A stretch of 64,000 bases of DNA from Candidatus Bathyarchaeota archaeon (GCA_963697165.1 CAVOMX010000024.1:64001-128000), one strand, 5' to 3'; shown: positions 1 to 64,000, counted from the first letter of the stretch. The notes: a model not told the origin generated them from the letters alone. Made by a program: numbers and translations.

Positions 1-54
1 AAATAAAGAAGAACCACTTACTATTTGCTCAGAGTATAAAGAGAATGTGATCAC

Positions 55-1152
55 ATGGGAAAAGTTAGGGTTGGCGTAGTTGGAGTAGGAAACTGTTTCG
101 CTGGTCTAGCTCAAGGAATAGAATATTACAAGCGAAACAAAACCCAAAAATTAGGATTAATGCACGAGAAAATCGGCGGATACGGACTAGAAGACGTAGA
201 ATTTGTTTGCGCCTTTGACGTCGGAGAAAACAAAGTAGGGAAACCCCTAAACGAAGCCATCTTCTCAGACCCAAACTACGTAGATTGGGTTGATAGCGCC
301 TCAGGATGCACCACAAGAAAAGTGAAAGAAAGCCCAACTCTTGACGGCGTAGGAATCTACGTAGCAAGCATGATTAAACCAATCAAACAAACAAAATCGG
401 CACAAGAACTCGAAAAAGAAGCAATCGAAGAAATAGAAGCCACAAAAACACAAATCATAATCAATTATCTTCCTGTGGGCAGCCAAAAAGCCACAGAATT
501 CTGGGCAAACATCGCCCTGAAAACAGGTTGCGCCTTCATCAACTGTATTCCCGTTTTTATTGCATCAAATAAAGAATGGCTCAAAAAGTTTGAAAATGCA
601 AGTCTTCCAATTGTAGGAGACGACGTCAAAGGAGTAATCGGAGCAACAATAACCCACAGAACATTAGCCAAACTTTGCGTAGACCGCGGAGCATCCATAG
701 ACCGAACCTACCAAATTAACGTCGGCGGAAACACAGACTTCGCCAACATGCTCGAACGAGAACGGCTGGAAAGCAAAAAAATATCCAAAACAGAATCCGT
801 ACAAAGCCAAATACCCGAAAAACAACGATTAGACGCTAAAGACATCTACATTGGACCAAGCGACTTCATCCCATTCCTAGGCAACACCAAACTAGCCTTC
901 ATCAGAATAGAAGGCAGAATGTTCGCAAACATACCCTACAACATGGAAATCCGACTAGACGTGGACGACAAAGCCAACTCCGGCGGAGTGGCAATCGATG
1001 CAATAAGATGCGCAAAACTAGCCCTAGACAAAGGAGTAAGCGGCAATCTAACATACACCTCCGCATACCTCATGAAACATCCCCTCGAACAAATGGGTGA
1101 CGAAGACGCCAGAGAAAAGCTGGACGCATGGATTTCTAACCTAGAAAAGTAG
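55..1152 (+). CDS. ino1: myo-inositol-1-phosphate synthase
   Basis: GVGNC Rossmann start; NYLPVGS, GDDVKG, QINVGGNTDF, SKKISKT and DKANSGG motifs. Confidence 0.95.
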   Translation: MGKVRVGVVGVGNCFAGLAQGIEYYKRNKTQKLGLMHEKIGGYGLEDVEFVCAFDVGENKVGKPLNEAIFSDPNYVDWVDSASGCTTRKVKESPTLDGVGIYVASMIKPIKQTKSAQELEKEAIEEIEATKTQIIINYLPVGSQKATEFWANIALKTGCAFINCIPVFIASNKEWLKKFENASLPIVGDDVKGVIGATITHRTLAKLCVDRGASIDRTYQINVGGNTDFANMLERERLESKKISKTESVQSQIPEKQRLDAKDIYIGPSDFIPFLGNTKLAFIRIEGRMFANIPYNMEIRLDVDDKANSGGVAIDAIRCAKLALDKGVSGNLTYTSAYLMKHPLEQMGDEDAREKLDAWISNLEK

Positions 1153-1166
1153 CGGGAACCGCAAGA

Positions 1167-1790
1167 TTGCAAAGCAAACCTCACCCCCTCCTAATTTCTT
1201 GCGGTATCTTACGACAAGAAATCGAAAAACTAATAGAAGAACAGTCGCTTGATGTTGAACCCTATTTCTTGGATGCGGGTCTCCACGTAGTTTACGCTGA
1301 ACTAGAAAAAGAACTGACATCCGTCCTAGAAAAATCAGCAGAATATGCGCCTAACGGAATAATCGTTGTCTACGGGGACATGTGCCATCCAAGAATCAAA
1401 AAAATCGTCAAAAAATACAATAACGCCATCAAAGTTGATGCCCTGAACTGCATCGATTGCTTGCTTGGTGGACACAAAAAACTTTTACAAGCCGACCCAA
1501 AATGCAGTCACTTCTATCTTTCTCCAGGCTGGATGCCCTCAAACCTGAAGAAAACTGCAGGGTTCCGCGAAATCTTCGATTGGAACATGGAAGATGTAAA
1601 GGATCAGTTTGAGGATCTTTCAGGGCTCATCATAATCGATTCTCTAGACAATCTAGACACTTTCAAGAGTGACATAGAAGAATTCAGTTACCATACGGGA
1701 CTTGAGGTGAAAGACACGAAAGTGGTTGGACTAGACGGACTAAAAGCTGTCATCGATGAAGCCATCAAAAAACTTCAGGACCGCCCCTAG
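1167..1790 (+). CDS. DUF1638 family protein
   Basis: ISCGIL, LDAGLH, VYGDMC, NCIDCLLGG and FYLSPGW motifs; TTG start. Confidence 0.8.
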   Translation: MQSKPHPLLISCGILRQEIEKLIEEQSLDVEPYFLDAGLHVVYAELEKELTSVLEKSAEYAPNGIIVVYGDMCHPRIKKIVKKYNNAIKVDALNCIDCLLGGHKKLLQADPKCSHFYLSPGWMPSNLKKTAGFREIFDWNMEDVKDQFEDLSGLIIIDSLDNLDTFKSDIEEFSYHTGLEVKDTKVVGLDGLKAVIDEAIKKLQDRP

Positions 1791-1804
1791 ATAGCTATAA
1801 TTTT

Positions 1805-2699
1805 TTAGATTGTCAGAGAGTGCTTGCGGTATTTGAAAAGCCCCGGAAAAATGTAGTAGGTAGATCCCTTTATCGCGTAGCCAAGAGACTTGGCGATGTC
1901 ATAGCCGTCGCTCACTCTGCTCATTGTTCTTGTGAAAACTCCGGCGTATGGTTCATATGAGATTCTTCCGAACCTCCTCATTAACCTAGAAATCTTCTGG
2001 TCCTCAGACACCCCCAGCTCCGAATCGTAGGGTCCGTACCCGTTCTTAGACATTTGAGATGCAACATCATGCAACAACGTTATACTACATCCGGGAACGC
2101 TTGCTCCCATCACTGGGATTCCCAAAATTTCTATTGTGGGAAGCTTGAGGGAAAACCACGTCAAAAAGTTAGCTCCCATGATTCCAAACCTTCTTCCCAG
2201 CTTAAGGCTGTCTCTTGGTCTCAAAGAAGGAACCGTGGCAACAACTTCTTTACGTTTGAAGGCGGAATACATCACTTCGAAATAGTTTTCATACTTATCT
2301 AATTCAGAAAAAATGTAATCATTATCCATCTCTGTTCCAGTTGAGAAAAGGGAGTCGATGTCATGAAAAACAACTATTCTTCCCTTTGCATGCCTGAACC
2401 CTAGATTCCGTCCTATAGCCGGAGTATCCCACCCTGGATATTTGATTATTCCAGATTTCCAGAGTTCCTTCCTGTACTCTTCGTATTCTTTAGGAGAAAT
2501 TATTTTAGAATCACAGATTTTGGGAAACTCGGCGTTTTCTCCCGCGTCTGCAACCAAAAATTCGATTGCTTCTGCTTTTTCCTGTTTTTTCTTCAAAAAC
2601 CTTTTTTGCAATCTCCCAGTTGTTGAATGTCTCTTTGAGGGCTTTTGTATCTTTCTCGCCTCGCCCCGTTGTAATCACTGAGAAGATTGGCTTTTGCAT
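1805..2699 (-). CDS. glycosyltransferase family 2 (one frameshift near 2600)
   Basis: N-terminal PIFSVI, GRNLGFRHAKGRIVVFHDID (DxD) and SED motif; split over ORFs 2511-2699 and 1805-2611. Confidence 0.75.
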
Positions 2700-3011
2700 A
2701 ACCTCTTGTAGAATCAGGATTGCTTTTATCTTTTACCCGAGTATCTGGATATATCCTATATTCTTCTATTTCTCGTCAAGACAGCTTGCAACCACATTTA
2801 TCATCGCAGATATCGACAATAATGAAACTGAAACAAGAAATATCGTTTGCGCTCGGACTGCCGTTTCACAAGTAAGCGACTAGGCGAACCTAAGAACAGA
2901 TAGATTTAAAGTATAAATTACTGCTCCATAATCTTTTAAAAAAACGAAAAGTATACCTTGCTTCCTACAAGTAATTTAAGCGTCTTCACCGCGGGTTAGA
3001 AGAGGAGAACA

Positions 3012-3989
3012 TTGATGCCAGAAGCTTCAAAAAAGGAAATACATAGCCTTTACAAAGATCATAATGTACAGCTTCTTATTAGCAAGTTTGTAAGCGGCGA
3101 GCTTGGCACATTGAATCCAGTTTATGACCCAAAAATAGGCATTAGATACCCACTCCTAGACGCGTTCGTTGAGGACGACTCTAACACGGACGAGTTTTTG
3201 CAGCAACTTTTTGAGGGAGGTGTTGTGAAGAGGAAGCTTTACGACAAAATCATCTTCTGTCCATCTTGCAGTTCAGCGAATGTGTCGATACACTATACCT
3301 GTCCCTACTGCAAATCCTTTGATATTAAGAAAAGCGCTTTGATTGAACACATAAAATGTGGGTACATCGACACAGAAGATCATTTCCAGAGAGGAGACAA
3401 ACTATTCTGTCCTAGATGCAACAAGGAACTAACTACTCCTGATGTGGACCATAACAAGGCAGGAGTATGGTGCACCTGTAATAAATGTGCTAAAAGCTTT
3501 GATATTCCTCTTCCAACTCATTTCTGTCGTGAATGCGAAGAAAAATTCAATTTCGACGAATCCATCTACAAAAATGTTTACTCATACACTTTGACCCCAG
3601 AAGCCTCAAAAAAGGCAACGCTAGGCTGGATTATAAGAAATCCAATAGTCGATTTTTTGGAAGATATGGGATTCAAAGTAGAGAGTCCTGGTTTCTTGAA
3701 TGGAAAATCTGGAACACGTCACATGTTTGATTTAATTGCAGTCTCGGTTGAAACGAAGAACACAACAGCGATTGACTTAGAAACTTCGGATGATATTGTT
3801 TCTGAGCAGTCAGTGATTTCTATGTTCGCTAAGATTTTTGATGTTAATCCCGAAAAAGCTTGTCTTGTTGCGATTCCAAAGATGAGCGAGAGCGGCAGAA
3901 AATTGGCGGCACTTTACAAAATAGATTTGATTGAAGCAAAAAATCATACAGAGGCAATAGAATCATTGAAGGCTTGCGTAGCACAATAA
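3012..3989 (+). CDS. TackOD1-type multi-Zn-ribbon protein with C-terminal PD-(D/E)xK-like domain
   Basis: CPSCSS, CPYC, EHIKCGY, CPRC, CNKC and CREC motifs; C-terminal GKSGTRHMFDL. Confidence 0.7.
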   Translation: MMPEASKKEIHSLYKDHNVQLLISKFVSGELGTLNPVYDPKIGIRYPLLDAFVEDDSNTDEFLQQLFEGGVVKRKLYDKIIFCPSCSSANVSIHYTCPYCKSFDIKKSALIEHIKCGYIDTEDHFQRGDKLFCPRCNKELTTPDVDHNKAGVWCTCNKCAKSFDIPLPTHFCRECEEKFNFDESIYKNVYSYTLTPEASKKATLGWIIRNPIVDFLEDMGFKVESPGFLNGKSGTRHMFDLIAVSVETKNTTAIDLETSDDIVSEQSVISMFAKIFDVNPEKACLVAIPKMSESGRKLAALYKIDLIEAKNHTEAIESLKACVAQ

Positions 3990-4170
3990 GTTAATTTTCT
4001 GTTCCAGAATAGACCGCTGCGTTTCCGCGTTCAGTTACAACTTTAACAGTCTAATTGCCTGATGGTATATACATAATAATTTGCGATTCTTTGTTCGCTC
4101 GATTTAATCGAGTTGTTAGTCTTAAATAAGGGAATTATAGTAGAAAAATTTACTTCCACGCTTCAATCTT

Positions 4171-5940
4171 TTAGCTTTCAGAAAATATTGCCATATTTCC
4201 TCTTTTTGTTGCGACCTTAACTAAGAATGGTGGATCTGGCAAAGTAATATTATCGGTAAAGTATCTAACAGTATCTCCAGAATTGACAAACAGGTTAATA
4301 CTATATCTTTCATGATAGGTGAAATTGTTTACCCAACAAGATACCACCTGAATTGTTAGAGAACCTTCATTTTTGAAGGTGAATAGACTCCCATTTGTTT
4401 TCACTTTAAATTCGATCCAATCGATTTGTAAATTAAACGGTTCTTCTGTTTCTTTAACTCCCATGATTTTCAACTTCCAATATCCAGTAGTGTTTCTGAA
4501 ATCGGTTGGGGTTACCGAGAGTGTCTGGTTTTTATCCTCGGCTCTATTTGCTATTAAACTTGAAGAATAGTTAATGTAGCCATTTCCGCTTATCGGATAG
4601 CCATCAAGTGTGTAATTATATAGCTGAAGTGTGACTTCAACCAATCCAATGGTCCATGCGCTATCAACTGTCCAATTCAGTTCGTTCCAATCGTTAATGT
4701 TGCTTGAACCAGTGACCTCGACTTCTGATGTGTACCGATCAGTCCAAACATGTAAAAGGGTAGAATCTATTTCCCAACTATCTTGTATTGAGTCGTTTGT
4801 TTCATTTTCCCCCATAAATCTAATAGTGAATAATGGAGATGTCAGATACAAAGACACAGATATGTTATTCCATCCCGGGTTCAAATCACCAAAAAGGTTT
4901 TCCCAACTTGAACCATTCCACATATCCACTTGTATATTTTCTGAGCCCGTTGTTCCCCCATAGATACAAAGCTCTTCATTTACTTCGTTATAGTCAACAT
5001 TATTCCATTGAACCTCTAAATCGATTTCATAATTAATTGGTTCGACATAATTAATCGCAAGTCTTGCACAATCAACTTCATACAAGCCAGCTCCAGTTGC
5101 TGTTTGCAAGTAGATTTTGGCGGCATCAATTTTTGTCCATGAGTTAAGTTGGGACGTTGCAGTGTAGTCAATCCAACCCCATGAGGTGGTCGGGGCTTTA
5201 GAACCCAGATTTATCCATGCTGAGCCTTCCCAAACAAAAAGTTGGATTGGATTATTAATAGCAGTTTGTTTTGCATATAATTGAATAGTAACACTTTGGA
5301 TAGTTTCTGAAGATATCCCTGAATTTTCAAAACCAAAATCCCCAATTTGGTCGTTGTTTTTAGTTGTATGAACATAATTTGAATTATAATCGATAAAGCC
5401 AAGGTAAGGCGATGCTCCAACTCTTGTCCAATCTGTTCTAACCCCGTCATATGCATCTACATAAAGAAAAAGCAAACCATTTCCTGCTGTATTTTGCTCA
5501 ACTAATACGTCAACAACAGAGTCTGGACCATGTTGTTGTGCAGTGAAGTTGGATTGTGAACCTTTATCGACACTAGAATCGACATTTGAATTATTGTTAT
5601 CAATAAAATCAAGAATATTTGTTCCAGAATAATAACTTTCAAAGTTCATATAACCTCCATTATCTGAAGTAAGGTTTGAAATGTTTCCTGAAACCAAATT
5701 TGTTTCTCCTCCGAGGAAATATTCTTGGGGGTTATACAATGATGTCTGATTAATAGATTCAACGCTTGTCACGTTAATTTGTTCTCTCATTTTTTCCCAG
5801 TCAACCTGATTCATTTCGTAGTTCCACAAAACAATGTTCGAAACTATCGCCAGCATAATCACAAAGCTAAGGGCGATGACAATTATGTTGCTGATGCCCC
5901 GTCGGTCCCTCTTAAAGCGGCGACATGTAGTAGTCAACAA
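4171..5940 (-). CDS. large pilin/adhesin with class III signal peptide
   Basis: RRG/ISNIIVIALSFVIMLAIV prepilin motif; pilin-like C-terminus (VKVATKRGN); N/S/T/W-rich interior. Confidence 0.75.
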   Translation of the reverse strand: MLTTTCRRFKRDRRGISNIIVIALSFVIMLAIVSNIVLWNYEMNQVDWEKMREQINVTSVESINQTSLYNPQEYFLGGETNLVSGNISNLTSDNGGYMNFESYYSGTNILDFIDNNNSNVDSSVDKGSQSNFTAQQHGPDSVVDVLVEQNTAGNGLLFLYVDAYDGVRTDWTRVGASPYLGFIDYNSNYVHTTKNNDQIGDFGFENSGISSETIQSVTIQLYAKQTAINNPIQLFVWEGSAWINLGSKAPTTSWGWIDYTATSQLNSWTKIDAAKIYLQTATGAGLYEVDCARLAINYVEPINYEIDLEVQWNNVDYNEVNEELCIYGGTTGSENIQVDMWNGSSWENLFGDLNPGWNNISVSLYLTSPLFTIRFMGENETNDSIQDSWEIDSTLLHVWTDRYTSEVEVTGSSNINDWNELNWTVDSAWTIGLVEVTLQLYNYTLDGYPISGNGYINYSSSLIANRAEDKNQTLSVTPTDFRNTTGYWKLKIMGVKETEEPFNLQIDWIEFKVKTNGSLFTFKNEGSLTIQVVSCWVNNFTYHERYSINLFVNSGDTVRYFTDNITLPDPPFLVKVATKRGNMAIFSES

Positions 5941-6316
5941 CTTGTGTTCCTCTCCTAGTTACAACTTTAATTTCATATGCGGTATCTGAATTCCAGCTGT
6001 AAGTGAAGTTCAACCATCCATGTTTGTTCGCTTCCAACTCAATTAGCGTAAAAGATTGACGCATTCTGTTCACATACACTGCATCCACTTTGATGGCGAC
6101 CTTACCCACATTCCGAACATACAAAGAAACGTGACCTGACGTAGTAAACCAGACGTCTTCAATAATAAAGCGTTCACCCATATTGTCGTGAAGTCCATCA
6201 GTGATAACGTATGTAGCGGTAACAGCAATCGACATACCCGCTACTGCAATAACCGTCAATAAGAGACTGCTTAAAACGGGAGTTATTCCCTTCCTGTTCC
6301 ACAATATTTTTCTCAT
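5912..6316 (-). CDS. archaeal type IV pilin
   Basis: RKG/ITPVLSSLLLTVIAVA class III signal; YVRNVG; IKVVTRRG. Confidence 0.9.
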   Translation of the reverse strand: MRKILWNRKGITPVLSSLLLTVIAVAGMSIAVTATYVITDGLHDNMGERFIIEDVWFTTSGHVSLYVRNVGKVAIKVDAVYVNRMRQSFTLIELEANKHGWLNFTYSWNSDTAYEIKVVTRRGTQVVDYYMSPL

Positions 6317-6329
6317 ATTTTTTCTTCCA

Positions 6330-7145
6330 TTACACTATAAATTTGAATGCTAGATACCCGCAGACCAAGAGAATAACGCTATGTTTTAGACCGCCACCAA
6401 TCGTTCCTTCACCCATTTTTCCAGCCACAAGACCACCAAAGAATGCTTGGAGAGAGCTCATGTGAAAGAAGATGCTCCTTGCTTCACTAGGCGTCATCAA
6501 CTCAAACTGGCTAAGTTCAAAATCTGCTATGTCAACAAAGAAGGATTTGAATAGCATAATAATCGTGAAGAGGAAAACAAAGAATGCCACATAGATAATT
6601 GCAAGATACGGTCTAGTCTGAGTTTTGCGTTCATCATCAAATGTTAAGGTTGTCTGCACAAACTCTTCTAGCGGCTCAAAAACTTTTTCAACATGCCCTC
6701 CTGAACGCTGAGCTTCAAGAATCAAAGGAATTGTTTGCCGCATAAGACCTGTGTTAACACGTTTACCTAAGGACTGAATTGCATCCTCAAATGACACGCC
6801 CCAACTTATCTGAGCTGCCATTCTCTGGAGTTCCGTTGTCATAGGTCCATATTGTCTCTTAGCTGCTTCTTCCACGGCTTGGGGTAAGGTCATCCCCGTT
6901 TTTTGGGCTTGAACTATGCTTCGAAAGAGGTCAGGCAGATGCTTGTCTACTGAACGTTTCCAACGGTAGTCCACGTAATCGAGGACAGCTGGAGGAAAAA
7001 CAGTAATTACAACCGCCAATAGGAAATACTCATCGAAGAGAGGACTGCCCCTGAGAAGGAGTATCGCTGTTACGCATATAGTGACCCCTAGGGCACCCGA
7101 GACTATCCAAGCGATTTTCTTTTCCCATGTTTCAATTTTAGGCAT
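6330..7145 (-). CDS. type IV pilus membrane platform (TadC/T2SSF family)
   Basis: LPDLFRSI..GMTLPQA and FFGGLVAGKMGEG motifs; TM helices. Confidence 0.9.
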   Translation of the reverse strand: MPKIETWEKKIAWIVSGALGVTICVTAILLLRGSPLFDEYFLLAVVITVFPPAVLDYVDYRWKRSVDKHLPDLFRSIVQAQKTGMTLPQAVEEAAKRQYGPMTTELQRMAAQISWGVSFEDAIQSLGKRVNTGLMRQTIPLILEAQRSGGHVEKVFEPLEEFVQTTLTFDDERKTQTRPYLAIIYVAFFVFLFTIIMLFKSFFVDIADFELSQFELMTPSEARSIFFHMSSLQAFFGGLVAGKMGEGTIGGGLKHSVILLVCGYLAFKFIV

Positions 7146-7148
7146 AAA

Positions 7149-8154
7149 TCATCTCTTCGGTGAAGTTATGTCTATTATTATCAGAAATATCACGGAGCCA
7201 ATCGGCAAGCCGATGTAGGTCAAAAGCTGCAACAATAAACGAGAATCTAATGGACCAACCCCTCCCCCACCTAGCATTGCCATGACCGAAAGCATTACTA
7301 CAAAGATGAGTGACCCCGCCACCATCAGAGTTACATAGAACTCTGCTAAAACTGAAAGAGTGTCAGAGAAACGTTTCAGGGCAATCTGCTTTAGTTTCAT
7401 GTATTGCCGTGATTGGTTTCTGAGGTATTTTACCAAGTTGCCTCCTGAGTGAACTACTGAAATAAAACCTTCAATTAGTTCTTTGAAACTTTCAGAAGGC
7501 GTTCGACTAGACATGGTTTCCAATGCTGAGATAACGTCAAATCCGAAAAGCTCCACGTCCCGAACCACGTTCTTCGCTACTTTAGAAACTGCCAACGAGT
7601 CGTCAATTTGTGCCAAAGAGCGCCATATAAAATCTGGGGGTACACCCGCTCCTGCTAAAATTGACATGTATCCTGCAGTGAATGGGAGGTCATCTTCTAA
7701 GGCTCTTTTCAGGTTGTCTGATCGGTAGCTTGGGTATGCATAGAACGCCATCACGGTTATGGCTCCGGCAAGCAGACTCAATCCCGCTCCAAAAAGAAGT
7801 GCCAGAAAGAAAGAAAGTTTGAAGATGAAGAACAGAAGAGCTGGAACAGCAAGCATGGTTGAGACTGACAGCAGCAGACTCGTCAGAATTGTTGTGCTGA
7901 CATAAGCTTTGAAGTTGCTTTTCATCCCACGACTTCTTTATGCTACTATCAAGGTCTTTGAATAATGGAAAGAACCGAGATGATTTTCCCCCGACAAGCT
8001 GATAAGCAAAAACCTGAGGTTTAGTCGCGCCTAATCTAAGCCTCTCAGTCCACCGAGAATAACGGCTGTTACTAGACGAGGAACTGCTATGGAACAAATT
8101 TTTGGCTCGGGAGTAAACTTTTTTGAGGCTTTTTCTCCGTTTGTTTGCACTCAT
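7149..8154 (-). CDS. type IV pilus membrane platform (TadC/T2SSF family), frameshift near 7925
   Basis: LPFTAGYMSILAGAG and SRTPSESFKELIEG; N-terminus in ORF 7690-8154. Confidence 0.85.
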
Positions 8155-9668
8155 TATGTTCCCACCCTAGCCTTTCGGAAGACGCGTGAGGGTTCATCGT
8201 AATATTCTCTGATGACCGAGACGACGTCGGTGTACTTGCGGATCCCCTTTTGTACCATCCAATCTAGAACCGTCTTTCTTTGATGCAGCTCATCCTGAAC
8301 CTCTTTTTCGTTAAGTCCCTTACTTTTCATCTTTTCTTCTAAAAGGTGACTGTGACCAGAATAAACGAAGGAATCATGTCTTGCGTCCCATCGATACACT
8401 TCATGGGTCAACAGCTCCCTTGTTTTAGGATCTAAACCAATAATCTCTGTTACTGAACGGGTCCTTCGAACTGGTTTCCCATCAACTTCAGTTCGCAGCT
8501 GAACAGGAATGGCATTAATCATCGTCAAGAGTGGTCTTGGAATGTTCATTGGTTCCGACTCCAAACGGTGAATAACTGAACTCGCAGATTCGCCATGGAT
8601 TGTTCCCATTCCAAGATGCCCTGTTGCCATGGCTTGGAATAGAGTGTAAGCTTCTTCGCCACGAACCTCGCCCACAATCAGATAGTCTGGTCTCTGCCTG
8701 ACAGCTGCCCTCAAAAGATCAAATAATGTAACGCTTCCAGTTCCCTTCGTATCGTGACCAAAACTTGATCTTGCGACCGATGGAATCCAGTTTTCATGCG
8801 GCAAATTCAATTCAGCAGTGTCTTCTACGCTAACTATCTTCAGTCCAGGTTTTATGAACATCGAAAAACAGTTAAGTATCGTGGTTTTTCCTGAGGCAAC
8901 GCCTCCAGATACCAGAAATGATGCCCTGTTTTCGATGGCGTACCAAAAGTATGCAGCCATCTCAGAGGAGAGAGTGCCAAGTGCGATCAGGTCAGATATT
9001 GTTAGGGGGTCAACACGGAAGCGTCGTATCGTGAATGTTGAGCCTCGTCGTGTTATCTCGTTCCCGTAGGTCATTTGAATTCGACTGCCATCGGGTAGAG
9101 ACGCATCGAGGATTGGCATTGCAAGTGAGACGTTCTTTTTTGCCAAGTAAGCTAATCTTACTATGAACGAGTTTAGTTCTGTGCTATTTTTGAAGATAAT
9201 GTTTGTTGGAAGGGACTCGTAGTCTCGGTGCCAAACGTATATTGGTATATTAACTCCGTCTGCTGAGATGTCTTCAATCATAGGGTCTTTCATTAGTGGG
9301 TCAATTTTTCCGTAGCCTAGAAAGTCTCGTATGATATAGTAACCAAGTTTGTCCACTGCTTCCTCTGCGATTTTCAGGCGGTAATCCTTTATTATTTCAT
9401 TAATCTTTGTTTTCAGGTATTCCTCAGCTTTTTTTTGTGTTCCAATTTCTTTGAGATTAACATCGATTTCCTCAACCAGTATAGCCTTGATTTCTTTGAG
9501 TTGTTTTTCCTCTTCTTCAATGATGGTAGGTTCGATCAGTTCATATTTTATTCTGTGAGTGTTTGGTTCACTAACGATTGCGGCATAGACGTAGGGCTCA
9601 TGAATCGGGTATACCTCTCGAAAAACGGAGGATTTTCTTCCAAGAATCTGTTTTGAGTCTGTTTTCAT
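8154..9668 (-). CDS. type II/IV secretion (pilus assembly) ATPase
   Basis: Walker A GGVASGKTT; RQRPDYLIVGEVRG; QAMATGH. Confidence 0.95.
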   Translation of the reverse strand: MKTDSKQILGRKSSVFREVYPIHEPYVYAAIVSEPNTHRIKYELIEPTIIEEEEKQLKEIKAILVEEIDVNLKEIGTQKKAEEYLKTKINEIIKDYRLKIAEEAVDKLGYYIIRDFLGYGKIDPLMKDPMIEDISADGVNIPIYVWHRDYESLPTNIIFKNSTELNSFIVRLAYLAKKNVSLAMPILDASLPDGSRIQMTYGNEITRRGSTFTIRRFRVDPLTISDLIALGTLSSEMAAYFWYAIENRASFLVSGGVASGKTTILNCFSMFIKPGLKIVSVEDTAELNLPHENWIPSVARSSFGHDTKGTGSVTLFDLLRAAVRQRPDYLIVGEVRGEEAYTLFQAMATGHLGMGTIHGESASSVIHRLESEPMNIPRPLLTMINAIPVQLRTEVDGKPVRRTRSVTEIIGLDPKTRELLTHEVYRWDARHDSFVYSGHSHLLEEKMKSKGLNEKEVQDELHQRKTVLDWMVQKGIRKYTDVVSVIREYYDEPSRVFRKARVGT

Positions 9669-9820
9669 TTAGTTCTCACATTTACTCCGATCCTCAGTTA
9701 GTCCACTGGCTAATTGGTTGATGGAGCTGGTTCACGGATTCACTACAAAAAAATAGGGCATATTAAGACTTAATAAAACCTATGGATTCGAAATCAATTA
9801 ACCCAAAACACGCAACAAAA

Positions 9821-11599
9821 CTAAGCCGCCCAAAAAGGAGACTCAACCCGCATAATCTCGATAAACTCATTTAATGCCTCGATTTCTTCAGGCGTCAAGC
9901 GGTCCTCAAACTTGGTTAAAAGCACCTTTGCGTGAGATTCAGGCACCCTAACGTAGAATGTCTCGCCCTCATGAATGTGGCGACCAACAACTGCTTTTCC
10001 CAAAGAAACAGCTACCTGCGAGCCGATATCCGCTTGCGATGCGGGTTTACCCTTGTCTTGAATCTGCAAAATTTCGCCGACATTACGTCCGTCTTCTTTG
10101 ACAAGAGTGAGTCGTGGTTTTATTCGCCCCGCTAAAACGTCGACGCCGACAACTGCGGGTTTAGCTTTTCGGAACACGTATCCGGGAAGAAACTTGACTT
10201 TGGCTGGTTTGACTAATCTGCTGAATTCTTCTTCAAGCCTTGCATCATCCTCTTGTTTCGCCCATTGGAGATACTCATCGATTAGACTGTAAATGGTTCT
10301 TTGATTAAATATTGGGACATTACGGTTTTTAGCTTCTTCTTCAGCGTCTGGGAGCACCTTAACGTTGAATGCTAAAATAACTCCATGAAGCTGTTCCCGC
10401 TCTTTAACAACTGCTGCCTCAGTTACGTCACGCTTAGATACATCGCCGACGTCAGCCACCTTTATCGGAACATTGTTTCGTTTCAAACTCTCGGCAATCG
10501 CTTCAAGAGACCCCAAAGCATCCGTTTTCAAAATAACGCCGTCCAAGTCGGTGGCAATCTTGATTTGCTCGACTTCGTCCGTAACCAATTTTATGTACTC
10601 TTCAAGACGGTCTTCGGAAGGAACAGCATACAACGGTGCACCAGCTAATGCATCCTCAAGATTTGGCGCTGCAATCTTTACTCCAGCCGCAGCCGAAACA
10701 GAAGTAACTGAAGAAAACTTGTCTCGTGGATCTCTGATTTCATCTAGAGGCTTAGGCAAGAAAATTGCGCGAATGTTCGTTACAATCGGTTTTTCTTTGG
10801 CGCCAACAACTATGAGGTCGCCCTTCTGAAGTATTCCATCATAAATAATCACGTTCGTCGTGATGCCTAATCCCGGTTCCTCTTTAACCTCCAGAACTGT
10901 TCCTTTTGCTGGACCCTCTGTTGTTTTGAGTCTGGACTGCAGATACTGCTGGGTCAAACCTATGAGAACGGCTAAGAGTTCGGGTATGCCTTCTCCGCTT
11001 TTGGCGCTTGTGGGGACGATGGCGATAGTTTTGGTGAAGTCTGTAACATTGTTGAATTTGTCTGTTCTGAAGCCCAGTCTGGAGAAAGTTCCCATAATAC
11101 GGTACAAGTTCTCGTCTAGCGCTTGTTGAACGTATGGGTCTTGGCTTCTATAAGAAGCTGAAAATGTTTCATCAGGATTAGGTTTCCATCCGGGTATACG
11201 ATCAATCTTGTTTGCCGCCACAAGGAAGGGCGTCTTCTTCTCTTTTAGGATGTCAAGGCACTCGTAGGTCTGCGCCTCAAATCCCCTTAGAACGTCAACT
11301 ACAAGAATTGCAATATCAGCTACTGCGCCGCCCCTTTTTCTCAAGTTAACGAAGGCTTCATGACCGGGAGTATCGATGACAAGCAGCCCCGGAACCTGCA
11401 CATCCGTTTTCAGTCCCTTAAACAGAGGTCCACAGATTTGGGCAAGGGTATCTACTGGAAAATAGCTTGCGCCGATGTGCTGGGTGATTCCTCCAACCTC
11501 GCGGTCTTGGACACTGCTTTTTCTGATTTTGTCAAGCAGTTTAGTCTTTCCAGCGTCTATGTGACCTAGAACCGAAACGATTGGCTGTCTTACCGGCAA
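9821..11599 (-). CDS. infB: translation initiation factor aIF5B/IF-2
   Basis: RQPIVSVLGHIDAGKT; GGITQHIGA; DTPGHEAF; NKID. Confidence 0.97.
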   Translation of the reverse strand: MPVRQPIVSVLGHIDAGKTKLLDKIRKSSVQDREVGGITQHIGASYFPVDTLAQICGPLFKGLKTDVQVPGLLVIDTPGHEAFVNLRKRGGAVADIAILVVDVLRGFEAQTYECLDILKEKKTPFLVAANKIDRIPGWKPNPDETFSASYRSQDPYVQQALDENLYRIMGTFSRLGFRTDKFNNVTDFTKTIAIVPTSAKSGEGIPELLAVLIGLTQQYLQSRLKTTEGPAKGTVLEVKEEPGLGITTNVIIYDGILQKGDLIVVGAKEKPIVTNIRAIFLPKPLDEIRDPRDKFSSVTSVSAAAGVKIAAPNLEDALAGAPLYAVPSEDRLEEYIKLVTDEVEQIKIATDLDGVILKTDALGSLEAIAESLKRNNVPIKVADVGDVSKRDVTEAAVVKEREQLHGVILAFNVKVLPDAEEEAKNRNVPIFNQRTIYSLIDEYLQWAKQEDDARLEEEFSRLVKPAKVKFLPGYVFRKAKPAVVGVDVLAGRIKPRLTLVKEDGRNVGEILQIQDKGKPASQADIGSQVAVSLGKAVVGRHIHEGETFYVRVPESHAKVLLTKFEDRLTPEEIEALNEFIEIMRVESPFWAA

Positions 11600-11695
11600 A
11601 GCGATTTTCCTCCAATATAATTCAGTAAATGGTTGCTTTTAGGTTCTACTAAAAGTTATTAACGAAAAAATATGGTGGTTGTTTTAGTTCCGAAT

Positions 11696-12342
11696 TCAGC
11701 TTATTTTCGTAAGGTACTTTTCACATTGAGTGATTATTTTGTCGATTTCTTCGATCGGGTAATTCGCGTCAATGTCCGCTATCAGACCCTTTGTGCGGAG
11801 ATAGTCACTAACAGGTTTTGTTTTTTCACGATATACAACTAACCTGTTTTGGATGACTTCAGGCTTCTCGTCTGCGCGTTGAATAAGTCTTCCACTGCAA
11901 CGATCGCATACCCCCTCAATCGTTGGGGGCACATTCTTTATGTGATATATTGCTCCGCATTTGCGGCAGGTTCTTCGTCCGCCAATTCTGGACATTATAA
12001 CCTCGTCAGGGGCAACAAAATTAAGGGCAACATCGATTTTTTTGAATTTCATCATGGCTTCTGCTTGGGGAACAGTTCTAGGATAGCCATCAAGAATAAA
12101 ACCGCCCTTGCAGTCATCCTGTTCCAGTCTATTCTTCACCAAATCGATGACTATTTCATCAGGAACAAGGTCGCCCCTAGACACGTAATCCTTTGTTTTT
12201 TTGCCTAATTCAGTCTCGTCTTTTATTGCTCTGCGGAAAAGGTCTCCAACAGAGATGGTGGGAATACCATACTTTTTTGAAAGAACTTCGGCGTATAGGT
12301 TCCCTTACCTACACCAGGAGGACCAAGCACTACAATATTCAT
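11696..12342 (-). CDS. adk: adenylate kinase, bacterial long-LID type with Zn motif (frameshift near 12295)
   Basis: Reconstructed [53 protein letters not shown]; CRKC...CDRC lid. Confidence 0.9.
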
Positions 12343-12398
12343 AGTCGTTCACCAAGCCTCAATGTCTACCCTTCAATATAGAAGGGTTGACCTTTCAG

Positions 12399-12602
12399 TT
12401 AAGCTCTCCCTTTTTCTTCCTTTCCGAAATATTTTGTCCACTTAACTTTTCGGGAGTCCCGCTTCAAATCAATAGAGCTTTTTCTACACTTGTTGGAACA
12501 GAACCACAAAGTTGTTCCATCGTTCTTTACAACCATCATGCCTGTGCCCGGTGGAAATTCGTGTCCGCAAAAAGAACAATCTCTGGACTTTGGCACTTGC
12601 AA
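12399..12602 (-). CDS. rpl24e: 50S ribosomal protein L24e
   Basis: CSFCG..PGTG..FCSNKC. Confidence 0.95.
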
Positions 12603-12608
12603 ATCTCC

Positions 12609-12830
12609 TTATCGTCTGAGCCTTTTTGCTTCTCTTTCCGTATCTCTTAGGACGAGAATGTCGTTAGCGCGTACTGGACCCTTTACGTTCCTTGTTATGA
12701 TGCGTCCTTTGTCCATTCCTTCAAGAACTCGGACTCTTACCTGAGTAATTTCGCCAGTAAGTCCTGTCCGACCAACGACCTGAATAACTTCTGCAGGAAC
12801 TAGTTCAGTAGGGGCCTCTTTCTTGCTCAT
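12609..12830 (-). CDS. rps28e: 30S ribosomal protein S28e
   Basis: [27 protein letters not shown]. Confidence 0.97.
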
Positions 12831-13213
12831 CCACTAGAGCCCTTCTGTTTTAGTTCCTCGATTCTGCTGGAAATTTCCTTTACCAAAGCAACTGCGTCGC
12901 CAACATTAGCGATTGCAGCCGCAGCTGAAGAGACTTCTATCCCTGAGGAAATTCCAAGTTTTTCTCTGCTTGGTACAAACACGTAAGGAATTTTTCGTTC
13001 CTCACAGAGGAGAGGGAGATGCGCCACAACTTCCGGCGGGTCTACATCTTCTGCAATAACTACGAGTTTTGCTTGACCTCTTTCAACAGCTTTTGTTGTT
13101 TCGTTAGTACCTATTCTAACAGACCCTGTTTGGTTGGCTATTTGCAGGGCTTCATAGGCTGCATCTACCACCTCATTGGGGACTACAAATTTTGCGTAAA
13201 ACGGTTTTGACAT
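12827..13213 (-). CDS. rpl7ae: 50S ribosomal protein L7Ae
   Basis: [32 protein letters not shown]. Confidence 0.97.
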
Positions 13214-13599
13214 ATGCCTCACCCTATTTTTAAGTGCAGAGTCTATCGGAAACAGGGTTTATGAATGTTTCGACCTGAACGCCGTCACTTTACATATCTG
13301 TATGCAAAACATTGTTCCTTTTTTTGAAGTGAAACCCGAAATACTGTAAGATTTGCAAAGTTTTTCGTTAAATTGGCCACCAACTTTTTTTTGGATAACT
13401 TAGATGTGCTCTCACCCAGGCTTGTACCACGCTACCCTTTAAAGTTCAAATTTTGGATATCTCAGTATGAGATAGTAAATTATGGGATTTACGCATGCAT
13501 CTCAAGCTTCTCGGTGAGAGCGAGAAAGTGATTCGATCCATTCAGTAATAAATCTTATGAATCCCCAGAAACTAACCAATTACTATGGCGGTGATTTAG

Positions 13600-13842
13600 T
13601 TGGACCTGCTAAGCATTTATCTGTTAAACCTGGTAGTTACAATTGCCATGTTCACTGTGCTTGTATTTAGGGCGTTGGTGGAACATAAAAACTATAAAAT
13701 GATGTGGAAAGAACTGGAGTGGAAGAGAACCTGTGACACCGCGGGAAGGCTTCTGAAAGCCGAAAAGAGCTTATTCACCAAAGTTGAGGGCGGCGAAGAA
13801 CTCTACGAAATGCTCTGTGAACTGTTTAACAATAATAAGTAA
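13600..13842 (+). CDS. small hypothetical membrane protein
   Basis: GGTGA SD before TTG; one N-terminal hydrophobic helix followed by a charged tail. Confidence 0.6.
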   Translation: MDLLSIYLLNLVVTIAMFTVLVFRALVEHKNYKMMWKELEWKRTCDTAGRLLKAEKSLFTKVEGGEELYEMLCELFNNNK

Positions 13843-14003
13843 GAACTCCACACCTTTCCAGTTCTGTTCTATCAGTTTCCGAATATGGTATTCGTTAAAA
13901 ATTGTTCCCATATCCTTACCTTAGAATTCGGGAAATGTAACCATGGAGTAGAGAATTTCCTGAAATGTGTCCTTTTGACATAATGTTGTGCTTAAATCAG
14001 ATT

Positions 14004-14620
14004 TTATTGAGTAATCTGTTCGGGTAAATGTTCTATTGCGTTCTTCCACGTGTTTTCAAAATACTCAGATACTATTGATAGAAAGCATGGGTTGTTTGTC
14101 CAAGTAGCAGAAGCTTCTGCCAGACCTGATGATGAAGACATGTCAATGACAGCTCTTTTATTATCAAAAATTGCAAGTATCGCAGGAGAGAGATATTGTA
14201 TGTATTTGAGTTGATAATTTGGATGCATTTCATTTTCTAGAATAGTTTTTGAAAGTGAATATTCGTTTTGAGGTTTTTCTAAAATGACTCGTATTTTCAC
14301 ATTTCGTTTTAGTGCGCTTTTTGTGCTCTCAGTAAATGTATGTATTTTGAGTGGAAATCTCTTCCACGAAGTGATAAAATCAAATGACGTTTGTGCGTTA
14401 CTAATTTCTTTATGTCGATTTCTGAGGTATGCTTCTTTTTCAGGAATAAAAATGAAGTTGTGCTCGTTCTCTTTTTCACCGTTTTTGTTCGGAAAATTCT
14501 TGAAAAATTCAATTAAATTCCGTGAATCCTCAAATGTCTTTAAGGTTTCCTGTTTTTTTCTTTTGTCTCTTAATAATATGAAATTATTTTGAGCCGTTTT
14601 TCTGAAATTTGGCCAGACAT
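14004..14620 (-). pseudogene. TrmB-family regulator remnant (effector domain only, no wHTH visible)
   Basis: Open frame ~14600-14004 gives ALKRNVKIRVILEK, AIFDNKRAVI and WTNNPCFLSIVSEYFENTWKNA; gltX ends just upstream, leaving no room for an HTH. Confidence 0.55.
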
Positions 14621-14624
14621 ACTA

Positions 14625-16374
14625 CTATCGATGCGCAAAATATGCGGTCAACTTCTCATTAACCCTATCAACGCGAGCAAAGCCAAAACGCTGGAACTGA
14701 ACAATCTCATTTGGTCTCAACACCCTGCAGGCGTCTTCTGCGATTCCTTTATCCACGGAAGCGTCAGGCATCACAACTTCACATAGAACACCGCTATCAA
14801 AGGGAATCCAATGAATCAACGGAGCTCCAAGTTTCTTGGCTTCTTCGTAAGACTCACCCAAAAAAATGGCTTGAATCACTTCTTGTTCAATCTTTTTTAC
14901 TTTAAAATTAAAGAGATCCATAAAACGTATAGCATTCTTGCTTGCTATCCCCTCTACATCATCTTTCGAAATCAAGAAAACTGCTTTTCCCTTCTCAGGC
15001 TTTACCTCAAAACATCGAACGCCCATGTCGGAGTGATCAGGATGAAGTGGAATCTGAGCCATAAACTCGTGGGGAATATCATCTACAACTAATTTCACGG
15101 GATCATGAACAAAGAAGTAACGTTTAGCGTTGGGGTCAATCTGTTTTCTGTTGTGGGCATACAAGTTTTTCCAGCTTAACACAACATCTTGCGGCTTGGG
15201 ACCAACATCAATTATTAAACTATGGATTGCCTCCGCGGTTATTCCCCGTTTTCTTAGGGCTGCAATGGTGGCAAGTCGGGGGTCATCCCAGTGTTTGTAT
15301 AATCCGCTATCCATGCCCTTCACAATTTCTGATTTACTAAGTGACGCTCCTGTTATCTTCAGCCTGCCATAATGAATTGTTTCAGGATACTTCCATCCGA
15401 AGTGCCGATACATGTATTCCTGTCTAGCTTGATTGGTCAGGTGCTCCTTTCCTCGTATGATGTGCGTTATGCCCATAAGGTGGTCATCAATGCCTGTAGA
15501 GAAATTGTAGAGAGGCCAAACACGGTATTTGCTGCCCACTCGGGGATGAGGATACTTTTCTGTATCAACAATTCTCAATGCTGGCCAGTCTCGAACAGCA
15601 GGATTAGGATGATTCATGGTCGTCTTGATTCGAACCACTGCTTCTCCTTCACCGTACAGTTCCATCCAACATTCTGTTCCATCGAAGCAAGTTTTCGTCC
15701 GTCGACAATTCTCGGCAAGGACAAGATTGACCCATTTTCGTTTTTTCCTGAAAATCTTCACGTATGCATGTGCAGACGTAAGCGCCGCCCGTCTTGATGA
15801 TTTCTTCAGAGTGTTGGTAATAGATTGGGAGCCTCTCGCTTTGAATGAATTCAGCATCCCATTTGCAACCCAGCCACTTCAAATCCTCTCGGATGGCTTC
15901 ATAGAACTCCAGTTTTGGCTTCTTAGTTTTCGAGTCCGTGTCTTCAAAACGGAGATAAAAGAGTCCATTATACATTTTGGCGTAATCGTAACTGAGCAGT
16001 ATTGCCCTAGCCGAGCCTAGATGCAGAACAAAATCGGGGTTCGGAGAAAAACGGGTGACAACCTGATCGTACTTTTTGGCATTCGGCAAAGGTGGAAGCT
16101 GCCTTGTTTCTTCTGTTTTTTCTTCAACTAAAGCCTCAGGCCAATTCTCTGCAACGATTTCTCTCTGCTTCTCTAGGAGCAGCTCGTTGATTTCTTGTAC
16201 AATCTCGTTGATGATTGGGGTAATCTCATTTATTTGTCGCCTAAACTGGGGATGTTCCCCGAGTAGCTTGCCGAAAACAGGTTTAGGTGTAGCTTTTCCT
16301 TCGTAGCGAAGCGCGTTTAGAAGAACTATTTTTCTGATTATTTCTCTTGCTTCTTTTTCTTCTGTCGGATTCAA
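14625..16374 (-). CDS. gltX: glutamate--tRNA ligase (frameshifts near 15660 and 15850)
   Basis: RFSPNPDFVLHLG; LRFEDTD; THIIRGKEH; SLSKS; WDDPRLAT; QFQRFGFAR. Confidence 0.95.
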
Positions 16375-16396
16375 GGTGTGCCACTTAGTTTTTAGT

Positions 16397-17398
16397 TTAA
16401 TGTTGTCTAGCGAAAATAAAGTCTGATAGGCTTATGAGATCTTCTCTATCTTCTGAATCTGGAAAGATCGCAAGAGCCTCTTTGGCTCTTTCGATGTAAT
16501 TTTCTGCAAAATGTTTGGCGTAGTCAATTGCCCCCAAAGAATCAATCAGCTCAATCGTTTCTCGTATCTTTTCAGGAGTCGCATCCTTGTTTCCAAGCGT
16601 CTCAAGAATCTTTTTTCTCTGATTCTTTGAAGCCTTTTCGAGCGCAAAAACGACTATCAGAGTACGTTTTCCTTCCCGAACATCATTTCCAACAGGCTTT
16701 TTAAGAACTTTCTCGTCCGCAGTCAAAGCTAGAACATCATCAATTATCTGAAAAGCGATGCCTGAGTAGTGCCCAAACTCTCCAAGACACTCAACCTGTT
16801 TTTTGTTAGCACCGCCCAAGATTCCACCGCATCTTGCAGACGTTTTAAACAGTGCAGCGGTTTTGCCTTTGATCATTTCGAGGTATTCAGTCTCGGAAAC
16901 GGTTTCATTGTTTTCAAACATCATGTCTCGAGTCTGTCCCTCGCAGAGTGTTATTGTTGCTTCGCTGATTTCCTTCAATACCTGAAGTATTCGTTTGGGT
17001 GCTACATGTTTGGTCTCTGTATATTTGGTGATTGCCTCGTAGACCTTAGCGAAGAGAAGGTCTCCCGCCACTAAGGCGATGGGTAGTCCCCATTGAGTAT
17101 GAACCGTTGGGACTCCCCGCCTCTTCTCATCCTGATCCATTATGTCATCGTGAATAAGAGTGAAAGTGTGAAGCATCTCTAAAGCTGCCGCCGTTGGAAT
17201 CGCATCCTCTTCTCTTCCTTCGACAAGCTTACAGCATTTCAAAACAAGGAAGGGTCTTAGCCGTTTTCCTCCAGCATCAATTATCTGTCGGGAAGCTCTG
17301 TAGAGCGGCTGGGGCTCACTCTTTATGTCAACAACTTTCTCGATGAAACTGTTCACTTTCTGGGCTGATTCAGCTATCTGAGATGATAGACGACTCAT
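16397..17398 (-). CDS. idsA: geranylgeranyl diphosphate synthase (polyprenyl synthetase)
   Basis: GGKRLRP; LIHDDIMDQD..RRG; FQIIDD. Confidence 0.92.
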   Translation of the reverse strand: MSRLSSQIAESAQKVNSFIEKVVDIKSEPQPLYRASRQIIDAGGKRLRPFLVLKCCKLVEGREEDAIPTAAALEMLHTFTLIHDDIMDQDEKRRGVPTVHTQWGLPIALVAGDLLFAKVYEAITKYTETKHVAPKRILQVLKEISEATITLCEGQTRDMMFENNETVSETEYLEMIKGKTAALFKTSARCGGILGGANKKQVECLGEFGHYSGIAFQIIDDVLALTADEKVLKKPVGNDVREGKRTLIVVFALEKASKNQRKKILETLGNKDATPEKIRETIELIDSLGAIDYAKHFAENYIERAKEALAIFPDSEDREDLISLSDFIFARQH

Positions 17399-18495
17399 GC
17401 CTTTCTCCTCGCGTAAACTTCAGGCGGAAAACCTCGCAGTTTTAACCATTCGGCAGTCTTTCCAGTCAATACAACCGGAACTTTCTGTAATTCTTTAATA
17501 GAGTCTGCTCCTACAAGGAACATCGCATTTCTCACTTCCTCAACCAAATGCTGAATCGCCTTTTTAACATCTTCCGAAGACTTTGTGGCTGGCTGCAGAA
17601 ACGGGTAAGAGGCACTAGCCAAACTTGAGCCTAAAGCTAAAGCCTTTGTAACATCTATTCCGTTTCTTATTCCACCTGACGCTATTACAGGAACATTGAT
17701 TGACTGAACAGCTTCTACAATGCTAGCTGCGGTGGATATGCCCCAATCCCAGAAAGTTTCTCCCAACCTTTGGCTGAAGTCGTCTTGACGCGCTTTTGCT
17801 CGGTAATATTCTACCGCTGCCCAGCTGGTTCCTCCCGCTCCCGCCACGTCGATTCCTGCAATATCCGTTGTTGCAAGCAGTTTCGCATCCTCTGATGCTA
17901 TCCCTGCTCCAGTCTCCTTCACTATAACTGGAACGTCTAGCTCTTGGGTAAGCTCGCTTATCTTATGGAGTAGACCAGAGTAGTTTGTGTCGCCTTCTGG
18001 CTGCACCGCCTCCTGTAATGCGTTCAGGTGGATTGCCAAGGCGTTGGCTTGCACCATCTCAACTGCCTTCTTTGCTTCCTTTACCCCATATTTGCTGACG
18101 AGCTGTGGACCCCCAATGTTGGCTATTATGAATGCTGTTGGCGCCTTCTCTCTAACTATGCTAAATGAGTGTTCCACTTTTGGGTTGTCAATCGCTATTC
18201 TTTGGCTTCCGACACCCATGCCAAGGTTTAGTTCCTCAACTGCTTCGGCTATTGCAGCGTTTATTTTTGTAGCTTTTGCGGTGCCACCTGTCATGGCTCC
18301 AACAAAGATTGGCGCAGAAAACTTGTAGCCGAAAACGGTTGTTGAGATGTCAACTTCTTCTCTTTCAATCTCTGGAAGAGCCCTATGTACAAGATTAACA
18401 TCTTCAAATCCCGTTGTAACTTTTCTGGATTGAACATTTTCTTTAAGACAGACTTCTATATGGTCAGCTTTCCTTTCTCCAATAATATCATCCAA
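17395..18495 (-). CDS. fni: type 2 isopentenyl-diphosphate isomerase
   Basis: RKADHI; MTGG; GVGSQR; HLNALQEAVQPEGD; KETGAG; GGTSW. Confidence 0.97.
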   Translation of the reverse strand: MDDIIGERKADHIEVCLKENVQSRKVTTGFEDVNLVHRALPEIEREEVDISTTVFGYKFSAPIFVGAMTGGTAKATKINAAIAEAVEELNLGMGVGSQRIAIDNPKVEHSFSIVREKAPTAFIIANIGGPQLVSKYGVKEAKKAVEMVQANALAIHLNALQEAVQPEGDTNYSGLLHKISELTQELDVPVIVKETGAGIASEDAKLLATTDIAGIDVAGAGGTSWAAVEYYRAKARQDDFSQRLGETFWDWGISTAASIVEAVQSINVPVIASGGIRNGIDVTKALALGSSLASASYPFLQPATKSSEDVKKAIQHLVEEVRNAMFLVGADSIKELQKVPVVLTGKTAEWLKLRGFPPEVYARRKA

Positions 18496-18501
18496 CTGTT
18501 T

Positions 18502-19311
18502 TCACCCTTTCTCAATAATTGTACCCGTCACTTCTTCTCCCCTGAGTGCCTTGTAGATCCTCATGGGTTTTGTGGCATTTACAATCAACGTTTGAATATT
18601 ATGTTCGATTGCAGGAATTAATTCACGCATCTTTCCCAGCATGCCTCCTGTCACGTCGGTTGCCTTCGACCCTTCTATCTGATGTTTTTGGGTTTTTAAT
18701 TCTTCAAATGTAACACGTTGAATCAACTTGGCTGAAGAGCACGATTTGGGGTCTGCTGTGTAGATGCCATCAACGTCTCCACCCATTATGATGCGGGATG
18801 CACCAAAATTTATTGCCAATGAAGAAACAAGCTGGTCTCCAGACAGTATGGCAAAGCCTTTCTCTGAGTCGAGGACTGCGTCTCCGTAGAGGACTGGTAC
18901 AAGCCCCATTTTGAGCATTTTTTTTAGCGGTTTTCGTTCCATACTTTGGATTCGACCCATTTTCGTTACCACACAGGAAGACGGCTGAACAACTACTGCG
19001 TTAATATTATGGTTTATTAGAGCCTCCATAACCAAAATGTTCAGCTTGGTCATGGCGCGATGGGTCTCCGAAAACCCAATAACCTGTGATGGGTCACCGT
19101 ACCCTTCAGTTAGGTTATATTTTTTTGCAATCGGATGCCCAAAAGAGCCTCCTCCATGAACCAAAATGAGCGACGAAACTTTGGCTTGAGAAATTTCTTC
19201 TGCCAACCGTTCAATTGCCTCCAAGTTGGGAGTCAATGGCTTATTCTTGTCTGTTATCACAGAACCGCCGAGCTTCAGAACAGTTGGCTTAACGATCATC
19301 CTTCCCACCAT
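18502..19311 (-). CDS. ipk: isopentenyl phosphate kinase
   Basis: LKLGGSVITDK; HGGGSFGH; SGDQ; DVTGGMLGK. Confidence 0.93.
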   Translation of the reverse strand: MVGRMIVKPTVLKLGGSVITDKNKPLTPNLEAIERLAEEISQAKVSSLILVHGGGSFGHPIAKKYNLTEGYGDPSQVIGFSETHRAMTKLNILVMEALINHNINAVVVQPSSCVVTKMGRIQSMERKPLKKMLKMGLVPVLYGDAVLDSEKGFAILSGDQLVSSLAINFGASRIIMGGDVDGIYTADPKSCSSAKLIQRVTFEELKTQKHQIEGSKATDVTGGMLGKMRELIPAIEHNIQTLIVNATKPMRIYKALRGEEVTGTIIEKG

Positions 19312-19353
19312 TATTCCCCATTTTTTACAGTAGGCTAGTTGACTGCCTGATTT

Positions 19354-19749
19354 TCAACATGCCTGCTTCTTTATTGTGACAACACCGTTCTCTAATCGAA
19401 CAGTGTCGCCCGTCTCTATTTTTGAGATGTCAACCTCGTCAACGCAGGGTATCTCAGAGATTATTGCACCCACAGCAACTACAGTTTCGCACTCACTGTT
19501 TATGATTCCCGCTGGAGCTACCCCGCCCTTCTTCAACCTGTAAAGAGTATAAGACCCAACGGTTGAGCCTTTGCCCGTCGGGAAAACAAGGATTTTGCCT
19601 TTGATTAGCTTTCCCTTCAACTCATGACCCTTTTCCAATATCTCGCTGGTTTCAGGGTCTACTCCGCCATAGAACGAAATCGGCTGACTGGTCGTCAATG
19701 CTTCTCCTTCGACGATTCCCCTATAGACAATTCTTCCTTTCAACTCCAT
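19354..19749 (-). CDS. phosphomevalonate dehydratase small subunit (AcnX swivel domain, DUF126)
   Basis: ISFYGGVDPET; GKGSTVGSY; mevalonate operon context. Confidence 0.88.
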   Translation of the reverse strand: MELKGRIVYRGIVEGEALTTSQPISFYGGVDPETSEILEKGHELKGKLIKGKILVFPTGKGSTVGSYTLYRLKKGGVAPAGIINSECETVVAVGAIISEIPCVDEVDISKIETGDTVRLENGVVTIKKQAC

Positions 19750-20936
19750 TTTCCGCTTACCCCCGCCTCTATACATTCTTCTAGGCTTCCCATCTTGGTC
19801 AACATCTTGTTATGTCGTGAGTAGTAACATCCTTTCGCGGAGGTTGTGGCAACAGTTCTAAACCTTCCCTTCAAAGGAGCTACTGCCATGCAGGTGTCGC
19901 AGGCAAACTTTCCTCCAGCCTTCTCGATCACTTCACTGTAGCCTCTTTTGTCCGCAAGCTGCTTCATGGGTCTTGAGGTTGCTACCCAAAATTCCGTGTT
20001 CGCTGACATCTTCTTGTCTTTTAGCAGGTTCGCTATTTGCGCTATTTCTTTGATGGACGCGTGGGGACAGCCTATACAAACGAAATCGATGTCCTCTGTT
20101 TCATCATTGATTGCTTCATACGCTTCCCGAATATCACAGTCATCGATTGTTATCTTGTCTTTTGGAAGCTGACATTTCTCGGATGAAGGAGTGATTCCTT
20201 TCATATAGAACAGCGGCTTTGAGCCAAAAGTCACCACAGAAGCACAGAAAGTTTTCAACTCATCCAAGCTTGCATCTTTTATGCCCGTGATGTAGGGAAT
20301 CTTGTTTTGCGCCTGATTTCCAACACAGTAACCAAGAGCACCCCAATCCGAAAACTTGGGCAATTTCGCCGTTACTTCCACGTGAGTGTCTGGTACTCTG
20401 TTCTCATCCAAATGAAGACCATAATAGGGCGTTTTGCCAACAAACGCTGCCGCAAGAGCCGAAGGACCGCCTTCCCTGTTTGTTTTCGCTCCAATAACCG
20501 AGTTAGCAAACGTAACCGCCGAAGATTCAGACCAAGCAATGTGCTCTCCAAATCTTGGCAAGTTACCAATCAGGTAGGGCGTGCAGGTGCAGGAGATGAT
20601 TATTCCCATTTTATTGAAAGCATCAATAACCAGATTCTGTTTTTTTGCGAACTCCTCGTCGATTCCGAGGTTTCGCCAGTCTTCCAAATCCATTCCTGCA
20701 GGATTCAGGGTTGTAAGCACTTTGACTTTGCCGTCTTTTGCTAGTTCATTTAGAAACTCTAGTCCGGCATCCCCAAGATTATGGTATGACACACCCGCAA
20801 CCTGAACTGACCCAACTTCTATGAGTTTTTCGGCGCCGTAAATGTTTCCGAGAGCAACCAGTATCTCCATAGACTTTTTTACTGCATAGCCCTCTTCGCC
20901 ATCTAGCATTTTCTCTTCATTTTTTGTCAGATACAT
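19740..20936 (-). CDS. phosphomevalonate dehydratase large subunit (AcnX, DUF521)
   Basis: TTLNPAG; CTCTPY; WSESSA; NREGG; IGCPH; DTC; context. Confidence 0.9.
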   Translation of the reverse strand: MYLTKNEEKMLDGEEGYAVKKSMEILVALGNIYGAEKLIEVGSVQVAGVSYHNLGDAGLEFLNELAKDGKVKVLTTLNPAGMDLEDWRNLGIDEEFAKKQNLVIDAFNKMGIIISCTCTPYLIGNLPRFGEHIAWSESSAVTFANSVIGAKTNREGGPSALAAAFVGKTPYYGLHLDENRVPDTHVEVTAKLPKFSDWGALGYCVGNQAQNKIPYITGIKDASLDELKTFCASVVTFGSKPLFYMKGITPSSEKCQLPKDKITIDDCDIREAYEAINDETEDIDFVCIGCPHASIKEIAQIANLLKDKKMSANTEFWVATSRPMKQLADKRGYSEVIEKAGGKFACDTCMAVAPLKGRFRTVATTSAKGCYYSRHNKMLTKMGSLEECIEAGVSGKWS

Positions 20937-20940
20937 GAGA

Positions 20941-22248
20941 TCACAAGAACTTGCTTAAGTCAACTTTTCGGTAAGTTTCCTTTTTAAATCCTTTTCCCGT
21001 CCCTCTGAGAGGAATTGTCGCGTCCAAGCCCATCTTGCACGTTCTTGCTTTTTTGCCCTCACTCAAATCTCCAGACGGATCAAGCGAAGACCCAGGCTGG
21101 TTTGGAATGATGACCGCGGCTTTGTCTGCTTGGAATCTGGTTGCAAGTGCCCACTCAACATCGTTGCTGTCGTAGATGTTTATGTCATCATCTACAACAA
21201 CACAATGCTTCAACGACTTGTGACCCTCAAAAGCTGCATTAATTGCCTTCTTTCCATCGTCAGGATTTTGTTTAGTTATCTGCACTACCGCGTGGAGCCA
21301 ACTGCAGCCGCCAGTGGTGATGTAAACGTCATTGCATTTGCAGACCTTGTTGACTTCGTTAAAGATGGTGGGCTCCTTAGGCATCCCCATCAATATTTTG
21401 TGTTCGTTTCTTCCTGCAAGAATTGTTTGGTAAATCGGGGTCTTTCTGTGGGTAATACATTTTATTTCTATAACTGGCTGCTGTCTAACCCTGTCAACAA
21501 TCCCTGTAAGATCAAGGAACGGTCCTTCTGAAACAATCTCTTTTGTTATCCGTCCCTCCAGCACGATTTCGCAGTCTCTTGGAACCTCAACATCGATTGT
21601 CTTGCATTTCACCAATTCCGTCTTTTCTAGCACATTCGCCATTCCCAGCTCGTCAACGCCCTTTGGCAATGATGTGGACGCAGCGAGAAGAACAGCTGTG
21701 GAGTTGCCGATACAAATTGCTATGTCAAGTTCGCCCCCCGATTTTTTGAGGGCAGTGTCGGTTCCCCTGTCCTCTACGATTCGAGCCACAAACTTGTTTT
21801 TGCCAATCAGCATCAACCTGTGAAAACACGTGTTTCTGCCAAGCTCAGGATCTTTTACTATGGAGATTGCGGATGGAACATATTTTCCGCCGTCCTTGTC
21901 GGTGTACCTCATTATGGGTAACTTGGTTAAGTCAACGTTTTTTTCAACGATTTCTTGGCATTCTCCCTTCTCTACAACAGTTGAAGCAACAGGGTTTTCT
22001 ATGGCGCTCGACAGCTTTGGCAAAATCTGCTGTATGTTCATGTTCAAGGCTTTGGCAACTAATTCTTTGGAGGAGACCAAACCCGCAACTACGGGCATGC
22101 TGGACTCTTTTACTTTCTCAAAAAAGCAAGGTTTTTCGCCGAGAGCATCAATGATTCCCGCCAGCTCAAGCTCGGTTGAAACCTCTTTTTGTATTCTGGT
22201 TACTTTTCCTTCACGTTCAAGCTGTTCCAAAAAATTTCTAAAACCCAT
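20941..22248 (-). CDS. UbiD-family decarboxylase, probable anhydromevalonate phosphate decarboxylase
   Basis: HRLM; EGPF; GGCSWLH; VVDDDINI; WALATRFQ; SSLDPS; KMGLDAT; lies between mvk and PMDh. Confidence 0.88.
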   Translation of the reverse strand: MGFRNFLEQLEREGKVTRIQKEVSTELELAGIIDALGEKPCFFEKVKESSMPVVAGLVSSKELVAKALNMNIQQILPKLSSAIENPVASTVVEKGECQEIVEKNVDLTKLPIMRYTDKDGGKYVPSAISIVKDPELGRNTCFHRLMLIGKNKFVARIVEDRGTDTALKKSGGELDIAICIGNSTAVLLAASTSLPKGVDELGMANVLEKTELVKCKTIDVEVPRDCEIVLEGRITKEIVSEGPFLDLTGIVDRVRQQPVIEIKCITHRKTPIYQTILAGRNEHKILMGMPKEPTIFNEVNKVCKCNDVYITTGGCSWLHAVVQITKQNPDDGKKAINAAFEGHKSLKHCVVVDDDINIYDSNDVEWALATRFQADKAAVIIPNQPGSSLDPSGDLSEGKKARTCKMGLDATIPLRGTGKGFKKETYRKVDLSKFL

Positions 22249-22258
22249 TTCTTCTTCC

Positions 22259-23209
22259 TCACCTTTTCTTAACGCCAATTTTTGTTCTTAACACTTCAAA
22301 GCCTTCATTTTCTATGGCTGACGCGACCTTTTCCTGCAGCTCTTTTCCGGGAGTTAAGGCTATCATGCAGCCTCCGCCTCCGCCGCCAGTCATTTTTGCT
22401 CCAAACGCGCCCTGCTTCTCTAGCCAAGTCAACCAAGTAATCTAGTTCTTTGCAGGAGACCTCGATTTCCTGTAGTAAACGATGGTTTTTGTTCATTAAT
22501 TCGCCAACTTTCCTCAGGTCAAAATCTTCCAGAGCCTTCTCTTCCTTTATGCGCCAGATCTTCTGCTTGCTTGAAGATTGCATCATATTTTTCGGGGTTT
22601 TGTCTTCTTTCGTTCACCAACCCCCACAACCATCGCCTTAGTGTTGGCAACTATTCCCGTGTTGCCGATCACAATTTCAACGGGTTCGACGTATGCTTAA
22701 TTGTTCTATCGTGTTTGAGTCTACGCTCAAACTTTTCTTGAACCAAATCAAGCCGCCAAACGTTGCTGCGGTGTTGTCGATGCCTGAAGGGTTTCCCGCA
22801 TACGCCTTCTCCGCTTCATATGCAATGTCATTAATTTTTTCGTCGGACAAATCTAAGTCAAACTCTTCTGCTATAGCTCTGGCAATCGCGACGCTGCTTG
22901 CTGCAGAAGCTCCAAGTCCACTAAATCCGGGTAGGTTTCCGCCTAACCAAATGTCTATGGCGACCGTTTTGGGGTCCATGTTCATTGCTTTTAGCATTCT
23001 TTCGATTGATTCTAGTTGTTGCAGTTTTTTCTTTTCAGCGTAGCCTTTTGCGCCTGTTCTTTCGTCCTGTTACCGTTAATGCCTTTTGCTGCTTTTTTTA
23101 CTTCTGCGTCAGCTGTTGAATCAACTGCTGAAACAATTCCGGGTACACCATGAACAACGAAGTGTTCACCGAACAAAATTGTTTTTCCGAAGCCAGAACC
23201 TCTTCCCAT
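22259..23209 (-). CDS. mvk: mevalonate kinase (several frameshifts)
   Basis: GKTILFGEHFVVHG; SGLGASAA; PSGIDN; GAKMTGGGGGG read across frames. Confidence 0.9.
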
Positions 23210-23483
23210 TGGAACCAACCCAGAAGACAATGGAATAGATTAAATAAAATACTTTTAGGTCAACTGTATTTTCCTGAAATTGGTTTTGACACAACATAAT
23301 AATTGGACAGTTCAGACTCGGAATTTACAAGACCCAAAAACTGGACTCTTCACGTAATACCTTTAAATTAAAAAATTTATTCTTCCGAAATCAACTTAAT
23401 TTCGAATTGAGACTATTTTGACGACATATCACTGACCTGAACAACCTTTTTATTCTCAGTGAACAAATGATTACTTGGATTTT

Positions 23484-24483
23484 ATGTCAAACATGATCGA
23501 GGTCAAAGACCTGGTGCTGGTATATTCTAACGGCACTAAAGCGGTAGACAATATTTCATTCAACGTAAAAAAGGGTGAATTTTTCGGATTTTTGGGACCA
23601 AACGGAGCAGGAAAAAGCACAACAATAAAAGTTCTGACAACCTTACTGAAAAAAACCTCAGGTTCGGTATATGTGGCAGGTTACAACCTCGATAAAGATT
23701 CTAAAGAGATACGAAAATTGATTGGTGTTCAAAGCCAAGAAACGGTTGTTGACGGCGACCTAACTGGCAGAGAAAACCTAATGCTTCAAGGACACTTCCA
23801 ACAACTTTCCGGCAAAACCCTAAAAGATCGAGTTGATGAGCTGCTTAAACTAGTAGACCTAGAAAGTTTCGCTGACAAACGCGCAAGAAACTACTCTGGT
23901 GGAATGAAGAAAAGATTAGACCTAGCAACCACTCTAGTTCACAGACCACAACTACTTTTTTTGGATGAACCAACTACTGGACTTGATCCACAATCCCGTT
24001 CAGCTATATGGGAATTACCTTGAAAAATTGAACAAAGAAGAAAAAACCACAATATTCTTGACCACTCAATACATGGAAGAAGCCGACAGACTCTGCAGAC
24101 AACTCGCAATTATCGACACCGGAAAAATAGTGGCCAGCGGTTCCCCAGCAGAATTAAAGCAACAGTTAGGAGTGGACTCAATCAAAATTATACTAAAAGA
24201 CTGCACCAAAGACAAAACAAAAGCCATCGATCTTCTCAAGAGCTTGACTGGAGTAACAAATATTTCTGAATCAGGTGACTGTTTAACAGCTTTTGCAAAA
24301 AACGCCAGTCAACTAATCGCAGATATCGTTAGAGCCCTCGATAGCCTTGAGATAAGACTGTCTGGGATAAGCTTTTCATCACCCACTCTTGACGACGTAT
24401 ATCTTCAAAAGACTGGAAAAAGAATAAGAACAGAAGAACTAGTAAAAACGCCAAGCACAACCTTTGGCGCAAGGAGAAGATGA
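23484..24483 (+). CDS. ABC-2 exporter ATP-binding subunit, DrrA-like (frameshift near 24015)
   Basis: GPNGAGKST; YSGGMKKRL; LDEPTTGLDP; TTQYMEEAD; PTLDDVYL. Confidence 0.92.
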
Positions 24484-25256
24484 GAAAAATGACATTATTA
24501 TCTGATACAAGATATCTCTTTGTGAGATATCTAAAAAAACTTATTCGAAATCCTATACTCCTCTTCTTCTCACTAGTCCAGCCAATAATCTTCTTAGTTC
24601 TCTTCACTCAACTTTTTGAAAGATTCGCAAACGTACCAGGGTTTCCTGCAGAAAGCTACCTTATCTTTGCCACTCCAGGAATCCTACTACAAAACGCCTT
24701 CGGCAGCGCTCTACAATCCGGAAACTCAATCGTTTCCGATATGGACACTGGATACTTACAGAAAATGTTAGTTACACCAGTTAGCCGATACGCCATACTC
24801 CTTGGAAGATTAACAAGCGACGCTTTCCGAGTGTTGATTCAATCAACTATCATACTAATTTTAGCTTTCATAATCGGTGCTACTCCAGTCACCGGAATAG
24901 CCGGTGTGCTACTCATGCTTTTAACAATCGCATTTTTCGGGCTAGCATGGTCAGGAATCTCTCTTGCCATAGGTCTAAAAACTAGAAGCTCTGAAACAGT
25001 ATTTGCATTCGGCTCATTTCTCACTTTTCCACTATTATTCATGAGTACATCCTTAACGCCTCTAGATTTTATGCCTGACTGGATTAAAACAGTTTCAATG
25101 TTCAACCCAATAAGCTACACAGTAGACGCAGTCAGAGTCCTAATGATAGACGGATTCGTATGGAATACCATTCTTTCAGCCTATTTTGTTATCGGACTTA
25201 TTGCACTCATAACTTTAGGATCCACTTTGTACCTGTTTAGAAAAGTAGTAAGCTGA
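24480..25256 (+). CDS. ABC-2 exporter permease, DrrB-like
   Basis: Six TM helices; LVTPVSR; MPDWIK..NPISY. Confidence 0.9.
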   Translation: MRKMTLLSDTRYLFVRYLKKLIRNPILLFFSLVQPIIFLVLFTQLFERFANVPGFPAESYLIFATPGILLQNAFGSALQSGNSIVSDMDTGYLQKMLVTPVSRYAILLGRLTSDAFRVLIQSTIILILAFIIGATPVTGIAGVLLMLLTIAFFGLAWSGISLAIGLKTRSSETVFAFGSFLTFPLLFMSTSLTPLDFMPDWIKTVSMFNPISYTVDAVRVLMIDGFVWNTILSAYFVIGLIALITLGSTLYLFRKVVS

Positions 25257-25287
25257 TTCAAAAATTGTGAACCAAAATTCATTTAGG

Positions 25288-26143
25288 TTAACATTTTTTC
25301 GTAAATGCGATTGCTGCGTAGCCGACTACTGCGGAACGGTCACCTAGAATGTCGCCGCTTGTTTGGTAGCTTAATAACTGTGCCTTTTTGGCTCCACAGC
25401 TCTTTTGATGCTGTGATGGCAGCGATGGTGGGACCGTAACCGCAAGTGGATATCCCATAAGCTTCTACAGTATTGTAGTATCTTTCTTCATCCATTTTAA
25501 GGGTAGCATCTATCGCCATTTTGTCCTTCTTTTCAGCTCTTTCCTGTGGCTCATAATGGGTCAAATCAGAGGATGCGATAACCAACGCGTTCTTGCCCTT
25601 CAAGGCTGAGGAAACAGCTTTTCCCACTTCACGGCTGGACTCTAAATCTTGCATCATAAAACAGACAGGAACAAACTTGAAGTCTGAACCATACAAATAC
25701 TGAAGGAAAGGCAACTGCAACTCAATAGAATGCTCGTAAGCATGTGCGCTCTCGTCCACATCGATGATGCTAGATGCCTGCAGAATCTTGTTGGCGGTTT
25801 CGGTGTCGATCTCCACGTCGCCTAGGGGAGTACGCCATGCACCCTCATTCATAACTGAAAGGGCGCTTCCGTGTCCAGTATGATTGGGACCAAAAATCAC
25901 TATAACGTCGGGTTTTCCATCCTTCGCAAGATGATAATAGGCGTGAGCGGCTACAGGACCAGAAGCTACGTATCCTGCATGGGGAACAACAAGCCCAACA
26001 AGGCTCCGTGGGCCCTCCCTTACGACTTGGGGAAGGTTTCCGGGTCCTAGCCTGTGAATAAAAAGTTCTTCTATCTGCTTTCGTAAACTGTTGGGGGTAC
26101 CAGCGTACCATGAACCTGCTACTGCTGGGTACCTGATTTTCAA
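25288..26143 (-). CDS. MEMO1 family protein (frameshift near 25395)
   Basis: PAVAGSWY; PHAGYVASG; GPNHTG; EHSIELQLPFLQ; SSDLTHY; CGYGP. Confidence 0.93.
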
Positions 26144-26817
26144 TCCTCTTCTATTTCCCCTCTTTCCCTTGTCAGCTTTATTTCGAAGTCTTCGATAGAC
26201 TGACTTAGGTCTCCGTCTGCGGGAATTTCGCCTCTCTCGCGTAGTATCTGTCTAGCTAGAAGCCAATAGATTACTGCCAATGCGCGTCTTCCCTTGTTGT
26301 TGGTGGGTATAACCAAGTCTACAAAGGAAAAGTCATTGTCTGTGCTGCAGAGTCCTATAACTGGAATTCCGATGTTTGCTGATTCTTTTACAGCTTGCAC
26401 ATCAGCTTTGGGATCAGACACTATTATCACGCTAGGTTCGAAGCGGTTTGGGTAAAGCGGGTTTGAAAGCATTCCAGGGATGAACCGTCCAACTATCGAG
26501 GTTGCTCCAATTACTTCACAGAATTTCTCTGCAGGAGACTGACCATATAGTCGTCCAGCTACAACCGCTATCTTTGAAGGTTCAAATCGGGCTAGAAACT
26601 TGGCGGCAACTCGTATGCGTTCGTCTGTTTTCTTAACATCCAAAACGAACAGACCGTCAGCTCTAACTCTGTATATGAACTGTTCCATGTCTTTTGTTCT
26701 CATTCTTGTTCCTATATGAACCCCCGCGGACAACAGTGTATCCTGAGGTAACAGCAGCTCTTCTTCGCTGTATGTTTCCATGTTTTCTTCACTTTCGGAC
26801 AAAATTTTTTCCTCCAA
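26140..26817 (-). CDS. rps2: 30S ribosomal protein S2
   Basis: AGVHIGT; GRFIPG; IPTNNKG. Confidence 0.97.
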   Translation of the reverse strand: MEEKILSESEENMETYSEEELLLPQDTLLSAGVHIGTRMRTKDMEQFIYRVRADGLFVLDVKKTDERIRVAAKFLARFEPSKIAVVAGRLYGQSPAEKFCEVIGATSIVGRFIPGMLSNPLYPNRFEPSVIIVSDPKADVQAVKESANIGIPVIGLCSTDNDFSFVDLVIPTNNKGRRALAVIYWLLARQILRERGEIPADGDLSQSIEDFEIKLTRERGEIEED

Positions 26818-28062
26818 CTATAATCTTGACATTTGTGCTCTATTTCCAAGATTTTCCTCTATTCTAATCAGCTCGTTTATTTTAGCCACTCGCTCTCCAT
26901 TTAACACGCCCGTCTTGATGATCGGACAAGAGAAACCAACGGCTAAGTGAGCTATATGTGTATCAGTTGTTTCGCCAGAACGATGGGACATAACTGGAAC
27001 GTATCCAGCTCTTTTCGCCAACCGCGTAGTCTCCCACGCATCTGTGAGTGTGCCAACCTGATTAATTTTTATGATAAGAGAATTTCCAGCGCACATTTCA
27101 ATTCCCTTATTTAGCCTCTCGCGGTTTGTAACAAACAAGTCGTCACCGCAGATTAGACACTTCTTAGCTTTCTTTGTAAGTTCGGCAAAGCTTTCGTAGT
27201 CGTTCTCATCGAAGGGGTCTTCAACATAAGCCAGATTATACTCTTCAATGAGATGCAACATAAACTCTAGTTGCTCGCCAGAACCTCGCTTTTTTCCTTC
27301 CATCGAATAAACATAAACATTATCTTTTTGGTTCCAGAAACTGGAAGCAGCAACATCAAGGCATGCCCTGCATTCGATGTCCAGATCTTCTGAAACTTCT
27401 TCACAGGCTTTAGCGACTATTTTCAAAGCTTCTTCATTTTCTATGTTGGGGGCCCAAGCTCCCTCGTCGCCTCTTCCACCTGTAAAGTTTTTATCAGCCT
27501 TTCTGAGCAAAGCGCCAATCTTTTGATGTACCATAATGTTGGCTTTCGCCGCCTCTGCAAAGCTGGGTGCCTTAAACGGGATAACCAGATATTCTTGGAT
27601 GTCTGTTGTCTTTCCAAGAGCATGTTTTCCTCCGCCCAACACGTTTCCAAGAGGATACGGAAGCTCGTTTCCGAGGTATCCAGACAAATACTGAAACAGA
27701 GGCAAATCATAGGATGTTGCGGCTGCCTCTGCATTAGCAACGGATATTGCGAAGACAGTGTTTCCTCCAACCTTGCTGAAGTTTTCTGTTTCATCGATTT
27801 CGTGAAGAAGAGCATCAATCTCGTTTTGTTCTTCAGCCTCCATGCCTATAAGCTCAGGGACAACAAGCTCTTCCAAAGTCTTTATAGCCGCGTCAACTCC
27901 GCCTTTGGGATAGGAAACCACCTCTGCTTTGCCTTTACTAGCTCCGGCGGGAGCAGCGGCTCTTCCAAATCCATCAGTGGTTATGATGTCAACTTCAATT
28001 GTTTCCTGTCCTCTGCTATTGAAAAGTTTTCGCGCCATAACATCTTCTATGACAGATGACAT
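26818..28062 (-). CDS. eno: enolase
   Basis: NSRG; GDEG; EDPF; GDDLFVTN; KINQVGTL; SHRSGET. Confidence 0.97.
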   Translation of the reverse strand: MSSVIEDVMARKLFNSRGQETIEVDIITTDGFGRAAAPAGASKGKAEVVSYPKGGVDAAIKTLEELVVPELIGMEAEEQNEIDALLHEIDETENFSKVGGNTVFAISVANAEAAATSYDLPLFQYLSGYLGNELPYPLGNVLGGGKHALGKTTDIQEYLVIPFKAPSFAEAAKANIMVHQKIGALLRKADKNFTGGRGDEGAWAPNIENEEALKIVAKACEEVSEDLDIECRACLDVAASSFWNQKDNVYVYSMEGKKRGSGEQLEFMLHLIEEYNLAYVEDPFDENDYESFAELTKKAKKCLICGDDLFVTNRERLNKGIEMCAGNSLIIKINQVGTLTDAWETTRLAKRAGYVPVMSHRSGETTDTHIAHLAVGFSCPIIKTGVLNGERVAKINELIRIEENLGNRAQMSRL

Positions 28063-28074
28063 GCTTGTTCACCG

Positions 28075-28302
28075 CTAAAATGGTTGAGGGCGGTTTGTTT
28101 TCCCTTTTTCTCCGTAAAACCTTAGGATGCTGTCAGTAATTTCTATGTGACCCAGAATCATTCGGCGGCAGCAATATCTGGTTACACCTAAACTGTCCAG
28201 AACCTTTTTTGCGTCTTCTCCAGCTTTTACCCTGCTGGTGAACTCTTCCCATTTGTCACTTACCACTTTGCCACATGTAAAACAACGAACTGGGATGATA
28301 AT
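28075..28302 (-). CDS. rpoN: RNA polymerase subunit N (Rpo10); apparent ATT start
   Basis: (M)[11 protein letters not shown]...RYCCRRM. Confidence 0.95.
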
Positions 28303-28442
28303 TTCAATTCGACCTCCTATACATAACTATGACCTTCAGGTTGTTTCGAGCATTCAATTCCTACTTATACATTTCGGCGTCAATTCATTTAGGCTAGTTG
28401 ACGCCTTTGGCTACTAATATGCCCCTTATTGTTTGGGCATGC

Positions 28443-28856
28443 TTACCTGTAGCTTTTTTGATCCCTAGCCCTAGCTCCGGGTCCTCCGAACTTTTTAGGT
28501 TCGCTTCTTCTAGGATCACCGGCAATCATTGTTCGATCGTAATCTTTAAGTGTGGTACGAAGTCGGGTGCTTTTTGTCCACTTCAGTAGACCTTTAGCTA
28601 TTGCCATACGCGAAGCTTCAGCCTGTCCCATGAAACCCCCTCCAGCCACAGTGACGTTGATGTCAAGTTGGTTCCAAACTTTGTCTTCTGTCAATAATAG
28701 GGGTTCTAGAATTTTGTCTCGAGCGATTTTGGGTTCAAAAATCTCTAAAGGTACGTTGTTTATTCTGACTCTTCCCTTTCCAAGTCTGACTGTAGCTCTT
28801 GCTATTGCGGTTTTCCGCTTTCCACTTATTACCATGACTTTCTTTGTTTTAGACAT
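28443..28856 (-). CDS. rps9: 30S ribosomal protein S9
   Basis: [23 protein letters not shown]. Confidence 0.97.
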
Positions 28857-28857
28857 G

Positions 28858-29301
28858 CTATTCAACCTCTGGGGTCCATCCGCCGACTTCTTTAGCCAAT
28901 TCACCCACGGTTATATAAGGTGATTTTAATTTATCTGCGCTGGCTTCAATGATTGTCTGGACTTTTTTGTCCACAAATTCCACTGGAATACCTAGATGCA
29001 CTCTAAGTCTCTTGTAAGCCAACTTACCTTTCGGTTTCTGCCGAGGAAGCATACCCCGAACCGTTCTACTAACAATTCTGTCAGGTCTTCTAGGATGATA
29101 AGGTCCCTTTCTTGGATGACCAACCTCGAGGAACGTTTTAGCTTCATCAACTATTTGCTTCCTCTTGCCTGAAATGGCTGCTTTTTCAGCATTTAAAATG
29201 ATTACTGTCTCGCCTAGGAGAAGACGTTTGGCTACATTACTCGCCAATCGTCCAAGAATTAACCCCTTGGCGTCTATAATTGTGGTGTTATTAGAAGACA
29301 T
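28858..29301 (-). CDS. rpl13: 50S ribosomal protein L13
   Basis: [21 protein letters not shown]. Confidence 0.97.
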
Positions 29302-29307
29302 CCCAGT

Positions 29308-29671
29308 TTACCCCATAAGTTTCACGTTTTTGCCTGTTGGGTTCTTTTTCATCAAGTCTCTGATAGATAAACAGTTTCCCTTACCCTTCAGAATCTTTGA
29401 TTTCGCCATATCAGAAAAGGCGAATGCTGCTACTGTCAAGGGATGATCTGCTTTTCCGGCGCCTAGAACTTTGCCCGGAACAACTACTGTTTCTCCCTCT
29501 TTCGTGTGTCGGTTCAAACGGCTTACGTTTACGGCTACACGGCTTCTTTTTGAACTTGCCAAACGTTCTGCTAAATTGCGCCATAATTCAGTTTGGCTTT
29601 CTTGTGATTTTTTCTTCAAATCTCGAATGAGCGACAATAAGCTCCGGATTAGTTGCCTTTATTTTCTTCAC
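29308..29671 (-). CDS. rpl18e: 50S ribosomal protein L18e (frameshift near 29638)
   Basis: ATNPEL; VNVSRL; VVPGKVLG. Confidence 0.95.
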
Positions 29672-29673
29672 TT

Positions 29674-30489
29674 CTACTTACCCTTTTTCAGTTGATCGGA
29701 AAAATCCTTGACTTTTTTGTCAAAGATTTTGATAGCTTCAAAAACAATTCGTTCTACTGGAAGTGCTCCAGTAGACTCGATTTTAAAGATAAACGCTTTC
29801 TTGTCCCAAGATATTTCGACTGCTGGCTGATCTTGGGGGCAAGCGTCTGTACAGTCCATACAGAGTGTGCACTCAATTTCTTTCTGAGTTTTTATCCCTT
29901 CATCCGTGTCGATGAGACACTCTTCGGGACAGACTTTAACGCATTTGCCGCATGCATCACAGAGTTTAGAGTCTACCTTGATTTCTGGGAGATACATGTA
30001 AGTGCACATGGAGACTGGCTGCCATTTCGCGTGTTTCTTTCCTTTTCCCAGTCGAGCATATGCTTCCAATTTTATTCGCTGATCAGGAGCCAGTTTTGCT
30101 ATCGGAATCTTGTCGCTGACTGGGACTATGTCGGGGTTCTCTGGTTTCATATCTCCTGAATAAACTGTCATCGTTTTGTCTTCGGCTTCTGCTTCCAGTG
30201 TCAGATTTGATCGACAAATACTGCATCCGAACTCGCTTTCGCATTTACAGTCTTCAGGAAGGCTGTAAGAATCCAGGTCTGTTTTGAGTGGAATTAATCC
30301 CATCCGGTGTGCGAGAATCTCGTCGTGAAGAATTGAAGAGTTTTCGAGGATAACAATTTCGTCTATAGCCATTGTGGGTACTTCGGTGAGCATAATTCGT
30401 CGTAACGCATTTACAAAAGGCGTATCGACTCCGCTAACAATGAATCGCATAAATTCATCGCTTTTTTCAAGTATCTGAATATCTACCAC
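29674..30489 (-). CDS. rpoD: RNA polymerase subunit D (Rpo3) with ferredoxin-like insert
   Basis: NALRR; DEILAHRMGLIP; HAKWQP; two CxxCxxCxxxCP motifs. Confidence 0.97.
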   Translation of the reverse strand: MVDIQILEKSDEFMRFIVSGVDTPFVNALRRIMLTEVPTMAIDEIVILENSSILHDEILAHRMGLIPLKTDLDSYSLPEDCKCESEFGCSICRSNLTLEAEAEDKTMTVYSGDMKPENPDIVPVSDKIPIAKLAPDQRIKLEAYARLGKGKKHAKWQPVSMCTYMYLPEIKVDSKLCDACGKCVKVCPEECLIDTDEGIKTQKEIECTLCMDCTDACPQDQPAVEISWDKKAFIFKIESTGALPVERIVFEAIKIFDKKVKDFSDQLKKGK

Positions 30490-30627
30490 ATTTAAGCCTC
30501 TTTGTAATAGTGCGTTTAAATCTCGTGCTTTTCAAAGAGAGCGAAAGGGCTTATTTCAATATTTTGGTTGTTAGGGAAAGCCGATTGATTATTTTCTTCG
30601 GCTTTTTTCCTCTGTTTCACACAATTA

Positions 30628-30644
30628 GTAATAAAAAAAGAAAA
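30628..30644 (-). terminator. oligo-T terminator candidate after rps11
   Basis: Minus strand reads TTTTCTTTTTTT immediately after the stop codon. Confidence 0.45.
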
Positions 30645-31040
30645 TTAGACTCTGCGTCCTCTGCGTCCGCCCTTTCTTCGGGTTCCATCGTGAGGTATAG
30701 GCGTTACCTCTTCGATTCGACCTACACGGAATCCAGCCCTTGCCAAGGCACGTATAGCCGCTTGGGCTCCTGCTCCGGGCGTTCTTGCGCCTGAGCCTCC
30801 TGGAGCTCGAACTTTTATGTGTATTGCTGTAATTCCTTTGTCTTTAGCGACTGTGGCTGTGTGTGCAGCAGCTCGCATGGTAGCGTACGCGGATGATTCT
30901 AGACGATCTGATTTAACGTGCATTCCACCTGAGGATCTTGCAATGGTTTCTGCACCTGAGATGTCTGTAAAATGTATTATTGTATTGTTGTATGAGCTGT
31001 AAACGTGAACAACTGCCCATTTGTCGGTTTTTTTACTCAC
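30645..31040 (-). CDS. rps11: 30S ribosomal protein S11
   Basis: [32 protein letters not shown]. Confidence 0.97.
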
Positions 31041-31600
31041 GTCTATTTTCCTCCTTGCGCTGTGATAGTGGCTCTGCTGGAATGTTTACGGCTTTTGCTA
31101 AGGGATGATCAGGATCTGTTAGAGGGCTTTTGGCAGCTATAGGCTATCTTTTCCTCTTCGTCTTTGAGTACCAAATAGCTTGGAGATGAGACTCTTCGTC
31201 CATCAACGGCGATGTGCCCATGGGTAATAAGTTGGCGAGATTGCTGTATAGATTGGGACAAGCCCCTATGGAAAACAAGTGTTTGAAGCCTGCGTTCCAG
31301 TATGTCTTCTAATGTCAGATCCAAAACGGCGTCCAGTGCAGATTCGTCAGGTAGGATTCCTAGCCTGTTAAGCCTGTTTAGAAGCTGCTTTTCCTGTTCG
31401 CTTCGTTCTTCAACAGAGCTAGCCAAAAGTGAACGTCCGATGCCACGGTACTTTGAAACCAAAGTTTTGGAGCGCCATATTTCTCGTTTATTTCGTAAAC
31501 CGTAATGACCAAGAGTTTTAAGTTCGGCTTCCAGTGTGTCTATTTGCCAAGGGAACCGTGGTGTATCAAACTTTTTTCTTTGCCTTTTTGGATCGCCCAT
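31033..31600 (-). CDS. rps4: 30S ribosomal protein S4 (frameshift near 31140)
   Basis: [31 protein letters not shown]. Confidence 0.96.
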
Positions 31601-31603
31601 CTA

Positions 31604-32065
31604 TTATTTCCCTCGCTGTACCTGTTTCTTCTTTACGCCTATCGCTTTTCCTTTTCTGCCCGTTGTTTTAGTTCTTTGCCCTCGGACCTTTAATCCATAG
31701 CTGTGACGGAAGCCTTTCCATGATCGCATCTTCTTCATTTGTTCTATGTCATTCTTTGTTTGAACAATCAGGTCTGTGCCTAAAACGTGAATGTCTTTTC
31801 CTGTTTCCAAATCTTTTCGTCGATTTAGAAGCCATGCGGGTATACCATACGCCGCGGGGTTTGTGATGACATCTTCGATTTTTTCTACATCAGCGTTAGA
31901 AAGGAAACCCATTCTTGTTTCTGGATCGATTCCAGATTTCTCTACGACTGCGTTTGCTATTTCTATTCCTATGCCCTTTACGCTTGTCAGGGCGTAAGTT
32001 ACCGGCTGAGTTCCTTTAATATCGGCTCCGGCAAACCTTATGATGTGCTGAAATTCTCTAGACAT
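31604..32065 (-). CDS. rps13: 30S ribosomal protein S13
   Basis: KGIG; PAWLLNRRKD; GLKVRGQRTKTTGR. Confidence 0.97.
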   Translation of the reverse strand: MSREFQHIIRFAGADIKGTQPVTYALTSVKGIGIEIANAVVEKSGIDPETRMGFLSNADVEKIEDVITNPAAYGIPAWLLNRRKDLETGKDIHVLGTDLIVQTKNDIEQMKKMRSWKGFRHSYGLKVRGQRTKTTGRKGKAIGVKKKQVQRGK

Positions 32066-32259
32066 CTTGAATATTCCCGTCTCTTTTAGGCTATCTACGG
32101 AAGTAAGTTGCAGTTTATTTAAAGTTTCCTTTATGTCTATCGTTTCTTTTCAATAGACAATAGATAACTCAAATGTATCGGCAGTCCTATTAAGGTTATA
32201 ACTAGCGTTTTGCGATAAGTTTTTCTGCGCTAACTTTCGCTTTCTAATGGGGCTAAACT

Positions 32260-33489
32260 TTGGCGCGTCTTAAAGGCTTTGAAAAACTTACAAACGTGGA
32301 TGACGCTCTGCAGTCGTTTTTGGGGCAACTTAAGCCAGAACGGCTCTGTTCTGAGCGAATCCCAATTCACGAGGCGCTAGGACGAGTAACCGCAGAGGAC
32401 ATCCGAGCAAAATATGATTTGCCTCTTTTTGATCGTTCTGCCGTAGACGGTTATGCCCTGAAAGCAAAGGACACCTTCGGAGTTTCCGCGTTTAAGCCAA
32501 AAATCTTCAAGCTAACCAAAAACAAAGTCAAAGAAAAAGAGGCAAAAGAGCTGTGGACAGGAAACCCCATTCCCGAAGGCGCCGACGCCGTCGTTATGCT
32601 CGAGTACACCAAAAAATTTGAGAACAAAATCGAGTTGACAACAGCAGTTACTCCCGGCAGAAACGTCTCCAAAATGGGAGAAGACGTAACCGAAGGAAAC
32701 GTTGCCATAAATGCTGGACTCAGGCTGAATCCTTATCACTTGGGGTTACTGGCGGCGTTGAGTGAAACATATGTTGCTGTTGTCAGGAAGCCTAAGGTCG
32801 CCATCTTAGCCACTGGAAACGAGCTTGTGGAGTTGGGAAACAAACTTGAGCCTGGCAAGATTGTGGAGACTAATCGGCTGGTTTTCTCTAGCATGTGCCT
32901 GGAGCTGGGCGCGGAGCCACTAAACTTGGGTGTAGCCAAGGATGACCTGGAGGAGATAATGTCTAGGATTCGGTTTGGTCTAGAGCAAGCAGATGCGGTT
33001 ATCACAACTGGGGGTACCAGTGTCGGTTATCCTGATTTGGTTCCTTTGGCAGTTAACAAGATAGGAACGCCTGGAATAATCGTTCATGGAATTGCCATAA
33101 GACCCGGTATGCCAACGGCGCTGGCAATCCTTGAGGGCAAACCGGTTTTTGTGTTATCTGGAAACCCTGTGGCGGCAACTGTGGGCTTTGAGGTGTTCGC
33201 TCGACCCACCCTTCTTAGGATGTTGGGAGTAAACGAGTTTAGACCTGTCATCGAGGCGAAGCTAACCAGAAGAGTTGCAGGCGCTTTGGGGCGAAGAGTC
33301 TTTTTGCGTGTTCGCGTGTTTGAGAGGAGCGGCGGATTTTTCGCTGAGCCTGTCAGGGCAACTGGGTCTGGTGTGCTCACAACCATGACAAAGGCGAACG
33401 GGTACGTGATTATTCCAGAAAACCGTGAAGGCGTAGAAGAGGGCGAATCCGTTAGAGTAAATCTTTTCTCTAGCATAATGGGGGAATAG
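32260..33489 (+). CDS. moeA: molybdopterin molybdenumtransferase MoeA (copy 1)
   Basis: DRSAVDGYA; TGNPIPEGADAVVM; ATGNEL; TTGGTSVG; GNPV. Confidence 0.95.
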   Translation: MARLKGFEKLTNVDDALQSFLGQLKPERLCSERIPIHEALGRVTAEDIRAKYDLPLFDRSAVDGYALKAKDTFGVSAFKPKIFKLTKNKVKEKEAKELWTGNPIPEGADAVVMLEYTKKFENKIELTTAVTPGRNVSKMGEDVTEGNVAINAGLRLNPYHLGLLAALSETYVAVVRKPKVAILATGNELVELGNKLEPGKIVETNRLVFSSMCLELGAEPLNLGVAKDDLEEIMSRIRFGLEQADAVITTGGTSVGYPDLVPLAVNKIGTPGIIVHGIAIRPGMPTALAILEGKPVFVLSGNPVAATVGFEVFARPTLLRMLGVNEFRPVIEAKLTRRVAGALGRRVFLRVRVFERSGGFFAEPVRATGSGVLTTMTKANGYVIIPENREGVEEGESVRVNLFSSIMGE

Positions 33490-33490
33490 C

Positions 33491-34747
33491 ATGTTCCGAA
33501 AACTTCTCTCTTTTGATGAAGCCAAACAGCTTCTCAAACAGACTTTTTCTGCTAAACCTGTTGGAATAGAACAGGTTTCCATCTCAGAAGCGCATGAACG
33601 AGTGCTAGCCCAAGACGTTGTGGCGACATTTAATATTCCTTCATTCACTCGGTCAACAGTTGATGGCTACACAGTAAAAGCAGTTGACACTTTCGGCGCA
33701 AGCGAAGACAAACCTGTTAGCCTCAAATTCTGTGGCCATGTGGCGATAGGCGAATCTCCAAAAGTGGTTGTGAAAAACGGTTTTGTTGCCGGAATAGTCA
33801 CCGGCGCGCCCCTGCCTGAAGGCGCCGACTCCGTGATCATGGTAGAATACACAACGCGTCAAGGAGACAACGTTTTTGTGCATCGTCCAGTTTCGATAGG
33901 CGAGAATCTGATGGCTGCAGGATCGGACATCCGCAAAAACGAAACAGTTCTAAAAGAGGGTCGTTTTCTGGGTTCCCGCGAAATTGGGGTTCTGGCTGCC
34001 ATCGGATTAACAAAAGTTAATGTGTTCAAGCGTCCGAAGGTAGCAGTTCTCTCTACTGGGGGGGAGGTTGTAGCGCCCGGAGAACCGCTTCCTGACGGAA
34101 AAATCTATGATATAAATGCTCATACTCTGAGTGCAGCGGTTCATGAAGCTGGAGGGGAGCCGATTAACTTGGGAATCATCCCCGACAAGAAGGACAACCT
34201 GACAAAAGCGCTCAAGAATGCGTTGGGTTCAGCGGATGCGGTGATAACTTCAGGCGGGGTTTCAGTTGGTCCAAAGGATTTCACTCCCCAAGTTGTAGAT
34301 AGTTTAGGGAAGCCTGGCGTAATAATTTCTGGAGTCGCCGTGAAACCCGGAAAACCAATGACCATTGCAGTAGTCGACGGGAAACCTGTCTTTTCATTAC
34401 CCGGTAACCCAACCTCGTCGCTCTTCATGTTTAACGTTTTCGTCCGTCCAGTAATTGTTAAGCTTGCTGGAAGACCCGAAGAAGAGTTGCCTAAGCTTAA
34501 GGCAGTGACTGACCAGAAGATGTTTCCGGCGCGGGGACGCCGCACCTTTGTCATGGTAAACTTAGCTTACGACAAAAATGGAGGGCTGATTGCGAGTCCT
34601 GTTCCTACTGGATTGTCGGGTGCCATAACAACTTTGGCTAAGGCTGACGGTTTTGTTGAAATCTCTGAGAAACAGCAGTTTATAAACGCGGGAACAGAAA
34701 TAGACGTTTACTTGTTCGACAAATTTAGAAAAACGGATACAGCTTGA
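33491..34747 (+). CDS. moeA: molybdopterin molybdenumtransferase MoeA (copy 2)
   Basis: STVDGY; TGAPLPEGAD; STGGE; TSGGVSVG; KPGKP; LPGNP. Confidence 0.95.
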   Translation: MFRKLLSFDEAKQLLKQTFSAKPVGIEQVSISEAHERVLAQDVVATFNIPSFTRSTVDGYTVKAVDTFGASEDKPVSLKFCGHVAIGESPKVVVKNGFVAGIVTGAPLPEGADSVIMVEYTTRQGDNVFVHRPVSIGENLMAAGSDIRKNETVLKEGRFLGSREIGVLAAIGLTKVNVFKRPKVAVLSTGGEVVAPGEPLPDGKIYDINAHTLSAAVHEAGGEPINLGIIPDKKDNLTKALKNALGSADAVITSGGVSVGPKDFTPQVVDSLGKPGVIISGVAVKPGKPMTIAVVDGKPVFSLPGNPTSSLFMFNVFVRPVIVKLAGRPEEELPKLKAVTDQKMFPARGRRTFVMVNLAYDKNGGLIASPVPTGLSGAITTLAKADGFVEISEKQQFINAGTEIDVYLFDKFRKTDTA

Positions 34748-34753
34748 GTGTTT

Positions 34754-35125
34754 TTAGTTGAAGTTTTCTCTTTTTGCCACTATGTAGGCTGACACTATCA
34801 GTAGTATGAGCATGTATGCTATCAGGGTGATGTGGAACAGCATTGCGCCTCCAAATGTTTGTAATGTAATCGAGTCGGAGAGTGTTGTTGCCCCAAACGT
34901 TATTCCTGTAACGAATAGTCCAACTACAATCGGCAGAGCCCATTTTTTCATCTTTAAGATGCTGTATGCTGTGATTAAGCTTAGAATTCCCAGAACTGGG
35001 ATGTGTGCGGGTGCAGCAAAGTTTTCGATTGCAAAGTAGCCTACTTCCGCAATTCCGACTGCGATATAGAAAATTGAGAATAGTAACATGGTCGGGTTTT
35101 CAATCTTGCTTTTTTCAGTGGTCAT
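34754..35125 (-). CDS. hypothetical 4-TM membrane protein
   Basis: Four hydrophobic segments; ATG start. Confidence 0.7.
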   Translation of the reverse strand: MTTEKSKIENPTMLLFSIFYIAVGIAEVGYFAIENFAAPAHIPVLGILSLITAYSILKMKKWALPIVVGLFVTGITFGATTLSDSITLQTFGGAMLFHITLIAYMLILLIVSAYIVAKRENFN

Positions 35126-35323
35126 CTTGCATTCCTTTCCTACCGCTATAATACGATTGGTAATAAATTAGTTTCTCATAATCTGTTTACATTGGAGGCT
35201 TTTACTCAAAATTTTTTTGGCAAACTAGATGTTTTGCTTATGATATGGAAGATAGATTCCATGTAATAATCCTGTTTTCATAAATGTTATCTCTTGTATC
35301 ACTTTAATCTGGTTTCGATTAAG

Positions 35324-35551
35324 ATGGATCCGAAAAAGATGCTTTCGAAAGAGATCGCTTACAAAGTCAGGGGACACATCAGCGAGCAAACCGTTTCTGA
35401 GATGGTTGATCAGTTCTTCAAACACGGCAACACATTTTTTCTCTTAGAATTGATGAGTCTACGAAGAGAAGTAAAAAGCCTAAGAGAAGAACTTCAACAG
35501 CAGAAAGAACACAAGCAGCAGGATTCTCTTCGTGAACTAGTTGTTCGCTGA
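35324..35551 (+). CDS. small hypothetical protein with C-terminal coiled coil
   Basis: MDPKKMLSKE...LRREVKSLREELQQQ; fills an intergenic gap. Confidence 0.55.
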   Translation: MDPKKMLSKEIAYKVRGHISEQTVSEMVDQFFKHGNTFFLLELMSLRREVKSLREELQQQKEHKQQDSLRELVVR

Positions 35552-35687
35552 GCCGCTGTAAAGCAAGCGTTACTCTGATTTGGGGCTGCTCCACGGAAGC
35601 CTTGCAGAGCCAATACTCCTAAATTCTTCTTTTCATTAATGTTAAATTTTATGAGTAAGCGTTTGTTTTCTAGGAGTCGATCGCTAT

Positions 35688-36581
35688 ATGAGTTATCGTG
35701 AGCTCTTTGTATCCCCGTCTCCCGTCTTCTCGGGAAGTCAACGAAGCTTTGAAGAGGCAAAATACGTAGTTTTAGGTGTCCCCTTTGACGTAACCAGTAC
35801 CTACCGTTCTGGGGCAAAGTTTGCGCCTCTAGCCATCAGAGACGCTTCCCAGAATGTTGAATGCTACAGTTTCAGAACTGGCGTGGACGTTGAGGAACTG
35901 AAAATCCATGATTTGGGAGACCTGCATGTTGCGGCGGATGTTGAGTTGACTTTGGGACGTTTAGCTTTGGTTGCGCAGGACCTTTTTGAAGCCGAGAAAG
36001 TTCCAGTGTTTATTGGTGGAGAGCACACAATTACTTTAGGTGTTATGAAGAGTCTCAAAGACGTTGCAGTGGTAAGTTTTGATGCTCATTTAGACCTGCG
36101 TGATGACTATCTTGGTCTTTCTGTGTCTCATACAACCTTTATGCGGAGAATCAAAGAAGATGTTAATCCTTCCAAGATTTTGGAGATTGGCACCCGCGCA
36201 GTATGCAGAGAAGAGCTTGATTACGCGAAAGAGGCTGGAATCGACTATCTGACTGCCCATCAGATACGAAAGGACGGGGTCAAAAAAACGGCTGAAAAAA
36301 TCAAGGAAGTCCTTGGTGGCTGCGAAAAAGTTTACGTTACAATTGACATGGATGTTCTGGATCCTGCTTTTGTGCCTGCAGTTCCGAACCCTGAACCTGA
36401 AGGATTGGATACCTCAACGCTTCTGGATCTTCTGGAGGCGGTGTGTGAGCGTCGGGTGGTTGGATTCGATGTGGTTGAGGTAGCGCCTCACTATGACCAA
36501 GGCGTAACTGCTACTCAGGCTACAAAAGTTATCTTTGAAGTGTCTAGGCTTCCTAGAAAGAGCACAAAAAAGCTAGTCTAA
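35688..36581 (+). CDS. speB: agmatinase
   Basis: GGEHTIT; DAHLDLRD; DMDVLDP; DVVEVAP. Confidence 0.93.
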   Translation: MSYRELFVSPSPVFSGSQRSFEEAKYVVLGVPFDVTSTYRSGAKFAPLAIRDASQNVECYSFRTGVDVEELKIHDLGDLHVAADVELTLGRLALVAQDLFEAEKVPVFIGGEHTITLGVMKSLKDVAVVSFDAHLDLRDDYLGLSVSHTTFMRRIKEDVNPSKILEIGTRAVCREELDYAKEAGIDYLTAHQIRKDGVKKTAEKIKEVLGGCEKVYVTIDMDVLDPAFVPAVPNPEPEGLDTSTLLDLLEAVCERRVVGFDVVEVAPHYDQGVTATQATKVIFEVSRLPRKSTKKLV

Positions 36582-36596
36582 GCTGTTATTTTTGCT

Positions 36597-37939
36597 TCAT
36601 ATGGTCTCTTTTTTTAGTTTTGCTACGAAGAAGCCGTTGCATTCATGAATGTGAGGATAGAGTCTCTGGCACTTGGTTAGTCCTCTGAGTCCCGGCAATC
36701 CGATTCTGGGCTTTGATTCTACCAGCTTGAATTCTGGGTGCAGTTTCAGAAAGTTTTCGATAACCATCTCGTTTTCCTCTAATGTTATGCTACATGTGGA
36801 GTAGACCAGAAAGCCGCCATCTTTCACGTATTCTGCGCACTGTTCTATCATCTCCTCCTGAATCTTCGACATGCCCAGCATCGACCGTTTGGTTAGTGCG
36901 CCACTTCGCGTCAGGTGTCTTGCCGAAGGTTCCTGTGCTTGTGCATGGCGGATCCAAAATCACCAAGTCCGCGGAAACATTCAATGGCAAGCAATTTCTT
37001 GCGTCAGCAATTATTGGCGAGACAATTTCTGTGCCCGTGCGTTCTGTTTCTCTTTTCCATACCTTGTATTCTTCGTTTTGAGTAGTCAACAGAAATTATT
37101 GTTCCTCTGTTTTCCATCAGCTGCGCCAAGTAGGTTGTTTTGGAGCCTGGGGCTGCGCATATGTCAAGTACTGTGGTTCCCTGCTTTGGGTCTGCGATTT
37201 CTGCTGCTAGGCAGCTGGCTTTGTCTTGTATGTAGAAGTGTCCTTGACTGAAGCTTTGTGTTCTTGTTAGTGGTTTGTTTGTTTCTATCAGCTTGTGTGT
37301 GTGTTTTAGTTGCGGAACCTTCTCCAGAATTATCTTCTCGTCTGTTATGTTTTTGAGTAAGGTTTCTGTTGGCGCTTTCAACGTGTTCAATCGCACGTAG
37401 ACTGGTGGGATATCTTCGGATTTTTCTAGGAATTTTAGGGCTTCTCCTCTTCCAAGAAGCCTGAAGCAGTATTTTACGAACCATGTGGGATGATATGTTT
37501 GGAGTCCAATCTTCTCTGTTTCTTCTAGACCTTTTAGGATATTTTCTGTGTTTATGCTCAGTATTTCGCCGAGAACCTCTTCGATGTCTTTGAGTTTCCA
37601 CCATCCCAGTATTGAGCGTCCCATTTGGGCTATTCTTGAGGCTTTCTCTAGGTTTCCGTCAGCCACTTTTGTTTCATAACAGTATAGTTGAAGGAAAACT
37701 TTTGGACCAAGTTTGAGGTCATTTAGTGACCGCGGCTCTAGAACCGAGTTTAGCAGAAAGTCGATATAATTCTTTTTTCTGAGTGTCTCGGATACTAGCC
37801 TGTGGGCTAATCCGATTGCTTTTGGGTCTTTAATTCTAAGCTGTTTTGCGGCTTTTGTTAAGGCTAAACGTTCACCTAGCCGTTTCAGTTCAATCCAGCT
37901 CAGTGTTTCGATGGCGAGAATCCAAGCGTCCCTTAACAT
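36597..37939 (-). CDS. RsmB/NOL1/NOP2 family RNA m5C methyltransferase (two frameshifts)
   Basis: IQDKAS; DICAAPGSKT; LDPPCTSTG; YSTCS..EENE. Confidence 0.92.
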
Positions 37940-38044
37940 TTCTGTTCGTATTATGAGTCTTTGCTGGGTGCCTATTAAAAGGCTTGATTATTGTTAAATA
38001 ACCGCACTCATTCCTTTGAATGTTGACTGTTCAAGTGTTGTGGT

Positions 38045-38338
38045 ATGGACATGAAGTTGCAAGAGACTGCTCAGGGCGTCGTTTTGGATGTACATGTTAA
38101 GCCCGGCTCGAAGGAGTTTCGGTTACAATTTGAAGAAGATGAGCTTGTGGTGCTTTGCCGTGAAGCTCCAGTGAAGGGCAAAGTCAACAAGGAATTGCTG
38201 AAACAGTTTTCGCGACTTTTTGGACGCAAAGTTGAGCTTGTTTCAGGGTCTACTTCAAGACAAAAGAGGTTTCTTATCAGCGACATCGAAGCAGAGGAAG
38301 TTAACCGAATCTTGGTTTCTGCCTTGGGCACTCGATAG
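38045..38338 (+). CDS. DUF167/UPF0235 family protein
   Basis: VHVKPGS; PVKGKVNKEL; SGSTSRQK. Confidence 0.9.
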   Translation: MDMKLQETAQGVVLDVHVKPGSKEFRLQFEEDELVVLCREAPVKGKVNKELLKQFSRLFGRKVELVSGSTSRQKRFLISDIEAEEVNRILVSALGTR

Positions 38339-38427
38339 TTTGATTTGAGGATGCTTTTTTAGTAATCTATTTAAAAGCTGAAATGGACGCTTCTTTTAAC
38401 GGTTTGATGCTCAGTGGAGCATGAACC

Positions 38428-39534
38428 ATGTTGCCATTTCAAGTGTCTCTTGGGGTGAAGAAGATAGTTAAGCCTAAACCGTCAGTTACCGTAGAGCTTT
38501 CAGACGAAGAATTGGAATACTATTCAAGGCAGATTGTATTGGCTGATTTGGGCTACAATGCCCAGCTGAAACTGAAAAATTCTAAGGCTTGCTTGCTGGG
38601 TGTTGGCGGTTTAGGTTCTCCGGCGGCGATGCAGCTGGCGGCTATGGGAGTTGGATATTTGCGTATTGTTGATCGTGATGTTGTGGAGTTGACTAATTTG
38701 CATCGTCAGCACCTCTATGGCCTTGATGATGTGGGATACCCAAAGGTTGAAGCTGCTGCCAAACGGTTACAGAACTTGAATCCTTACATCAATATAGAGC
38801 CTCTTCCGCTCTCAGTAAATCAGGCCAACGCAGAAGATATCGTTAAGGGCATGGATGTTGTGGTCGATGGTTTAGATAGCATGGCTGCCCGTTACGCAAT
38901 CAACAGAGCCTGCATCAAATTTGGTGTCCCCTACGTTTTTGGGGCTGCCATAGAAACCAATGGTAACTTGTCTACGATAGTTCCGGGAGAAACAGCGTGT
39001 CTCGAATGCTTCTATGGCAGTCTTGATGACAAAAAGTTGCCCAAATGCGGGGTGGTGGGAGTTCATCCATCTCTGGTGAATATAATAGCAAGCCTAGAAG
39101 TCAGCGAGGCAATCAGAATACTAACAGGAAAGCAGCCCCGCTTAGTCAACAAGCTTCTTCATTTTGACCTAGATGAACTAGAATTCAATGAGATCTGCCT
39201 CTCAAAGGTTGATTCCTGCCCCGTCTGTGGGGTAAACCCGTCAGGTTCTGCTATGCCGCTAAGGCATGAGTTGATGGAGGAAATCTGTGGACGAAAAGGA
39301 AAGAAGGTGTTTGTTATCGTTCCAGAAGAGAGCTTGGATGTTAATCTTGTATGCTTGAAGGGCTACTTGGCGAAGAAGGGGTTCAGCATCAAAGTTGAAG
39401 CCAAACTCGGACTGACATTTGTTCTCCGAGATGTTAAGGCAAGTGTTCTAAAAAGTGGAGTAGTTATTCTTGAAGGAATCAAAAAAAGAGATGAAGCACT
39501 CAAGCTTTTCGAGGAATTAACTGGTAACTGCTAG
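38428..39534 (+). CDS. ThiF/MoeB/UbaA E1-like adenylyltransferase
   Basis: YSRQI; GVGGLG; DRDVVELTNLHRQ; CLEC; CPVC. Confidence 0.92.
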   Translation: MLPFQVSLGVKKIVKPKPSVTVELSDEELEYYSRQIVLADLGYNAQLKLKNSKACLLGVGGLGSPAAMQLAAMGVGYLRIVDRDVVELTNLHRQHLYGLDDVGYPKVEAAAKRLQNLNPYINIEPLPLSVNQANAEDIVKGMDVVVDGLDSMAARYAINRACIKFGVPYVFGAAIETNGNLSTIVPGETACLECFYGSLDDKKLPKCGVVGVHPSLVNIIASLEVSEAIRILTGKQPRLVNKLLHFDLDELEFNEICLSKVDSCPVCGVNPSGSAMPLRHELMEEICGRKGKKVFVIVPEESLDVNLVCLKGYLAKKGFSIKVEAKLGLTFVLRDVKASVLKSGVVILEGIKKRDEALKLFEELTGNC

Positions 39535-40023
39535 TGCGAATTTCAGAAAAAGAAGCCATCATAATTGCAACAGATTACACAAAACGGCTTCATGGAAAGC
39601 CAAAAGTCACATAGTAAAAAATTTTGCGATACTATCTGAGCCTGTGACCGCAAGATTGTATCCCCCACAAGAAATCCTCTGGTGCTGATTCCTTACTGGT
39701 AGGTAACTCTTCAACTCGACCAAGTTTACTCCGAAAACGTTCACCTCATCGCCGTTGGACTATGGGTAGACACAGGAGAAGTCAGTGGTCATCAACTAAT
39801 AACCAAAGGATAACCATACACAGCTTGGCGGTGTCTTTGCGGAACTTGGGCAAACACTATCCTTTTAAATGCTGCATAAACATGCCCTGTTTTTTTGACC
39901 TGAAACATGTTTACTTCATGTTTACCCCCAAATATGCTCAAACTTTTAATGCAATAACTTTTAGGAGTATACTTTAATTTTTTAAACTAAATCGATATAT
40001 AACCTGTTGTCGGTGAGTATTGT

Positions 40024-42246
40024 ATGCCAAAGCGGCGACCAAAATCAGGTATTAAGGTTCTCAAGGCTGCATCCTCTTCCCTGCGCATGCAACTGCTGAT
40101 CACCCTAGTCGATAAGGGACCACAATCCTACACCGACCTAATGAAGGTCCTGAAACTCAACCCAAGCAGAGACGCAGGAAGATTCGCTTACCACCTGAAA
40201 TATCTACTAAACGCAGACCTCATAGAACCCGACGTCGACAACAAAGAATACAGACTCACTGAACTCGGAAAAACCATGATCAGCTTCACAGAAGACATCC
40301 AAGAACAGTTCTTCCAAAGAAAAAAGATTCTCGTAAGAACCTCCCGTCTAGCAATGGAAGAATTCGACAGAAACAAGATTGTCGAAGCCCTAGTAAAAGA
40401 GGCAAACGTTCCCGTCTTTCAAGCCCAAAAAATCGCCCGAGAAACCGAAAAGCGTCTCCTAGAATTCAAAACAAAATACCTGACCGCACCCCTAATACGA
40501 GAAATGGTCAACGCAATTCTCGTAGAAAAGGGACTAGAAGAATACCGCCACAAACTCACACGGCTGGGACTCCCAGTTTTTGACGTTAACCAGCTTATAG
40601 AATCAACTGGAACCACGCATCAGGGCGTGGAGGCAATTCACAAGGCGGCTGCCGACGCCGTCATGGAAGAGTACACTCTTCTTAATGTTCTGCCACGGGA
40701 TGTTGCTGACGCGCATCTATCTGGCGGTCTACACCTCGAGAACCTTGGAACTTGGGTTCTGAAGCCCGACCAGTTCATGCATGACCTGCGTTTTTTCCTT
40801 AAACATGGACTGAGTCGCGGAGGAATGAACCTCCAGGAGCCCTCCTATCTTCCGCCAAAAAGCCTTGAAGCCGCGCTGCTCACCGCTTCTAACGTATTAA
40901 AAACCGCTGCTACAGAAACCTCTGGAGAGCAGACCCTTGACTTCTTCAACATCTTCTTAGCCCCATACACTCAGGGTAATTCAGAGGAGCGAATCAGAGA
41001 AGGGTTACGCCTCTTCATATCTAACCTGAACCAATCCGTATCCAACGGAAGCTCTGTGGGCGCCTCCTTAGGCATAGAATTTGTTGTCCCAAACTTTTTG
41101 AAAAAGAAAGAAGCAATCGGACCTGAAGGAAAACCTGCCGGCTGCTACGGAGACTATGTAGAAGAAAGCCGCCGCCTCGCTTCCCTCCTACTCGAAGTGA
41201 CGCTTCAGGATGATGCGCACAAACCCGTTCTCAATCCACGTCTAGTAATAAAGATACGGCCCGAGGTCCTAAAAGACCCTGAATGCGCTTCTCTTCTTTT
41301 TGAGACACACAAACTTGCTGAAAACGGTCTTCCATATTTTGCTAACCTCTGCCCCCCTGAACAGACAAGCGCATCTTACACTTCAACAGGCTTCAGGCTA
41401 GCAGCTGACTGGAGAGAAGACTGGGAACTAGACACCATGCAGACAGGAAGCGTAGACAGCGTGATAATAAACCTGCCCAGAGTCATGTATGAAGCAGGAG
41501 GCAAAGAAAACAGCTTCTTCCACCTCCTATATGATCAGCTGGAACTGGCTTTACAGGCTCTGGAAATAAAATACCGCACAATCAAACTACGAGAAAAAGA
41601 ACATATGCTGCCCTTCCTGATGCAGAAAACCGACGGCGACCAATACTTCAGAATCGAAAACACTGTCCGCCTCGTCAGCTTTGTTGGCTTGAACGAAACC
41701 ATCCAAGCTTTCTTTGACAAACCCCTAAAACAGGAGGGAGAGACCCTTGATTTCGCCAAAAAAATAGTATCCTATCTCTCCAGCGACATCGAGAAGTACT
41801 CAAAGAAGCCTGAGACCCGCGCGTCTTTGGCTATGGTGCCCGCCGCTGACGCTGCAAAACGGTTGGCGGAACTTGATGCAGAAAAGTATGGGTGGGCAAA
41901 GGTTCGTGCCCAAGGCACACGCGAGAAGCCCTTCTATACTGACTTGGTTGCTTTGCCTTTAGGCGTTGACATTTCTTGGAAGGAGCGGCTAAGAATTGAG
42001 GAGCGGTTTCACCGTTTGACTCCAGGAGGTCACATGGCAGTTATACCTCTTGCTGATGAGCCGCAAGAGCCTGATGACCTCCTATCCGTTACCAGAGAGG
42101 TTGCCGGAAACTACGGGGTTGGCTTCTATGTTTTCAATCGGAACCTTGCCTACTGTGCTAGTTGTCAGCATGTTTTTTATGGTAAACTGGAGCGATGCCC
42201 CTCGTGTGGTTCCGTTAATTTGCTTCAGTCTTTTAGTCGAATATGA
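40024..42246 (+). CDS. wHTH + ATP-cone + catalytically dead class III RNR (NrdD-like) fusion; putative nucleotide-sensing regulator
   Basis: aa 1-90 wHTH (LRMQLL..SYTDLMK..FAYHLKYL..YRLTELG); ATP cone VRTSR..EEFDRNKI; NrdD motifs ADAHLSG, INLPR, GLNE and a Zn ribbon; no catalytic Cys or Gly loop. Confidence 0.85.
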   Translation: MPKRRPKSGIKVLKAASSSLRMQLLITLVDKGPQSYTDLMKVLKLNPSRDAGRFAYHLKYLLNADLIEPDVDNKEYRLTELGKTMISFTEDIQEQFFQRKKILVRTSRLAMEEFDRNKIVEALVKEANVPVFQAQKIARETEKRLLEFKTKYLTAPLIREMVNAILVEKGLEEYRHKLTRLGLPVFDVNQLIESTGTTHQGVEAIHKAAADAVMEEYTLLNVLPRDVADAHLSGGLHLENLGTWVLKPDQFMHDLRFFLKHGLSRGGMNLQEPSYLPPKSLEAALLTASNVLKTAATETSGEQTLDFFNIFLAPYTQGNSEERIREGLRLFISNLNQSVSNGSSVGASLGIEFVVPNFLKKKEAIGPEGKPAGCYGDYVEESRRLASLLLEVTLQDDAHKPVLNPRLVIKIRPEVLKDPECASLLFETHKLAENGLPYFANLCPPEQTSASYTSTGFRLAADWREDWELDTMQTGSVDSVIINLPRVMYEAGGKENSFFHLLYDQLELALQALEIKYRTIKLREKEHMLPFLMQKTDGDQYFRIENTVRLVSFVGLNETIQAFFDKPLKQEGETLDFAKKIVSYLSSDIEKYSKKPETRASLAMVPAADAAKRLAELDAEKYGWAKVRAQGTREKPFYTDLVALPLGVDISWKERLRIEERFHRLTPGGHMAVIPLADEPQEPDDLLSVTREVAGNYGVGFYVFNRNLAYCASCQHVFYGKLERCPSCGSVNLLQSFSRI

Positions 42247-42510
42247 TCAAAACGGCGTCTTTCCCTTCCTTTTTTGCTTTTGGTCTTTGTATGGTGTAGC
42301 TGTTTTGGCTGTTTAACCCCTATATATAATGGAAAACACATCTTGGTCAATACGGCTTCCCTATTTCATATTCCAATTTAGGCTAGACGGATGTCTATTT
42401 GTTAATTTGACGGGACGCTTATACAGAATTTTATACCATTAGGACTAAAAAATTAAATATAGCATAATGCACTAAATGCTTTTATCTCGCAAGTAAAAGA
42501 GGTATTTTTC

Positions 42511-42816
42511 ATGAGCTTTTCAAAAGATTTCGGCAGCTCTCCTGAGCATCTACATGCCAACGGCTTAGTGGTTTACACAACCAGCGGATGCACTCGATGT
42601 GATATGCTGAAAAAATGGTTAAAGAACAAAGACGCAGATTTTGAAGAAAAAAATCTGGAAGACTCCGAAGTAATGACAGATCTAGTGATGAGAAACTTTG
42701 TTGTGATGTCGGCTCCAGCAATAGAAATTGATGGAATAGTTTACACGGATAACCAGATATTCGAAAGCAACGGCTTAATCAAACCAAACTTGTCAAAAAT
42801 ATTCGAGGTCATGTAA
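42511..42816 (+). CDS. nrdH: NrdH/glutaredoxin-like redoxin
   Basis: VYTTSGCTRC (CxxC); VMSAPAIEIDG cis-Pro motif; abuts nrdD. Confidence 0.85.
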   Translation: MSFSKDFGSSPEHLHANGLVVYTTSGCTRCDMLKKWLKNKDADFEEKNLEDSEVMTDLVMRNFVVMSAPAIEIDGIVYTDNQIFESNGLIKPNLSKIFEVM

Positions 42817-45012
42817 ATGACCGAGATAATTCAAAAGATTCGACCAATGGTTAGGGGAACCGACGGCTTCATTATCCCTTGGAACCGAAACCAAATCGTG
42901 GAGCAGCTCCTGACAGAAACAAAATTGGCTGAAGAATTCTATGAAACAAGAGCCATAAACAGGCAAGAGGCTGAAGAAATAGCTTTTGAGGTGGAAACGA
43001 AAGTTTTTGATTTGAACCTCAAGTTCATCAGTGGACCCCTTATACGGGAACTGGTAAACAATGTTCTGTTATCCAAGTCTGCACAGAAGCCCGAGTTTGC
43101 GCTTTACAGAAACATTTTGACTCGAGTAGGTGCGCCCGTCTATGACGCATACCTGATGGATGTGGGACAGGGCTTCAAGGCAAAAGAAAACGCAAATCTT
43201 CAACCTAACCCAGAAACCGCTCACAAGAGAAAAGCAGACTGGGTTTCAGGAGAAGAATACCTGCTGCTGATGCCTCCCAAAATTGCTGACGCACACCTGT
43301 CAGGCGACCTCCACATCCACGACCTAGAATATTTCGGAACCCGACCCTTCTGCCAAGACTGGGACCTCCGATACTTCTTCTATTACGGGTTGATGCCTGA
43401 CGGACTCGGCACCAGAACAAGCATTGCTGGTCCAGCCAAACATCCAGAAGTTGCAATTCTGCACACCGCCAAGATACTAGCTTCTGCACAGACAAACTTT
43501 TCTGGCGGCGAAGGCTTCTACAACTTCCTAATTTTCCTTGCCCCATACTTTAGAGGCTTGACTTACGAGCGAGTCAGGCAGCTTATGCAAATGATGTTCT
43601 TTGAGTACACTCAGGCTTACGTGGCTAGGGGCGGTCAGCTGGTCTTCAGTAACATTCAGGTGCAGCCGGGAGTTCCTGACCTCTGGAAAAATGTTCCTAT
43701 TGTAATGAATGGACGTGTTGGACCAGACGTTTACGGAAACTACGAGGATGAAGTCCGCCTCATGTTCCGTGCCCTTTATGATGTGGCTGGCAAAGGCGAC
43801 GCCTGGGGAAAGCCCTTCAACTTTCCGAAGCTCGAGAACTCTTTGAGTCCCGAGTTTTTCAAGCCCGAATACGATGATGTGTGGCTTGACGTTCACAATG
43901 TTGTAGCCAAGTTTGGGCTTCCCTACTTTGATAACTTGATGCCCGCTTACAGGGGCTACGGCAAAGGAGTTTCATGTTACCAGTGCTGTGCCTACTGTTT
44001 TGTTGAAACTCCTGAAGACAGCCCAGACTTCTACGATAAGCTCAATTTCAATGGCGGAAAGCACTTTACGATGGGAAGCTGGCAGGTTACCAGCATGAAT
44101 CTTCCAAGACTTGCTTACAAAGCCAACGGAAACGATGAGATGCTCTTTGAGGAGAGTCGCAGGCTGATGGATTCTGCTCTTGACGTGTTCAAAGCCAAGA
44201 AGAAGTGGATGAATCTTGCCTTGAAGCACGACAGGATACCTTTCGCCACCCAGAGACCTTTGGATCCACGAACTAGAGAGAAGGGAACTCAGGCTGTAGA
44301 CTTTGATGCATTAACCTTTACGATTGGTCTTGTGGGCGGAAACGAGATGGCTCAGTATCACACGGGCTATCAGCTGCACGAAAATCAGGAATCAGTCAAG
44401 ATTCTTATCAAACTGATTCTGGAGATGCAGAAATACAAGAAGGTTCTGGAGGAGAAGAGCGGCTACAAGATTGCCTTAGCGCGGACTCCTGCTGAGTCTA
44501 CCGCTCAGAGGTTCGCTATAGCTGACCTGCTCACGGACGGTTATCGGAAACATGCGGAGAAGATGATTAAGGGAAATGTGAATCAAGCCAAGGTTCTGCT
44601 TGCTGACCGAAAGAAGGATGTTCCAATATACTACAGTAATGGAACACACGTTGATGTAGGCGCTAAATTGGGGCTGTTTGACCGTATGAACATCGAGCAG
44701 AAGTTCTTCCCACTCTTGAACGGCGGAAACATGCTACATATTTGGTTGGGAGATGCCAATCCGGACCCTGAAGCCCTATACAAACTGACCAAAAAAATCA
44801 CCACACAAAGCAACATCGGCTACTTCGCTTACACCAAGGATTTGACCGTCTGCAGTAACTGCGGAAAAGTCACTTCGCCAATGCGGGAACAGTGCCCCCA
44901 CTGCAATTCCAACGATGTAGAATGGTGGTCAAGAGTAACAGGATATTATCAGGCAGTTAGCGGATGGAACAAGGGCAAAAAACAGGAACTGATGAACCGT
45001 TACAGAATCTGA
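42817..45012 (+). CDS. nrdD: anaerobic (class III) ribonucleoside-triphosphate reductase
   Basis: ATP cone; HIHDLEYFGTRPFC; YQCCAY; TPAEST; YYSNGTH; CSNC/CPHC; SRVTGYY glycyl loop; WNKGKKQE. Confidence 0.97.
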   Translation: MTEIIQKIRPMVRGTDGFIIPWNRNQIVEQLLTETKLAEEFYETRAINRQEAEEIAFEVETKVFDLNLKFISGPLIRELVNNVLLSKSAQKPEFALYRNILTRVGAPVYDAYLMDVGQGFKAKENANLQPNPETAHKRKADWVSGEEYLLLMPPKIADAHLSGDLHIHDLEYFGTRPFCQDWDLRYFFYYGLMPDGLGTRTSIAGPAKHPEVAILHTAKILASAQTNFSGGEGFYNFLIFLAPYFRGLTYERVRQLMQMMFFEYTQAYVARGGQLVFSNIQVQPGVPDLWKNVPIVMNGRVGPDVYGNYEDEVRLMFRALYDVAGKGDAWGKPFNFPKLENSLSPEFFKPEYDDVWLDVHNVVAKFGLPYFDNLMPAYRGYGKGVSCYQCCAYCFVETPEDSPDFYDKLNFNGGKHFTMGSWQVTSMNLPRLAYKANGNDEMLFEESRRLMDSALDVFKAKKKWMNLALKHDRIPFATQRPLDPRTREKGTQAVDFDALTFTIGLVGGNEMAQYHTGYQLHENQESVKILIKLILEMQKYKKVLEEKSGYKIALARTPAESTAQRFAIADLLTDGYRKHAEKMIKGNVNQAKVLLADRKKDVPIYYSNGTHVDVGAKLGLFDRMNIEQKFFPLLNGGNMLHIWLGDANPDPEALYKLTKKITTQSNIGYFAYTKDLTVCSNCGKVTSPMREQCPHCNSNDVEWWSRVTGYYQAVSGWNKGKKQELMNRYRI

Positions 45013-45163
45013 ATGCAGAAAATCTTAGTAAACGTAACGTGGCAGCAGTAAACTCGCCAGAAATTTCTTTTTCAACTCTTGTATCAGTAAGTTTAAAATA
45101 GTGGCTAAATAAATTACTGCCAAGTAATTCTCTTAATCCTGCGTGGAGTGTCAAAATAGAAAA

Positions 45164-46232
45164 ATGGCAAAGGCCAGAAGTAACGGAACCTGTAAGAATA
45201 TATCCCCTTTGTTGTCGGATTTGCGACCAAACGACTGGAGTGACAATCGTGAACGCCAACTTAAACTAAAACGTCAGTCTTGGCAGGTTATGGTTGGTAA
45301 CACAATATTTCTTGAAGCAAGAAACTTGGCTCCTATTCTGGGATGTGAACGTGTTTATCTGAAGTTTGAGGGCAGCAATCCTACTGGAACCCAGAAAGAC
45401 CGCATCGCTATGGTACTTGCTGATCAGGCGGTTACTTCAGGACTAGAAGGGATTACCTCCGCAACCTGTGGTAACTTTGGTGTAGCAATCGCCTACGCTG
45501 CGCGGCATTATGATTTGGCTGCCAATATCTATATTCCCAAAAAATATGATGTGCCAAAGGATCGGCTGAAACGTATGGAAAATTTTGGGGCAAAGGTGCA
45601 TTTTGTTGATGGTTACTATGAGGATGCAGTGGCTTACTCTTCTCAGCAGGCAATAGAATGTAACTGGTTTGATGCCAATCCTGGAGTAAACGAGGTTCCG
45701 GAATTGTCTTTAGCTGCATATGGAGAAATTTCGTTTGAGATTTATCGCGATTTGAGGCGGGTTCCAAACTATATTTTCTGTCCTGTTGGAAACGGCACAT
45801 CTACTTGCGGGCATCTATGCGGGATTCAAAAAATTATACTTATCGGGTAAGACTATGACTGTTCCGAAGATGGTGGCTACCAGTACACGGCGAGGCAACC
45901 CTGTCATAAAGTCATTCAAAGCAAATAAGCGAACAATATTTGATCTAAAACCTGAGGAAATCAAAGAGAGCAAAATCAATGAGCCTCTAACCAACTGGCA
46001 TGCATTCGATGGACAACTTGCCCTAGATGCAATTTATGAATCTGGAGGCTTCGCAGAATACGCTTCAGACACAAAAATGATGGAGTTCTCAAAGCTGGTT
46101 CGCTCAGAAGAAGGACTAAGTGTTCTACCCGCAGCCGCTAGTACCCTTGCTGTTATGCAAACTCTCGGCAGAGAGGGTTTCATTGTTAAAGGAACATTCG
46201 TGGCTATCCTGACTGGCAGAGACTTTGACTAA
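45164..46232 (+). CDS. threonine synthase-like fold-type II PLP enzyme (frameshift near 45800)
   Basis: KFEGSNPTGTQKDR; ATCGNFG; CPVGNGT; EEGL. Confidence 0.85.
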
Positions 46233-46259
46233 GATCTGCCCAAATAGTCCAAAATGGAA

Positions 46260-46847
46260 CTACAGCACAAGTTTCATGATGACGTCTCCTTTTTCAGAAA
46301 TGGAGACTGTCTCAAATCCATGTTTTGCGTAGAACTGCTGTAGAAGAATTCCTTTCTCGTCCATTAATTCGGTGTCCAAAACTATTGCCTGAAACTGTTT
46401 TGTTTTTGCCCAGCGAATCATAAACTCGATAACAATGTTTCCGATGCCTTCGCCTCTGCGTTTGACAGCGAAAGTGTCAAAATAGTATGATTTTGAATGT
46501 TCTTCTTGAATCGAGTAGCCAAGAAGAAGAATTTGGGGCTCACCATCCACTATGATAAACCAGAAAATCAGGTCCGGATTCTCAAGTATCTTCGTTAACT
46601 CTTCAAAGGAGTACTGTAGCTCCCGTCTGAAGCCTGTCTCCTCAATGCTGTGAAACCATGAGAAGTAATGTTTGTTCCATTCTGTTGGAAAAACTATTTC
46701 TAGTTCTCCCTCATACCTGTTGGCTAGCTCGTCTAGAAGCTGCCGCCAAAGTGGATTATCTTTTTCTGGTTGGAGTATCGATTTTGTTTTATTCACAGCT
46801 TTCTTTTCTCTCCCAAAGGCTGCTCGTTGACTACCTAACTTTGGCAC
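46260..46847 (-). CDS. GNAT family N-acetyltransferase
   Basis: FAVKRRGEGIG acetyl-CoA motif; QFYAKHGF. Confidence 0.85.
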   Translation of the reverse strand: MPKLGSQRAAFGREKKAVNKTKSILQPEKDNPLWRQLLDELANRYEGELEIVFPTEWNKHYFSWFHSIEETGFRRELQYSFEELTKILENPDLIFWFIIVDGEPQILLLGYSIQEEHSKSYYFDTFAVKRRGEGIGNIVIEFMIRWAKTKQFQAIVLDTELMDEKGILLQQFYAKHGFETVSISEKGDVIMKLVL

Positions 46848-46849
46848 TT

Positions 46850-47844
46850 CTATAGTTTTAGACCATAGCGGCTACATGCAGATTCGAGAAGTCTGCGGAT
46901 AAGCTCATCGTAGCTGTAGCCAGATTTCATTGCCATGTACGGATAGAATGACAGATCGTTTTCGTCTAGTATCGAAGTCCATTCCGGGTAGAGGATTGAT
47001 TTCTAAGAAAAACAGTTTCCCTGCACTGTTCATACGAAAGTCGATTCTCGCAAAATCTTTAACATCCAATGCATACCAGATATCACGTGAAAGCTGCTCA
47101 AGCGTGTTCTTCAGTTTTTCTGGAATTTGTGCGGGACAAATGTAGTGGTCCAGCGAGTCTAGAACCGTTTTGGCTCGTTGCCCAAATACGCCACCTACTT
47201 CAGGGAACTTGGAGAAATCGATTTCCAGAATAGCAAGAACCTCTGGCACTTCGCCTGCTCGTCCTAGTAATCCGGTGCTGAATTCTCTACCCTCAATAAA
47301 CTGTTCAATGAGGATCGGCTGCTGATACTCTCTAGCATCTGTTTTAGTCTTGTGTGCAGTTGTGTTTTGTCGTGTACCAAGTTTTCTTCTGTGATTCCGA
47401 TCGAGGAGCCTTCTTCGTTGGGCTTTAGGATATATGGGAAGCCTTCAGTGATTTTCTTTGCTTCTTGAAGGTTTTTGCATACGTAAAATTTTGGTGTAAA
47501 TATGTCTGTGATAAAGGAGAGCCTTTTTTGTCCATGCTTTGTTTAGGCAAATCGCGGTAGTCAGCACGTTAGCGCCAACATATGGTATTTCAAGCATTTC
47601 AAGTATTGCTGGCACATGCGATTCACGGCTATCTCCTTTTAGACCCTTCTGCTCTGTTAAAGACAAGGTCTGGTTTTGCTGCTTTGATGTTTTCAGCAAA
47701 GTTTTCGTCAGCTTCAACAAAGACGTACTCATGTCCAGTGGCTACGATGCCATGTTTTATGAGTTCAATAGTGTGAGGAGGATCGTACTCGACCTCAAAT
47801 TCGGTTTCTGCGTGGCGAGTATTCAAAACTAGTGCTATCCGCAT
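46850..47844 (-). CDS. D-Ala-D-Ala-ligase-like ATP-grasp enzyme (several frameshifts)
   Basis: PDLVFNRAEG; ESHVPAILEMLEIPYVG; CLNKAWTK; KPNEEGSSIGI; ARIDFR; LEINPLPG. Confidence 0.88.
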
Positions 47845-47913
47845 ATATTTTCATCCCACCTAAGGATAGGAATCTGGCATAATTAAAATTAGCCCTTCTA
47901 TCTGTTTATTCTG

Positions 47914-49286
47914 TTAAATCTGGAATGTTGCCAGTTCCTCTTCAAAGATCGAATGTCACGTTGTTCCTCAATTCTTTAGGAACAGATATCGAAGTATGTA
48001 AGGTGCAAAACGTTTTCCACAGTTCCTCTTCCCTGTCTTTTGCTTCTTGATATAGTGGGCTTGCCTTAAACTCCTCAACGAGTCCTCCCTTCAGCTCCCT
48101 TCTTGGCTGCAAGATAGAACGCAAAAAGCTGTTCATCTCTGCCCACCTTAGTGTGAGCATACGTCATTGTAATCGATTTTCCTCCAAACAACGTAAAAAA
48201 TCGTTTATACTCACGCTCTAGCATGTTCTCTCGTAGTCCAATCTTTGTTGGGTCGATTCCGCTTCCAACACACATCAAATACATTTTAGCGCAGATTGAG
48301 CAGTTGTGGCACCAGTGATAGTTTCGTCCTGCCTCTGTTTCGGTGAAGCAACTCATCTGATATTTTGCAATCTCTGGATACCGATGCGCCAGAATATACT
48401 GGATCATCATGTCCATAAGCGGCTCTATCAAGCTTCCAGTGTTGACTGAGCGTCCCGAGAAGGTCTGTGTAATCTGGTCAATATGCACAGTCCAACGGTG
48501 AGACTGATCATAGCAGGGATGAACTGTCCATCTGTCCTCGGAGTCCATGTAAGTTGAGGCAGCAGTTTGCTCGTTACCAAACAGCAGATACTTCGCTTTG
48601 AGAGCATACGCGAACGGTATCAGCTCCAGCGCATACTCTGTTGTCTGAAGCCCCCACCCCATTTCTGTGAATGGCACTCCCAGATGTGGATAGTCGCGAA
48701 ACTTTCCTGTTTCGTGCCTCAGAATGTTTAGTTGTTTGCCGAATTCGTTTTTGAATCGTCTCGCTAGTTCTGTTTTGTGTTTCTGTTCGTAGGTCATACT
48801 CTGCTCTACAACGTAGACCATTTCAGGTTCAAGACCGATTTCGTCTGCTACTGCGTATGTCAGGAGGCTGTCTTTTCCGAAGCTTGTTCCAACAAGGGCG
48901 CCGGATGGCGTATCTACAGGCTGCTTGGAGGGATAGGTTATTTCTGGGTCTAGAAACTGGTAATCTGTGTTAAAGAATTTTCGAACAATCTCGTCAGTGC
49001 TGGTTCCATCAACCTCTGTGCATGACGGGATGTCTTTCAAGAAGTTTTGGACAAAGTAGGGTTCCAGTAGAGGACACCCTGAATGGTAAATGATGCTGGG
49101 TGCGTCTAGTACGAGCGGCAGGTGCATGGTGGTGGCGAGTGCAAGGTTGTCTTTTAGTGCTGTTTGTGTTTCTTTTGGTGTTGCTTTCCAGACATACGTT
49201 GGATATACTATTGGGTAGGATGTTTCGCAAAAACGAATGCCCACCCCGTTATCGGTGACCCTTGAATGGATATGTATCTGCTTCAT
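47914..49286 (-). CDS. MurL-like adenine-nucleotide alpha-hydrolase (PP-loop) protein (C-terminal frameshifts)
   Basis: SFGKDS PP-loop; FGNEQTA; SLIEPL; QMSC; WCHNCSIC in MurL order. Confidence 0.65.
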
Positions 49287-49338
49287 GACAAAAGAATTTG
49301 GCGAAAGTCCCATTAATAACTGTGTATGCAGGCGATTT

Positions 49339-49461
49339 CTAGTCTTCTTCCGCTAGCTGCATAGGTTGTCCGCAGCAGACAAGTATTCCGTTACCTGATG
49401 CGATAACTTCTACTACGTTACCGCAGATTTTGCAGGCATACATTTCTCCTTCTGTGGTCAT
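49339..49461 (-). CDS. desulforedoxin (Fe-Cys4), 40 aa; below ORF-track cutoff
   Basis: Translated by hand: MTTEGEMYACKICGNVVEVIASGNGILVCCGQPMQLAEED; GGAGGTGA SD upstream. Confidence 0.9.
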   Translation of the reverse strand: MTTEGEMYACKICGNVVEVIASGNGILVCCGQPMQLAEED

Positions 49462-49484
49462 CGGTTCACCTCCTTGGGCGGGAT

Positions 49485-50664
49485 TTAGAGTTCTGTTGAG
49501 GGAAACTCTATTCGCCGCAAATACTTCTTGGCATACTCTGGCTCATGGGCAAGCTCTTGACTTCTTAGAAGTTGTCTCTCAAGCCGACTCAATGCTGTCG
49601 CGAAACGTTGCTTCAACTCCGTAGCCTTCGCTGGAACTAAAGAAGGATCCTTTTCTTGTCCTAAATTGGAGCCGACAGTGAATCAACTGCTCTCCCTTGT
49701 AGTTCGTTCCATGAGTTTTCATGTACACGAAAAGTGTGCCAGCTTCCAGTGTCTTTTGGTATTTGAGTGAGAATACTTCAAAGTCGCCCATTATGAATCC
49801 GCGTTGAATACCGTCTATTTCTACCCCCTTAACTGAAAACTGGACTGTTATCCGCTGTTTTGGCATATCCATTTCAGCTAGCGGCTCAAGAAGGTCTCTT
49901 TTTGTCACAATGCCTGCAGGTCTTCCTTTACTGATAACCACCAGCGAGGAAATGGTAAATTTCTGCATCTTCTCCACAGCGTCTTTCAGCGTGTTTTCGG
50001 GTAAAACTGTGATGACCGGCTTCGTCATTATTCCCTTCGCTGAAATACTTAGAACTTGAACTTTTTCTCCTGCTATATCGCCTACTTTTTGGCGTTGTTT
50101 TGGTTGAAAGATGCCTGTGATGATGTCCTTGATGCTTACGATGCCCACGAGGGTACCGTCTCTAACTATGGGCGCATGAGAGATGCCATGCTCCTTAAAG
50201 AGGCTCAGAACGGCTCCCACGGACTCGTTTTCTTCAACAAGGAACGGCTTCTTGGTCATTATATCCTCAACTTTTGTGTTCCCCCACTTCCCGACCACTG
50301 CTCCCTGAATAATTGCATCATCCGTAACGATTCCTTCCATTTTCTCGCCGCTGAAAACCGGAAGTTGACTAATTCCACTGGTTACCATGAGTCTCGCTAC
50401 CTCGCTGAGACTATCATCTGGTGTTACTTTAGGTGCTGAACGCATCAAACTCTCCACTTTGGTTGTGGAAGGATCATACCTTGACCTAACTATCCATCTG
50501 TAGGAAATTACGCCCGCGTATTTTCCTTTACTGTTTAAAACAACCAAAACTGGTGTCGATTCTTCTTTAAGGATAGAAAGACATACAGAAAGCGTGTCGT
50601 CTTTGCTGACGCTCTTAAACTTGGTTGAAAACACATCTTTTACTATACTTGAAACCATACCCAT
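49485..50664 (-). CDS. 4xCBS protein with C-terminal HPF/RaiA-like domain; probable ribosome hibernation factor (frameshift near 49590)
   Basis: Four CBS repeats (SQLPV, SHAPIV, SSLVV); tail LIHCRLQFRTRKGSFFSSSEGYGVEATFRD-ALSRLERQL. Confidence 0.75.
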
Positions 50665-50770
50665 TTCTCCAAATAACACATTTCTACAAAAAGCGATTTA
50701 AACGTATATTACTATCTCTTGTACAGTCTTTAACGTTTTGCCTGCCCTACACTTGCATAAACTGTTCTGG

Positions 50771-51692
<922 letters not shown>

Positions 51693-51892
51693 GCATTACA
51701 CCAGACACATTTTAGCAACTCGTAAATAAATGCTTAATCTATCAAAAATTATCTAGTTCTATTTTATGAGCTTCGTTGGGAGGGTTAAGTTTGTTATGCA
51801 AAAAGTTTTGCTCCAAAAAAGCACGTAATTTAACGTGCGAATGAATGCTGAATCCCAAGCCTGTTTAGGGGATTAGTAGGCGCAGGATTCTG

Positions 51893-53000
51893 TTATATCA
51901 ACTTCATAGAATCAACTATGTTGTGTAGACTGTCTTCGTTTTTGCTGCCCAAATCTCCGATTACAGATTCGACGGTCATGTTGAGTACAATTTCTGCTAT
52001 GTCCATAGAATATTCTGCTATTCTTCTGACACTCTCAATCACCAACCGAATGTTAGATGCCTCTTCTATATCCGTCTCTTTTGAGGAAAGCAGAGCCTTC
52101 TTCTCCAGAGAAACTATCTTGTTAGCTCTTGCGATAACGCTTTCTGCTAAGTCAAAATCACGCCTAAACAACGATTCTATCGAAGTTTCAAAAGAGGAAA
52201 TCGCCACTTCATTCATTTCCTGAATTGATTGAAGAAACTCTTCGTCTAATTGTTTTTTGAGTAGCAATACATTTTTTGCTATGTTTGTTGCGTGGTCGGC
52301 TGTTCTTTCAACCATTTTAGTTATGAGCCTGTAGCCGAGGCAATCTATTGGTGTTTTTAATCCTATCTCTGTTATTATTCTCGGGTTCTGAATCGCCATC
52401 TTTAGCTGCCGTATTATGTATAGATGAAATCTGTTAACGTCATAAGTCGGTGGCTCTGACATCCTTTGCTAATTGGTAATCAAGGTTCTTGAGAGCAGTT
52501 ATCGCATCCTTATGCATAGACGCTGTTATGATTGACATTCGCCGCAAAGCGCTCGGAACAGATAATTCAGGATAATTTAATAAAACCTGTAAAGTCAAGT
52601 CTGTGGAAGTGTCAGTCACTATTTCTGTTCCAACAAGCATGTTTCGAGCAAAAGTTTTGATGGCATTTCTTTGTGTTGACAAAATTTCTTTTTGGTCTTT
52701 TGCTCTTATGTGAATTATGTTATAGCCCAGCAAATACGTGGCTACAGTTTTTCTTATCAACGCCTCAGAGTTGTCTTCCGGAGAGACTTTGATTAATGCC
52801 TCTTCTGTTTTTTCCGTTTTTCCAATGTCTGGAGGTAAAATTGTTAAAAGCCCATTTTCTTCCTGTCTGACAAGCAATGAACTGCCTTTTTCAAGCCCGT
52901 TTTGGGTAACCCACCTTTTTGGCAACGAAAGCACGTAGGTTGATCCTCCCGTGACTTGAAGCTTTCTTGTTTCCTCATCTTTCAACGAATTATCCCTCAT
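51893..53000 (-). CDS. phoU: AbrB-PhoU phosphate uptake regulator (frameshift near 52445)
   Basis: RKLQVTGGSTYVLSLPKRW; ERTADHATNIA; RRIAEYSMDIAE. Confidence 0.92.
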
Positions 53001-53384
53001 TATTTTTTCACCGAATTATATAGACTATATTGGAATCTGTATAATGAATTGACAAACTATTTAATTGTTTTATCCCTTTATCTCCCTGACTATGATGCAG
53101 AACAATGAAAAAACTGACACAACACCGGTAACACCAGATATTATTAATAGAACTACCCGGCACTGCTACAATGATAGAATCAAACTTGTCAAAACACTGG
53201 CGAACAACATGAAAATCCACCAAAAATGTCTGAATTACATTTGCACACGCATGCAAGACTCGACCTTACAGACGCCGCTACACAGCCTCTTATCTTTGGA
53301 CACACGAACCTTTATTCAGACCGTCTTTTTTGAAAGCGAAGTTTTTATACCGATATTTTGAATACTATTGCGAGGCTGATCAGG

Positions 53385-54545
53385 ATGGATCGTAGAAACA
53401 AACGTCGCCTGAGGTTGTTTCCAAAACAAGGCTACATCATGCTTCTTATCGGAATCCTGCTCGGCTTCATGCTCTTCTTGGCAGTCTCCTCACTCACATA
53501 CCAAGGAGGAAGTGGAGGCGCAGGACAGGAAGGATTACCCTCAAACATCAGTTTCACGTTCCTTTACACCAGCGAAAAACAAGGCTGGTTAGAAGAAGTT
53601 ACCCCAGCATTTGAACAGTGGTTTTTTGAACGCTTCAACATTAACGTTAATGTAGACCTTGTAGTGACCGGAAGCCACGACAGCGTAAACCTCATCCTTC
53701 AGGAAAGTGCACAACCAACCGCTTGGAGTCCAGCATCAAGCATCTGGATACCTTACCTGAACCAGAAATGGACCGATTTAGGAAAGGGACAAGCAATAGC
53801 TCAGGACTCAACTCCTCTTGTTTTGTCTCCCGTCGTAATAGCGGGATGGTCTTCATTCTTTGAAAAATAATAATGTGACTAGCTTCAAAGACCTGTATCA
53901 GTTGGCAAAGGACGGAGTCTCTTACAAGTACGGCCATCCAGACCCACTACTGAGTAATGGTGGTGTCATGGCTGAAGTTCTAGAATTCGCTGAAGCATTA
54001 AACAAGAAACCTGAAGATTTCGTTTTGGACGATTTCTTGAACAAAGATGCTCTTGATTTCGTTAGAACTATTGAATCAAAAACAGTAAACTATGGAAAAA
54101 GCACAGGCTTCTTTGGAAGCTGGGCAGCAGAGAACGGTCCAACTGCGATTGACTGTTTTGCAGTTTACGAAAGCGTAGTAATTAGTAACGCAGACAAAGC
54201 CACTAAGACATGGGGTGATTCACTTAGTGGCAATCTATCCCGAAGCTGGAACCCTTCTTTCTGATCATCCTTTTGTCATTTTAAACGCGCCTTGGGTTAG
54301 CGAGTACCAAAAATTTGCTGCATCCCAATATCTTTTCTATCTGCTTCAGGAAAATAATCAAGACAAAGCTCAAGAATACGGATTTAGGCCAGCCAACCCC
54401 AACGTTCCCCTTAACTGCCGACATCTTCAACATACAAAATGGCGTTGAATTTGAAATCAATGTTCCAACTTATCGGCCTTTGTCAGGAGAAGCGATGGAA
54501 AATCTTTTCACGGTTTGGCCTTCTGTGAAAAATCCTGGAGTGTGA
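53385..54545 (+). CDS. membrane-anchored substrate-binding protein of the type usually fused to vWA domains (frameshifts)
   Basis: N-terminal TM; SEKQGWL; WSPASSIW; LVLSPVVIA; HPDPLLSNGG; YESVV; YPEAGTLLSDHPF; GFRPANP. Confidence 0.75.
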
Positions 54546-56247
54546 CACCTTTTAGCCAGCCAAAAGGGAAAAAAACGCTGCTCTCCCGAATTGGAGTGTC
54601 CGCAACCGTAGCAAGTCTCATTGTTTTTGTTTTTTTACCAAGCTTTTTTTTGATATCATTTACGTTTACCCAATGGCCTGAAGTTTACACTGAAGTTTTC
54701 GCTAATCCGCTGATCGGCGATACAAACTGGATAGAAATCCAAAAGTATCTTTCTTTGTCTTTGCGTGTCGCCATTTCCGCAGTTATAATCGACTTGGTCT
54801 TTGGGATTCCTCTTGCATACATATTGGCTCGAAAGAAGTTTTGGGGAAAAGGGTTTCTTGAGGACCTCATTACTTTCACTTTGGTTATTCCAACGTCAGG
54901 TTTTGGTTTTGCAACTCTGATTTCGTGGACAACAATTTCTGGAATAGGCGCTCTTTTTGGAGAGGGAATTGTGGAAACAAATCAACTGATTCCTTTCATT
55001 AATGTTCCTTTCATCATGTTGATAGTTCACGTTGCCTTGACCTTTCCGTACATCGTGAAAACTCTTAAGGCAAAACTTGAAGACATGTCAACGCTGTTTG
55101 AGCAAGCTTCCGGAAGTCTTGGGGCTTCTCCTCTTACAACTTTCCGAAAGATTCTGATTCCGTTGACGCTACCCGCAATTTTTTCGGGCGCAGTTCTCGC
55201 TTTTGCGCGGTCTCTTGGAGAAACTGGAGCCACAATAGTAGTTTCAAGCGTTTACACTACGGCGCCTATTGCTGTTATTAGTTGGGTGTCACAGTTCAAG
55301 TTTGGACCTGCCGCTTTTCTGGGTAGCCTGTTAATAATTGTGGCGTCAGCGATAATTCTTGCCTGTAGAGTTTGTTTTGCATAAAAAGGGAATCTCAACG
55401 TTTTCGTTTTTCTCAACTCTAAATCTTGAACGAAAAGCTTCTAAAAATTGAGGATTTTGCTTCTCGAAAACTGTCCCGCGTCAGAGATGTAGTTGTCATG
55501 TTCTTTGTCATTATAGTGGTTATAGTTCCAATAATTGTTGTCCTAAATTCTGTTATAATATCTTGGAGTAGCGACCCAATCACAGGTAAAGTGACAGAAA
55601 GCGTAGTTTACCAACTCTTTGGACCATCAAACTACTTCTCAGCTTTGATGGATGCTACTTTGGTTTCGTTTGCTTCCGCAGGAATCGCAACCTACATTGC
55701 AACTTGTATAGCGATTCCAACAGTGTTTTTGATAATGCGTTACAGATTTGGTCGTTTACTCAGAGCCCTGCTCAGAATCCCGCTTATTGTTCCAACGTCG
55801 GCTCTTGGTTTATCAATACTGCTTTTGTGGGGTCCTGGAGGAATGAAGCTTGCAAATCCCGGAATATGGCTTATAATCTTAACTCATATTGTATTCTCTG
55901 TTCCTGTGGTAGTTGAGCCTATGCTTGCTACGTTTGAAGGTTCTGACATTCCCCTGTACGAGGAAGCATCTGTTACCCTAGGCGCCAATTCATACAATAC
56001 TGTCGAGTCTGTTTCTCTTCCGCTGTTGAAGAGAGGAATCTTAACAGGGGTTATTCTGTCCTTTACTCGCTCCTTGGGAGAAACAGGTGCAACTTTGCTA
56101 GTAATGGGTAGCGCCACAACAATTCCTCCACTAGTAGTCAACATGGTTGAATCTCTTGCAATTCCTGCAGCCCTATTCGCGTCAACCTACCTGATTGCTC
56201 TCGCTTTTATTCTTCTAATGATTTTCAGAAAGGTGACCACTAGATGA
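54542..56247 (+). CDS. ABC importer permease with two ModB/CysT-like halves, probably one fused gene (frameshifts near 55360-55440)
   Basis: EQASGSLGAS..FARSLGETGAT and EEASVTLGAN..FTRSLGETGAT. Confidence 0.85.
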
Positions 56248-56292
56248 GACAAAATAATACAGTTAACAGAATCATAGATGAGGTGAACTGAA

Positions 56293-57402
56293 ATGCCCGA
56301 AGTCATGTTAAGAAACGTAGTTAAAACATTTGACAAAGGAAGAATAATCGCTGTTGACCATGTAAACTTGACTGTCCGTGACAGAGAATACCTAACATTG
56401 CTTGGACCAAGCGGATGTGGAAAAACAACCACTTTACGAATGATAGCTGGCTTGGAGTTACCAAATGAAGGCGAAATCTACATTGGTGAGGATCTTGTTT
56501 CGAACCTTCCGCCTGAATACAGGGACATCGGATATGTCTTTCAGGAGTATGCATTGTTTCCCCATATGGACGTATGGAACAACGTTACATATGGACCACG
56601 CGTGAAAGGGTGGGAAGAAAAAAAGAGCAACAAGATTGGTCGAGAAATGTTAGAGCTAGTCAGACTATTTGAGCGAACTGACGCTGTTCCAGCTGAGTTG
56701 AGTGGAGGAATGAGACAGCGAGTTGCCTTAGCTAGGGCGTTAGCTTCTGGCTCTAAGCTTCTGCTGTTGGATGAGCCTTTAGGTGCCCTAGACGCGAGAA
56801 TTAGAACCGACTTGAGGTATGAAATTCGAAAACTGGTTAAAGACCTCGGATTAACGGCTATTCATGTAACTCATGACCAGGCAGAAGCCATGGCAATCTC
56901 TGATCGAATTGCTGTGATGAGGAAAGGAAAGATTCTGCAGGTTGGAACACCTCAGGAACTATACCTGAATCCTCAGCACATATTTGTGGCGAATTTTGTT
57001 GGGGAATCAAATTTCTTGGAAGGTTACGTTGCAGAGCGTGTGGGACATGAACTTACGGTGGAGCTTCGTGGAGGGCTTTCAGTTAAGTCCATGAACAAAG
57101 ACCACAAGAAAGGGGAAAAAGTGGTTGTAGGTGTAAGACCAGAAGTTTTGTCCTTAGCAAAAGGAGATCATAGTGAGGTAAACTCGATAGGCGGCAACAT
57201 TGAAGGTTTCAGGTTTGAAGGAACCAATGTCCGATATGAGATTAGGCTTCAAAATGATGATATGGTGGTTGTTATACGTCCTGCTTTAATGGGTGAATGG
57301 CTTACTGTGGGAGAGACAGTTACTGTTGCTTTTCCGGTTGAAAAGAGCTTTGTTTTTTCCTATCCTGAGAAGGGTTTGAGAACGGAGTTGGCTTTAGAAT
57401 GA
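56293..57402 (+). CDS. ABC importer ATP-binding subunit (PotA/CysA/FbpC-type with TOBE)
   Basis: GPSGCGKTT; LSGGMRQRVALARAL; LLDEP; HVTHDQAEA. Confidence 0.95.
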   Translation: MPEVMLRNVVKTFDKGRIIAVDHVNLTVRDREYLTLLGPSGCGKTTTLRMIAGLELPNEGEIYIGEDLVSNLPPEYRDIGYVFQEYALFPHMDVWNNVTYGPRVKGWEEKKSNKIGREMLELVRLFERTDAVPAELSGGMRQRVALARALASGSKLLLLDEPLGALDARIRTDLRYEIRKLVKDLGLTAIHVTHDQAEAMAISDRIAVMRKGKILQVGTPQELYLNPQHIFVANFVGESNFLEGYVAERVGHELTVELRGGLSVKSMNKDHKKGEKVVVGVRPEVLSLAKGDHSEVNSIGGNIEGFRFEGTNVRYEIRLQNDDMVVVIRPALMGEWLTVGETVTVAFPVEKSFVFSYPEKGLRTELALE

Positions 57403-57489
57403 ACGTATGGAAAAGATTTAAGCGTTATATTCGCACTATATTTAGATACAACTATAACAATATGTCTTATTGTTTAAAGGTGAACATTT

Positions 57490-58152
57490 ATGGAAAGATG
57501 GTTTGCTGAAAGAAGGAAATCCAAGTTATTCGAAATGGCCGATAGGCAGATGACGTTGGCTATCGACACGGTAATAGAGCTTGAGAAGTCTATTATCGCC
57601 GCATTAAACGGTAACAAGGAAAAAGCCAAAGCATCCTTCAACAAACTCTCAACTATAGAACATGAAATCGATGAGCTTAGAAGAATGATTTTTGAGGAGC
57701 TCACACGCGGAAGCCTTCGATCGAAAGACCGTGAAGATATCATGCACCTAGTAAAGAGATTAGACCAGATGGCTGATCACGTAAAGGATGCGTCAAGAGC
57801 AGTTATTTTGCTTTTAGAGGCGTACGTTCCAAAGGAAATGTGGAAACAGTTTGTCCTAACCGCCAAAGACCTTGTTGAATGTGCAACAACTTTACGTAAA
57901 GCCATCGAAAATTTGGGAACGGATCCCGTGAAGGCTATGGAGCTTGCGAAACAAATCGACGTGATCGAAGGTAAAGTTGATGAGAAGTACTTGACGTCGA
58001 AGGCGATGCTTCTCCAGTATTCTAAGGAGACTGATGCTGCGACGATATTGTTGCTTAAGGATCTCATAGAGGAGATGGAGCATGTGGCTGATGCTTGCGA
58101 TGATACGGCAGATTATGTTAGAATATTGACGGTTTCTAGGGAAGCTCCCTAG
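57490..58152 (+). CDS. DUF47 / PhoU-like phosphate transport regulator
   Basis: EHEIDELRR; DREDIMHL; DQMAD; EHVADACDDTAD. Confidence 0.9.
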   Translation: MERWFAERRKSKLFEMADRQMTLAIDTVIELEKSIIAALNGNKEKAKASFNKLSTIEHEIDELRRMIFEELTRGSLRSKDREDIMHLVKRLDQMADHVKDASRAVILLLEAYVPKEMWKQFVLTAKDLVECATTLRKAIENLGTDPVKAMELAKQIDVIEGKVDEKYLTSKAMLLQYSKETDAATILLLKDLIEEMEHVADACDDTADYVRILTVSREAP

Positions 58153-58356
58153 TCTCCCTTTTTTTGTTGTGTTACTGCTCTTTTTTGAATTGGCTGTGAA
58201 AAGTTAGTGTGTTAGTTTCAAATACGCTTCAGCTCTCCTTAGTGTAGCTTTTTTTGTCTGCTCTTCTATTGTTTATGGAAAAGCCTAAACAGCAGCTATA
58301 AATAAACTCTTTATGGATTAAGCTATAGTGTACATTATCCTGTGGGGCGGATTAAC

Positions 58357-58821
58357 TTGTCTGAAACGACTTTGCGTGTATCAAAAATCAAAGACGGCAC
58401 AGTGATAGATCACATCACTGCCGGACATGCCTTGGAAGTGCTAAAAATTTTAGGCATCACTGATTACGTTAAGGGAATCGTGACAGTTGGCATGAATGTT
58501 CCCAGTAGAACTTTGGGCTTAAAGGATATGGTTAAGATTGAAGGGCGAGAACTGAAGTCTGAAGAGGTGGACAAGATTGCCCTGTTGGCTCCCCATGCAA
58601 GCATTAACATCATCAGAGACTATAATGTTGTGGACAAGCAGCTTGTTAGACTACCTAAAGTGATACGGGAAACAGTCAAGTGCATGAATCCTTCTTGCGT
58701 TTCGAACAGCAAGGAACCCGTGAAATCCACGTTTTATGTGGACAACGAAGAGCCTCTTCGCTTAAGGTGCCATTACTGCGGCTACATCATGGAAAAACAG
58801 GACATCCCAAAACAGTTCTAA
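58357..58821 (+). CDS. pyrI: aspartate carbamoyltransferase regulatory subunit
   Basis: IKDGTVIDHI; KDMVKIE; CMNPSCVS; CHYC. Confidence 0.97.
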   Translation: MSETTLRVSKIKDGTVIDHITAGHALEVLKILGITDYVKGIVTVGMNVPSRTLGLKDMVKIEGRELKSEEVDKIALLAPHASINIIRDYNVVDKQLVRLPKVIRETVKCMNPSCVSNSKEPVKSTFYVDNEEPLRLRCHYCGYIMEKQDIPKQF

Positions 58822-58924
58822 CTCCTGTTTAATCTGGCGAAAGCCCAAGCCCCTTTCTCTTTTGTTGAATTTCTGATTCATAACCGTTATCAAACCGAAA
58901 CTATCAAGTTTCTTTTGTGGTTAG

Positions 58925-59394
58925 ATGTCGATCTCAACTAAAGAGGAGCTGCAGTTTCTGCTTCATAGGGGCTTGGAGATCGAGAAGAAATTTGAATCCA
59001 TTTCTGTTTGGGAAGGCTTTGTTACTGTAGACTCAGATAACCGAAAAACGGTTCTGACTTTAGCTTGAGACTCGCATATGCACAGGCTTGACTTAGAGAA
59101 ACTGCTGGAAACGCTTAATCTTGAAGCGGCAACAAACGAGATTCCTGACGCAACATTCGATTTTGGGGGTATGCTTGACTCGGAGATACTCCAAAAAATT
59201 ATTGCACAGGACGAGATAGCTGCGGATTTGTACACTGAATTAGCAGAGAAGACTGACCTGAAGCTTGTTGCGGCTTTATCTGGTCTGAAAAACGTTGAAT
59301 TTTTCTATAAAACACTTGAGCATATTGTTGAGGATGAAAAAAGCATATGCACATGGTGAAGGCTCTTACGGGTACCATAACTCGGATTCTATGA
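58925..59394 (+). CDS. ferritin-like di-iron four-helix-bundle protein (in-frame TGA at 59066; frameshift near 59340)
   Basis: LEIEKK...LA*DSHMH...QDEIAADLY...EDEK-KH. Confidence 0.65.
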
Positions 59395-59450
59395 TTTTTG
59401 GTGTTTGTGTTACCTTTTTTGGGTCTGTTTGTTTTGCGACATGATTGTTT

Positions 59451-59507
59451 ATTACTAAAGAGTAATGTTTATATTAGAAACTATTATTATTACTTCTAGG
59501 TAATAAT
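59451..59507 (+). promoter_or_regulatory. two ATTAC-N6-GTAAT inverted repeats flanking a TATA box
   Basis: ATTACtaaagaGTAAT 59451-59466; TTTATAT at ~59468; ATTATTACttctagGTAATAAT 59486-59507. Confidence 0.7.
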
Positions 59508-59519
59508 GGATGAGGTCAC

Positions 59520-59939
59520 ATGACACTCAAACTGCAACTAATACGTGACGGAAAAATAATCCTAGAAATGCCCCTATCTCCCATGGACTGGCCAAAAGAT
59601 CAACTTGAACAAGAATTCGAAGCGTTCGAGGAAGACTTTGAAAGATTCTCTAACATATTCGGCGCCCTATCCAACCAAACACGCCTAAAAATGATGAGAA
59701 GACTAGTAGTAGAAGAAGACAGCACAATGAACTTCGCAGACTTCATGAAAGACTTAGATTTAAATCCAAAAACCGTCTGGGAGAACTCGCGAAAACTCAG
59801 CGATGGCGGATTTCTAACAAAAACTGGAAGAGGAACATATCACTGCTCAGAATTTGGGCAATCAGCCTTCCTGACGTTGAGCCTCGTCCTACGCCGTTTA
59901 CTAGAATCTCTAGATGAAATAGAAAATTATAGGAGGTGA
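59520..59939 (+). CDS. ArsR-like winged-HTH regulator, probable heat-shock regulator
   Basis: FGALSNQTRLKMM; LNPKTVWENSRKLSDGGF; directly upstream of hsp20. Confidence 0.8.
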   Translation: MTLKLQLIRDGKIILEMPLSPMDWPKDQLEQEFEAFEEDFERFSNIFGALSNQTRLKMMRRLVVEEDSTMNFADFMKDLDLNPKTVWENSRKLSDGGFLTKTGRGTYHCSEFGQSAFLTLSLVLRRLLESLDEIENYRR

Positions 59940-59945
59940 AAGACA

Positions 59946-60542
59946 CTGTCAGAAGAAGACCGATGGTCAAAATGGTTTAACAAAAAGTCACCCTTCTCTG
60001 GAGAAGACTTTTCTGGAATAAACGAAGCCATAAAAGAAATGGAAGAAGCAATAGCAAAAGAGTTTGAAGAATTGTCCAAGCGAGCACCTGAAGACCTCCA
60101 GCGAGAACGAACATTACCCGACGGAACTAAAGTCAAAAGCTGGGGACCCTTTGTATATGGATACAGCGTCACAGTGGGTCCAGATGGAAAACCAAATGTG
60201 AAAGAGTTCGGAAATTTCAAGGCTGAAACACAACTTGGAAAACCACACATGGAAGTTAAAGAGAAACGGGAAGCCTTAGCAGACGTTATGGATGCTGGTG
60301 ACGAAGTCCGAGTGATAGTAGAATTGCCCGGTGTCGAGAAAGACGACATCAAACTCTCCGGAACAGATGATACGCTAACGATTTCGGTTGAAACTCCTCG
60401 GCACAAATACTTTAAAGAAGTTGAATTACCCGCCAAGGTGGACTCGAAAAAGGCGACATCAAAATATAAGAACGGCGTCTTAGACATCACTATTCCCAAG
60501 AAGAAACAACAAACCAAAAGCGAGATCATAAAAATAGAGTAA
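59946..60542 (+). CDS. hsp20: archaeal small heat-shock protein Hsp20 (apparent CTG start)
   Basis: GPFVYGYSVTVGPDGKP..EFGN; ELPGVEK; YKNGVLDI. Confidence 0.95.
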   Translation: MSEEDRWSKWFNKKSPFSGEDFSGINEAIKEMEEAIAKEFEELSKRAPEDLQRERTLPDGTKVKSWGPFVYGYSVTVGPDGKPNVKEFGNFKAETQLGKPHMEVKEKREALADVMDAGDEVRVIVELPGVEKDDIKLSGTDDTLTISVETPRHKYFKEVELPAKVDSKKATSKYKNGVLDITIPKKKQQTKSEIIKIE

Positions 60543-60569
60543 ATAAACAACTCCAGACGCCAACTCTTC

Positions 60570-60590
60570 TATCTTTTCTTCTTTTTTTGT
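60570..60590 (+). terminator. oligo-T terminator candidate after hsp20
   Basis: TCTTTTCTTCTTTTTTTG. Confidence 0.45.
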
Positions 60591-60903
60591 ATAACCCTAA
60601 TGAATATTCCTAACATTTTATTCAATTCTAGAAGAGACAGACAGCATCAGACTTAAGAAACTAACATAACCTAATGGAAACAATGGAATAGACCGTAGAT
60701 GCCTTTAACTCCTCAAATACTGGCGATGTCTCCAGCACCATCCCCTTTTTCAACTTAACATGTGTTAGTAAAATTGCATCCTGATTCTACTCACGCTTAT
60801 CCATTCGTAATTTTTAATAAGTAAAATACTACATACAACTGAGATAGAATGCTTTAGTATGCGCGTGTATAATCAACAAAAATGCTTGAAGGAGAAAACG
60901 TGT

Positions 60904-62839
60904 ATGGGGAAGAGTATAACTCAAAAGATATTGGAAGAGCACATAATAGAGGGAAAATTTGAACCTGGTAAAGAAATCGCAATTAAAATAGATCAGACTT
61001 TGACACAGGACGCAACTGGAACCATGGCCTATCTTCAATTTGAGGCGATTGGAATGTCAAAAGTCAAAGCCGAGCTTTCTGTGAGCTATATAGATCATAA
61101 TACAATCCAAGTGGGTTTTGAGAATGCAGATGACCATCGGTATCTTCAGTCAATCGCAGCTAAATATGGCATCTTACTGTCAAGAGCTGGAAACGGGATT
61201 TGCCATCAAGTTCACCTTGAACGATTTGGAAAACCCGGAAAGACATTGTTAGGATCTGATAGCCATACGCCAACTGCAGGCGGATTAGGAATGATTGCTA
61301 TTGGAGCGGGAGGATTGGATATTGCTGTTGCCATGGGCGGTGAACCGTTCTATCTCGTGTGCCCAAAGGTAACCAAAATAAATTTGAAGGGAAAACTAAG
61401 ACCATGGGTTTCTGCAAAAGATGTAGTTCTAAAGGTATTAGAGATTTTCACAACAAAAGGTAATGTTGGTTATGTGTTTGAATATGGAGGCAAGGGAGCA
61501 GAAACGCTTTCTGTTCCTGAGAGAGCCACCATAACAAATATGGGCGCGGAATGTGGAGTCACCACTTCCGTTTTTCCATCTGACGAAATTACAAAACAGT
61601 TTCTAAAAGCTCAGGGTAGAGAAAACGATTGGGTTGAAGTTAAAGCTGATGAAGATGCAGAATATGATCGAGTAGTTGACATTGACCTGAGCGAGACTAG
61701 TTCCACTAGCAGCTTTTCCACATAGCCCAGGGAACATCAAAACAGTGAAAGAGCTTAGCGGAATGACAGTAAATCAAGTATGTATTGGGAGCTGCACGAA
61801 CTCTTCTTATAAAGATCTGATGACGGTTGCAAAAATATTGAAAGGAAAAAAGGCGCATCCGTCTGTCAGCTTCGTTATTTCTCCGGGTTCAAAACAAGTA
61901 ATTGAGAACCTTGCTAGGGAAGGAGCATTAGCAGATCTGTTTTCTACAGGAGCGAGAATTACGGAACCCGTCTGTGGATTCTGTATTGGAAACAGTCAGT
62001 CGCCTGAAACAGATTCGGTATCAATTCGTACATCCAACAGGAATTTCTTTGGTCGTTCTGGAACAAAATCTGCAAATCTATATTTGACAAGCCCTGAAAC
62101 AGCTGCTGCAGCAGTAATTACTGGGAAAATGACAGACCCAAGAGATCTTGGAATGGATTATCCTCAAGTGGAGATGCCTGAGAAATTCTATACTGATGAC
62201 AGCATGATTATTTTTCCTTCAGACAAACCGGAGCAAGTTGAGATACATAGGGGTCCAAACATCGCTGAACTGCCATCTAATCCTCCAATGCCAGATAACA
62301 TCTCTGGAATCGTCACAATCAAGGTGGGGGACAAAATCACCACAGACCACATTATTCCGGCTGGGAGTAGAATGAAATACAGGTCCAACGTGCCCAAGTA
62401 CTCCGAGTTCGTGTTTGAAATAGTGGATGACACATTCTACAAAAGAGCCACAGAAATCAGAGATGCAGGAAAACACAACGTCATCGTAGGAGGATTAAGC
62501 TATGGTCAAGGCTCTTCAAGGGAGCACGCAGCCTTATGCCCAATGTTTTTAGGAGTAAAAGCGGTCATCGCGAAATCTTTTGAGAGAATACACTCAGCAA
62601 ATCTAATCAATTTCGGAATCATTCCTTTAACGTTCAAAACAGAGTCTGATTATGATGGAATAGATTCTGGAGATGAAATCCAGATTTCCAACATTAGGAA
62701 AGTGATATCAAAAAATGAGCCGCTGATCGTAAAAAATCTTACAAAAGGAAAAGATTTTGAGGTAAAATATGACCTATCAGAAAGACAGCGGAACATCATC
62801 CTTGCGGGTGGAATGCTTTCCTACATCAAAAACAAATAG
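60904..62839 (+). CDS. aconitate hydratase, single-chain ~640 aa type (frameshift near 61697)
   Basis: QDATGTMA; DHN; GNGICHQVH; GSDSHT; IGSCTNSS; CGFCIG; TTDHI; GQGSSREHAA. Confidence 0.93.
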
Positions 62840-62867
62840 ATGAAATATAACGATTGGAGGCGAAAAA

Positions 62868-64000
62868 ATGGCTCAAAGAGGTATACGTGAATATCATGGA
62901 AAAAAGATGATGGCAAAATTTTGGTCTGATTATTTCAAAGGCCTTGAAAAATATGATGGAAAAATAGTGTTAATTGATCCAGAAACAACTGTGGATGACC
63001 TTGCCAAACAAAATCCTTGGTTAACCAAAGAAAAATTGGTAGTAAAGCCGGATCAATTAATTGGAAAAAGAGGAAAACACAACCTCATACTTCTTAACGC
63101 CACCTTTAATGAGGCAAAGAACTGGATAAACGAGCGAATGAACAAAGAAATTACAATAGGAAAAGTAACGGACAAACTCACCCATTTTCTAATCGAACCC
63201 TTTGTTCCCCATGATAAGAACAAGGAATATTATGTCGCCATAACCTCCAACAGGGAAGGGGATGCCATCCATTTCTCGGCTCATGGAGGAGTAGACATCG
63301 AAGAAGTTTGGGATACTGTTGTGACAATACAGGTTCCTATCCTCTCAAACATTGACGACATTAAGATTAAAGAAAAACTACCCACAGATCTTCCTGACGA
63401 AGAAAAGGATATGGTTACCAAGTTCATCAAAGGGTTGTTCAAGTTTTACGCTGACCTTGGTTACGCCTATCTCGAAATAAACCCCATAGCAGTAACCAAA
63501 GGAGGCTTCATACCTTTAGATACAGTTGCACGCCTCGATGACACAGCCCAATTTGTCTGTGGACAGAATTGGGGAGATATAGAATTCCCAGCACCTTTTG
63601 GAAGAGGTCTTACCGAGGAAGAAAAATTAATTAAGGAACTTGATGAAAAAAGCGGTGCTTCTTTGAAACTAACCGTACTGAATCCAAAAGGCAGAATCTG
63701 GACACTAGTAGCCGGCGGTGGGGCCAGCGTTGTTTACACAGACACTGTTTTTGACTTAGGTTTCAAAGATGAACTAGCCAATTATGGAGAATACAGTGGC
63801 AATCCATCCACAGATGAGACTTACCAATATGCCAAGACAATCATTGATCTCATGACAAGAGAAAAAGATCCGAGAGGAAAAATACTGCTCATTGGAGGCG
63901 GTATCGCAAATTTCACCGATGTTGCTAAAACTTTCACAGGCATAATAGAAGCTTTGAAGGAATACAGGCAAAAACTCATCGACAACAAAATTAAGATCTA
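62868..64000 (+). CDS. aclB: ATP-citrate lyase ATP-grasp/citrate-binding subunit (runs off window; not in ORF track)
   Basis: Translated by hand: MAQRGIREYHGK; KPDQLIGKRGK; GGVDIE; LEINP; FPAPFGR; GASLKLTVLNPKGRIWTLVAGGGASVVY; ANYGEYSG; IGGGIANFT. Confidence 0.93.
   Translation, partial: MAQRGIREYHGKKMMAKFWSDYFKGLEKYDGKIVLIDPETTVDDLAKQNPWLTKEKLVVKPDQLIGKRGKHNLILLNATFNEAKNWINERMNKEITIGKVTDKLTHFLIEPFVPHDKNKEYYVAITSNREGDAIHFSAHGGVDIEEVWDTVVTIQVPILSNIDDIKIKEKLPTDLPDEEKDMVTKFIKGLFKFYADLGYAYLEINPIAVTKGGFIPLDTVARLDDTAQFVCGQNWGDIEFPAPFGRGLTEEEKLIKELDEKSGASLKLTVLNPKGRIWTLVAGGGASVVYTDTVFDLGFKDELANYGEYSGNPSTDETYQYAKTIIDLMTREKDPRGKILLIGGGIANFTDVAKTFTGIIEALKEYRQKLIDNKIKI

Follow-up and report, generated by a model that had tools for sequence, protein, structure and literature searches.

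Directly upstream of the genes for a redoxin and a class III ribonucleotide reductase (RNR), the archaeal DNA analysed here (64,000 nucleotides, called the window below) carries a gene whose product joins a winged helix-turn-helix (wHTH) and an ATP-cone to an NrdD barrel without radical chemistry. We regard this non-catalytic NrdD descendant, with moderate confidence, as a putative one-component transcription factor that would respond to nucleotides and regulate the genes of nucleotide supply. Some transcription factors derive from inactivated enzymes, the fold keeping its ligand binding while catalysis is lost and a DNA-binding domain is attached, and the inactive RNR large subunits of herpesviruses illustrate that RNR scaffolds can outlive catalysis. 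We know of no DNA-binding protein whose sensor domain is an RNR fold or that of any other glycyl-radical enzyme, and a literature search found neither such a case nor a paper on the dead NrdD-wHTH family.

Architecture of the locus and the N-terminal winged helix

The features of the locus are collected in Table 1.

Table 1. Features of the dead NrdD-like gene, its flanking regions and the downstream genes (window positions).
Feature	Position	Strand	Remarks
TAATTTTTTAAACTA, near-invariant; core promoter (BRE/TATA) or candidate operator	39975..39989	+	ends 34 nt upstream of the dead gene's ATG
Dead NrdD-like gene, 740 aa	40024..42246	+	wHTH, ATP-cone, NrdD barrel and Zn ribbon
Predicted ArsR/SmtB-type wHTH, residues 10-90	40051..40293	+	a long helix then runs to about residue 100
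ATP-cone, residues 101-178	40324..40557	+	Pfam ATP-cone; most conserved part of the family
NrdD-type 10-stranded barrel	40624..42123	+	alignment to NrdD; without HxHD, strand Cys, finger-loop Cys and TPAE
Zn ribbon CxxC...CxxC, Cys 711/714/725/728	42136..42228	+	stop directly after SRI, at the position of the glycyl-radical loop of NrdD
Conserved intergenic block CCCCTATATATAATGGAAAACACATCTTG	42317..42345	+	kept in most of 21 aligned intergenic regions, truncated in 5
TTATACAGAATTTTATAC, TTATAC twice, 12 bp apart; candidate operator	42419..42436	+	best-conserved block upstream of nrdH
CTAAAAAATTAAAT, putative BRE/TATA of nrdH	42445..42458	+	includes the 12-mer TAAAAAATTAAA
Glutaredoxin/NrdH-like redoxin gene (CTRC), 101 aa	42511..42816	+	Pfam Glutaredoxin E 2.4e-08
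Intact class III RNR NrdD, 731 aa	42817..45012	+	TIGR02487 524.5 bits vs 326.35 cut-off

The uninterrupted frame and the four-part architecture of the original prediction are borne out by the ORF coordinates, Pfam, AF2 and Foldseek. Pfam NRDD is matched over residues 201-740 (E 1.9e-82), and BLASTP aligns residues 95-740 with residues 3-707 of the downstream NrdD at 28% identity (E 2e-73). The best Foldseek matches of the full-length AF2 model (pLDDT 89, pTM 0.80) are the solved NrdDs 9d3x, 8p2s, 4coi and 1h79 (E 1e-27 to 1e-21), the fold being in common with the class III structures of T4, T. maritima, P. copri and S. thermophilus. On the NCBIfam NrdD equivalog TIGR02487 the protein scores 310.3 bits, which is under the cut-off passed by its neighbour. 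The latter has the motifs of an active enzyme (HIHD 166, Cys179, CC 390/391, RVTGYY 706 and a Zn ribbon). The activase gene nrdG is not at the locus; it is found at C20:42735 of the same genome (207.7 bits). For the redoxin, the NCBIfam GlrX_NrdH and YruB matches are both under their respective cut-offs. Fragments of the dead gene at 99-100% identity are found on metatranscriptome contigs from four studies, RNA libraries being a source that may contain DNA.

A winged helix had been claimed for the N-terminus, and the structure model agrees. The AF2 model of this domain (pLDDT 90) has the topology a1-a2-a3-aR-b1-b2-a5, with helices at residues 9-16, 19-31, 36-42 and 47-63, strands at 67-70 and 75-78 and a last helix at 80-103. 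The best Foldseek matches are all DNA-binding wHTH regulators, namely CadC, ArsR (6j05), HlyU, HxlR and MarR, with TM of about 0.60-0.7 and E of 2e-3 to 1e-2 (CadC 1u2w, TM 0.67, rmsd 1.7). As modelled, the domain has an ArsR-type fold; the predicted topology is that of ArsR/SmtB regulators such as CadC, ArsR, HlyU and BigR, and the recognition helix carries their H-L-K-x-L signature. The difference lies in the sensing part, which is a metal or thiol site in those regulators and a 640-residue RNR remnant here, and in the sequence of the window protein's domain, whose match is weak, with HTH_metalloreg at 16.4 bits against a cut-off of 55. Pfam HTH_5 gives no match on the window protein, and DUF7347 reaches 25.4 bits, just below the gathering cut-off of 27.6. 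Among the thirteen wHTH relatives scanned, DUF7347 is above cut-off in all (27.9-45.8 bits) and HTH_5 in four (23.5-29.8 bits, cut-off 22); one source labels a relative "ArsR family transcriptional regulator".

Loss of catalytic residues and selection on the reading frame

Alignment with the neighbouring NrdD confirmed the claimed absence of radical machinery. In the first barrel strand GDLHIHDLEYFGTRPFC of NrdD stands against GGLHLENLGTWVLKPDQ of the dead protein, RPFC becoming KPDQ with loss of the strand Cys; in the finger loop YQCCAY becomes YTSTGF and the thiyl-radical Cys is gone; and at the C-terminus SRVTGYY is replaced by SRI and a stop codon. All three forward frames of 42200-42510 are free of TGY and GY, in agreement with the earlier statement that an indel does not explain this end. 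The Cys residues outside the Zn ribbon, 374, 421 and 443, do not occupy catalytic positions, nor do those of the ribbon. Further losses, additional to those listed in the original prediction, are HxHD to HLEN, deletion of the NxN flap and TPAE to VPAA. In NrdD the HxHD motif binds the substrate triphosphate (motif roles as given in PMC11226230). From NrdD the protein retains its ATP-cone, the linker motif between cone and barrel (YRxxLTRxGxPV), NLPR and the Zn ribbon.

The same alignments, extended to 73 wHTH-bearing representative clusters, place the loss of radical and substrate-binding residues across the family. The strand Cys is found in 0/72 relatives, the glycyl-radical motif in none of the 61 reaching the C-terminus and HxHD in none of the 73, while near the finger loop only scattered, non-aligned Cys are seen (8/70). 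The expected conserved loss of catalytic Cys and radical motif accordingly holds family-wide. Loss of the Gly is not universal, contrary to what had been proposed, as 12 of the 47 relatives having a C-terminal tail retain the radical-column Gly.

The predicted selection on the intact frame is seen as purifying selection in the codon comparisons: dN/dS is 0.068 for the dead gene (80 pairs) and 0.053 for active NrdD, and by domain 0.036 for the wHTH, 0.028 for the ATP-cone and 0.088 for the barrel, all rough values because dS of about 1.5 approaches saturation. Columns conserved at 90% or more number 25/78 in the ATP-cone, 12/81 in the wHTH and 16/499 in the barrel. The Pfam match of the cone in the window protein is marginal (27.8 bits vs 25.8 cut-off), and the KR pair has Val where Lys would be usual. 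That the gene is a pseudogene in decay or an artefact of annotation was rejected and is scarcely conceivable. The exact coincidence of the ORF end with the start of the expected glycyl-radical loop, together with the score under the equivalog cut-off, would suit such an origin, but the frame is intact over its whole length and under purifying selection, AF2 models the protein with confidence and full-length relatives are widespread (see below).

The barrel itself permits another interpretation, in which the protein binds nucleotides while tethered to DNA and has either a non-transcriptional role (dNTP buffering or sensing at the chromosome, for example) or residual enzymatic activity through a new, non-radical chemistry in the old active site, the winged helix serving localisation or autoregulation only. 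In its favour are the intact, selectively maintained 500-residue barrel, its few near-invariant residues (N483, P485, R486, G555, E558, R613, D618, G668 and G669) and the lack of a statistically supported operator in the motif searches. Since the barrel is under constraint and some relatives keep the radical-column Gly, it may have functions beyond that of a scaffold. Yet all known substrate-binding motifs of NrdD (HxHD, NxN flap and TPAE) are degraded, no domain is less conserved than the barrel, and most of its kept residues are conserved among genuine NrdDs too, as a structural role would predict; we therefore consider this interpretation improbable.

Distribution and gene neighbourhood

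A full-length relative, with a match covering the wHTH, is present in at least 114 of the 401 sampled genomes of the phylum, and the fusion is thus not peculiar to one assembly. Members named by the sources come from Bathyarchaeia, Culexarchaeum, Nitrososphaerales/Nitrososphaerota and Thermoprotei.

Linkage to nrd genes, as proposed, is evident in the window's own family, where nrdH-nrdD comes next after the dead gene in 23 of 27 close loci. A further 49 loci, a chosen set beyond these, show that the partners are more varied than nrdHD: the part of the original prediction concerning linkage stands for the close loci, and in the wider set class II RNR, pyrB/pyrI, pyrH and dcd are found as well. 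Neighbours of nucleotide metabolism (any of these or nrdH-nrdD) are present in 35 of the 49 and missing from 14. Directly downstream lies nrdD in ten loci and class II RNR in three, which are all of the loci (3/3) of one other family. The pyrB gene is convergent and at most 155 nt away in 19 loci of several families, and pyrI comes after it. In two more loci pyrI and pyrH adjoin the dead gene, and in one dcd is downstream.

These neighbours raise the possibility of a general pyrimidine or nucleotide regulator with pyrB/pyrI as ancestral targets, RNR control being secondary, lineage-specific or absent. Besides the pyrB, pyrI and pyrH loci, it is favoured by the family that carries NrdR, in which the dead gene is beside pyrB and away from RNR genes in 11/11 loci examined. 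The convergent orientation of pyrB, on the other hand, means that the two are not co-transcribed, no common motif is visible in the pyrB/pyrI intergenic regions or shared by them with the dead gene's own promoter, and both the window's family and that with class II RNR have the dead gene directly before RNR genes. A pyrimidine regulator of this kind is possible, if rather unlikely.

The original prediction had also offered a regulatory partner that heteromerises with active NrdD. Adjacency to nrdD in the window's family and the common fold, dimer-interface helices included, would be in keeping with such a subunit. In five genomes that are 96-100% complete, however, the sole NRDD match above cut-off is the dead protein and NrdG above cut-off is found in none of the five; all have class II RNR, and in three of them the dead gene precedes it. 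This persistence without NrdD and NrdG argues against a partner role. The dead and active genes are moreover on different contigs in many genomes of several families, and the conserved winged helix would be left unexplained. We consider a heteromer with NrdD highly improbable.

An anti-correlation with NrdR, the RNR-specific repressor of bacteria, had been expected as well. TIGR00244 is absent from the window's own genome (81% complete), where it does not match the dead gene either. It is above cut-off in 24 genomes, all of one family, and 23 of these also have a full-length relative, so that the expectation fails in this family; because of this co-occurrence the dead protein is not simply a replacement for NrdR.

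Promoter elements and a proposed mode of action

Of 24 aligned upstream regions of orthologues, 23 keep the TAATTTTTTAAACTA element, and this near-invariant 15-mer may simply be the BRE/TATA of the dead gene. In four of five genomes from four families, the 12-mer TAATTTTTTAAA is found 30-50 nt ahead of the orthologue; genome-wide it occurs as often as a reversed-pattern control does, and its remaining genomic copies adjoin unrelated genes. Between the dead gene and nrdH, the TATACA of the TTATACAGAATTTTATAC block is kept in 21/21 aligned intergenic regions. The block is single-copy in the 1.99-Mb genome, and related forms are found before nrdH in two loci (L044 and L045) and before nrdD in a third (L048). 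The CTAAAAAATTAAAT element includes the 12-mer TAAAAAATTAAA, which is also present, inverted, in the promoter of the dead gene. A derived palindromic consensus gave 18 genome matches against a mean of 31 in shuffled controls, and NrdR-box-like paired palindromes were not identified. These searches support conserved promoter blocks only, with no shared operator reaching statistical support.

Under the regulator reading that we favour, the protein would act, in the window's genome, on the promoter of its own gene and on the nrdH-nrdD operon that follows immediately. The dead barrel may dimerise and, as a scaffold, bring two ArsR-type winged helices together. Binding of ATP or dATP to the ATP-cone, and possibly to the old specificity site too, would change the geometry or the oligomeric state, upon which the winged helices would associate with A/T-rich sites, or dissociate from them, in the BRE/TATA region or immediately upstream of it.

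The closest analogy is NrdR itself (about 150 aa, N-terminal Zn ribbon and ATP-cone), which likewise couples an ATP-cone to a DNA-binding module and is linked to more than one class of RNR genes. ATP or dATP in its cone alters oligomeric state or geometry and hence DNA binding, according to PMC9110341, and the same control logic, with nucleotide-driven oligomerisation governing activity, is proposed by analogy for the dead NrdD protein. The dead NrdD protein differs in its predicted DNA-binding module, an ArsR-type winged helix in place of a Zn ribbon, and in its fivefold greater size, a whole dead NrdD barrel being included. If the proposal is correct, the genes for dNTP and pyrimidine supply would be controlled in these archaea by a nucleotide-sensing factor in the manner of NrdR.

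The three genes and the lost catalytic residues

The locus is composed of three genes on the same strand, at the positions given by the original prediction: a gene for an NrdD-like protein with an N-terminal winged helix, an ATP-cone, an NrdD barrel and a Zn ribbon (here the dead gene and dead protein), a redoxin gene, and the gene of an intact class III ribonucleotide reductase (RNR), the active NrdD.

Features of the locus and its surroundings (window positions)
Feature	Position	Strand	Length	Remarks
Spacer, ThiF/E1-like gene to dead gene	39535-40023		489 nt	unusually long
Conserved element upstream of dead gene	39975-39989		15 nt	TAATTTTTTAAACTA
Dead gene	40024-42246	+	740 aa
Conserved block before nrdH	42317-42345
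Conserved block before nrdH	42419-42436			TTATACAGAATTTTATAC
Conserved block before nrdH	42445-42458			CTAAAAAATTAAAT
Glutaredoxin/NrdH-like gene	42511-42816	+	101 aa	CTRC motif
Active nrdD	42817-45012	+	731 aa
PALP (pyridoxal-phosphate) enzyme gene	45143-46232			two overlapping ORFs
PALP ORF, first	45143-45850			Pfam PALP positions 5-178
PALP ORF, second	45786-46232			Pfam PALP positions 167-295

Residues 201-740 of the dead protein match the Pfam NRDD family (E 1.9e-82) and its ATP-cone scores 27.8 bits (cut-off 25.8), while the match to DUF7347, an archaeal winged-helix family of Pfam, is narrowly below the cut-off (25.4 against 27.6 bits). With the curated NrdD equivalog model the dead protein reaches 310.3 bits, under the 326.35 cut-off, and its neighbour 524.5 bits; the two proteins share 28% identity (E 2e-73). 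The active NrdD carries HIHD at 166, Cys179, the finger-loop CC at 390/391, RVTGYY at 706 and the Zn ribbon; for what HxHD, the flap, both Cys and the Gly do in NrdD we follow passages of PMC11226230. In the dead protein HIHD is replaced by HLEN, the first barrel strand is without Cys, the finger loop reads YTSTGF instead of YQCCAY, the NxN-flap stretch is deleted, VPAA stands for TPAE, and a stop codon directly follows SRI, at the expected start of the glycyl-radical loop. Strand Cys, finger-loop Cys and glycyl-radical loop are all absent, as had been predicted, and the claim that an indel does not explain the end of the ORF also held, as no GY was found in any forward frame from the end of the dead gene up to nrdH.

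The nrdH-like ORF and nrdD follow each other with zero spacer (window 42813-42819), which suggests that they may be translationally coupled. The active NrdD has a CC finger loop, typical of redoxin-dependent, not formate-dependent, NrdDs. Further downstream, the PALP gene is split by a frameshift or a sequencing error.

Extent, conservation and distribution of the family

A word-indexed search with the dead protein listed 120 clusters of 74-100% identity, nearly all full length, labelled by their sources as 'anaerobic ribonucleoside-triphosphate reductase' or hypothetical proteins of Bathyarchaeota. Searched exhaustively, the 50%-identity representatives yielded 2415 matches at E <= 0.001. From the best 150 representatives, 27 of more than 900 aa, probably intein-bearing, were excluded; the family alignment contains the remaining 123. 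The winged helix is present in 73 of the 123, and all thirteen such relatives scanned match DUF7347 over the cut-off, with further matches to the ArsR-type models HTH_5 and HTH_20. Among winged-helix relatives, the strand Cys is found in none of the 72 covering that column, the radical motif in 0/61 and HxHD in 0/73; 8/70 have an isolated Cys no more than two columns away from the finger-loop position, without any fixed place. In the contrast group, representatives without the winged helix, 13/50 have the radical motif. The expected family-wide loss is borne out for strand Cys and radical motif but not for the Gly: a C-terminal tail aligning with the glycyl-radical domain is found in 47 of the 73 winged-helix relatives, and twelve of these tails have Gly at the radical column, which runs against a clean story of loss. 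In the subclade of the window the tail is wholly gone. Judged by its sequences, this large family is dead throughout.

A second NrdD-like group, in which two ATP-cones stand in tandem and the winged helix is lacking, was seen among the 50%-identity representatives (P0178, P0184, P0195, P0201, P0211, P0215, P0218, P0221, P0223, P0228, P0235 and P0240). None of its members has the radical motif, and finger-loop Cys and Zn ribbon are missing in most; this group may be another non-catalytic RNR derivative.

In a set of 15 close orthologous gene pairs the dead gene is under selection, as had been argued from its intact ORF, with a dN/dS of 0.068 (80 pairs with usable dS), against 0.053 for active nrdD; dS, at about 1.5, comes close to saturation, which makes the dN/dS values rough. 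The domains differ, with 0.036 in the winged helix, 0.028 in the ATP-cone and 0.088 in the barrel, and in a 59-sequence family alignment columns conserved to at least 90% number 25/78 in the cone, 12/81 in the winged helix and 16/499 in the barrel. Selection is therefore concentrated on winged helix and ATP-cone, the two domains that a sensor-regulator would need.

The AlphaFold2 model of the full-length dead protein (pLDDT 89, pTM 0.80) has solved NrdDs as its best Foldseek matches (E 1e-27 to 1e-21), which are also found by sequence with the family profile. The stretch that joins the winged helix to the cone has low confidence (about 58), so that the model does not predict where the DNA-binding domain sits relative to the rest. 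Modelled alone (pLDDT 90), residues 1-105 follow the ArsR/SmtB topology, with helices 9-16, 19-31, 36-42 and 47-63, then a two-stranded wing and a long helix 80-103. Their best Foldseek matches are CadC, ArsR, HlyU, HxlR, YodB and MarR-type regulators, with TM 0.6-0.7 and modest E values of 2e-3 to 1e-2; phmmer with residues 1-100 gave no match among PDB sequences at E <= 10. Homodimer prediction with two copies of residues 1-500 scored 0.37 (mark 0.42), which speaks neither for nor against dimerisation.

Some NrdD-like match is present in 278 of 401 genomes sampled across the phylum, and in at least 114 of the 401 the match starts within query residues 1-16 and thus spans the winged helix, a lower bound since 252 matches lie beyond those listed. 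The fusion is not unique to this assembly. By source names, members come from Bathyarchaeia, Candidatus Culexarchaeum, where one is labelled 'ArsR family transcriptional regulator', Nitrososphaerales/Nitrososphaerota and Thermoprotei. The reductase label on many members leads to mis-scored metabolic reconstructions, and genomes named Nitrososphaerales with an apparent class III RNR in fact lack one.

The original prediction had also offered that the dead protein heteromerises with NrdD. In the window's genome (81% complete) the only NRDD genes are the two of this locus; NrdG, on another contig, and a class II RNR are present, and no NrdR was found. Five further genomes of the same class, 96-100% complete and chosen for a single match in the 401-genome search, have a dead-protein relative as their only NRDD match over the cut-off. 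All five hold a class II RNR, and none has NrdG over the cut-off (best 80 bits against 131). These relatives kept with no other NRDD or NrdG over the cut-off argue strongly against an obligate NrdD partnership and against cryptic radical chemistry, and the heteromer option was not borne out.

Gene neighbourhood, promoters and transcription

Among 27 close loci, nrdH and nrdD lie directly 3' of the dead gene in 23; the remaining four have less than 550 nt of downstream DNA. We compared 49 further loci, a non-random set of the 29 best matches of the 401-genome search (1.5-kb flanks) and 20 loci of diverse families picked from long contigs. Directly downstream are found nrdD on the same strand in 10 loci (L045 by a 30%-identity match only), a class II RNR in three and a dCTP deaminase in one; pyrB is convergent within 155 nt in 19, usually with pyrI beyond, and pyrI and a pyrH-like kinase are adjacent in two. 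No such neighbour was found in 14 loci, eight of which have only the 1.5-kb flanks. A nucleotide-supply gene thus adjoins the dead gene in 35/49 loci, and the RNR may be of either class. The predicted linkage to nrd genes stands, and is wider than nrdHD. The order dead gene, convergent pyrB and pyrI diverging from pyrB is conserved over several families of the phylum (loci L046-L088), where the three genes are not co-transcribed.

An anti-correlation with NrdR had been expected and was not found: TIGR00244 (NrdR) is over the cut-off in 24 of the 401 genomes (149-163 bits), all of one family (f2) of the window's order, and 23 of these also carry a full-length dead-protein relative. There is a weaker pattern, from few lineages and with counts that are not independent: none of the 13 RNR-linked loci is from an NrdR-bearing genome, and in the NrdR-bearing family the dead gene adjoins pyrB, not an RNR gene, in all 11 loci examined.

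The spacer upstream of the dead gene is conserved among relatives only in its last ~50 nt. The 15-mer is kept in 23/24 orthologous regions, the rest of the spacer around it is not conserved, and this invariant element may be no more than BRE/TATA. In 4/5 genomes of four families, down to 38% protein identity, the orthologue is preceded at a distance of 30-50 nt by the 12-mer TAATTTTTTAAA. Upstream of nrdH, TATACA of the block at 42419-42436 is kept in 21/21, and similar TATACA/TACA...TTTT elements stand before nrdH, nrdD or class II RNR genes of three further lineages.

Motif tests found no statistically supported operator shared across promoters. The 12-mer TAAAAAATTAAA, common to the dead-gene and nrdH promoters in opposite orientation, has three copies in the window's 1.99-Mb genome. 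It was rejected as a regulon motif, its counts in five other genomes equalling the reversed control; other copies are inside genes or by unrelated ones (RIO kinase, S10, ABC transporter, MgtE and SSB-like/Alba), and the 12-mer still counts as a conserved element of the dead gene's own promoter, but as nothing more. The palindrome GTATAAAATTTTATAC, derived from the nrdH/nrdD promoters, was also rejected, with 18 matches at up to three mismatches, fewer than the 31 that 40 controls with shuffled half-sites gave on average. In a k-mer enrichment over related, not independent genomes, GTTTAAA occurs in 21/40 dead-gene promoters and 17/254 neighbour promoters; it may be a TATA variant, and no operator evidence is drawn from it. 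The pyrB/pyrI intergenic regions of 11 loci, inspected by eye, had no motif common with the dead-gene promoters. An RNA element before nrdH was discarded (no Rfam match at E <= 1, fold z-score +1.05). In one family of the order (L046, L055, L058, L064, L088, L034 and L036) the dead gene is closely preceded by a tRNA-like sequence, which came up through enriched k-mers (GCCTAGACC and CCGACAGCC among them); it is absent at this place in the window, where a tRNA scan of 36000-47000 found none.

Metatranscriptome contigs of four studies cover parts of the dead gene and nrdD, several at 99-100% identity, and this cover could stem from DNA carry-over; its lack over 39500-39873 and 42305-42491 is uninformative either way. 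Two contigs, of two different studies, have their first base at 40019 and 40021 and no loose end there, which weakly hints that transcription may start near the ATG of the dead gene.

Proposed function

The mechanism that we propose is drawn from two known systems. As described in parts of PMC11226230, the ATP-cones of NrdD dimers lie together near the dimer axis and are re-arranged with ATP or dATP, an analogy for the predicted behaviour of the cones here; according to sections of PMC9110341, DNA binding by NrdR is decided by ATP/dATP-driven oligomer changes, the analogy for nucleotide control. By the same token the dead barrel would dimerise, the cones would read adenine nucleotides, and the paired ArsR-type domains would bind or release A/T-rich sites in the BRE/TATA region of its own and the nrdH-nrdD promoters. 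In its fullest form, which we consider rather unlikely, the whole RNR allosteric apparatus (activity site of the cone and specificity site of the dimer interface) would be reused as the sensing part of a transcription factor, reading the ATP/dATP ratio and dNTP balance and setting how strongly RNR genes of either class and the pyrimidine-synthesis genes pyrBI, pyrH and dcd are transcribed. In Thermoproteota, with their few NrdRs, the protein would then act as a master regulator of DNA-precursor supply, and no earlier transcription factor would be built on a glycyl-radical-enzyme fold.

It is a known principle that DNA-binding proteins can have an inactivated enzyme as their sensor. An RNR, or any glycyl-radical-enzyme fold, in this role appears not to have been known previously. 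Full-text literature searches found no description of the winged helix-cone-NrdD architecture. Transcriptional control of RNRs in archaea is largely unknown. The portions consulted of two RNR phylogeny papers (10.1101/2022.04.23.489257, PMC4390871) make no mention of inactive or HTH-fused NrdD, and NrdR is rare in archaea according to passages of PMC9110341. If the proposal is true, this would be a striking pseudoenzyme, a 640-residue radical enzyme kept only as a nucleotide-sensing and dimer scaffold, and the family, in at least 114 of 401 genomes of one phylum, is a concrete and testable candidate for the control of archaeal RNRs.
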